Source: Thermoproteota archaeon (lineage in GTDB: Archaea; Korarchaeota; Korarchaeia; Korarchaeales; Korarchaeaceae). From it: a DNA stretch of 38,523 nucleotides. Location: contig JAVCBY010000035.1 of the NCBI GenBank assembly GCA_037917625.1, forward strand, positions 1 through 38,523, in the 5' to 3' direction. A program made the translations under genes and the position numbers. The notes below the pieces were generated by a model. It did no database searches. It was not told the DNA's origin and saw nothing but the letters and a program-made list of their open reading frames with translations. Positions 1 through 38,523 of this stretch are shown here, piece after piece (position 1 is the stretch's first letter; the number at the start of each line of letters is the position of its first letter).

Positions 1-2
1 CT

Positions 3-509
3 TCTCAACGCATCGACTACCTCATCTATGCGAGATGGCTGAAGAGGACCGGGGTCCCCGGGAACGTTCTAGTCAGCTTGGGGGTCGCATTCACTCTCAT
101 ATTCGGCTCACTAGCTGCCGGGAATCTGACAAGTAAGGTGATAATCTTCTCCTCAATAGCATTCACATCGAACTTAATCAGGGAATTCGTGAAAGCCGTA
201 GAGGACCTACCTGGAGATAGGACATATGGTGTTAGGACAATAGCTGTTAGGATCGGTGTTAAGAGGACTGGCACATTGATATTCTCACTATCCTTAGTTA
301 CTGTGGCGCTCACAATACTCCCGGCCATCTTAGGATTGACGGGCATGATCTATCTCTTGCTCTCAGTCATAGTATCCCTTTCAATACTGATGGTAGCCTC
401 CGCTATGTGCATCAGAGGGAAATTGGAGGAGAGAGCTAGGGAGACTAGTAGTTTGATAAAGGCGTCGATGTTCCTAGGGCTCCTCGGAATGTTACTCGAT
501 CCTATCTAG
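3..509 (+). CDS. UbiA-family prenyltransferase, probably digeranylgeranylglyceryl phosphate synthase (5' partial)
   Basis: The frame is open from the window edge (YARWLKRTGVPGNVLVS). It carries the UbiA second Asp-rich motif REFVKAVEDLPGDRTYGVRTI and several TM helices. Confidence 0.85.
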   Translation, partial: SQRIDYLIYARWLKRTGVPGNVLVSLGVAFTLIFGSLAAGNLTSKVIIFSSIAFTSNLIREFVKAVEDLPGDRTYGVRTIAVRIGVKRTGTLIFSLSLVTVALTILPAILGLTGMIYLLLSVIVSLSILMVASAMCIRGKLEERARETSSLIKASMFLGLLGMLLDPI

Positions 510-1282
510 AGGAGCCTAAACAAGCTCTTCCTCTCAATGACACCCAATACTTTATCATTAGAGTCAACTACTGGTAAGGAGGGGAGACCAGTACTCAAGA
601 AAGCATCTTTTGCATTCTTCAAATCGCTAGAAAGCTTAGGAGGTGATTCGAGCATGATATCCTCGACTATGACCCTCCTAGCGACATCATCCATGTAAGT
701 CCCCTCTATCCTATCTCTTACCTCAAAGAAAGCCTTTGCAAGCACCATCTCGGTTATTAAACCAACAAGTTTCCCTGAATCAACTACTGGAAGTATCCTG
801 GCTCCTCTTTCTAACATTATAGTTCTAGCATGAACTATCCTCTCGTTAGGCATTATCCTCGGGTGCTCTCGCTTGATTAGGCTAGATAGATCACCTCTCA
901 ATTCCATTTGTCTTATTATATCGCTCTCCGTGATCAGTCCGATGAGCTTCCCATTATTCAACACTGGAAGGAGACTTATCCTCTTATCTAGCATGACCTT
1001 CGCAGCATCCAAGATGTCCATATCCTGCTCGATAGTTATAGGGGGTTCGGACATCAGAGCGCTGACGTATATCCTTCTAGCAGGTATTCTCTCGAAACGA
1101 GATGATCCTAGACCATCCATAAGATCTCTCACGCTCAGAACTCCGACTAACTTATCTCCCGATGTCACGATCAAGTGGCTTATCTTATTCCTCTCCATGA
1201 GGTCGATGGCTCTCTCGACGGTATCACCCTTATCTATGGAGATTATATCCCTGACGACTATCTCACTGACTTTACGCGGCAT
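506..1282 (-). CDS. CBS-domain protein (4 CBS, two Bateman modules)
   Basis: Repeated CBS motifs (LVGVLSVRDL, LIGLITESDII, LVGLITEMVL, VLGVIERKSL). Start moved to ATG 1282 (MPRKV), which overlaps the upstream gene end by 11 nt. Confidence 0.9.
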   Translation of the reverse strand: MPRKVSEIVVRDIISIDKGDTVERAIDLMERNKISHLIVTSGDKLVGVLSVRDLMDGLGSSRFERIPARRIYVSALMSEPPITIEQDMDILDAAKVMLDKRISLLPVLNNGKLIGLITESDIIRQMELRGDLSSLIKREHPRIMPNERIVHARTIMLERGARILPVVDSGKLVGLITEMVLAKAFFEVRDRIEGTYMDDVARRVIVEDIMLESPPKLSSDLKNAKDAFLSTGLPSLPVVDSNDKVLGVIERKSLFRLL

Positions 1283-2096
1283 CAGAGACCACCCTGACGA
1301 TCTCCTTCTTATCGACGACACCCAATAAACTTTCACCATCGAACACAGGAACCGCGGAAAGTCCCCACTCGAGCATAAACCTTGCAGCTTTACCAGCATC
1401 GTCCTCTCGAGTTACCTTTATCCTCAACTCCTTCATTATGCTGCTAGCAGTCTTAACCTTCGTGCTCAAGCTGACCCTCCTTCCGACTCTGGAGGGTATT
1501 AGAACATACCTCTCAGCTAATTTGGGGACCCATAAAGCTAGCTCCCCCTCCGAGATAATCCCCTCATACTTCCCATCTAAACCAGAGACTAGGATAACTC
1601 TCTTTCCACTCGCAATTATCCTAGCTACCCTCTTAAGGCTAGTATTATATCTAACTACTCCATATCTATTGCTCACGAGATCTCCAGCCTTATAGAGGCC
1701 TCTCATTCTCTCCTCGAAGAACCTAGTTACATCTGTCTCTGAGAGGATCCCGAGGAGCTCAGAGTCCTCCACAACGGGAAGTCCGCCTATCATTCTCTCT
1801 CTCATTACTTTAGATGCTGTGAATATTGATTCATCGGGTCCAATAGTTACTGGATTCGCTGTCATGAACCTGCTCACTAGAGAGCTCTCAGGATCCCTCC
1901 ACCTCCATGGAGCGCCTCTCCTCGCGAGGGCCTTAGCTATATCTGTAACCGTTATTACCCCTACTACCTCATTTCCTTCAACTACGACCAATCTTCTGAC
2001 TCTTCTCTCGAGCATTAAGTTTCTAGCCTTTCCTATAGTATCTTGAGGGGATACTACAGCAACCTCTTTAGTCATGTAATCTCTTATCTTAGCCAA
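1272..2096 (-). CDS. CBS-domain protein (4 CBS)
   Basis: CBS motifs VVGVITVTDI, LLGILSETDV, YEGIISEGEL, LLGVVDKKEI. TTG start with a purine-rich SD upstream. Confidence 0.9.
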   Translation of the reverse strand: MAKIRDYMTKEVAVVSPQDTIGKARNLMLERRVRRLVVVEGNEVVGVITVTDIAKALARRGAPWRWRDPESSLVSRFMTANPVTIGPDESIFTASKVMRERMIGGLPVVEDSELLGILSETDVTRFFEERMRGLYKAGDLVSNRYGVVRYNTSLKRVARIIASGKRVILVSGLDGKYEGIISEGELALWVPKLAERYVLIPSRVGRRVSLSTKVKTASSIMKELRIKVTREDDAGKAARFMLEWGLSAVPVFDGESLLGVVDKKEIVRVVSDAA

Positions 2097-2107
2097 AACG
2101 CTCCCCC

Positions 2108-2599
2108 CTATATCAGCCCCCTCACCTTAGACTGCGCTATCCTGAGCTCCTGTAAGAGGAGGAACCATATGTGAGGGGCTACCTTCAGTATATCCCTAGA
2201 TGAGATTATGCCTACGACCCTTCCATCATAATTAACGACAATAAGCCTCCTGATATTCTTCTCAATCATTATCCTAGCTGCCTCATCTATATCAGTATTA
2301 TCCCTTATCGTTATCGGATCTTTCGTCATTATCTCCAATACCTTTACATCCTCAGGCCTCCTCCCATCCTCCGCTGCTATATAACGGGTTATCAGATCCC
2401 TCTCAGTGACTATCCCCTTGAGCTCGCCCCCTTCCATGATGACGACAGAGCCTATATTATTCTCCTTCATCAACTTAGCAGCTTCATAGACAGTTCCATC
2501 GGGTCTCATCGTTATTATATTCCTATTCATAACTTCGGATACCTTCATCCTTACCTTAAGCTCCTCCTCCCTCTCGGGTATCAACGACCACATCTTCAT
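2108..2599 (-). CDS. CBS-domain protein (2 CBS)
   Basis: LKGIVTERDL and VVGIISSRDIL. The ATG overlaps the rqcH stop (TGATG). Confidence 0.9.
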   Translation of the reverse strand: MKMWSLIPEREEELKVRMKVSEVMNRNIITMRPDGTVYEAAKLMKENNIGSVVIMEGGELKGIVTERDLITRYIAAEDGRRPEDVKVLEIMTKDPITIRDNTDIDEAARIMIEKNIRRLIVVNYDGRVVGIISSRDILKVAPHIWFLLLQELRIAQSKVRGLI

Positions 2600-4473
2600 C
2601 ACTCCTCTACCCTCACTTTACCTGGGGGCATCGCTCTCACTATGTTGTCCAGGGTCAACTCATCCTCCGGGAGTTCAACTTCTCCCCCTATTTTAACGTT
2701 ACTCAGGAGCTCAATCAGTTTATTTTTTATCTTAATTGCCGCCTCCTCCTTACTCATTGATCCCGGCCTTATCCTAACGGAGCATATGAAAGGAGCATCA
2801 GGGGGAGCTGCTGTCAGCTTCATACCATCCTGAGTTTCCTGTATCCCTACGGATAGCTCTAACTTAGCCCTCAAATAGTTCCTCTTTCCCGTTATGTAGA
2901 AGCTACCCTTAGGAAGGTACATGCCAGGAGGAGCATGCTTAGAGACTTGCTCTCCTTTAACGTAATAGACATCTGCGTAAGACAACCCTTCCTTCCAAGC
3001 CCTTGAGAATGATGCTGCAGCTACTGCTGCTTGCTCTATAGATCTTTGATCAACCTCCTTCTCAACTTTCAGAACGACAACAGCCCCTCCAGGCATGTCC
3101 ACGTGGAAGAAGAGGTCATTATCATTCATATACTTGCTCACTATCTCCGAGTTCGTTTGAGCGTCCCTCCCACAGATCACGAGGTTCCCAGAGGAAGTGT
3201 AGAACCATCTGAATCTCTCATACCATCTCTCCCTCTTCCTGGGCTTTGGTGAGAGCTCAAGCCTTCTCTCCTCCAGAGAGGACTCGACCTGTTTCAATCT
3301 CTCCATGATACTGGATAGGGCTTTATCGATCCTCATGGCCTTTTCTCTAGCTTTCTTCGCCCTATCATAATATTCTGAGGCATTTTCTGAGGCAGACCTC
3401 CTTATATCAAGCTGTATTTCCTCACCTTCTAGGGATATGATCACCTTGCCTGACTTCCAATCCACTCGCTTTATCAGTTCATGCTCCCCCCCGGACCTCG
3501 CTCGGCTGAGGGCATCCTCTACCTCATGAATATTTGAGAAGAGGATATCGCCTATCCTCCTCAGCTGAGCGTAGGACCTCTCATACTCCTCCTTCAAGGA
3601 GACCTGACTCTCTATCTCCCTCTTGAGAGAAGATATTCTCTCATCCTCAACTGATATTCCCTTAGATTTGTAATAATCCTCTATGGCGTCAGATAGGAGA
3701 GCTCTACTCACTCTATCATATTCGAGGTGGGAGAGCGGGAAGGCGGAGTACTCAACTATCTCCTCCCCATCTAAGTATAGAGTGGGCTCGGTCTCCCTAC
3801 TCATGAGGTCAGAAATCTCATTAGCTAATTTCTCAAGGCTCAAATCCGAGATCTTTACCTCAGCATCGATTTTAAGCTTTAGAAGGACTTCATTGAGGTA
3901 AGGAGGGCCTAATCCGAAGCTAGTTAGGACCTTCCAGACCCTCTCCTCCGGCGGAATTCTTTCCAATACTTTAATTAATCCCTCTCCGGAGAAGTTAGGG
4001 GTCTCCTGCCACGGGGACGGAGGGAGCTTATATACCTCCCCCACCTTTATCTTCCTATCTCTATATTCAGCTTTCCGTTGAGCGGCTACTACCTCATCGC
4101 CCGATAGTAATATGAGATTCCCCCCGCCGAATAGCTCTGCTATGAGCCTCATCCCTCTGGAAAATTCGAATGAAACTATTCTCTCTAGACCTGGCTGGGA
4201 TATTCTCTCTATTCTAGCGTTCTCTAAGTGCTTCCTTAATGTCATCACGAAGGGAGAGGGCGTTAGAGGTTTCGCCCATTTGAGCTTCGTTAGGAAGGTG
4301 AACCCCCTAAGGTCGATGAGGATCTCCCTTCTCCCATCCATTTCCGGGTGGAATAAGAGGGAGAAGGAGCTCTCATCGATATTGTAGATCTTCTTGATGA
4401 AACGGCCCTCCAGTCTGCGCAGTTCCTTGATGATGTGGTTTATTTCAAGTCCAGTCATCCCTCTGAGCTTCAT
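2599..4473 (-). CDS. rqcH: Ribosome quality control factor RqcH/Rqc2 (NFACT/NEMF family)
   Basis: NFACT-N (LRKHLEN, ELFGGGNLIL), coiled coil, SASENASEYYDRAKK, NFACT-R (WYERFRWF, GRDAQTNSE, FFHVDMPGG, YLPKGSFYITGKRNY). GGTGA SD upstream. Confidence 0.92.
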   Translation of the reverse strand: MKLRGMTGLEINHIIKELRRLEGRFIKKIYNIDESSFSLLFHPEMDGRREILIDLRGFTFLTKLKWAKPLTPSPFVMTLRKHLENARIERISQPGLERIVSFEFSRGMRLIAELFGGGNLILLSGDEVVAAQRKAEYRDRKIKVGEVYKLPPSPWQETPNFSGEGLIKVLERIPPEERVWKVLTSFGLGPPYLNEVLLKLKIDAEVKISDLSLEKLANEISDLMSRETEPTLYLDGEEIVEYSAFPLSHLEYDRVSRALLSDAIEDYYKSKGISVEDERISSLKREIESQVSLKEEYERSYAQLRRIGDILFSNIHEVEDALSRARSGGEHELIKRVDWKSGKVIISLEGEEIQLDIRRSASENASEYYDRAKKAREKAMRIDKALSSIMERLKQVESSLEERRLELSPKPRKRERWYERFRWFYTSSGNLVICGRDAQTNSEIVSKYMNDNDLFFHVDMPGGAVVVLKVEKEVDQRSIEQAAVAAASFSRAWKEGLSYADVYYVKGEQVSKHAPPGMYLPKGSFYITGKRNYLRAKLELSVGIQETQDGMKLTAAPPDAPFICSVRIRPGSMSKEEAAIKIKNKLIELLSNVKIGGEVELPEDELTLDNIVRAMPPGKVRVEE

Positions 4474-4579
4474 TTCGAATCACCGAGATCTTAAGGACTC
4501 TTCACTCTTAAAGGATCTCACTCCTAGTGGGGCTCTCGACCTCTACAGTTTCGCAGAGGCTGGATGCTTCGGCTCACTA

Positions 4580-4587
4580 TTTTATAT
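4580..4587 (+). promoter_or_regulatory. Candidate TATA box (TTTTATAT) for the 4610 gene
   Basis: Lies about 23-30 nt upstream of ATG 4610, typical archaeal spacing. Confidence 0.5.
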
Positions 4588-4609
4588 TTCATGGTGATAG
4601 CTTAGCCCG

Positions 4610-5461
4610 ATGAAGCCCAAGCATAAAGTCTACTACTTCAGGCTCCTGGCTTCCTCCCTAGTGGGGATCCTCAATGGTCTCCTCAGAGTAGACCCAGCTA
4701 TAGGGATCTCAGCATTCTTCTTCACTTACTTCCTAGTGACTCCGCTCTCGCTCAGGATGTGGAGGGAAGAGCTCAAGGGCATGGGGCTAATGGAGATATA
4801 TAAGGAAGCGGTAGGAGCCTCTTTACTAGCTTTAATCATGGTTTGGTCTCTTACATTGAGTTTTACAGGGCAAGGGGTAGCATTAGCTGTTGTTAGGGAG
4901 AAGGGAAGTGGGATATATCCGATAGAGACATTAGATGGTAGGTTTTTGCCTCCAGGTAATGAGGAGATGATGGGTTACAGCGCCGTTCTCCTCAACATCT
5001 CGGATCACCTAATTGATGCTGAGCTAGGAGCTTGTTTGAACGGGGCATCATCATTCAAGATGGGTAGGTACTACTTAACGGTGGATGATGGCATATCGTT
5101 GAGGATTGAGCTCAAACTATCCGATCCCGAGGATAGGGAGATCCTGAGGAGGATAGTGGGGAACTTCTCCATCTATAGGAATGGGACGATGGTCTTCGGT
5201 GAGAATAAAGTTCGCATGGGGGAGAGCATAAATATAACATCTAAAGGATCGAACTTGTCCTTGAAGTTCTCCGGACTAAACGATATCATCCTAGAGATAA
5301 GATCCCCTATCGATGTCCCTAAGGACTCGCCCCTCAATTCCTTCATTAAGCTCAGGAGGAATGACTCTCAACTATGCTTATTCGATTCGACTAAGCCCAA
5401 GATCGGCAGGAGAACGATAAATATTCGTGGATATCACATAGTGATCCTTCCCGGGGGATGA
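4610..5461 (+). CDS. Membrane protein with an EMC6/Rab5ip-like three-TM N-terminus and a beta-rich C-terminal domain
   Basis: 283-aa ORF overlapping archease by 4 nt (ATGA). The N-terminal pattern VYYFRLLASSLVGILNGLL...IYKEAVGASLLALIMVWSL resembles EMC6 by eye. Confidence 0.6.
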   Translation: MKPKHKVYYFRLLASSLVGILNGLLRVDPAIGISAFFFTYFLVTPLSLRMWREELKGMGLMEIYKEAVGASLLALIMVWSLTLSFTGQGVALAVVREKGSGIYPIETLDGRFLPPGNEEMMGYSAVLLNISDHLIDAELGACLNGASSFKMGRYYLTVDDGISLRIELKLSDPEDREILRRIVGNFSIYRNGTMVFGENKVRMGESINITSKGSNLSLKFSGLNDIILEIRSPIDVPKDSPLNSFIKLRRNDSQLCLFDSTKPKIGRRTINIRGYHIVILPGG

Positions 5462-5874
5462 AGATGGGGAGGAGATTCCTCGAATTAGAAGCGGATGTTG
5501 GATTTGAGGTATGGGCTGATGACTTAAATTCCCTATTCGAGGAGGCTGCCCTCTCAATGTACGAAATAATGGTGGATGTGGAGAAGGTGGGGAGGAGCAT
5601 AGAGAGGAATATAAGCGTCAACGCTCCCGACCTGGAGATGCTGCTCCACCATTGGTTATCAGAGCTCCTGTTCATCACGGATGTAGAGAGGATAGTATTC
5701 TCCGATTTCAAGGTCAATATATCCGGGAACGACCTCAAGGGAAGGGCATGGGGGGAATTCATAGATGCTGAGAAGCACAACCCGAAGACGGAGATAAAGG
5801 CTGTAACTTATCATAAGCTGAGCGTGAGGGAGGAGGGAGGTATCTGGAAGTGCACTGTTGTCTTGGATATATGA
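5458..5874 (+). CDS. Archease (RtcB tRNA-ligase activator)
   Basis: ADVGFEVW, LLHHWLSELLF, EIKAVTYH and the C-terminal VLDI are archease signatures. Confidence 0.92.
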   Translation: MKMGRRFLELEADVGFEVWADDLNSLFEEAALSMYEIMVDVEKVGRSIERNISVNAPDLEMLLHHWLSELLFITDVERIVFSDFKVNISGNDLKGRAWGEFIDAEKHNPKTEIKAVTYHKLSVREEGGIWKCTVVLDI

Positions 5875-5971
5875 GAAAGTCCCCTCAAAATTGCATTGAA
5901 TTTTTCTATTTTCATCACGTTATTTGGAAAAGCTCTACCTTAAGATCCGCGATCCCGAAGCCCGGTCTTTG

Positions 5972-5988
5972 AAAGAAACTTTAATAAA
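5972..5988 (+). promoter_or_regulatory. BRE/TATA promoter of the rpl3 operon
   Basis: AAAGAAA followed by CTTTAATAAA about 40 nt upstream of ATG 6026. SD GAGGTG at about 6015-6020. Confidence 0.6.
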
Positions 5989-6025
5989 CGAGGGAAGCAT
6001 CCCTCCCCGAAAGAGAGGTGGCCTT

Positions 6026-7024
6026 ATGCCAAGGAGACATGGTTCTCTGCAGTACTACCCTAGGAAGAGGGCTGCTACTCAGAAGGCCCTATTCAGATCC
6101 TACCCAGAACTCTCGGTTGATAAACCGACTTTAGTAGCCTTTCCAGGGTATAAGGTCGGGATGGTTCACGTCTTAATGAAGGAAGATAGGCCAGGTAAGC
6201 TTAACCTCGGTCAGCAGGTAACTCTAGCGTCTACAGTGATAGAAACTCCTCCCATAGAGGTAGTGGGTTTCAGGGCTTATAAGGAGGATTACTATGGGCT
6301 CAAGCCCTTAGCCACTGCGTTGAGGATAGAGAGGAAGGATCCCATCTCGAGGACCTTAACAATAGGAGATGGTGTGGATAACTTCGATGAAGCTCTATCA
6401 AAACTAGAAGGTGCGAAAGTGAGCGAGATCAGGATACTATCATATACGAGACCAGATCTAGCCGGCATCCATAAGAAGAAACCTGAATTCATGGAGATCC
6501 CAATCAAGGGAGGGGAAATGGAGGAGAGGATAGAATTCGCTAAATCGCTAGTGGGCTCACAGCTGAAGGTAGATAGCGTCTTCAGAGTAGGTCAGCTCGT
6601 CGATGTCACTGCTGTCACTAAGGGGCACGGTTGGCAGGGGGTCGTGAGGAGGTTCGGGATAGAGTTGCTGAGGCATAAGGCTGGGAAGGGGAGATGGAGG
6701 GTAGGGAGCCTCGGCTCAAGGCATCCGCCTTACGTGACTTGGAGGGTACCGAGAGCTGGACAGACGGGTTATCATAAGAGGACGGAGTATAACAAGAGGA
6801 TACTCATGATGGGGGATCTGACTAAAGGTGATTTAGATCTCTCCCCTAAGGGAGGCTTCAAGAATTATGGGATCTTGAGGAGTCAGTACATCCTATTATC
6901 GGGATCTGTTCCCGGGCCAGCAAAACGCTTCGTTTTCATAAGGCATCCAATAAGGCCTAGCTATGCTGAACTGCCCGCTCCAGAGGTATACTATGTGAGC
7001 TCGATCGGGTGGCTCGGGAGGTGA
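6026..7024 (+). CDS. rpl3: 50S ribosomal protein L3 (uL3)
   Basis: PRRHGSLQYYPRKRA, GYKVGMVH, PRAGQTGYHKRTEYNKRI, GSVPGPAKR. Start moved to ATG 6026 after the SD. Confidence 0.97.
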   Translation: MPRRHGSLQYYPRKRAATQKALFRSYPELSVDKPTLVAFPGYKVGMVHVLMKEDRPGKLNLGQQVTLASTVIETPPIEVVGFRAYKEDYYGLKPLATALRIERKDPISRTLTIGDGVDNFDEALSKLEGAKVSEIRILSYTRPDLAGIHKKKPEFMEIPIKGGEMEERIEFAKSLVGSQLKVDSVFRVGQLVDVTAVTKGHGWQGVVRRFGIELLRHKAGKGRWRVGSLGSRHPPYVTWRVPRAGQTGYHKRTEYNKRILMMGDLTKGDLDLSPKGGFKNYGILRSQYILLSGSVPGPAKRFVFIRHPIRPSYAELPAPEVYYVSSIGWLGR

Positions 7025-7029
7025 GTCCA

Positions 7030-7818
7030 ATGGAAGTCCCAGTTTATAACTTGAACGGGGAGATAATAGGGAGAGTGGAGCTACCTACATTGTTTGAACT
7101 CGATGTGAGGCCGGATATAATAAGGAGGGTCTACCTATCGCAATTAACCGCTAGGATACAGCCTCAGGGCAGAGATCCCCTGGCCGGCCTCAGGACCTCG
7201 GCTGAGTCCCTAGGCGTCGGCCATGGCATAGCTAGAGTACCTAGAGTGAAGGGGAGGGGTTACCCTGCAGCTGGCAGGGCTGCTAGAGCTGTCATGACCG
7301 TAGGAGGAGCTAAGACGAAGGCGCCCAGATCTTGGAAAGTCGTATGGGAGAGGATCAACAGGAAGGAGAGGAGGCTCGCCATAGGGAGCGCGATAGCAGC
7401 TACTAGTCACCCTGAACTCGTTAGGGAGAGGCACAGGATACCGGAAGGGATCTCCTTACCTATTGTAGTATCGGATGACATAGAATCGATAGCGAAGACC
7501 TCCGATCTTCACAAGCTGCTCGAAAAACTTGGCCTAGAGGAGGAGCTCGAGAGGTGCAAGAGGAGGTTCAGGAAGATCAGAGCGGGAAGAGGGAAGATGA
7601 GGGGGAGGGTCAGGCAGAGAGCGAGAGGACCCCTGATAATATACTTGAGGGAGGACTCTCCTCTGAAGCTAGCGTATAGGAACATACCTGGGGTAGATGC
7701 TGTTTCCTTGAGGAACTTGAGCGTGATGCACTTGGCCCCCGGGGGGAAGCCGGGAAGACTTACTATATGGAGTGAATCCTCGATAAGAGCTCTGGAGGAG
7801 GTGAGGGTCATTGCCTAA
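7030..7818 (+). CDS. rpl4: 50S ribosomal protein L4 (uL4)
   Basis: VRPDIIRR, GRDPLAGLRTSAES, ARVPR, HLAPGGKPGRLTIWS. GGAGGTGA SD before ATG 7030. Confidence 0.97.
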   Translation: MEVPVYNLNGEIIGRVELPTLFELDVRPDIIRRVYLSQLTARIQPQGRDPLAGLRTSAESLGVGHGIARVPRVKGRGYPAAGRAARAVMTVGGAKTKAPRSWKVVWERINRKERRLAIGSAIAATSHPELVRERHRIPEGISLPIVVSDDIESIAKTSDLHKLLEKLGLEEELERCKRRFRKIRAGRGKMRGRVRQRARGPLIIYLREDSPLKLAYRNIPGVDAVSLRNLSVMHLAPGGKPGRLTIWSESSIRALEEVRVIA

Positions 7819-8086
7819 GTTTTTCGATCCATTTAAAATACTAAAAGCTCCTATATCCACTGAGAAGGTAGTTAGGATGATAAATGAGGAGAATAAGCTG
7901 GCATTCTATGTCGATATCAAAGCGAGTAAGTCAGAGATAAAGAGGGCAGTTGAGGAGGCTTTTGATGTGAAAGTGGTAAGCGTTAGGACTTTAATAACAT
8001 CTACTGGAAGGAAGAAGGCTTATGTGAAACTATCACCTGAGTTCAAGGCATCAGATATAGCCTCGAAACTTGGAGTCATAGGGTGA
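7811..8086 (+). CDS. rpl23: 50S ribosomal protein L23 (uL23)
   Basis: PISTEK, ENKLAFYV, KSEIKRAVE, KKAYVKL; expected operon position. Confidence 0.97.
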   Translation: MPKFFDPFKILKAPISTEKVVRMINEENKLAFYVDIKASKSEIKRAVEEAFDVKVVSVRTLITSTGRKKAYVKLSPEFKASDIASKLGVIG

Positions 8087-8090
8087 GGGT

Positions 8091-8828
8091 ATGGGCAAGA
8101 GGATCTTAGTTCAGAGGAAGGGAAGAGGAGGAATCCAGTTCAGGTCAAAGGATCACCTGAAGATAGCCCCAGCTCGCTACCCTCAGGATGGAATCGATAA
8201 TCTGCTGAGAGGCGTCATAAAGGAGATACTGCATGAGCCAGGCAGGCACACCCCGATATCGCTCGTGGAGCTTGAGAATGGGCAGGAGTTCTATTACATA
8301 CCGCCCGAGGGGGTCTACGAGGGTCAGGAGATTCAGATAGGCAAGGGGGCTGAGGTTAAGACCGGTAACGTATTACCCCTCTCCGAGATACCTGACGGTA
8401 GTCTCGTGTGCAACGTCGAGATAAGGCCTGGAGATGGAGGGAAGATAGCTAGGAGGAGCGGCACTTATGCGATAGTCTTCTCTCATGAAGGGGATAAGGT
8501 AATACTGAGGTTGCCCTCTAGGAAGGAGAAATTAGTTGATGCTAGATGTAGAGCAACAATAGGCGTGGTAGCGGGTAGCGGGAGGGTAGAGAAGCCCTTC
8601 ATGAAGGCCGGTATCAAGTACTACCATGAGAGGACGCATCCGAAGAGGTGGCCTGTGGTGAGAGGGGTAGCAATGAACCCCGTATCCCATCCGCATGGAG
8701 GTGGATCGCACAAGAGGCCTGGGAAGCCAACTACAGTCGCTAGAACAGCTCCTCCTGGTCAGAAAGTTGGTCATATAGCTGCTAGGAAGACTGGAAGGGC
8801 TAAGAGGAGAGCTGCTACTCAGAGGTAA
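8091..8828 (+). CDS. rpl2: 50S ribosomal protein L2 (uL2)
   Basis: [56 protein letters not shown]. Confidence 0.98.
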
Positions 8829-8859
8829 AGATTATATTCCATGGAGGGAGGGTAAAAGG

Positions 8860-9258
8860 ATGTCCTCGAGGGAGTTCAGGTACCGCGGGTACACGCTGGA
8901 GCAACTTCAGGCGATGACATTGGATGAGTTAGCTAACGTAATGCCATCTAGGATAAGGAGGACGCTGAGGAGAGGATTGTCCATCGAGAACAAGAAGCTC
9001 CTAGATAAGATCAGGAAGTATAAGGCCCTGGGGATAGATAAGGTCATAAGGACTCATAGGAGGGACATGCCCATCTTACCCGAGATGGTCGGCTCTAAGA
9101 TAGCAATTCACAACGGGAAGGAGTTCGTTGAGATCACGGTAGTGCCCGAGATGATAGGGCACTATCTCGGTGAGTTCGCGATGACCAATAAGATCGTGAG
9201 GCATGGGAAACCTGGAAAGGGAGCCACGAGATCCAGCAAGTTCGTACCCCTCAAGTGA
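8860..9258 (+). CDS. rps19: 30S ribosomal protein S19 (uS19)
   Basis: [48 protein letters not shown]. Confidence 0.98.
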
Positions 9259-9260
9259 TT

Positions 9261-9347
9261 GCCGGGGTGGCCGAGATCGGACCAAGGTGCCCGCCTTGAG
9301 AGCGGGTGGCCCTCCGGGCCGCGAGGGTTCAAATCCCTCCCCCGGCG
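9261..9347 (+). tRNA. tRNA-Ser (anticodon TGA), no intron, CCA not encoded
   Basis: Acceptor stem GCCGGGG/CCCCGGC plus discriminator G. Anticodon arm CCCGC-CTTGAGA-GCGGG. Long variable arm GGCCC-TCC-GGGCC. T arm GAGGG-TTCAAAT-CCCTC. Confidence 0.96.
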
Positions 9348-9385
9348 CTCATTCACTTTTTCACTAATTATGGTGGATTTCTCAT

Positions 9386-10633
9386 TCATACTTGAACTTT
9401 GGGGAGGAGCTCGGGGGCATTCTTCATGATCCCTATCCTGGGCTTATCGAACCTCCTCAACTCCTTATCTATTGCCTCTTGTAGCTCACCGTACCACTCG
9501 AACCCCATGGATTTAGCCTCATCCTCCCTTATCCCCTCCGATACTATGACTACTCTTATCCTCGACCTGATCTTCGACCACACCATCGAATTCGCTGCTC
9601 CTATGAGGTCCTTAACGAGTCCTGATCTCGCTCTCTTATCTATCTCCTCCGGTGGCAGTCCTGCGAGTTCTATCACCTCAGGATGAGTTCTAGCAACTCC
9701 TTCAGGGCATGGTGTCGCGAGGATCAGGGTACCCCCATCCCTGAGCACCATATCAGCTGGATAGAGGGATTTATGCGCTTGCCAAAACTCTATATCAGCT
9801 GGATAGCTACTCGCTATTACAACATCGAGATTCCCGGGGGATTCCACCTCATATATCCTCCTGGACTCCTTTACAGCTTCCTTGAATACTTCCCTCACTC
9901 CTCCAGCCCCTATCCAAGTGGGTCTACCAATACCATCGACCACTAGATCAATTAAACCCCTAAGACCAGCTTTCTCCGCAACTAAGTCCATTAGATCCCT
10001 TATCTCATTCTCTTCGATTCCAAGAAAACTTCTTCTGAGCCTGGCGCTTAACATATGCATCTCTCCGACAGTTCTCTCACCAGAAACACCTGGGAGAGCT
10101 ATCTTGGAACCACCAGAGAATCCTGAGACATGATGAGGTGTAACGCAACCAATTCCTATCGAGAAATCTACCTTAGAGAGTTCCTTAGTGACTTCTATAG
10201 GGGCTCCGCTTGGCATCGTGCCCACTCTCACTTGCTTCTCCGGATCCCTGAAATCGGGTTGGATGATGTTCACTCTATCCAAAGCTTCCCCATATTTCCT
10301 CTCAAGTTCGGATTGTGTCATAGGTCTATGAGTCCCTAAGGCAGCTATTAGGGTGACTTCCCTTATGCCAATCCCTTCTAAGAAATCGAGGAGCTTGGGG
10401 AGTATGAGATGCGTGGGGGTGGGTCTCGTTATATCGTCAGCTATAATAGCTACCCTCGCTCCAGGCCTGAGGAACTTCAGATTTTTCAATGAGCTCTCAA
10501 GCTCTCCTTTGAGATCCTTAATAGGCTCTACTTCTCTCGGTTCTATATAATGGACTCTAAGACCATCGGGTAGGCTAAAATAAACCTTAGAGTTCCCGTA
10601 AGGTAACTGGAAGTCGGGCAAGCTAGCACCCAA
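9386..10633 (-). CDS. LarA-family nickel-pincer-dependent alpha-hydroxyacid racemase/epimerase
   Basis: DDITRPTP, ALGTHRPM, PHHVSGFSGGSKIALPG, FWQAHKSL, GGTLILATPCPEG. The substrate cannot be determined from sequence. Confidence 0.9.
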   Translation of the reverse strand: MGASLPDFQLPYGNSKVYFSLPDGLRVHYIEPREVEPIKDLKGELESSLKNLKFLRPGARVAIIADDITRPTPTHLILPKLLDFLEGIGIREVTLIAALGTHRPMTQSELERKYGEALDRVNIIQPDFRDPEKQVRVGTMPSGAPIEVTKELSKVDFSIGIGCVTPHHVSGFSGGSKIALPGVSGERTVGEMHMLSARLRRSFLGIEENEIRDLMDLVAEKAGLRGLIDLVVDGIGRPTWIGAGGVREVFKEAVKESRRIYEVESPGNLDVVIASSYPADIEFWQAHKSLYPADMVLRDGGTLILATPCPEGVARTHPEVIELAGLPPEEIDKRARSGLVKDLIGAANSMVWSKIRSRIRVVIVSEGIREDEAKSMGFEWYGELQEAIDKELRRFDKPRIGIMKNAPELLPKVQV

Positions 10634-11573
10634 GCAACCTGAATGCTAGCCTTATAGCGTTTACCATACTACCTTCATCAGCTAAGCATTTGCCAGCTAT
10701 ATCATAAGCTGTCCCGTGATCCACTGATGTCCTTATATAAGGGAGCCCCAGGGTGACATTGACGGCTCTATTAAAGCCCAAGAGCTTGATCGGAATATGC
10801 CCCTGATCATGATACATAGCTACAACAGCTTTGAACTCCCCCTTTATCGCTCTCAGAAATACGGTATCAGCGGGTATCGGCCCTTCAACATCGTATCCCA
10901 TATCTATGAGCTTCTCGATAGCGGGCCTTATGACTCTGATTTCCTCATCTCCGAAGAGCCCTCTCTCACCTGCATGAGGGTTCAGAGATGATACTCCTAT
11001 CTTCCCAGATTCCCCAAGCTTCTCGAGGAAGGATGAAGTTAGCTCCACAGTAATCATTATCTCCTCCTCCGTCAGGAGCCTAGGAACATCTTTTAGTGCT
11101 ACATGCGTCGTGACATGTGACACCCTCAACTCATCGAGGAAGAGCAACATCTTAGTTTTTCTGACCCCTGCTAACTCAGCTAGGAGCTCCGTGTGGCCAG
11201 TGAATTCTATGCCAGCCATGTTAACAGCTTCCTTGCTGACGGGTCCCGTAACTAGGGCTTCAGCTTTCCCCCCGAGGATCAATTCAGATGCCCTCCTTAT
11301 GCAAAGGTAAGAGTGAAGACCTCCCTCTGGCGTTGGGCCGTTACCCTCAACCCCGAAGTCATCAATATCTATAACTGGTACAGAATCCTCGAGGAGCGTG
11401 GGCTCATCCACGGGGGTGAATTCGATATCAAGGCCGCATGCCTCACATGCTCTCTTCAGGGACCTCATGCTTCCTATGACAGTTAAGGGGAGCCTTAAGC
11501 GTTTAATCGCCTTAACTAGGACTTCGGGTCCTACTCCCAATGGATCGCCTGCTGTTACTATAACCGATCCCAT
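10623..11573 (-). CDS. pdxA: PdxA-family dehydrogenase (PdxA2-type, threonate/erythronate-4-phosphate dehydrogenase-like)
   Basis: GDPLGVGPE, TGHTE, NPHAGE, MYHDQG, RTSVDHGTAYDIAGK. GGTGA SD before ATG 11573. Confidence 0.92.
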   Translation of the reverse strand: MGSVIVTAGDPLGVGPEVLVKAIKRLRLPLTVIGSMRSLKRACEACGLDIEFTPVDEPTLLEDSVPVIDIDDFGVEGNGPTPEGGLHSYLCIRRASELILGGKAEALVTGPVSKEAVNMAGIEFTGHTELLAELAGVRKTKMLLFLDELRVSHVTTHVALKDVPRLLTEEEIMITVELTSSFLEKLGESGKIGVSSLNPHAGERGLFGDEEIRVIRPAIEKLIDMGYDVEGPIPADTVFLRAIKGEFKAVVAMYHDQGHIPIKLLGFNRAVNVTLGLPYIRTSVDHGTAYDIAGKCLADEGSMVNAIRLAFRLLGC

Positions 11574-11639
11574 GGGGTTCACCTATCCTCAGCTATCGTG
11601 AGCTCGGGTCACTTATATGCTGAATGCGAAATGGGAAGT

Positions 11640-12692
11640 TCATCTCCTGACCCTCGATAGGATCCTTAACAGCGTTTCAGGGTCTCCAAAACCTCCAGCC
11701 TTTGAGATGAGAGGGGTCCCGTCCATAGGACCGCCGACGATCCATCCAGCGGCAAGCCCCTCCTCCGGGTAACTCCCTATCCTTATAGCGGAGACATCTA
11801 GCGGATCTAAAAGCCTCCTCAAAGTCTCTCCGCCGATGACCACGAGAGAACCTGGTCTTAAATCTAATAAGAGCTCGGCGATTTCCCCTATCCTGCCCAA
11901 GAAGCCTCCCAAATCGAAGGATATAGCTACATCTAATCCCTCCATGAGGCTCCTCCTCGCGAGATCTAAGGATCCGTTGACGATCACCTCTATCTTCTCA
12001 GATAACCTCTCTAATTGCTTCAATGTCACATCATTGGTTGAACCGGAGATGAAGAGTAAAGGACTATGAAGCTCAACGTAATCGGCTTTTTCACAGCCTA
12101 AGAAGTTGGAGAGCTCCATAGCTAGTCCTGCGCTCCCTCCCATCACCTTGAAGCCGCTCTCCTCTATGAGCCTGAAAGCTCGAGAGAGCTCGGATCTATC
12201 CCTCACATCCCTGAACGTCATTATGTCTCGATCTTCATCCCAGTAGCCCACTTTGAGCCTAGATGTAGCTTTCACTATCTCTAAAATGTCAGAGGAGGAT
12301 TTGGGGAGCTCTCTGACGTAATCAGTCTCCTCCAATAGCCTTCCCCTCACGTAGAGAAGGCCATCCCTGACTATCCTACCCTGCTCTGGATATGCTGGTG
12401 TGAAAGGGATCTTAACACCTATGGACTCGCATATCTCATCGAACTCAGCTCCTACATTCCCTCTCATCGTTGAATCTATCTTCTTGTACAAGTAATGCCA
12501 ATCTGAAAACCTTTTTAGAGAATCTCTCACCCTCAATCTAGCTTCATCGGGTCTCAAAAGCCTCGTATCAGTGCTTATACCTACGAAGTCCGATGATACT
12601 TCCTCTCTAAGTGCTACGACGGATCCCTCACCGAACTTACTCGTGGTATCTAGGGCACCGGTCAGGTCGTCAGCGATTATGAGGACCTTCAT
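11640..12692 (-). CDS. Four-carbon acid sugar kinase (DUF1537, DtnK/DenK-like)
   Basis: IIADDLTGALDT, YKKIDSTMRGNVGAE, PAYPEQGR, GSAGLA, GGET, SKAGGFG. Confidence 0.92.
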   Translation of the reverse strand: MKVLIIADDLTGALDTTSKFGEGSVVALREEVSSDFVGISTDTRLLRPDEARLRVRDSLKRFSDWHYLYKKIDSTMRGNVGAEFDEICESIGVKIPFTPAYPEQGRIVRDGLLYVRGRLLEETDYVRELPKSSSDILEIVKATSRLKVGYWDEDRDIMTFRDVRDRSELSRAFRLIEESGFKVMGGSAGLAMELSNFLGCEKADYVELHSPLLFISGSTNDVTLKQLERLSEKIEVIVNGSLDLARRSLMEGLDVAISFDLGGFLGRIGEIAELLLDLRPGSLVVIGGETLRRLLDPLDVSAIRIGSYPEEGLAAGWIVGGPMDGTPLISKAGGFGDPETLLRILSRVRR

Positions 12693-12713
12693 CACACCTG
12701 GATGAATGAGGGT

Positions 12714-12727
12714 TATATTTACTTTCT
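12714..12727 (-). promoter_or_regulatory. BRE/TATA promoter for the kinase-pdxA-larA operon
   Basis: The minus strand reads AGAAAG-TAAATATA about 22-35 nt upstream of the kinase start. Confidence 0.55.
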
Positions 12728-12763
12728 CCCGCTTAACTTAACAATAAAACGAGAATTTGGATC

Positions 12764-13075
12764 TCACATCAGGACTATACTTATCTTGACGTCATCCGGG
12801 AGTGTCATACCCATTATACTCCTTATATACCTCTCATCCGGGTTTGGGATGTCAATTATCCTCTTATGGATCCTCAACTCATACTTATCGTATCTATTAG
12901 TCCCCTCTCCCGATGGATTCCTGAGGGCCGTCACCCTGAGCCTCTTAGTGGGGAGGGGTATAGGCCCCTTAACCCTCACTCCCATCTTATCAGCTATCTC
13001 CTTGAACATCTTGCTTACTCTCTCTAAGCTCTCTGGATTCACGCTTACAAGTTCTATTCTGAGGATCTCAGTCAT
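12764..13075 (-). CDS. rps10: 30S ribosomal protein S10 (uS10)
   Basis: KGPIPLPTKRL, PSGEGT, YELRIHKRIIDI; directly downstream of tuf. Confidence 0.97.
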   Translation of the reverse strand: MTEILRIELVSVNPESLERVSKMFKEIADKMGVRVKGPIPLPTKRLRVTALRNPSGEGTNRYDKYELRIHKRIIDIPNPDERYIRSIMGMTLPDDVKISIVLM

Positions 13076-13086
13076 TTAAATCACCC

Positions 13087-13093
13087 AAAAAAA
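13087..13093 (-). terminator. Oligo-T7 tract between tuf and rps10 (candidate partial terminator)
   Basis: The minus strand reads CCCTCC-TTTTTTT-GGGTGA, starting 10 nt after the tuf stop. Archaeal intrinsic terminators are oligo-U tracts. Confidence 0.5.
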
Positions 13094-13103
13094 GGAGGGT
13101 TGT

Positions 13104-14375
13104 TCATTTCTTCTTCCTCTCCAGCGGGACTACATCCAGCACTATGCCCGCAGCTACCGTTATCCCCATGTCCCTAACAGCGAACCTCCCGAGTGGTGGG
13201 AACTCACTGTACTTCTCTATTACGAAGGGCTTGAGGGGTTCGAACTTCACTATGGCTGCATCTCCCCTCCTTATGAAGCTAGGCTTCTCCTCAAGGACCT
13301 GCCCGCTCCTCGGGTCTATCTTCTTCTCTATCGAGACCATCTTACAGGCCATGTGACCTGTATGGGCATGGATGACTGGAGTATAACCTGGGGCTATGGC
13401 TGTCGGGTGCTGTAGCACGACTATCTGAGCTGTGAACTCCTTGGCAACTGTCGGCGGGTTGTTCGGGTGACCTACGACATCTCCTCTCTTTATCTCCTTC
13501 TTATCTATTCCCTTTATGTTTATCCCTATGTTATCTCCAGGCTCGGCTTTTTCGAGCCTCTCATGGTGCATCTCTATACTCTTAACTTCAGCCGTCTTAC
13601 CCAAGGGCTCTATTACTATCGTGTCCCCTGGCTTGAGGACGCCCGTCTCCACCCTACCGACTATGACAGTACCTACGCCGGTTATCGAGAACACATCCTG
13701 GATGGGGATCCTCAGGGGCTTATCTACGGGCTTTGGCGGAGCGACGAATGTATCCAGGACCTCATAGAGAGTAGGACCATTATACCAGGGCGTATTGTTG
13801 CTCCTATTAACTACGTTGTCTCCCTGAAGGCCGCTAGTCGGTACGAAGTGTATCTTGGATGGATCATAGCCGACCCTCTTGAGGAGGTCCGAAACTTGGG
13901 CCTTTATCTCCTCATACCTCTCCTTCTTATAACCTACAGTAGGATCATCCATCTTATTTATGGCTACAGCAAGTTGATTCACTCCCAAAGTCTTTATCAG
14001 GAAGACGTGCTCTATCGTCTGGGCCTGAACCCCCTCCCCTGACTTAGCTGAGACTACTAATATAGCTGCATCCGCCTGACTAGCTCCCGTTATCATGTTC
14101 TTGACGAAGTCCCTGTGTCCAGGGGCATCTATCACTGTGATCATCTTATGCGGGGTCTCCACTTTCGTGTGGAAGAGGTCTATGGTCATTCCCCTCTCTC
14201 GCTCCTCCTTGAGTCTATCGACGACCCATGCGAATCTAGCATCTGCAGCTAGCTCCTCCGGAGGGAGCTCCTCTACGAGCTTTAAATCGTAGAAGAGCCT
14301 ACCGATTATTGTAGACTTCCCATGGTCCACATGGCCGACGAATATCAGGTTCACATGTTCCTTCTCAGGCATCAT
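13104..14375 (-). CDS. tuf: Translation elongation factor EF-1 alpha
   Basis: [53 protein letters not shown]. The start may be the second ATG at 14372. Confidence 0.99.
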
Positions 14376-14480
14376 ATCACCCTCTGAGTGACACCTGAGA
14401 TTAGTGTATCGTGTATTTTTAAACCTGATATCTCGAGAGATCTCTGTACGGGTCGTGTCCCGAGGGCTGGGAGACCATAC

Positions 14481-14670
14481 AGTAAAATATCATCAAAAAG
14501 TGATATTTATTCAAATAATTTTAATAAACATCAGCTTGATAAAATAATAGAAATTCAGCGAATTATTGATGAACTTATCCGTGTTAACGAAAATTTTACA
14601 TAATTAACGGTCGATTCAATTAAAAATATAGTTATACTAACTGCATTTATCATTAATATTTTCACACAAT
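14481..14670. other. AT-rich non-coding tract with an 8-8-8 inverted repeat
   Basis: Visibly much more AT-rich than its flanks. AAATATCA (14485-14492), N8, TGATATTT (14501-14508). Confidence 0.6.
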
Positions 14671-14723
14671 CTCCTCCTAAAGCGTCATGGGGGATTTTTA
14701 AGCTGCTCGTATGAGATCGCTGG

Positions 14724-15170
14724 ATGCATGAAGATGGGATTACGAAATATAAAGAAGCTACCGCTTGGTTGCTGACCTTTCCCCCATTAATGGCTCTATT
14801 ATCAACTATACTATCTCTTAATTTTGCAATATTTGACAGAGATATGGGAGCTAGGATAAGTATAATCCTTATGATGACAGCAATGTTCGTATTCATCATC
14901 GCTGATAAGTACGTGAGGACCATAATTCCGCTCGAGGAGGGTCAAGAATATCATATGGTGAGACTTTATAAGAAGGCCGTTATTCTCTTGGGAGTAGTCA
15001 TACCCTTGCTGGGCCTCTTCTCCGCATTGGCCGTAGGTTATCCTGATGCTCCGCTCACATCCCTCTCATTCACAGCTATATCCCTGAGCGGGTTGGGTTC
15101 AGCATGGAAGAGGTTCTATGATAAGATAACTGGAAAAATAGTGATAGAGACCAAGAGGACTAAAAGCTAA
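14724..15170 (+). CDS. Hypothetical membrane protein (about 4 TM)
   Basis: 148-aa ORF with four hydrophobic segments; it fills the gap before the convergent glmM. Confidence 0.7.
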   Translation: MHEDGITKYKEATAWLLTFPPLMALLSTILSLNFAIFDRDMGARISIILMMTAMFVFIIADKYVRTIIPLEEGQEYHMVRLYKKAVILLGVVIPLLGLFSALAVGYPDAPLTSLSFTAISLSGLGSAWKRFYDKITGKIVIETKRTKS

Positions 15171-15173
15171 AAA

Positions 15174-16514
15174 TTAAGATAAAGCTTCTGATATCTCATC
15201 CAATAGCCTCTCCGCTTCCTTCTTATCCCTTCCCTCAACTAAAATCCTTATCTTATGCTCTGTCTTAGAGAGCCTCACTAGAGCCCATAGATCGTCGGAA
15301 ATTAACCCGATACCATCGAGGAAATCTAAGCTCATCCCCCTCCTCTCTCCAATTCTAATTAATCTCTCCTCCAAATTCTTCCATTCCCTCTTCAGGGGAA
15401 TGTTCTTCCTGATCATGTAGTACTTGGGGAAATCCTCGATAATATCGCTCAAACTCCTCCCTCTAGTGGCCATAAGCTCCAGTATGAGAGCTGCTGCTAG
15501 AGGGCCATCCCTACCGAGATGGAAATCGGGGAGTATCACGCCCCCACAGCTCCCCTCACCACCGACAGTAGCCCCTATCTCCTTCATCTTATGGGTCACA
15601 TAAGCCTCTCCTACGGGTGTTCTATAGATCTCAGCTCCTCTTCTCCTCGCTATATGATCAAAGATCTTAGATGATGCTGCATTCACGACTAGTTTCCCAC
15701 CGCCCTTCCTCTCAAGCACATAATCGACGACGAGAGCTAGCGTAATATCCTCAGGCATAACCTCTCCTCTCTCAGTTACGATCGTCAGCCTGTCAGCATC
15801 TGTATCATGAGCGAATCCCAGATCAGATCCAGTGGCTACTACGATCTTAGAGAGATCCTCTAAAGTATCTGGCCTAGGCTCCAATTCCCTCACGAATATC
15901 CCTGGAGCTGAGTTTATTGTTAGCGTCTTGACACCGAGCTCTTTGAGGAGATAAGGGGTTACATAAGCCCCAGCTCCACCGTTGACATCAAGACAGACCT
16001 TCATTCCATATCCTCTGACTCTCTCTATATCCACGAACTTGAGGAGATCCTCCAAGTAGTCCTCTATAGCATCATATTGCTCCTCCCTTCCCAGTTCGTT
16101 CCAAGGCACGGATTCGAATTTTCCCCTCTCGAACTCGGATTTGAGGAGCTCCATCTCATCAGGATGAAGGAGGATACCTTCTTTCCCTAATAACTTCAAG
16201 GCGTTCCACTCAGGCGGATTGTGACTTCCAGATATCACTATGCCACCATCCGCATCGTACTTAGCTGTGGCCCACTCTATCGTCGGGGTGGGGGCTATCC
16301 CTATGTTAAGTACGTTTACACCAGCTGAGAGGAGCCCTGAAACAACTGCCCTCTCAATTGCTTCCCCGCTTGGCCTCGTATCCCTTCCAACAACTACTAG
16401 AGATCCCTTTCCCAATCTCCTCCCAAAGATATTGGCTATTAGCATGGAGATATGAGCATCGAAGCCCCTACCAACGATACCCCTTATCCCTAAGGGTGTG
16501 AAGATGAGGCTCAT
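15174..16514 (-). CDS. glmM: Phosphoglucosamine mutase / phosphomannomutase (alpha-D-phosphohexomutase)
   Basis: VGRDTRPSG, catalytic SGSHNPPEWNALK, metal loop DTDADR, RDGPLAA, VRLSKTE. Exact sugar specificity is uncertain. Confidence 0.88.
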   Translation of the reverse strand: MSLIFTPLGIRGIVGRGFDAHISMLIANIFGRRLGKGSLVVVGRDTRPSGEAIERAVVSGLLSAGVNVLNIGIAPTPTIEWATAKYDADGGIVISGSHNPPEWNALKLLGKEGILLHPDEMELLKSEFERGKFESVPWNELGREEQYDAIEDYLEDLLKFVDIERVRGYGMKVCLDVNGGAGAYVTPYLLKELGVKTLTINSAPGIFVRELEPRPDTLEDLSKIVVATGSDLGFAHDTDADRLTIVTERGEVMPEDITLALVVDYVLERKGGGKLVVNAASSKIFDHIARRRGAEIYRTPVGEAYVTHKMKEIGATVGGEGSCGGVILPDFHLGRDGPLAAALILELMATRGRSLSDIIEDFPKYYMIRKNIPLKREWKNLEERLIRIGERRGMSLDFLDGIGLISDDLWALVRLSKTEHKIRILVEGRDKKEAERLLDEISEALS

Positions 16515-18496
16515 ATCCCATCCCCCGGTTCCTCGAGGAGTAGCTGAGTGACCCTCTCAGAATCCCCTGACTTCATGTAAGATCTCATAACGGGGAGTAT
16601 CACACTCAGTATTATAAGAGCACCTAGTAGCTCTGAGATGGGGGAGAGAGGACTAGATCTCACGATCAAAACGACGCTAGTACCTATAGCATTCAGAACA
16701 CCACCTATCGCGAAACCAGCGAAGAAAGGAATAGCTTTATCCTGAAGGAAGCTTTCACCCCCGTATCTCTCAGCTAAGAACCTCAATAGGCTAGTTAGCA
16801 TGTAGAGAGCAGCGTATCCTGGGAGTAGGAGCCCGAGGAGGACCCCTATGGCACTTATACCGAATATCGGAAATATTCCCTTTACTATGAATGGGATCGC
16901 GCCTATGAGAAATCCCTCGAGGAAGTAAATTGGATCCCATCCGCCCAGTTGATTCATCACTGTTAGGAGTCCCTCCTCTGGATAAGTCGTTACTGCCATC
17001 TCTAGGGGCTTCTTAGCGGCCCCCCATATGTGAAATGAGAGGAGAAGGAGTAAGGAACCCGCTAAAGCTCCGAAGACTATCCCGAAGACCTGGGCCCTGA
17101 AAATAGTCTTAGTCTTTATATTGAGCTCTGATGAGAACTTGAACCCCTCAGCTGAGGCTGTAGGCTGAGCTGATATGGAGTCAGTCACCATGGCATTAGC
17201 TGCTCCTGAGAAGAAAGCATCTGAGGATGCTCTACTGAAGATGCCCGAGGAGAAGAATATATGATCCAAGATACCCCTTATCCCTAGGTTGATCGGTACT
17301 ATCCAATTGCTCATCCCGAGCGTCCATATGTAGCCCTGCCAATAAATTAATTGAAGCATCAGTATAGCTAAAGCTATAGCAGGGCTCATCCCTAGGATCG
17401 ATAGTAGGAATATGCCACTGATGAAGGTCGAAGCCCATCCTATGAGGAGCCACTTCCTCGAGAGGGGCTCATCACTCCACTCCTTAAAGTTCCTCACTAT
17501 GTATCTAGCTCCCAAGAGGATGGGGATCAGACCTACAGCAACGTAAACTCCTGTGCTGAGATGATACCACGGCAACGGGCCATTGACCGCAGCATTAGAT
17601 GAATAGAATGAGAAGTCATGGCCGCTCTCATAGGGAAGGAGGCCCATCCTCACTAATACTGGGGGTATGAGTAAGTATGCGACTATAGCAGTGATCCATA
17701 TGGATACCTGTATCTCCAGGGGTATCAGGAAAGACCATGCAATTAGATCGGGGGTTATCTGAGTCCCCTGATCCATACCGAAGGCCCCCCCTGGGAAGGA
17801 GCCTTGGAGGTAAGGGGTGAGATCGAACCTGAGATCAGCTGTTGGGAAGTCCTCCCATATGGCCTCTAGGAGATGCCCTCTTTGAAATAGACTAATTATG
17901 AAACCTGAGAGGATTCCAAGATATAATATCTTCAGCTTAATTCCTCTTTCTTTCAAGATTTTTGAAAATTTTGCCCCAACAGTAGCGACGGGGAAGACGA
18001 GTCTCTCCCTCTCTATGTAAAATCTCCTCAATGGTATCACGTTGAAGTAAGAGAATAGTGTGAGGATAATCGCGAAGAGAACTACGTAAGTGAGTGGGAG
18101 GATCCAAGCTCCCCAGTTTATTTTGCCGCCCAGGAGGAGGCTTCTCATGGCGTCCTCATCCTTCAGCACTAGGAAGTCGGGAAGGATCTGCTTGAGTGGG
18201 AAGTCCCTCGAGAGACCTGCGATAGCCCAAGATGGGAGTATGTACTGCCAACCTATGAAGAGGACTGTCATCACCTCAACGGATCCGAATATAACCCCCA
18301 TCTCCCCGAAGGATAGGGGCCTCTTGCTCATACTGGAGAGAGCGTATGAGACAGCTAATATGACGAGAGCAGCCTCTCCAGTCCAGCTGTAGCCACCAGC
18401 CCCCCTTATCACTGTCTGACCGAAGAGTATGAGGAGACCGAACGCTATAGATAGAAGCAGAGCCCTAGGAGTGAATGACTTCTCATCCCCTTCCAA
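16511..18496 (-). CDS. Large polytopic membrane protein, OPT-superfamily-like putative peptide transporter
   Basis: 661 aa with more than 14 hydrophobic segments. FTPRALLLSI N-terminus and RRFYIERERLVFPVA resemble OPT-like families. Confidence 0.6.
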   Translation of the reverse strand: MEGDEKSFTPRALLLSIAFGLLILFGQTVIRGAGGYSWTGEAALVILAVSYALSSMSKRPLSFGEMGVIFGSVEVMTVLFIGWQYILPSWAIAGLSRDFPLKQILPDFLVLKDEDAMRSLLLGGKINWGAWILPLTYVVLFAIILTLFSYFNVIPLRRFYIERERLVFPVATVGAKFSKILKERGIKLKILYLGILSGFIISLFQRGHLLEAIWEDFPTADLRFDLTPYLQGSFPGGAFGMDQGTQITPDLIAWSFLIPLEIQVSIWITAIVAYLLIPPVLVRMGLLPYESGHDFSFYSSNAAVNGPLPWYHLSTGVYVAVGLIPILLGARYIVRNFKEWSDEPLSRKWLLIGWASTFISGIFLLSILGMSPAIALAILMLQLIYWQGYIWTLGMSNWIVPINLGIRGILDHIFFSSGIFSRASSDAFFSGAANAMVTDSISAQPTASAEGFKFSSELNIKTKTIFRAQVFGIVFGALAGSLLLLLSFHIWGAAKKPLEMAVTTYPEEGLLTVMNQLGGWDPIYFLEGFLIGAIPFIVKGIFPIFGISAIGVLLGLLLPGYAALYMLTSLLRFLAERYGGESFLQDKAIPFFAGFAIGGVLNAIGTSVVLIVRSSPLSPISELLGALIILSVILPVMRSYMKSGDSERVTQLLLEEPGDGI

Positions 18497-18504
18497 GAGA
18501 TCAC

Positions 18505-19257
18505 CTAAGCGAGGAGACCTCCCTTTATATTTAAATGGTGATCAGTTATCGATGATGATACTTCCTTATCAATTCCTCTAATCTCTCTAATAGTATCTAT
18601 AGCTTCAGGGACTGCTGAAAAGATCCCATAGAGGGAAAAGATGTTAATCTCACTACCATCCTTCGATTGCTCGATGGATCTCAGGAATAAAATGATGGAG
18701 AATAGAGTGTACCTCCTGAAGAAAGGGTAGTAAATGCATAACTCATTCAGATCGACCTCACGATTTATCGAACTCATCCTCCTAGCGGATATTAGATGGT
18801 CCCTCAGTGTCTCTAAGCTGAGCCTCTCCGACAACTCGAGCTCGAGCATAGCTGGTCTAAAGAATGGACAGCAGTATATATCGGAGACCCACCTAATCCT
18901 CAATTTACTTATGGGTATGTCAGATAATCTCGAGAGGATGATATCCCCCGGATTCAGCTGAATCCCAGTGCCCTCAAATGTCAACTTAATGCTCAACTCA
19001 TTAGGATCATATTCCATCAGAAAATCTATACCCTCAAGGAAATCCTCCAAGAATCCCTGTACCTTTATTCCCCTCTCCTTGAAATATTCAAAGCCAGATT
19101 CACTGCAGAATAAATTAGCCGTCTCAGATAAATCCTTGGAAATTGGAGTGGGCTTATGGGAGTAAAGGCCCCTCACATCTATATCCGGCTGGCTCCTCAG
19201 GGCATCCATTAGGTGAGCGGCATAAGGATCTTGCCCTATGATCCCTATCCTTATCAT
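18505..19257 (-). CDS. Degenerate archaeal-type GAPDH homolog lacking catalytic motifs
   Basis: The termini resemble class II GAPDH (DALRSQPDIDVRGL, FKERGIKVQGFLEDFLEGIDFL, SAVPEAIDTIREI). There is no GxGxxG and no SCNT. It overlaps the pgk stop (ATGA). Confidence 0.75.
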   Translation of the reverse strand: MIRIGIIGQDPYAAHLMDALRSQPDIDVRGLYSHKPTPISKDLSETANLFCSESGFEYFKERGIKVQGFLEDFLEGIDFLMEYDPNELSIKLTFEGTGIQLNPGDIILSRLSDIPISKLRIRWVSDIYCCPFFRPAMLELELSERLSLETLRDHLISARRMSSINREVDLNELCIYYPFFRRYTLFSIILFLRSIEQSKDGSEINIFSLYGIFSAVPEAIDTIREIRGIDKEVSSSITDHHLNIKGGLLA

Positions 19258-20468
19258 CTAGATGAGCTCTCCCTCAAAGCATCGACAGCGGGCAATGGGA
19301 GGCCAGCGAGACCGTACATCACAGCCCCACCAGCTGTGTAGACTTTGCTCCCCTTCACCCCTACCATCTCGGCTGCTGCGCTGAGATGCCCTCCACAGAG
19401 GACGGATTCTTTAGCATATTTTTCCATTGCGCTGACTATCTCAAGGGTCCCTCTCCTAGATTCTGGCTTCTCGAATATTCCCATGGGTCCATTGGCTATA
19501 GCTATATCTACGCCCTTCAGCTTCTCCTTGTATAACTCTATCGTACCGACGCCTATATCTATTATCTCAGCGTTCTCAGGGATCGCGTATACTGGGAAGT
19601 TCTCGATCTTACCATCCTCTAACCTCACTAAGAAATCAACTGGATAGAAGATTCTACCAGAAGCTTCATTCAAGATCTCCCTAGCTGCTGGGAGTAGGAG
19701 ATCCAAGTCCTTCATCTTCCTAATCTTCCCGTTCAGCTTATGACCAGCTGCTAGAGCTAAAAGCATGCCGACGAGCCCTCCAGTCAGGACTTCAGCTGCC
19801 TTATTGTTCCTGATAGCGTGTACCATTACTTTCAGCTTATCCGGGACCTTAGCACCTCCCAATATTAGGACCCTCCTCCCCTTTATAGAATCCAGCTCCA
19901 TCATCTCATTCAGCATTTTCTGCATGTTCCTCCCAGCTGCAGAGGGCAGGAGGTACGGGAAAGCGACTAAAGAAGGTTGGCTCCTATGGGCGGCTTGAAA
20001 CGCATCGTTAACATAAGCATCAAATAGGGGAGCTAACCTCTGAACTAGATGAGTCTTTATTAAATCTTTTGGATCTCCCTCTATGTTCTCCTCAGCCATA
20101 AATCTCAAATTCTCGAGCATAATAACATCTCCCTTCTTCATCTTCTTTATCCTTTCCCTTACATCACTTGAGAAGACACCATCCACGTATTCCACATCTA
20201 TGCCAAGTTCCTTAGAGAGCTCCACTGCATGGGGCTCCGTAGTTATGAAGTCACTGCTCCCAGGCCTCCCTTGATGAGTTCCAACGACTACAGAAGCCTC
20301 CCTCTCAATTAGCTCCTTTAAAGTCTTAGCAGCTTGCTTTATCTTCTCAATTTCCATTATTTCACCGTTCTCTCCTATTGGGACGTTCATATCTGCTCTT
20401 AAAAAGACCTTCTTGTTCTCTACATGGAGATCATCGAGGGTAGGTACCCTTCTAGTCTTCATGAGCAT
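19254..20468 (-). CDS. pgk: Phosphoglycerate kinase
   Basis: LRADMNVP, HQGRPG, LENLRF, NDAFQAAHRSQPS, LGGAKVPDK, NGPMGIFE, archaeal-type GGHL. Confidence 0.96.
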   Translation of the reverse strand: MLMKTRRVPTLDDLHVENKKVFLRADMNVPIGENGEIMEIEKIKQAAKTLKELIEREASVVVGTHQGRPGSSDFITTEPHAVELSKELGIDVEYVDGVFSSDVRERIKKMKKGDVIMLENLRFMAEENIEGDPKDLIKTHLVQRLAPLFDAYVNDAFQAAHRSQPSLVAFPYLLPSAAGRNMQKMLNEMMELDSIKGRRVLILGGAKVPDKLKVMVHAIRNNKAAEVLTGGLVGMLLALAAGHKLNGKIRKMKDLDLLLPAAREILNEASGRIFYPVDFLVRLEDGKIENFPVYAIPENAEIIDIGVGTIELYKEKLKGVDIAIANGPMGIFEKPESRRGTLEIVSAMEKYAKESVLCGGHLSAAAEMVGVKGSKVYTAGGAVMYGLAGLPLPAVDALRESSSR

Positions 20469-20550
20469 CCCTCACTCGAGACTAGTGAAAATTAAATTTT
20501 TATCTTTTTAGGGAGGAGAGCTCGCTACATGACGGAAAATTTTTTAACAA

Positions 20551-21363
20551 TCATTTCAGGTACTCGGAGAGAGCATCCTTACATGGGCATTCCCTCTGCT
20601 TAGGTATCCTTCTTATAGTTTCCTCAATAATTCTAGATATATCTTGGATTTTCCTTGAAAATATCTCAATCACTTCTTCTTGTGTCAGTTTAACTGCTCC
20701 TAATACTCCTGCTGCATAATTAGTGACTACCGAGATGCTCGCATAACAGATAGCGAGTTCTCTAGCTAGGGAAGCTTCCGGGCACCCTGTCATTCCGACT
20801 ATATCTCCCCCAAGCACTGAAAATGCTCTAATTTCGGCAGGAGTCTCAAACCTGTTCCCCTCAGTGCAAACGTAGACTCCTCCATCTCTGACCCTCAAGC
20901 CCATATGCTCCGCAGCTTCAATTATAGAAGCCCTTATCTCAGGACAGTACGTGTATGGAGTCATTGAAACGTGTACTACACCGCTTACTTCCCTCCCTCT
21001 GACCTTAATTGTGGTCTCTCCGTCATAAAACGTCAAATCCCTGCATTTAGTCATATCTATGAAGTCATGAGGTACGACTATCGTTCCTGGCTCAAGAGAC
21101 GGATTTATCGATCCTACTGCATTTGTGGCGATTATCCTCTCCACCCCAAGCATGTTAAGGGCGTAAAGATTTGCCTTATAGTTCACTTTATAGGGAGGAA
21201 GCTTGTGCGAGGCCCCATGCCTCGGTATGAAAGCGACCTCCTCACCAGCTAACTCACCGAGTTGGACATCGCAATGGCCGAAGGGCGTATCTAATCTCAA
21301 TATTTTAGGGTTTTCCAGGAGCCTATAGAGGCCGCTCCCACCTATTATGCCTACTCTCACCAT
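20551..21363 (-). CDS. MTAP-family purine nucleoside phosphorylase (probably 6-oxopurine/MTI-specific)
   Basis: GIIGGSG, PRHGASH, NYKANLYAL, AVGSI, EGNRFETPAE, VGMTGCPEASLARE, VVTNYAAG. Confidence 0.9.
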   Translation of the reverse strand: MVRVGIIGGSGLYRLLENPKILRLDTPFGHCDVQLGELAGEEVAFIPRHGASHKLPPYKVNYKANLYALNMLGVERIIATNAVGSINPSLEPGTIVVPHDFIDMTKCRDLTFYDGETTIKVRGREVSGVVHVSMTPYTYCPEIRASIIEAAEHMGLRVRDGGVYVCTEGNRFETPAEIRAFSVLGGDIVGMTGCPEASLARELAICYASISVVTNYAAGVLGAVKLTQEEVIEIFSRKIQDISRIIEETIRRIPKQRECPCKDALSEYLK

Positions 21364-21400
21364 AATGATCCCTCGATATACCCTCATCATTAGTGGTAAT

Positions 21401-21408
21401 TTTTATAA
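21401..21408 (+). promoter_or_regulatory. TATA box in the divergent phosphorylase/thermosome intergenic region
   Basis: TTTTATAA about 53-60 nt upstream of the thermosome ATG, whose leader has a GGGGGTG SD. It could also serve the divergent gene. Confidence 0.55.
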
Positions 21409-21460
21409 CTCATGCGCGTAAGTACCCGCGCCTAGAGCAAAGTTCTGAGGGGGTGTAATT

Positions 21461-23125
21461 ATGGCCCTAGCCACAGTCGGTGGGAGACCAGTCCTGATAT
21501 TGAAGGAGGGAACTACGAGGACGAGAGGAGATGAAGCTAGAAGGATAAATATAATGGCTGCGAGAGCAATAGCGGACGCTGTTAAGACAACGCTCGGTCC
21601 TAAGGGAATGGATAAGATGATAGTGGATTCGATCGGTGATATAACTGTTAGCAATGATGGAGCCACGATACTGCAGGAGATGGAAGTCGCCCATCCAGCT
21701 GCGAAGCTGATGGTAAACCTAGCCAAAGCTCAGGATAAGGAGGTAGGGGATGGGACAACAACTAGCGTAGTTCTCGCTGGAGAACTCTTGATAGAGGCTG
21801 AGTCGCTACTGCAGAAGGATATACATCCGACCGTCATAGTTGAGGGGTATGAGAGGGCTCTGAAGTTCGTGGAGCGGGAGCTGGAGAAGCTCGCTATAAA
21901 CGTCAACCCTGATGATGAGGAATGGCTCATGAAGGTCGCTGAGACAGCTATGAGCAGCAAGCTCGTGAGCGGTGAGAAGAGGAAGTTAGCTGAGATAGCT
22001 GTTAAGGCTGTTAAAGCTGTTGAGGAGATGAAAGGGGATAAGAGGTACGTAGACATAGATAACGTGAAGATAGTGAAGAAGAAGGGCAAGAGCCTAGCTG
22101 AGACGGAGTTCGTCAAGGGCATAATATTGGACAAGGAAGTCGTGCATGGGGACATGCCGAAGAGCGTGAAGAACGCTAAGATAGCGATTCTAAATGTACC
22201 GCTTGAGATAAAGAAGCCCGAGATAGACATGGAGATCCAGATATCATCTCCGCAAGAGCTGAGGGAATTCATAGAGCAAGAGACCAAGATCCTCAGGGAG
22301 AAGGTAGAGAAAATACATTCTGTGGGCGCTAATGTTGTGTTCTGTCAGAAGGGAATAGATGAAGTAGCTCAACACTTCCTAGCGAAGTATGGTATAATGG
22401 CAGTCAGGAGGGTAAGCGAGAAAGATATGCAGAGGCTAGAGAAGGCTACTGGAGGGAAAATAGTCAACAACTTAGATGACTTAACTGAGAACGAACTTGG
22501 AAGAGCTGGTCTTGTTGAGGAGAGGAAGATAGGAGATGATAAGATGATATTCATCGAGGAGTGCGAGAACCCGAGGGCTGTAACGATATTACTGAGGGCT
22601 GGAGCCGATACGATACTGGATGAAGCTGAGAGAGGGCTCAAGGATGCCCTATACGTCATAAGGAATGTAGTTGAGGATGGGAAAGTATTCTATGGAGGTG
22701 GCTCCGTACAGGAGGAGCTAGCTATAAGGCTGAGGGAGTACGCTCACTCAGAGAAAGGAAAGGAGCAGCTTGCAATGGAGGCCTTCGCTAACGCTTTAGA
22801 GAGCATTCCCAGGATATTAGCTGAGAACGCTGGTATGGATGCTGTGGATGCTATAGTCGAGCTGAGGAACGCTCACAAGTCAGGGAAGATATCTGCAGGA
22901 ATAGATGTCCTTAACGGTAAGGTCGGCGATATGGCCGAGCTCGGAGTCGTCGATACTTACAGGGGAGTGAAGAACGCTATAGCTGCAGCGACTGAGACAG
23001 CCATCCTGATAATAAAGACTGACGATATAATAGCTGCCAAGCCGTACGAGGAGAAGGGGAAGGAGAAGGGCAAGGGCGGAGAGGAAGAGGAGGGTGGCGG
23101 TGAGTTTAAATCTGAGTTCGACTGA
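21461..23125 (+). CDS. ths: Thermosome (group II chaperonin) subunit
   Basis: TTLGPKGMDKM, SNDGATIL, EVGDGTTT, FCQKGIDE, acidic C-terminal tail. Alpha versus beta is not determinable. Confidence 0.98.
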   Translation: MALATVGGRPVLILKEGTTRTRGDEARRINIMAARAIADAVKTTLGPKGMDKMIVDSIGDITVSNDGATILQEMEVAHPAAKLMVNLAKAQDKEVGDGTTTSVVLAGELLIEAESLLQKDIHPTVIVEGYERALKFVERELEKLAINVNPDDEEWLMKVAETAMSSKLVSGEKRKLAEIAVKAVKAVEEMKGDKRYVDIDNVKIVKKKGKSLAETEFVKGIILDKEVVHGDMPKSVKNAKIAILNVPLEIKKPEIDMEIQISSPQELREFIEQETKILREKVEKIHSVGANVVFCQKGIDEVAQHFLAKYGIMAVRRVSEKDMQRLEKATGGKIVNNLDDLTENELGRAGLVEERKIGDDKMIFIEECENPRAVTILLRAGADTILDEAERGLKDALYVIRNVVEDGKVFYGGGSVQEELAIRLREYAHSEKGKEQLAMEAFANALESIPRILAENAGMDAVDAIVELRNAHKSGKISAGIDVLNGKVGDMAELGVVDTYRGVKNAIAAATETAILIIKTDDIIAAKPYEEKGKEKGKGGEEEEGGGEFKSEFD

Positions 23126-23140
23126 TGGCCCCCGATAGGA

Positions 23141-24025
23141 ATGAAATGGATAGATAGGGAAGCTGGTAAGATCCTCGGGATAAATGCCTTCGATCTTTTT
23201 TTATTACTCATAATTTTGTGTGCTGGCGGCTATTATGCTTATGAGAACTTAGTTCCACCGCCTCAAGAGGTCAGCTCATTCTCCGGGTTGAACATAAGGA
23301 ATGCAGCTCTAGAGTACAGCAGACTCTCAGGTTTAGGTTATCTAGTTTACGCTAGGGTGGACGGAACTTGGACTATGAACGGCACAGGGCTTCATGATGA
23401 TATCTTGATAACTTGGGCTTATGAGACTAGGCTCATCGGATGGTATAAAGGGAGCAGGGTCACTATAGGGGGGCCTAATGCATACGTTGAGGATATCGCT
23501 GCTACACAAATAACATTCAAGACGGCTACGCCTTCCGTAATAAGGATTTACGTGAGTCAGATAAATGGGAGCACACTATCTGAAATATCGGGTAAGCTAG
23601 AGGAGATTTCGAGGGATGTAGCTGGAAGATATGGTGTGGGCACTGTTCTGATAAGATCGTCCCTCGTCATAAGCGTCCCTGGGTTTAAGCCAAATGCTTT
23701 CACTTATAGCGAGCTCAGGAATAAGATATATAGTAGGGTACCTTGGGGCTACCCGTATTTCTCCTTAGGGGATTCTTACATAACGATTATATTTGATTAC
23801 ACTCAGAGGAACTTCCTCACTACAGATGATCTGAGGACGATAGACTCCATACTGAGGGAACTGAACATCAGTTACAGTGGTGCGATTCTTTACGATGGAT
23901 ATGTCTTCATAGGGACTGAGAGGCCCCTGACCGGTGTCTCAGTATATGCTGAGCTCTTAGAGAACGCTAGGAAGTACTCGAATATAATAGATCTATCGAA
24001 GCTGACATATATCGTTAAGCCATGA
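23141..24025 (+). CDS. Hypothetical protein with a single N-terminal membrane anchor
   Basis: 294 aa. GKILGINAFDLFLLLIILCAGGYYAY anchor followed by a soluble domain. 1 nt from the next gene. Confidence 0.8.
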   Translation: MKWIDREAGKILGINAFDLFLLLIILCAGGYYAYENLVPPPQEVSSFSGLNIRNAALEYSRLSGLGYLVYARVDGTWTMNGTGLHDDILITWAYETRLIGWYKGSRVTIGGPNAYVEDIAATQITFKTATPSVIRIYVSQINGSTLSEISGKLEEISRDVAGRYGVGTVLIRSSLVISVPGFKPNAFTYSELRNKIYSRVPWGYPYFSLGDSYITIIFDYTQRNFLTTDDLRTIDSILRELNISYSGAILYDGYVFIGTERPLTGVSVYAELLENARKYSNIIDLSKLTYIVKP

Positions 24026-24467
24026 GGTGCTCCATTTGATCCTCTCGATACTGATCAGGTCTATTAAGAGCTCTCTGATAGGGAGAAAGCTGACTAGATT
24101 AAGGCCCTCAATAATAAAGGAGAGCTTCACATACAGGGCTCTAATTTCAATTTATAAAATCCTAAGCGAGTCTTATGATAGATCCTTCCTCATGAGGACA
24201 TCTAGGAGGCTCTGCTACTCAATCCCGGGTAAAGATAAATTCCAAAAATTTCAATTTAAGGAAGGAAGTTTAATAAAAAGAGCATTGGATGTCTTTCTAT
24301 CACCATTTATCCTCCCCATAGGCTTCCTATTCTTCTTCATGATTTCCTTAGTTAGGGTGTGTGAGGGAACGGTCCTCCTGCTCTTCCTCACTGTGATATC
24401 GATGCTCCTAGGGATAGCTTTAGCTAGGGCTGAGGAGGAAATGGAGGTGATAGACGCAAGGGAATTC

Positions 24468-24995
24468 GTCCTCTTCCTCGGGGTCTCGATGTTCCTCATA
24501 GGTTACGCTGCTTTCATCGTCCAGATAGCGAATGTAGGTGGGATCCCCCTACTGGATGAGCAAGTGAGAAGGAAACTCTCAGCAGAGCTGAATTACCTCT
24601 CATGGACGACGGTCCCAGGTGCAGCTTTCATACTCTCCTCATCAAAGGTAAGGAGGTGCGAGGCCATAATATTCTCCATAATAGGGTTCATACCCTCCCT
24701 TCTACTCGCGCTTGCAGAAGGGAGGGTATGAACCCTATTATGGAGAATATTATGTCCTCTTCCTCGGGGTCTCGATGTTCCTCATAGGTTACGCTGCTTT
24801 CATCGTCCAGATAGCGAATGTAGGTGGGATCCCCCTACTGGATGAGCAAGTGAGAAGGAAACTCTCAGCAGAGCTGAATTACCTCTCATGGACGACGGTC
24901 CCAGGTGCAGCTTTCATACTCTCCTCATCAAAGGTAAGGAGGTGCGAGGCCATAATATTCTCCATAATAGGGTTCATACCCTCCCTTCTACTCGC
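24468..24995 (+). repeat. 242-bp direct repeat (24468-24709 and 24754-24995)
   Basis: Both copies run from GTCCTCTTCCTCGGGG to CCTTCTACTCGC with an offset of 286; no mismatch seen. Confidence 0.95.
24665..24754. repeat. 39-bp perfect inverted repeat with a 12-nt loop
   Basis: CATAATATTCTCCATAATAGGGTTCATACCCTCCCTTCT (24665-24703) and its reverse complement (24716-24754). Confidence 0.95.
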
Positions 24996-25610
24996 TTTCA
25001 GGACGGAGATGATAGCATACATATTAGCGGTCCTCCTCGTATTATACAATAGGAAGCTGATAGGATTAGGATTCATAACAACTGCTTTCATAATGTTGAT
25101 AATATCCTTCATAGGGGTCGGGGCGTTCAGATCTATAGCGACAGGATTGGTCCAGAACCCGATAATCTCGGTCCTCTACAGGCCCACCATAACTGTAGCA
25201 GCTCTAGATACTATCGTTAGGCTCTATGCCTTCAGACCCGTCACGAATGGCTACATTCATCTCGCTGCGATCTCCTCCCTCAAACTCATAAGCGGACCTA
25301 GATACGGACCCAGGAACCTCATAGGCAGGTACACCTTAGGGAGGACCGACGTATCTACGACAGCTACTCTCATAGGGGGGCCCCTCTTAGATTGGGGGAT
25401 CTTAGGGGTCTTGGCATCCTCCCTCATATACTCCTACATGTTGACATTATCCCACAGGTTCTCCAGGAAGAGTGAAGCGCTCCTAGGTCCTTACGCAGTC
25501 ATATATTCATACTTAGTCGTGGGGATCGAGACGGGAATTCTGGATCTCAACGTCTACATCTACCTTTTAATCTCAATCCTCATCGTAATATTCTCACTGA
25601 GGCCTAAAAG

Positions 25611-26759
25611 ATGAAGGCTCAAGAGATAATAATCCACCCTTCCTCAGGAATTTCCATAATTTTAGCCTCTATAATGATTCTCGGCTCAGTTAAATTCGGT
25701 TTATCTTATCAGTGGCTCCTCGCCTCACTCTCCGGCCTAGCTTCATTCACATTAGGCGTTACTTTAGCGAACCGCTTGAGCATCAAGTTCTTGATCATCT
25801 CCTCAGAGGCAGCACTCTTTACTATAATATCCTTCTCATTTTTAAAGATAGCAGGGTATTACGCGTTCATAATCTCATTTTTATGGCTGATAGTTGCAAA
25901 CATCTCCTCGTTACTCATCGGAACGAAGGAAATGAGGGTACCGATATACTCAATCCCCATATTCATCCTAGGCGCATCTCTAGTCATTTACTCTTACCTC
26001 AGGATCCCCAATATCGCTGAGCTGAGGGCCTCGCCCAGCGTACCGATTGAGGGAGCGTTCGGGATGTTCTTAATCTTCATATCATATCCAAGTATCTTCT
26101 CCTGGCTTTTAGAATCAAATTCGCTTTATGCAGCATTATTCTCAATAGCTAGCATATCCCTAATGCTCCTTCATGGCTTCAGAGCGGACGCTATTCTAGT
26201 GATACTCTCGACGTTCCTCCTGGTATGGAGGAGGAGTAAAAGTCTCTCATACCTCCTCTTGTTATCTGTCCTGCTCCTCTACATAGGAGTGGATGTGATT
26301 AGAACTAAGCTAGCGATATCAGCTATTGAGAGACCTATCTTCCGACTCAGCACGACTTATTATTACTCTAAAGAGCTAGCATCATATTTTCTCAAGCTAA
26401 TGCCTATAGAGCCATTCTGGCTCACCTCTATACCACTGCATCAATCTCAGACGATAGGAAGGGGGATCTTCGGCAAGGATTTCGGGATAACCCCAACGAT
26501 ATTCATTGGGATGCTCATGGACCTCGGCTTCATCGGGATGCTGCTCCTATCCTTCCTCATAGGCTCAGCAATCGGTCATTCCCATAGGGAGTTCATCTCA
26601 AGGGGTGATGAATTCTCATACCCCATAATCTGGCCCATTATAATAACTAGGACGGAGATAGGGCTGACTCAGCTCGACCTCGCCCTCATATTCGGGTCCA
26701 CTATATTCTCCCTCTTGCTTAACTTTTTTAATGGATCGCGTAACTTGAGAGGAGGGTAG
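25611..26759 (+). CDS. Second Wzy-like polytopic membrane protein
   Basis: Many TM segments. HGFRA and GITPTIFIGMLMDLGFIG parallel the motifs of the upstream gene. ATGA overlap with it. Confidence 0.65.
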   Translation: MKAQEIIIHPSSGISIILASIMILGSVKFGLSYQWLLASLSGLASFTLGVTLANRLSIKFLIISSEAALFTIISFSFLKIAGYYAFIISFLWLIVANISSLLIGTKEMRVPIYSIPIFILGASLVIYSYLRIPNIAELRASPSVPIEGAFGMFLIFISYPSIFSWLLESNSLYAALFSIASISLMLLHGFRADAILVILSTFLLVWRRSKSLSYLLLLSVLLLYIGVDVIRTKLAISAIERPIFRLSTTYYYSKELASYFLKLMPIEPFWLTSIPLHQSQTIGRGIFGKDFGITPTIFIGMLMDLGFIGMLLLSFLIGSAIGHSHREFISRGDEFSYPIIWPIIITRTEIGLTQLDLALIFGSTIFSLLLNFFNGSRNLRGG

Positions 26760-26763
26760 GAGA

Positions 26764-27168
26764 ATGCCGTACTACTACCACGGTCCCGTGATGCCCGGGG
26801 GCAGGAAGCCGACGGGTGGAAAGATAAGAGTCAGTAGAGGGAAGAGGAAGAGAGAGGCAGGAAGGCATCCAGCTTTCACGACGATAGGTGAGAGGAGACT
26901 CAAGCTAGTGAGGATAAGGGGAGGAGGGATAAAACTGAGACTCATATCAGGTAATGAAGTGAACGTAGCGGTAGGAGGTGGTGTGACGAAGAGAGCTAAG
27001 ATATTGGGCTTCATTGAGAATCCATCGGATAAGACGTTGAGTAGAAGAGGCATAATAACTAAGGGAGCTTTGGTTAAGACTGACTTGGGGATAGTGAGGA
27101 TCACATCGAGGGCAGGTCAGCACGGTCTACTTAACGGAGTTTTAGTGAGGGAGGAAGTTGCATCGTAG
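26764..27168 (+). CDS. rps8e: 30S ribosomal protein S8e
   Basis: RKPTGGK, KRKREAGR, RIRGGGIKLRL, RRGIITKGALVKT, TSRAGQHGLLNGVL. Confidence 0.97.
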   Translation: MPYYYHGPVMPGGRKPTGGKIRVSRGKRKREAGRHPAFTTIGERRLKLVRIRGGGIKLRLISGNEVNVAVGGGVTKRAKILGFIENPSDKTLSRRGIITKGALVKTDLGIVRITSRAGQHGLLNGVLVREEVAS

Positions 27169-27472
27169 GGAGAGGAAGGTGATCTACCCATCTTACTTCG
27201 ACTCCAGATTGAGTAGGAATGATGGGAGGAGGGTTCCGAGGAGTCTGGCTGTGAGGGGGCCGACGCTTCAAGACCTCATAAATGCCCTCAAATCCCTCTC
27301 AATGAGTTTCGATGTGGAGAAGGATAAGGGGAGACCATCCAGATGGTATAAGTTCGAAGGGCGCGTTTTAGTCAATTATGAGGGGAGAAAGGAGGAGCTC
27401 CTCAAGATACTGGCTAAGGAGATGGTGAGGCAGAGGCGTGAGATTTCTGGGGGAAGTGGTCAAGGTAACTAG
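27158..27472 (+). CDS. srp19: Signal recognition particle protein SRP19
   Basis: VIYPSYFDSRLSRNDGRRVPRSLAV, PSRW..GRVLV; conserved position after rps8e. Confidence 0.95.
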   Translation: MHRRERKVIYPSYFDSRLSRNDGRRVPRSLAVRGPTLQDLINALKSLSMSFDVEKDKGRPSRWYKFEGRVLVNYEGRKEELLKILAKEMVRQRREISGGSGQGN

Positions 27473-27725
27473 GTCAAGGAACTTTCTCGTGAGACTGAGA
27501 CCACCCTTAAAGGAGGATTTAAAGGGTTTTAGGGTGCTACTTGAAGATTTATCCTTGGTAGGGATCGTAAGTGATATAATAGGGCCCGTTCACGAGCCCT
27601 ATGCTCTCGTCAAGATACTGATCCCCCTGGAGAGGGCTAAGGATCTCATAGGTAAGAGGGTGTATCTCGCGGAGAGGGGTGATGAGAGGATCTTGAGACG
27701 CGGAGAAGATCGCGTATTCTATTGA
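27438..27725 (+). CDS. gar1: H/ACA RNP protein Gar1
   Basis: MRFLGEV, VGIVSDIIGPVHEPYALVK; conserved rps8e-srp19-gar1 synteny. Confidence 0.88.
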   Translation: MRFLGEVVKVTRSRNFLVRLRPPLKEDLKGFRVLLEDLSLVGIVSDIIGPVHEPYALVKILIPLERAKDLIGKRVYLAERGDERILRRGEDRVFY

Positions 27726-28233
27726 ATAAATAGTTAGAAACTCTCTCAGAATCCCCCCTCTCGATTATTATGACCTCTGAGGAGCTCTTCAACCTCTCTA
27801 CTTCTTCTATCTTAACTAAGGGCGCTGTACCAACTGAAATAAGCTCCGATTCCCATATATCTCTCACTACCTCGATGAAATTCCTTGAAAGAAGCTCCAT
27901 CTTCCCTATCTCATCGATCATCACTACCTCGCACTCTTCCAAAGCCCTTCTCAATGCAGGTATAGCTATAGACTCGAACCTCACGATATCCACTCTGTAC
28001 TTAGATATAGAGGGGCCCTCCTTGAATTCTGTCGATGCGAAGACATCAGTCCGTCCAGTGAGTATATCCTCGACAGCAAAGCCCTTCCTTATCCCTCTCT
28101 CCCTCAATTCCGGTGTCCTTATACCTCCAACCTTAATACCGCTATCTCTCAGCTTCTCAAGGAGGAGCATGATGCAAGTGGATTTCCCTGACCCAGGCCT
28201 CCCTATTATAATGAACTTCCCCTCCTTCCTCAT
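27646..28233 (-). CDS. THEP1-like NTPase (NTPase_1 family)
   Basis: Walker A GRPGSGKST, VGGIRTPELRERGIRKGF, Walker B VMIDEIGKMEL. Confidence 0.93.
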   Translation of the reverse strand: MRKEGKFIIIGRPGSGKSTCIMLLLEKLRDSGIKVGGIRTPELRERGIRKGFAVEDILTGRTDVFASTEFKEGPSISKYRVDIVRFESIAIPALRRALEECEVVMIDEIGKMELLSRNFIEVVRDIWESELISVGTAPLVKIEEVERLKSSSEVIIIERGDSERVSNYLFNRIRDLLRVSRSSHHPSPRDTPSYL

Positions 28234-29355
28234 GTGAGCTCAAGGTTAACGTTAGCTTTACGCTTATATAGTGAGGGTAAGGTCTCGTTCTACTCTACGG
28301 ATCTCGAGGAACTGGCTAAGATGGGACTACCATATACTAAGGCCCCGATCTTCTATAATCCGAGGATGAAGCTCAATAGGGACGTAGCTATCTCAATCTT
28401 CTCATCATTATCCATGAGGAGCGCAGCCGATCTAATGGCAGCATCTGGAGTCAGGGCGTTGAGGCTCAAAGCTGAGGGCGGGGCGGAGGAGGTCTTGGCA
28501 TGCGATTCAAACTGTTTATCAGTTCAAATAATGAAGATGAATGTGAAGTTAAACAATTTGAGCGGGATTAGGGTGAAATGCTCTGACGCAAGACTTGAAG
28601 CTGAGAGAATGGCATGGGAAAATGAGAGAGTCGATTACATAGATCTAGATCCTTTCGGATCTCCAGCCCCCTTCTTAGACTCCTTCTTGAGGGCTTTGAA
28701 ACGCGGGGGCGTAATAGGGGTGACTGCCACGGATGAGCCGCCTCTGTTTGGCATATATCCAGATAAGTTGCTCAGGTATTATGGAGTTTGGGGAAAGAAA
28801 TTACCATTTTGTAAGGAATTTGGGATAAGATCATTAATATCATTCGCGATAAGGACCGCTGCGAGGTTGGACTTAGCGGCTGAGCCCCTCCTATCTTACG
28901 GAGAGGGGCATTACGTGAGGGCTTACTTCAGGGTAGAGAGAGGAGCCGAGAGATCTAAGCGTCTCCTGAAAGAACTAGGATGGGTTCTTTACAGTGAAGG
29001 GGATTTCGAGATAATTAAGGGGATAGATGAGATGCCCAGAGGGGCAATGGGGCCCATCTGGGTTGGAAAAATAGTGGAACCTGAATTCCTCGGGAGATTG
29101 AGTCCCCTGAATGAGGATGTTAAGAAGCTCTTTGAGAAGCTTAAGGAGGAAGCCGATGGTCCTCCGTTCTACCAAAGGCTAGATATCATATGTTCTAAAC
29201 TGAATGTAGAGATCCCTAAACTCAAAATTGTGATAGAGTCTCTCAGGGAGTTAGGTCACTTTGCAGCTAGATCTCACTTAGATCCCCTCGGCATTAAGAC
29301 GACAGCTAAGAGGGAGGAGATAGAGGACCTAGTCAGGAAGCTCACTTCTTCCTGA
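28234..29355 (+). CDS. trm1: tRNA (guanine-26) N2,N2-dimethyltransferase
   Basis: FYNPRMKLNRD, AASGVRALR, IDLDPFGSPAPF, VTATD, EFGIRSL, GPIWVG. Confidence 0.95.
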   Translation: MSSRLTLALRLYSEGKVSFYSTDLEELAKMGLPYTKAPIFYNPRMKLNRDVAISIFSSLSMRSAADLMAASGVRALRLKAEGGAEEVLACDSNCLSVQIMKMNVKLNNLSGIRVKCSDARLEAERMAWENERVDYIDLDPFGSPAPFLDSFLRALKRGGVIGVTATDEPPLFGIYPDKLLRYYGVWGKKLPFCKEFGIRSLISFAIRTAARLDLAAEPLLSYGEGHYVRAYFRVERGAERSKRLLKELGWVLYSEGDFEIIKGIDEMPRGAMGPIWVGKIVEPEFLGRLSPLNEDVKKLFEKLKEEADGPPFYQRLDIICSKLNVEIPKLKIVIESLRELGHFAARSHLDPLGIKTTAKREEIEDLVRKLTSS

Positions 29356-30025
29356 AGAGGATCATAGCATGCTTAGGATCATAGGGGGAGAGGTCTATGG
29401 ATTCGAGGAGCTCATATCTACCGGTCCCCAAGACCTCCCTCTCAACTCTCTTGTATATCTTCTTGGGAGGGAGTGTTACATCTATGCTGCTCGCCTTGAC
29501 AGCGATGATAGCCACTCCACCGCTCTTCAGAAATAGATCAGCGTTCTTGAGCAGGATATCGACTTGATCGGGTTGAGCAACATCCTCATATATGACATCA
29601 ACCTCTGTAACGAGCCAACTGTAGTTATAAGGTCTCCTGGCGCTCTCCAATATCGGGACGATATTCCTCCTATACTCAGCTACTCTAAGAAGATCTCTCA
29701 TCACCCAATGCGCTACCTCGACTCCGAATATAACTCCACTCTCCTCTATAACATCGCTTATGTGGGAGGCAGTCGTACCAGAGGCTATGCCTAGATAGAG
29801 GACCTTAGAACCTCTCTTAAAGGGGAAGTTCCTCAGCCCATTATATATAGCTGCAGCTAACTTCGATCTCCTCGGGTTCCATATCCTGTACTCCACTCCC
29901 CGAACTTCCCTAAAGGTCTCATCGTATACCTTGATCCCAGGAGTCAAGTTCCTCGTAGCTAGAAGCTTCTTCCCGTCCAAAATCCAATAAACATTCTCGA
30001 AATTTTCATCCTCCTTTACTCTCAC
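29342..30025 (-). CDS. flpA: Fibrillarin-like rRNA/tRNA 2'-O-methyltransferase
   Basis: EYRIWNPRRSKLAAAI, VLYLGIASGTTASHISD, DVAQPDQ, IKA-like VKASSIDVT. Confidence 0.97.
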   Translation of the reverse strand: MRVKEDENFENVYWILDGKKLLATRNLTPGIKVYDETFREVRGVEYRIWNPRRSKLAAAIYNGLRNFPFKRGSKVLYLGIASGTTASHISDVIEESGVIFGVEVAHWVMRDLLRVAEYRRNIVPILESARRPYNYSWLVTEVDVIYEDVAQPDQVDILLKNADLFLKSGGVAIIAVKASSIDVTLPPKKIYKRVEREVLGTGRYELLESIDLSPYDPKHAMILFRKK

Positions 30026-31157
30026 TCTTAAACGCCTCCATGAACTTCTTCAGTTTCTCCTCTATCTCCATCCTCAAGCGATCCCCTATGTACTTCCCAT
30101 CCCCATAAACATCGACTCTAGTGGCTATAGCTATCTTAGTAGCTAAAAGCCTCGATATCTTCCCCCTCAAGCTTTTCGGAGCTCCCCTCACTTCTTTAGC
30201 TTGGAATATGACCCCATGCTTCGGGGGCTTAGCTCCCTTTGTTAAATGCATGAATATCGCCTTATGGGCACCTAATATCTGTATTGAACTAGCAGGAAGA
30301 CTTGCGAGTCTCTCGAGGCTTCCCGCAATAGCTATCAACCTAGCGCCAACCATAGGGTGAACTACAGCTGATAGATTAGGGGCTGCTCTCCTCATCAAAT
30401 CTTCTATGTAGAGCTCCATCTCCCTCTTAGCTTCATAAAGCTCAAGCCAGCTTAAAGCTGCTCTCCTTATCGCCTGAAGATCTATTTCACTCAAATCAGC
30501 CCCCATAGAATTCCTAGAAGCCTTAATTACCTTTTTGATGATCTTCTCATCTAAACCAGCTTCCTCAAGTATTTTTCGGTCTAACTTCCTCCTGTCCGGC
30601 TCTACGGATATCAGCTTGATGAAATCATAGTGATCCTCTATGAGTTCATCGAGCTCAGGGAAGTGTATAGAATACCACTCCCTTATCGTAGGCGCTATCA
30701 TGTTCAACGCCTTATTTGAGTGATCGACGAAATCTACAGCCTTTATAACCTGTTGATCTAGGGAACTGAGCCTCTCCCTCACACCAGACTTAGAAAGCAA
30801 GATGCCCAGCTCACTTAGGAACTGAAAATATTCCTCCTGCTTTATCTCCCCCCACGCTTGTGAAGCGTATCTTATAGGGGAGCTCCTGATGATAGAGAAG
30901 GGCTTCTCACCCGGGGATAATGTGGAGCTCCTCCCCATCTCATCTAAGATCTCCTTGAGGATTGAATCATTGACTACTATCTCATCAGCATTCATATTCG
31001 CTAATATCTTATTCAGGGTCTCCCTTATGAATTCCCTCCCCTCGAGTATCCTCGCGATAGCCTTCTCATCCTTAGGGAATGGTACTAACTCTAACAACTT
31101 CCCATTCTCATCGAGCAATAAGATGCCATAGGGCTGCATCGCCAGGAACGCTCTCAA
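30006..31157 (-). CDS. nop5: C/D box RNP protein Nop5 (Nop56/58)
   Basis: REWYSIHFPEL, APNLSAV, GARLIAIAGSLERLA, PASSIQILGAHKA, PPKHGVIFQ; adjacent to fibrillarin. Confidence 0.96.
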   Translation of the reverse strand: MRAFLAMQPYGILLLDENGKLLELVPFPKDEKAIARILEGREFIRETLNKILANMNADEIVVNDSILKEILDEMGRSSTLSPGEKPFSIIRSSPIRYASQAWGEIKQEEYFQFLSELGILLSKSGVRERLSSLDQQVIKAVDFVDHSNKALNMIAPTIREWYSIHFPELDELIEDHYDFIKLISVEPDRRKLDRKILEEAGLDEKIIKKVIKASRNSMGADLSEIDLQAIRRAALSWLELYEAKREMELYIEDLMRRAAPNLSAVVHPMVGARLIAIAGSLERLASLPASSIQILGAHKAIFMHLTKGAKPPKHGVIFQAKEVRGAPKSLRGKISRLLATKIAIATRVDVYGDGKYIGDRLRMEIEEKLKKFMEAFKSESKGG

Positions 31158-31166
31158 GAGGACCCC

Positions 31167-31334
31167 TCAGATCGGATGCTGCCCAGGCTTCCTATTGAGT
31201 ACATACCTTTTACGGTACAGGATCTTCATCCTGACCCTAGGTGGGGGGCTCCTCCTCTCCCTAGCCTCTACCTTTGGGGTGAGCGATCTTACCTTGCCCG
31301 CCTTATTGAGGGCACCATGCGTTCCCCTAGGCAT
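31167..31334 (-). CDS. rps30e: 30S ribosomal protein S30e (55 aa, absent from the ORF track)
   Basis: Manual translation: MPRGTHGALNKAGKVRSLTPKVEARERRSPPPRVRMKILYRKRYVLNRKPGQHPI. It matches the HGxLxKAGKVRxxTPK signature. Confidence 0.95.
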   Translation of the reverse strand: MPRGTHGALNKAGKVRSLTPKVEARERRSPPPRVRMKILYRKRYVLNRKPGQHPI

Positions 31335-31450
31335 TCTCTCACTATGGCTAAGTGAGGCTCTCCATTAATATACGTTTGCATATATCCTCATCCGCTGGGC
31401 TCTAGCCTCAAGCCCTAAACGAGGCCCTAACGATGAGCAGATCTATGGGA

Positions 31451-33445
31451 TCATTGAAGGAGCTCTGAGGTCTCGTCTTTCTCATCTCTCTTCATCAATA
31501 ATAGCCTATAGTCCTCTATAAGACTCATTATATCGAATCTCATGCCCTTCTGAGATTCCTTAACTTCCTCTCTTTTAGCGAGTAACTTGAGGGCCTCATC
31601 CATCGGGATGACCGGAGTTACCCCATTCCAAGCTATCCTATAATTCTCCTCAGAATCGACAAATATGCCCTCCTCAGAAGCCCTCTTCATGAAATCCGGA
31701 GGCGGGGGGCTTCCCCTATAAAGTATGATCTTTATCCCCATGCTCTTGAGTTTCTTGACGATACTACCGCTAGCCCCTGATGCATCTAAAGTCAAGATTG
31801 CCTCAGCACTCTCCGTCATTGAGTCTATCTTTTCCTTAGCCAGCGATGGGAGGACCTTGATCTTAATTCCTGGAATCTCGTTCCTCTCAGATATCGCTTT
31901 TAGTTGGGATCTAAGGAGTTCATTCTGCCATCTCTCCTTCTCTAGCTCCCTCTCCAGCTCCCTTATTCTGGAATCCCTAGCAGATATTCTCCTATCTATT
32001 TCTATCTCCAGGTTCCTCATCTCCTCCAAGTACTCTATCCTCCTCCGGAGTTCGGAGATCTCCTCATCCTTCCTCCTTATAATTTCCTTGTACCTCTCTA
32101 TCTCCTCCCTCAACTCCCTTATCTTTAAGATAAGCCTCTTAACATAATTATCCGTTCTGGCTAACTCTTTCCTCAACTCAAGGTACTTAGATTCCTCCTT
32201 GACCTCCTTGGAGGAGAACTCCTCCAAGGCTACTGATATAGGCGTCCCCTTTAGTATCTTGCTCAATATGAGATCAGCGTCCTTCCCGAGGCCTGCTTCC
32301 TCAATCCTAGCTCTAGCTTTAGCTATCAGGTTCTTAGCCTTTTGATAAGCCTTTAAGGCTGCTGCAAGAGAGTCCCTCTCGTGAGAGCTCTCAGCCCTCA
32401 CTCCCTTCTTTTCCTCAAATTCCGTAACTATTTTCCTCTTCTCCTCAGCTTTCATATCATATTTAGCAACAATGAGCCTTGAATCAAACATATTGGCTAT
32501 CTTAACCACACTTTTCGGTGGTGGATTCACATCAGTTGCTATTATGACTGGGTAGCCGTAATTCAAGATCTCCTCAATTATCTCAGATCTTGAAGCCCTT
32601 CTCATCGTTTTAAGGGAGAGTACATCACCATTCAAGTCCATTATCGCTAAACCAACGGACATACCCGGATCTATGCCCACTATCAAGGGCCTGGACTTAG
32701 GAAGGGTTGAGAACTGCTCCCCAGGGAACTTCACCTTGCTCCTCCAGGAGTGAGATAATATTATCCTGAAGGGTGACCACTCACTGCTCTCCTTTATAAC
32801 TTTCCTGACCTCCTCAAGGTCCGCGTAAACTATGAATTCAGCCCTCCTAAGCCCTCCTGAAGCTCTCTCAACGTAAAGATCATAATCGAGATTAGCTTTA
32901 TCGAGTTCTGTCGCTATCCTATTTGCCTCGCTCAATATACTTGCCTCTATGGATCTTCTCCACCTATCGCTTCCAGATCCCCCTTGTTTAACGCTCCTGT
33001 TCCTCGTGACTAATATCCTAGTCTCCGGATACATAGCGATTGCTTCAGTCCCGATGCCGAGCATAGCTAAGTTGGCCACTATCCTAGCTGTGCCTAGGGG
33101 ATCGGAGTGGGATGGTGAGGGGAGTCCAGCTTCCTTAGCTACTGAGGATAGAGGCCTTATACCGTTTGGTGATCCAGTGACTTGAATTAACTTACATTTA
33201 GGTGGCAGCCTCTCCATCACCCTCCTTAGATCGCTGGAATCCGAGGCTATCTCAAAGATGTTATCAGTCGCTAAGATGTTAACATCGTACTTCCTCAGGA
33301 GCTCTAATACGTCATCGAAGGTCACCTCTTCCGCCTCGAATAGGACCCCTCCCTCCCCGAGGATCGAGATCGAATATAGGGGTTTCATGCTGGACCTCGG
33401 GGATCCGGACTTTATATCTATCCCGGCGACCCTCAAATCCGCCAT
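31451..33445 (-). CDS. DUF460-family protein (RNase H-like folds plus long coiled coil)
   Basis: VAGIDI, ILATDNIFEI, LIQVTG, QGGSGSDRWRR, IVGIDPG, IIATDVNPPP, HERDSLAAA, and a C-terminal coiled coil. Confidence 0.85.
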   Translation of the reverse strand: MADLRVAGIDIKSGSPRSSMKPLYSISILGEGGVLFEAEEVTFDDVLELLRKYDVNILATDNIFEIASDSSDLRRVMERLPPKCKLIQVTGSPNGIRPLSSVAKEAGLPSPSHSDPLGTARIVANLAMLGIGTEAIAMYPETRILVTRNRSVKQGGSGSDRWRRSIEASILSEANRIATELDKANLDYDLYVERASGGLRRAEFIVYADLEEVRKVIKESSEWSPFRIILSHSWRSKVKFPGEQFSTLPKSRPLIVGIDPGMSVGLAIMDLNGDVLSLKTMRRASRSEIIEEILNYGYPVIIATDVNPPPKSVVKIANMFDSRLIVAKYDMKAEEKRKIVTEFEEKKGVRAESSHERDSLAAALKAYQKAKNLIAKARARIEEAGLGKDADLILSKILKGTPISVALEEFSSKEVKEESKYLELRKELARTDNYVKRLILKIRELREEIERYKEIIRRKDEEISELRRRIEYLEEMRNLEIEIDRRISARDSRIRELERELEKERWQNELLRSQLKAISERNEIPGIKIKVLPSLAKEKIDSMTESAEAILTLDASGASGSIVKKLKSMGIKIILYRGSPPPPDFMKRASEEGIFVDSEENYRIAWNGVTPVIPMDEALKLLAKREEVKESQKGMRFDIMSLIEDYRLLLMKRDEKDETSELLQ

Positions 33446-33500
33446 TCAGTTTTATGCTGAGCGGTTGCTTTATTAAAGTTTACCATGCAATCGATCGTGG

Positions 33501-34784
33501 ATGAGGGGTAAGTTAATCGCTTCAATCCTCATGGTTCTGCAGCTCAACCCTCTGCCTTTGCTCTCACAAGGGGGGGTTTACGTTCAGATAGAGCCGAGAG
33601 AAACATGCGTAGCCGGATTTCCATGCAAAATAAACATCTCAATATCTAATAGCGATGGAACTATATTACTGCATAAACTGAGGCTCATAACACCTTGGGG
33701 TGCATTCGTGAGGGACTTGGGGTTGAGGGAGATGAGAGCTGGCGAATCCCTGAAGGTGTCCGTAGTGGTGAACGTGAGCATCGACTCGCTAGAGGGCCCG
33801 AACTTCCTGAGGCCGGAGCTCATCTATTTCGTCAGAGGGGAGACTGGAATGAAGAGCTCTCAAGGGAATTCTTCGGCTATCTTGATACAGCGTCCCAGGA
33901 TCACTGTCAGCCTTCTAGCCTCTCCCCTGAGCTATCAAATCTCCCTAGGCGAGCCTCTGATATTAGAAGGGAGCTTCAGGGTCGATGGGATCCCTAGCGA
34001 CTTCTACCCGACATTAAGAGTTTATGTAGATGGTGCTCCAGCTATCGAGAAGGACATGAATTCATCGAGAGGGCTCTTCTCCGTCCAAGTCCCGTTAGCT
34101 GAACCTGGTATTCATGAGGTCAATTTGAGCCTCTGCTATCTGATAGGATGCGAGTCAAAAACATTCAGCGTGCTCGTGAGGGAGGCCCCTAAGGAGCAGC
34201 TATCGATGGAATTGAACTCCACGAAGAGGTACTTCCAAGATCTCCTGAACTACTATAGGACTGCAGTTAATGATGCAATCCCCATCCCCGGATATGTGCT
34301 CTCGAATATATCCGCGATAGATTCCCTGATCAGCGAGGCTGAGGGTATCTTGAGCGGGAATCTGACGGGGGATGAGCGGAGAGTGGGGGATCTCCTCAAC
34401 AGGGCTAGAGGGCTCATCTCCCTCAGCATTGAGGAGATCACCAGAGCATACAAGGAAACTCTTTTATCAAAATTGGATAATTTAAGAAATAAATTGAATC
34501 TAGTATCTAAAATAGATAAGAAAACTTACAGTAACCTCAGCATTAGCTTAGATGAGCTGAAGGATGAGATCGTATCTATATCTCCGGATAATGCCTCAAA
34601 AAGATATTGGGATATCACTAACCGGATGGAGGAGATAGAGAAGATCATAGATTCCAAGAGGGAAGGCCTTATGAACGATATCGCTAAACTATCCCTGATC
34701 TTAATAGCTCTAATATTGATTTCAATCGTTTCCATAACAATGCTTATCTTGAGGGTTTGGAGAGTGGAGATGGGTGAAGGGTGA
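33501..34784 (+). CDS. Hypothetical cell-surface protein (signal peptide, beta-sandwich region, helical stalk, C-terminal TM anchor)
   Basis: 427 aa. Hydrophobic N-terminus, many N-x-S/T sequons, C-terminal LSLILIALILISIVSITMLIL. Confidence 0.75.
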   Translation: MRGKLIASILMVLQLNPLPLLSQGGVYVQIEPRETCVAGFPCKINISISNSDGTILLHKLRLITPWGAFVRDLGLREMRAGESLKVSVVVNVSIDSLEGPNFLRPELIYFVRGETGMKSSQGNSSAILIQRPRITVSLLASPLSYQISLGEPLILEGSFRVDGIPSDFYPTLRVYVDGAPAIEKDMNSSRGLFSVQVPLAEPGIHEVNLSLCYLIGCESKTFSVLVREAPKEQLSMELNSTKRYFQDLLNYYRTAVNDAIPIPGYVLSNISAIDSLISEAEGILSGNLTGDERRVGDLLNRARGLISLSIEEITRAYKETLLSKLDNLRNKLNLVSKIDKKTYSNLSISLDELKDEIVSISPDNASKRYWDITNRMEEIEKIIDSKREGLMNDIAKLSLILIALILISIVSITMLILRVWRVEMGEG

Positions 34785-34791
34785 GCGCTGA

Positions 34792-36585
34792 ATGTGCGGG
34801 ATAGTGGGGATCATCAGGAGCAAAGCGGGAGTACTCTCAGATCTCCTCAAATCGCTGAAGAACCTCGAATACAGGGGCTATGATTCCGCAGGGATCGCTA
34901 TCTCACTTGGAGATGATATCTTCATCTTAAAGGGAGTCGGGACGATAGATCAAGTCATAAGAGGGGCGGAGATTCCTGATGGTAGTATAGGAATAGGGCA
35001 TACGAGATGGGCGACTCATGGTGGTGTGAGCTTCGAGAACGCCCATCCTCAAGTATCATGCGATGGAAAGATAGCAGTAGTTCACAACGGTACTTTAGAT
35101 GGATTCGAGCAGTTGAGGGAGGATCTGAGAGCTAGAGGGCACGTATTCAGATCGGAGACGGATACGGAGGTGATAGCTCACCTAGTTGAGGAGGGGATGA
35201 GGGAGGGGCTAAGCCCTCTACTCTCTCTTCACGGGGCTGTGAGCATGCTGGAGGGGAGTTACGCTATAGCGATGATCTCAGCTGGGCACAGCTCGATATA
35301 CTTAGCTAGGAGGAAGAGCCCCCTCGTGATAGGGCTTGGGAAAGGGGAGAACTATTGCGCATCTGATGTATCAGCCTTACTGCATCTCACTAAGGAATTC
35401 ATATTCCTAGAGGATGGAGAACTCGCTGAGATCACCTCTAAGGATGTGAGGATATGGAGAGGGGATGGGGAGCTCGTAGCTGTAGAGAGGAGAGCTGAGA
35501 GAATTGATTGGACGCCTCAGCAGATGGAGAAGGGGAAATATGAGCACTTCATGCTGAAGGAAATAAATGAACAGCCTTACATAATGAGGAAAATAGCAGA
35601 TACCATAGAGTATTATAAGAAGTTCTCCGAGAGACTGGAATCTGCGTTAAAGAGCGGATCACTATCGATAGTAGCAGCAGGCACGTCCATGCATGCTGGC
35701 CTCATAGGGAAATTTTACCTCTCAACTCTAGCTGGATTCGGATCAGATGTGATCATAGCATCAGAATTCCCAGAGTGGTCGAGACACATATCAAGCGGGG
35801 ACGTTATACTCGCTATAAGCCAATCAGGGGAGACAGCTGATGTGCTAGAGGCCGTCAGGATAGCTAGGGATAAGGGAGCTAAGGTATTTTCAATAGTTAA
35901 CGTCCCAGGCAGCACTCTAACTAGGCTCTCCGATGAGTGCGTTTTCATACAAGCGGGTCCTGAAGTTGGAGTAGCCGCTACGAAGACATTCACAGCTCAA
36001 GTAGCTTCCCTCTATGTCATATCATCGCTGATCTCCGATCCAGATTCCTCTGAGGATCTAAGGGGAGAGCTCCTCAGTATATCAGATTCAATCTTGAAGA
36101 ATATGGGGAGAGTAGATGATGAATCTAGGAAAATAGCTGATCTATTGAGATCGAAGGAGCACGTTTTCTTCTTGGGTAGGGGCGTGAACTATCCCACAGC
36201 TTTGGAAGGGGCGCTCAAGCTGAAGGAGATAAGTTACATACATGCAGAGGGTTATGCAGCGGGTGAGTATAAGCACGGACCCCTCGCATTGATAGAGGAG
36301 GGAGTGCCTGTAATAGCTTTGATACCGAGGGAGAGGAATCTGCTAAATAAGATAATATACAACTTGATGGAAGTCAAGGCCAGGGGCTCATTCACAATAA
36401 CCATTCAGCCGCTTGACGTGAGCTTGCCCTCTGACAGAAAGCTCATAGTTAATGTGGAGGATGAGCTCACATCACCCCTGATCTACGCAATCCCTCTCCA
36501 GCTTATAGCCTATTACACAGCACTAAAGCTAGGAAGGAACCCGGATAAGCCTAGGAATCTAGCTAAGAGCGTTACAGTAGAGTAA
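34792..36585 (+). CDS. glmS: Glutamine-fructose-6-phosphate aminotransferase
   Basis: MCGIVG, LEYRGYDSAG, GHTRWATHG, SQSGETAD, EGALKLKEISYIHAE, DKPRNLAKSVTVE. Confidence 0.98.
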   Translation: MCGIVGIIRSKAGVLSDLLKSLKNLEYRGYDSAGIAISLGDDIFILKGVGTIDQVIRGAEIPDGSIGIGHTRWATHGGVSFENAHPQVSCDGKIAVVHNGTLDGFEQLREDLRARGHVFRSETDTEVIAHLVEEGMREGLSPLLSLHGAVSMLEGSYAIAMISAGHSSIYLARRKSPLVIGLGKGENYCASDVSALLHLTKEFIFLEDGELAEITSKDVRIWRGDGELVAVERRAERIDWTPQQMEKGKYEHFMLKEINEQPYIMRKIADTIEYYKKFSERLESALKSGSLSIVAAGTSMHAGLIGKFYLSTLAGFGSDVIIASEFPEWSRHISSGDVILAISQSGETADVLEAVRIARDKGAKVFSIVNVPGSTLTRLSDECVFIQAGPEVGVAATKTFTAQVASLYVISSLISDPDSSEDLRGELLSISDSILKNMGRVDDESRKIADLLRSKEHVFFLGRGVNYPTALEGALKLKEISYIHAEGYAAGEYKHGPLALIEEGVPVIALIPRERNLLNKIIYNLMEVKARGSFTITIQPLDVSLPSDRKLIVNVEDELTSPLIYAIPLQLIAYYTALKLGRNPDKPRNLAKSVTVE

Positions 36586-36586
36586 G

Positions 36587-36829
36587 CTACTCTAATGTCA
36601 CGAATAGCACATTATTTCCCCTTATGAAGAGGGTCCCAACGCCCCTCTTAACTTCTCCAGATGCTGGATCGACTTCTCTCGCAGAATCAAGCACTAGGTT
36701 CATCATTTCATCATAAACAATGAGCTTTCCGATTATCTGGCTCCCATTTTTCAATCTAACAGTTATCTCTGCACCATGAGACTTCTTGAGGTGGGATAGG
36801 GGAAGCTCCTTACTCGAATCCATAGGCAT
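36587..36829 (-). CDS. Sm-like archaeal protein (SmAP/Lsm)
   Basis: Sm1 VRLKNG...GKLIVYDEMMNLVL and Sm2 FIRGNNVLFV. Confidence 0.93.
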   Translation of the reverse strand: MPMDSSKELPLSHLKKSHGAEITVRLKNGSQIIGKLIVYDEMMNLVLDSAREVDPASGEVKRGVGTLFIRGNNVLFVTLE

Positions 36830-36857
36830 CCACCTCCTTTCGAGAATAAATATCTTC

Positions 36858-37484
36858 TCACCTACTGCTGAGGGCTATCCTCTCTATCTCCTCCTTCCTC
36901 CTTATAGCGAAGCTCCTGTTCCTATCATACTCTGCAGCCGCAATTATTTCCTCCGCGAGGGCCTCAGCTAGACTTCTCGGACTCCTGAAAGCCTTCATAG
37001 CTGCTCCTTGTGCTATATGCCTTATCGCTAGATCTACCATCCTGCTGGGGGATGTATCGACAGCGTGGAAGTAACTCACGCCTCCGTACATTATCCTCGT
37101 GACCTCCTCCCTTATTATTGAATTCTCTATCGCATCAAGGAATACTTGAATAGGATTTTTTCCAGTTCTCAATCCTATTATCTCGAATGCATACTTCACA
37201 GTCCTCATAGCTTTCAACTTCTTCCCCTGGTTCTTGCTGTTGACGTGGTCCTTCCTGCTGCCGGAGTTCATCGCTTGGCCCATCAGCCTGTTCACTAACC
37301 TCTCCACTATGGGTATCTCAAGCTTCCCGAATTTCTTATGCTCATGCCTACCTCCTGTGTGCGGTAGGTACACTGGCTTGAGTGATATGACATTCTTCAA
37401 AGCTACGTTCTCTATCCTGAGGTCATCATAGCTCCATCTCCCAAAAAGCTTTATCTGAGGTCCCGGGTTCGACTCACTACTCAT
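36858..37484 (-). CDS. rps7: 30S ribosomal protein S7 (uS7)
   Basis: [50 protein letters not shown] before ATG 37484. Confidence 0.98.
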
Positions 37485-37489
37485 CACGA

Positions 37490-37930
37490 TCACCTGCTGG
37501 GCTTCTCCTTCTTTCCCCTGAGTATCGCTTCTAACGAAACTCCGTTCACCTTTATCACCTTGAACCTGACTCCGGGTATGTCCCCCATAGATCTTCCCCT
37601 AGATCCACCCATCCCCTCCACGACCACCTCATCGTGCTCATTTATCACGTTGAGGGCTCCATCTCCTGGAGCGAATGCTGTTATTATAACACCGTTCTTC
37701 GCTAACTGAACTTTCACAGCTTTTCTGAGTCCTGAATGTGGCTGCCTAGCCTCAAGTCCTACTTTCTCTAGCACTATGCCTCTAGCCATGGGAGCCCCTT
37801 CGAGCGGATCGAACTTCTCCTTGAGCCTATATAACCTCCTCTTCACCCTCCAGCTATGCAACCTCTTCTCCTTATACTTCTCCCTGAGTATCCTGGCAGC
37901 GTAGAGGCCCGTAGGTGATTTCTTACCCAT
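37490..37930 (-). CDS. rps12: 30S ribosomal protein S12 (uS12)
   Basis: [51 protein letters not shown] before ATG 37930. Confidence 0.98.
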
Positions 37931-37934
37931 GACA

Positions 37935-38411
37935 TCACCTCGAATCATGAGGTACCCATGTCGCTATTTTAACGTTGTCTATATCGTACCATCTCTTAGC
38001 TAATAGCCTGGCCCTCTTTATCCTCCTACCGTTCCTTCCAATGGCTAAGCTCTTATCCTCATCTAAAACATAAGCTATTGCCGTGATACCGTCACCCTGA
38101 TTAACTATTTTCACTTTCTGTACCCTAGCAGGGCTTAAGAGATTAGCTATGAACCCCTCCGGGGTATCATCGAACTCGACGACTTCAATGTCATAGTCCA
38201 AATCCCCCTTTAGGAACCTCTTCATAGCTTTCAATTTCCTACCTCCCCTTCCGACAGCTCTTCCCAGATCTCCTTTCTCAACGACGAATATCAATCTGTT
38301 CTCACCTCTATCCTCAACTACATCCCTAGGGCTGACCCCGAGCATGTCTTGGAAGAGCTTTATATATCTCAGTTGTTCCGGGGCTATCGTGACCCTCCTC
38401 TTAGCTATCAT
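37935..38411 (-). CDS. nusA: Archaeal NusA (two KH domains)
   Basis: [51 protein letters not shown]; upstream of rps12. Start moved to ATG 38411. Confidence 0.93.
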
Positions 38412-38523
38412 CTCGACTCCTCTTGAGCCATAAGTAATTTGAGCCGACCTCGAGCTCGTACAATGAGAGTATAGAGATTCCGATGTCACTAGCCCCCTTT
38501 GACTCATCTTTCAATGGATCTAC
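38401..38523 (-). CDS. 3' end of an unidentified ORF upstream of nusA (partial)
   Basis: The frame is open from the window edge ([40 protein letters not shown]) and overlaps the nusA start by 11 nt. Confidence 0.3.
   Translation of the reverse strand, partial: VDPLKDESKGASDIGISILSLYELEVGSNYLWLKRSRDDS

Follow-up and report, generated by a model that had tools for sequence, protein, structure and literature searches.

A conserved gene trio in Korarchaeal genomes and Chloroflexota: a candidate tetronate module with a predicted LarA-family C2-epimerase

We found that genes for a DUF1537-family kinase, a PdxA2-like dehydrogenase and a distinct clade of the LarA superfamily stay linked across three gene orders, in Korarchaeum-like archaea, another Thermoproteota lineage, Njordarchaeota and Chloroflexota. 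We lean toward the reading that the trio is one module that turns tetronate into DHAP, with the LarA homologue (LarAH) acting as a D-erythronate/D-threonate C2-epimerase. In the proposed pathway, the kinase would phosphorylate the terminal hydroxyl of a four-carbon acid sugar (tetronate), and the PdxA2-type enzyme would oxidize the 4-phosphotetronate at C3 and then decarboxylate it to yield DHAP and CO2. The role of the LarA homologue would be to convert D-erythronate to D-threonate and back, acting on the free acids or on the 4-phosphates, and epimerization would let a single kinase/dehydrogenase pair consume both epimers.

Layout of the locus

The window is the whole stretch of DNA that was analysed, 38,523 nucleotides in length. 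The host archaeon is from a hot spring. ORF calling over the whole window, together with Pfam domains, bore out an earlier sequence-only reading of this DNA, which had placed three co-oriented genes at 9386-12692; all three are on the minus strand.

9261..9348, plus strand: tRNA-Ser(UGA), convergent with the LarA gene (ARAGORN)
9386..10633, minus strand: LarA-superfamily enzyme of a distinct clade, predicted NPN-dependent 2-hydroxyacid C2-epimerase (Lar_N and LarA_C)
10623..11582, minus strand: PdxA2-like NAD(P)-dependent 4-phospho-hydroxyacid dehydrogenase (decarboxylating) (Pfam PdxA, TIGR00557)
11583..11639, minus strand: kinase-pdxA spacer with a Shine-Dalgarno-like AGGTGA (from the sequence)
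11640..12692, minus strand: DUF1537-family acid-sugar kinase (ORF to 12695, ATG at 12692; SBD_N and NBD_C)
12713..12728, minus strand: candidate BRE/TATA element GAGAAAGT AAATATAA, read from the sequence, 21-36 nt upstream of the kinase ATG
12764..13075, minus strand: ribosomal protein S10 gene, upstream flank, same strand as the trio (ORF)
13104-14375, minus strand: EF-1alpha gene, preceding S10 (ORF)

An S19/L2 ribosomal block lies beyond tRNA-Ser, and the trio thus sits between S10 and tRNA-Ser/S19. The same flanks surround the trio in the genus relatives: of the genus loci with enough flank, 10 of 10 had DUF1537-PdxA-LarAH bracketed by S10 and S19, a count that leaves aside three further loci cut by contig ends. 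No transporter or tetronate-forming enzyme was found in the gene cluster of the window.

The trio had been credited with a BRE/TATA element of its own. A candidate element is present, and its A/T-rich part, AAATATAA, lies at 12713-12720, 21-28 nt upstream of the kinase ATG. However, it is kept only in the two nearest (G016 and G012) of seven relatives aligned, and transcriptional read-through into the trio from the EF-1alpha/S10 unit is possible; the end of S10 is 68 nt upstream on the same strand. The short spacer between the kinase gene and pdxA is consistent with one transcript for both, and the three genes are presumably co-transcribed.

The claimed 11-nt overlap of pdxA and the LarA gene holds with a TTG start at 10633 but gives way to a 1-nt gap with the TTG at 10621 (the pdxA stop codon is 10623-10625). 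LarA homologues of relatives begin MPDF or MPEF, matching the TTG at 10621, which is the likely start. The two genes are tightly packed under either start. For pdxA, translation probably begins at the ATG at 11573, which has AGGTGA 5 nt ahead of it; PdxA proteins of relatives begin MGSV or MPMGSV.

Linkage of the three genes

PdxA (PF04166) was found in 14 of 41 relatives. These were precisely the genomes with a LarA orthologue (13 genus genomes, 65-94% identity) or, in the distant Thermoproteota genome G030, a clade member 41% identical to the LarA homologue. PdxA adjoined the LarA clade member in every one of the 14. Gene order was LarAH-DUF1537-PdxA in G030 and LarAH-PdxA-DUF1537 in three Njordarchaeota loci. 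Among 53 motif-selected loci, 11 had the full trio and two had part of it.

The linkage extends to bacteria. Members of the LarA clade were present in 15 of 201 Chloroflexota genomes, and both DUF1537 and PdxA were found in 13 of these 15, compared to 19 of the 186 others (Fisher 3e-10, a value that is overstated since related Chloroflexota genomes are not independent). By coordinates, LarAH, DUF1537 and PdxA were contiguous in that order in 9 of the 15. DUF1537 and PdxA were not found in two of the 15 (G070 and G082), nor in G041. The Chloroflexota trio adjoins FAH-family and alpha/beta-hydrolase genes, a hint that the pathway in these bacteria may be longer and of another kind.

In a quick maximum-likelihood tree of LarA homologues (51 rows), all 13 that adjoin DUF1537/PdxA, along with four Chloroflexota rows, grouped in a single 18-row clade (aLRT 93). 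None of the 33 other rows had DUF1537 or PdxA within the flank. Values of dN/dS were 0.07-0.12 for LarAH and 0.07-0.18 for PdxA.

A functional link between the LarA clade and the DUF1537/PdxA pair is well supported by this cross-lineage linkage, by the three gene orders and by the Chloroflexota counts. The tie between the genes that the sequence-only reading had proposed is upheld; its description of the module as archaeal is too narrow, given the trio in Chloroflexota.

The kinase and the dehydrogenase

The kinase has an N-terminal sugar-binding domain (Pfam SBD_N, 1e-30) and a C-terminal nucleotide-binding domain (NBD_C, 6.4e-12). These domains, with an N-terminal ADDLTGA and a C-terminal KAGGFG, place it among the DUF1537 four-carbon acid-sugar kinases. 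By alignment it is a compact 350-aa form that is without three insertions of the 410-440-aa forms and that keeps the core motifs ADDLTGA.DT, YKK.DS..RGN.G, GSAGLA, GGET and KAGGFG. Its best NCBIfam model was that of D-threonate kinase (NF047819, 120 bits against a cut-off of 450), followed by 3-oxo-tetronate kinase (NF043035, 52 against 350), so neither of these known-substrate cut-offs was reached. PDB matches were 4xfm and 4xfr (~1e-18). Module DUF1537 proteins scored higher with the D-threonate model than with the 3-oxo-tetronate model (120 v 52, 252 v 190 and 264 v 184 bits), and the full-length clade partners, at 252-264 bits, also fell below the D-threonate kinase cut-off of 450.

The PdxA homologue matched Pfam PdxA at 1.5e-98. 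Because it scored 284 against a cut-off of 583 with the D-threonate 4-phosphate dehydrogenase model (NF002891), it has no equivalog assignment. Its best PDB matches were 2hi1 (PdxA2, 2e-78) and 6e85 (D-threonate 4-phosphate dehydrogenase, 3e-74), with E. coli-type PdxA lower (1ps6, 3e-58). By sequence similarity it is nearer to PdxA2 and D-threonate 4-phosphate dehydrogenases than to biosynthetic PdxA. It probably prefers the threo epimer, since D-threonate-4-phosphate is the substrate named for both of its best solved relatives that have one. As the kinase and the dehydrogenase both miss the D-threonate equivalog cut-offs, the assignment to C4 rests on nearest neighbours.

We considered a role related to vitamin B6, in which the kinase would phosphorylate 4-hydroxythreonine and PdxA would oxidize the product, for PLP synthesis or detoxification. 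The PdxA homologue does pass the generic "PdxA" cut-off of TIGR00557 (345 bits against 290), and DUF1537 members can phosphorylate 4-hydroxythreonine, according to a passage in PMC7954711 that cites Thiaville 2016. However, PdxJ (PF03740) was found in none of five genomes, three of them 99% complete, which makes a role of the module in B6 synthesis unlikely. PdxS is present in the window's own MAG (G000) and in G012 and G016, indicating DXP-independent synthesis of PLP. In addition, LarA-type enzymes use 2-hydroxy rather than 2-amino acids, and a B6-related role would leave a conserved third gene with nothing to do. Overall, we regard such a role as highly improbable.

The LarA homologue and its cofactor

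The LarA homologue matched Pfam Lar_N (4.8e-45) and LarA_C (27.8 bits against a cut-off of 25), and it models as a two-domain LarA fold. Its AF2 model had a pLDDT of 95.1, with Foldseek TM values of 0.90 to LarA 9eid and 0.87 to 5huq (L. plantarum LarA). Mapped to L. plantarum LarA numbering through an HMMER alignment to 8ezf_B, R70, H102, H167, K177, H193, Q285 and K288 correspond to R75, H108, H174, K184, H200, Q295 and K298. The catalytic histidines (H102 and H167), the NPN-tethering lysine (K177) and the Ni-binding histidine (H193) are therefore retained, as had been read from the motifs, all of which are present, and so are the carboxylate-binding residues (R70, Q285 and K288). All seven are invariant across 56 aligned clade sequences. 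In the proposed mechanism, a lysine-tethered nickel-pincer nucleotide (NPN) would take the C2 hydride and give it back on the opposite face, in a proton-coupled hydride transfer with His102 and His167.

The homologue fell below the cut-off of all six NCBIfam LarA-type models. The closest was a malate racemase (MAR) model, LarAH6 NF052593 (249 against 500), and others were NF052595 (MAR, 241 against 462), NF033504 (lactate racemase, 200 against 460) and NF052594 (hexonate epimerase, 73 bits against 500). Its specificity positions are H168, V169, A347 and N348, in place of F175, F176, W358 and T359. According to PMC11770544, the MAR rule is H/Q and K at the W358 and T359 positions, the lactate racemase (LAR) rule is F, F, W and E/Q at positions 175, 176, 358 and 359, and the rule for D-gluconate 2-epimerase (GntE) is E, V, A and H at the four positions. 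Malate racemase (LarAH5/6) was rejected on A347 and N348 and on both MAR models, lactate racemase on H, V, A and N and on NF033504, and GntE because the agreement is limited to V and A. The homologue fits no published specificity rule, whether for lactate, malate, gluconate or 2-hydroxyglutarate.

It is very unlikely that the protein is an ordinary malate, lactate or simple 2-hydroxyacid racemase that neighbours an unrelated DUF1537/PdxA pair by chance. Its top NCBIfam and PDB matches are malate racemases (Mar2, 6d6z, 5e-40 over the full length), and homologues are publicly annotated as "nickel-dependent lactate racemase". However, the protein falls well short of the model cut-offs, its H, V, A and N set breaks both the MAR and the LAR rule, and the linkage to DUF1537/PdxA holds over three gene orders and four phyla. 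Also against a chance neighbour, the module-bearing genomes hold a second LarA paralogue, ~28% identical, that adjoins an AEC-family carrier.

The change of the bulky W358 to Ala, with V and A as in the gluconate 2-epimerase rule, suggests a roomier pocket that may suit a polyhydroxy side chain. Two residues, H168 and H287, are clade-specific. Positions 347 and 348 are A, N in Korarchaeal members and S/A/G, L in other clade members, so substrates may not be identical across the clade. Side activities of LarA homologues given in PMC11770544 include epimerization of 4-deoxy-threonate/erythronate. We infer that the LarA homologue epimerizes D-erythronate/D-threonate at C2, free or 4-phosphorylated. 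The substrate is presumably C4 and of the D-series, and we favour epimerization of the free acid over the phosphate.

The same architecture could instead act on another acid sugar. LarA would then epimerize C2 of a pentonate or hexonate (e.g., D-ribonate/D-arabinonate) or of a branched acid, and the product would be a ketose phosphate rather than DHAP. The scores of both partners below the C4-specific equivalog cut-offs and the agreement of V169 and A347 with the gluconate rule would fit, as would two papers, one reporting tetronate-pathway enzymes that accept C5/C6 acids (PMC12994016) and one giving D-ribonate as an intermediate of an archaeal ribose pathway (PMC13753588). We think this unlikely, since both partners have C4 enzymes as their closest solved or curated relatives, the hexonate-epimerase score is very low, and the E and H of GntE are absent.

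The cofactor genes give a mixed picture. The sequence-only reading had made its epimerase depend on larB, larC and larE. None was found in the window's own MAG (84% complete), a result that on the terms of that reading counts formally against the epimerase, but all three are clustered in its two closest relatives, G012 and G016. They lie within ~6 kb of one another in G001, and of the 10 genomes with the module and a completeness of 90% or more, 6 have LarC. No larB, larC or larE was found in the congeners G009, G011, G014 and G015 (96-99% complete), all of which keep the trio; their LarAH is intact, though in G009 it is split into two frames.

It is possible that the protein is not an NPN epimerase in these organisms, and that it uses another cofactor or carries out a different hydride-shuttling or isomerization step on a pathway intermediate. 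The four congeners just named would fit, as would purifying selection on LarAH in a lineage in which larBCE was not found (G014-G015 dN/dS of 0.10) and the NPN chemistry beyond racemization newly reported in another fold (PMC13524815). We consider this very doubtful: the tethering lysine, the Ni-binding histidine and both catalytic histidines are invariant in the 56 clade members, LarC occurs in most of the nearly complete module genomes, and MAG gaps or cofactor uptake could account for the rest.

A further reading, quite unlikely in our estimation, is that the clade is a 4-phosphotetronate epimerase in a constitutive housekeeping route. 4-Phosphoerythronate is a side product of glycolytic enzymes. 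Such a route, encoded in the ribosomal-protein/EF-1alpha region, would clear or salvage erythronate and 4-phosphoerythronate as DHAP, and Korarchaeum-like species with two intact LarA homologues under purifying selection and no larB, larC or larE found would import NPN from neighbours. NPN would then act as a shared vitamin.

Our preferred reading, a tetronate module with a C2-epimerase, gives a testable substrate prediction for a whole uncharacterized clade of the nickel-pincer LarA superfamily, with at least 481 clusters at E<=1e-60 and no curated model among the NCBIfam models scored. If true, it would add an epimerase branch to DUF1537/PdxA2 tetronate pathways and widen the route to the glycolytic intermediate DHAP. 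To our knowledge, these pathways have so far been bacterial only, each epimer having its own enzymes. The archaeal genomes that are nearly complete and retain LarA with no cofactor pathway found also raise the question of cofactor exchange in hot-spring communities.

Comparison with known systems

The DtnK/DenK + PdxA2 pathways for D-threonate and D-erythronate, reportedly the work of Zhang et al. (2016, PNAS), likewise have an adjoining DUF1537 kinase and PdxA-family dehydrogenase, and the dehydrogenase here is nearest to solved PdxA2 and D-threonate 4-phosphate dehydrogenase, the kinase to the D-threonate kinase model. In contrast, the system here has a LarA-family gene as its constant third member and occurs in archaea and Chloroflexota, its Korarchaeal kinase is ~70 residues shorter, and both partners are below the curated equivalog cut-offs.

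Mar2/LarAH6 (6d6z, 7s91) is the best sequence match and shares the fold and the catalytic and NPN-binding residues, but our homologue lacks the Lys at T359 and the His/Gln at W358 and has another genome context. L. plantarum LarA (5huq) has the same two-domain fold and the seven catalytic, NPN and carboxylate residues, but our homologue differs at all four specificity positions, falls below the cut-off of the lactate racemase model NF033504 and has no adjoining lar operon.

GntE (LarAH19/20; T. maritima 4nar) was first predicted from a sugar-kinase context, as stated in PMC7583248. Like the enzyme proposed here, it is a LarA-family C2-epimerase of a polyhydroxy acid, and the two share Val and Ala. 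Its Glu and His are replaced by His and Asn in our homologue, the similarity is weaker (4nar, 1.9e-15), and the partner genes here suggest that the acid is C4, not C6.

Layout and conservation of the three genes

The three co-oriented genes proposed in the sequence-only reading were recovered by ORF calls and Pfam searches, side by side on the minus strand. They encode a DUF1537 kinase, a PdxA2-like dehydrogenase and a LarA homolog (LarAH), and they lie on contig C63 of a 1.22-Mb MAG (G000; 116 contigs, 84% complete).

Genes of the trio and its flanks
12764-14375, minus strand: EF-1alpha and S10, upstream of the trio on the same strand
11640-12695 (ATG at 12692), minus strand: DUF1537 kinase; Pfam SBD_N 1e-30, NBD_C 6e-12
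10623-11582, minus strand: PdxA; Pfam PdxA 1.5e-98
9386-10633, minus strand: LarAH; Pfam Lar_N 4.8e-45, LarA_C 27.8 bits against a cut-off of 25
9261-9348, convergent with the trio: tRNA-Ser(UGA), downstream flank

Downstream, beyond the tRNA gene, is an S19/L2/L23/L4/L3 block. The trio is thus placed inside a ribosomal-protein region, between the EF-1alpha/S10 unit and tRNA-Ser(UGA)/S19. This placement is genus-wide and is unusual for a catabolic cluster.

One detail of the first reading depends on the gene starts chosen. The proposed 11-nt overlap between pdxA and larA holds if LarAH starts at the TTG at 10633. It is lost with the MPDF/MPEF start found in the relatives; the matching codon of the window, TTG at 10621, lies 1 nt past the pdxA stop. 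The pdxA start is probably the ATG at 11573, which is preceded by AGGTGA. A BRE/TATA-like element, GAGAAAGTAAATATAA, is indeed present 21-36 nt ahead of the kinase ATG, but of seven relatives just the two nearest keep it; a promoter belonging to the trio itself is therefore plausible but unproven.

The gene order is conserved within the genus. Among 40 relatives, 13 genus members have a LarAH orthologue (65-94% identical), and the order EF1a-S10-DUF1537-PdxA-LarAH-(tRNA)-S19-L2 was found in 10/10 loci with sufficient flank; three more genus loci end within the cluster and are outside this count. PdxA (PF04166) was present in 14/41 genomes. These are exactly the genomes with a LarAH orthologue or, in G030 (same phylum, another family; order LarAH-DUF1537-PdxA), a 41%-identical member of the same LarA clade, with PdxA next to it in every case. 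Each of the three genes shows purifying selection (dN/dS 0.07-0.12 for LarAH, 0.07-0.18 for PdxA, 0.09-0.25 for DUF1537). The LarAH reading frame is interrupted in two genomes: in G009 (G009:C4:20268-21499, locus L045) residues 7-338 and 333-413 lie in different frames, and in G192 (G192:C38:11894-13135) there is a single in-frame TAA. Pseudogenization or sequencing error could account for both.

Sequencing runs containing the locus are labeled hot springs metagenome. Half or more of the sampled locus words occurred in three DNA runs, labeled hot springs metagenome or 'organism A', and the run search listed no RNA runs carrying the locus. In a protein search of a plasmid collection with LarAH, none of the 16 records exceeded 32% identity.

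Association of a LarA clade with DUF1537 and PdxA

We looked for the association more widely by scanning 185,579 species genomes with sequence motifs. This gave 53 loci, a sample skewed in favor of the clade, as its members had supplied the scan patterns; 11 had the full trio and 2 a partial set. Three of the 11 are from Njordarchaeota, with the order LarAH-PdxA-DUF1537. One Njordarchaeota locus (L063) has an AMP/thymidine-phosphorylase-family gene (5238-6554) on the opposite strand ~1.4 kb upstream of the trio. A quick maximum-likelihood tree was made from 51 rows, leaving out two partial rows and a locus that lacked a full ORF. It placed all 13 LarAHs adjacent to DUF1537 or PdxA in one 18-row clade (aLRT 93) that also holds four Chloroflexota sequences; in the remaining 33 rows neither DUF1537 nor PdxA lay within 8 kb.

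We then sampled 201 Chloroflexota genomes, using a threshold of E<=1e-75 for members of the LarA clade. A clade member was present in 15, DUF1537 in 37 and PdxA in 37. Both partners were present in 13 of the 15 genomes with a clade member, compared to 19 of the 186 others (one-sided Fisher, 3e-10, and 2e-9 when the seed genome is left out; kinship of the genomes inflates this significance). By coordinates, LarAH, DUF1537 and PdxA were contiguous in 9 of the 15. The trio had been described as archaeal; since Chloroflexota carry it too, the link is broader than that. Based on the 10/10 genus loci, the other gene orders and the 13/15 Chloroflexota genomes, a functional link between this LarA clade and DUF1537/PdxA is strongly supported.

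The partners are not always neighbors. For 3/4 of the first Chloroflexota loci the DUF1537-PdxA pair was elsewhere in the genome, and in G045 PdxA sits on a separate contig. The genes flanking these four clade members (NMO-like, PRPP synthetase, beta-CASP, peptidases, transaldolase) were uninformative. In two other Chloroflexota loci, L117 (9944-11730) and L120 (9865-11526), Pfam identified FAH-family (Rv2993c-like) and alpha/beta-hydrolase genes directly upstream of the trio on the same strand, and L119 and L121 have ORFs matching these in size, N-terminus and position. These genes suggest a longer pathway in Chloroflexota, possibly with a lactone/ester opening or C-C hydrolase step. DUF1537-PdxA pairs also occur without LarA, so LarA is accessory to a subset of DUF1537-PdxA pathways, the pattern one would expect if an epimerase opens such a pathway to a second substrate.

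LarAH and its cofactor genes

LarAH has the fold and the residues of a LarA enzyme. An AlphaFold2 model built on an alignment of 56 clade members (pLDDT 95.1, pTM 0.92) superposes on LarA structures (TM 0.90 with 9eid, 0.87 with 5huq). The HMMER alignment to Lactobacillus plantarum LarA (LarA1; 8ezf_B) bears out the earlier claim that the His and Lys residues used for nickel-pincer binding and catalysis are kept: the full set of catalytic, cofactor-tethering, cofactor-coordinating and carboxylate-binding residues is retained, and the catalytic, cofactor and carboxylate residues are invariant across the 56 members.

Equivalent residues in LarAH and LarA1 (HMMER alignment)
D67: D72
R70: R75
H102: H108
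H167: H174
K177: K184
H193: H200
W284: Y294
Q285: Q295
K288: K298

LarAH scored below all NCBIfam LarA-type equivalog cut-offs, as did three further clade members.

NCBIfam scores of LarAH in bits, with the cut-off of each model
MAR LarAH6: 249 (500)
MAR LarAH5: 241 (462)
LarA: 200 (460)
LarAH10: 186 (540)
Hexonate epimerase: 73 (500)

The sequence-only reading took LarAH to use the nickel-pincer nucleotide (NPN), and our search for larB, larC and larE gave a divided result. In G000 (84% complete), larB (NF033503), larC (TIGR00299, PF01969) and larE (TIGR00268) were not found, with weak PP-loop matches only; but a larB-larC-larE cluster occurs in both of its nearest relatives, G016 (94% identity) and G012 (93%, single contig), and another, G001, has all three genes within ~6 kb. 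The flanks of the G012 cluster align to no more than scattered pieces of G000, and ~10 kb including larBCE is without a counterpart in that assembly, which fits a deletion and an assembly gap equally.

LarC was present in 6/10 module-bearing genomes of at least 90% completeness. In the other four, G009, G011, G014 and G015 (96-99% complete; LarAH loci L045, L039, L036 and L038), larB, larC and larE were not found; each keeps the trio as well as a second LarA paralogue. One of these, G015, is 99% complete in 2 contigs, and dN/dS of LarAH between G014 and G015 is 0.10. Cofactor scavenging, an unknown route to NPN or gaps in the MAGs could each account for these genomes.

The second LarA paralogue (~28% identical) is present in most genus members and is also below all NCBIfam LarA cut-offs (best MAR, 323 against 500). 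In G012 the paralogue (G012:C1:561841-563040; L123:5833-7053) converges on a gene for a transporter of the auxin-efflux-carrier family, and in G000 only a fragment of the paralogue was seen, at a contig end (G000:C12:576-1115).

Predicted reaction and comparison with known enzymes

A role for the trio in DXP-dependent vitamin B6 synthesis is unlikely, because PdxJ (PF03740) was found in 0/5 genomes, three of them 99% complete, and G000, G012 and G016 have PdxS. G015 (99% complete) and G030 (94%) had neither PdxS (PF01680) nor PdxJ, though they keep the PdxA-containing trio, and may be B6 auxotrophs. We also considered that the PdxA might be like D-apionate oxidoisomerase (ApnO) and act on unphosphorylated acids. 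We dropped this idea because the main text of PMC13753588 likens the ApnO fold to KARI (ketol-acid reductoisomerase) and does not mention PdxA.

D-erythronate and D-threonate differ only at C2. Given the partner enzymes, they would be the simplest substrate pair for LarAH, and a PdxA2-type enzyme forming DHAP would abolish the C2 stereocenter anyway. By analogy with characterized LarA enzymes, for which proton-coupled hydride transfer is described (PMC11851776), His102/His167 and the tethered NPN would take the hydride from C2 and place it back on the opposite face of a 2-oxo intermediate. Either the free acids or their 4-phosphates may be the form epimerized. Substrates of the characterized homologs are all unphosphorylated acids in the accessible parts of the cited literature; the clade-specific His and Arg residues (H168, H287, R198 and R201) would also suit a phosphate. 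We predict that LarAH is a D-erythronate/D-threonate C2 epimerase, a well-founded prediction for which the balance tips modestly in favor.

Our literature search on LarA/DUF2088 with DUF1537/PdxA, or on Korarchaeum with such enzymes, gave nothing relevant among the matches listed, and supplementary context tables (PMC11770544; PMC7583248 Table S1, with COG context for 25 LarAH groups) could mention such an association. The only tetronate-like epimerization by LarA homologs reported in the accessible literature is that of 4-deoxy-threonate/erythronate, a side activity of other homologs (PMC11770544).

Urdiain-Arraiza et al. (PMC11770544) define four specificity positions, at which LarAH has H168, V169, A347 and N348. 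This fits none of the patterns in the accessible text of that paper (LAR, F,F,W,E/Q; MAR, x,x,H/Q,K; HGR, Y,F,H/Q,T; GntE, E,V,A,H), and GntE is nearest (2/4 positions). The change of Trp358 to Ala should give a larger pocket. The clade signature columns are H168, I/V169, R198, R201, H287, T316-H317, W352 and R358.

The Korarchaeal DUF1537 kinase is a compact form without three insertions and with the core motifs kept. For the module kinases the D-threonate kinase model outscores the 3-oxo-tetronate kinase model, both under cut-off. The DtnK/DenK/PdxA2 scheme is reportedly that of Zhang et al. in 2016. The PdxA of the trio is nearest to Salmonella-type PdxA2 (2hi1, 2e-78), followed by 6e85, deposited as D-threonate 4-phosphate dehydrogenase (3e-74), with E. 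coli-type PdxA (1ps6, 3e-58) behind both.
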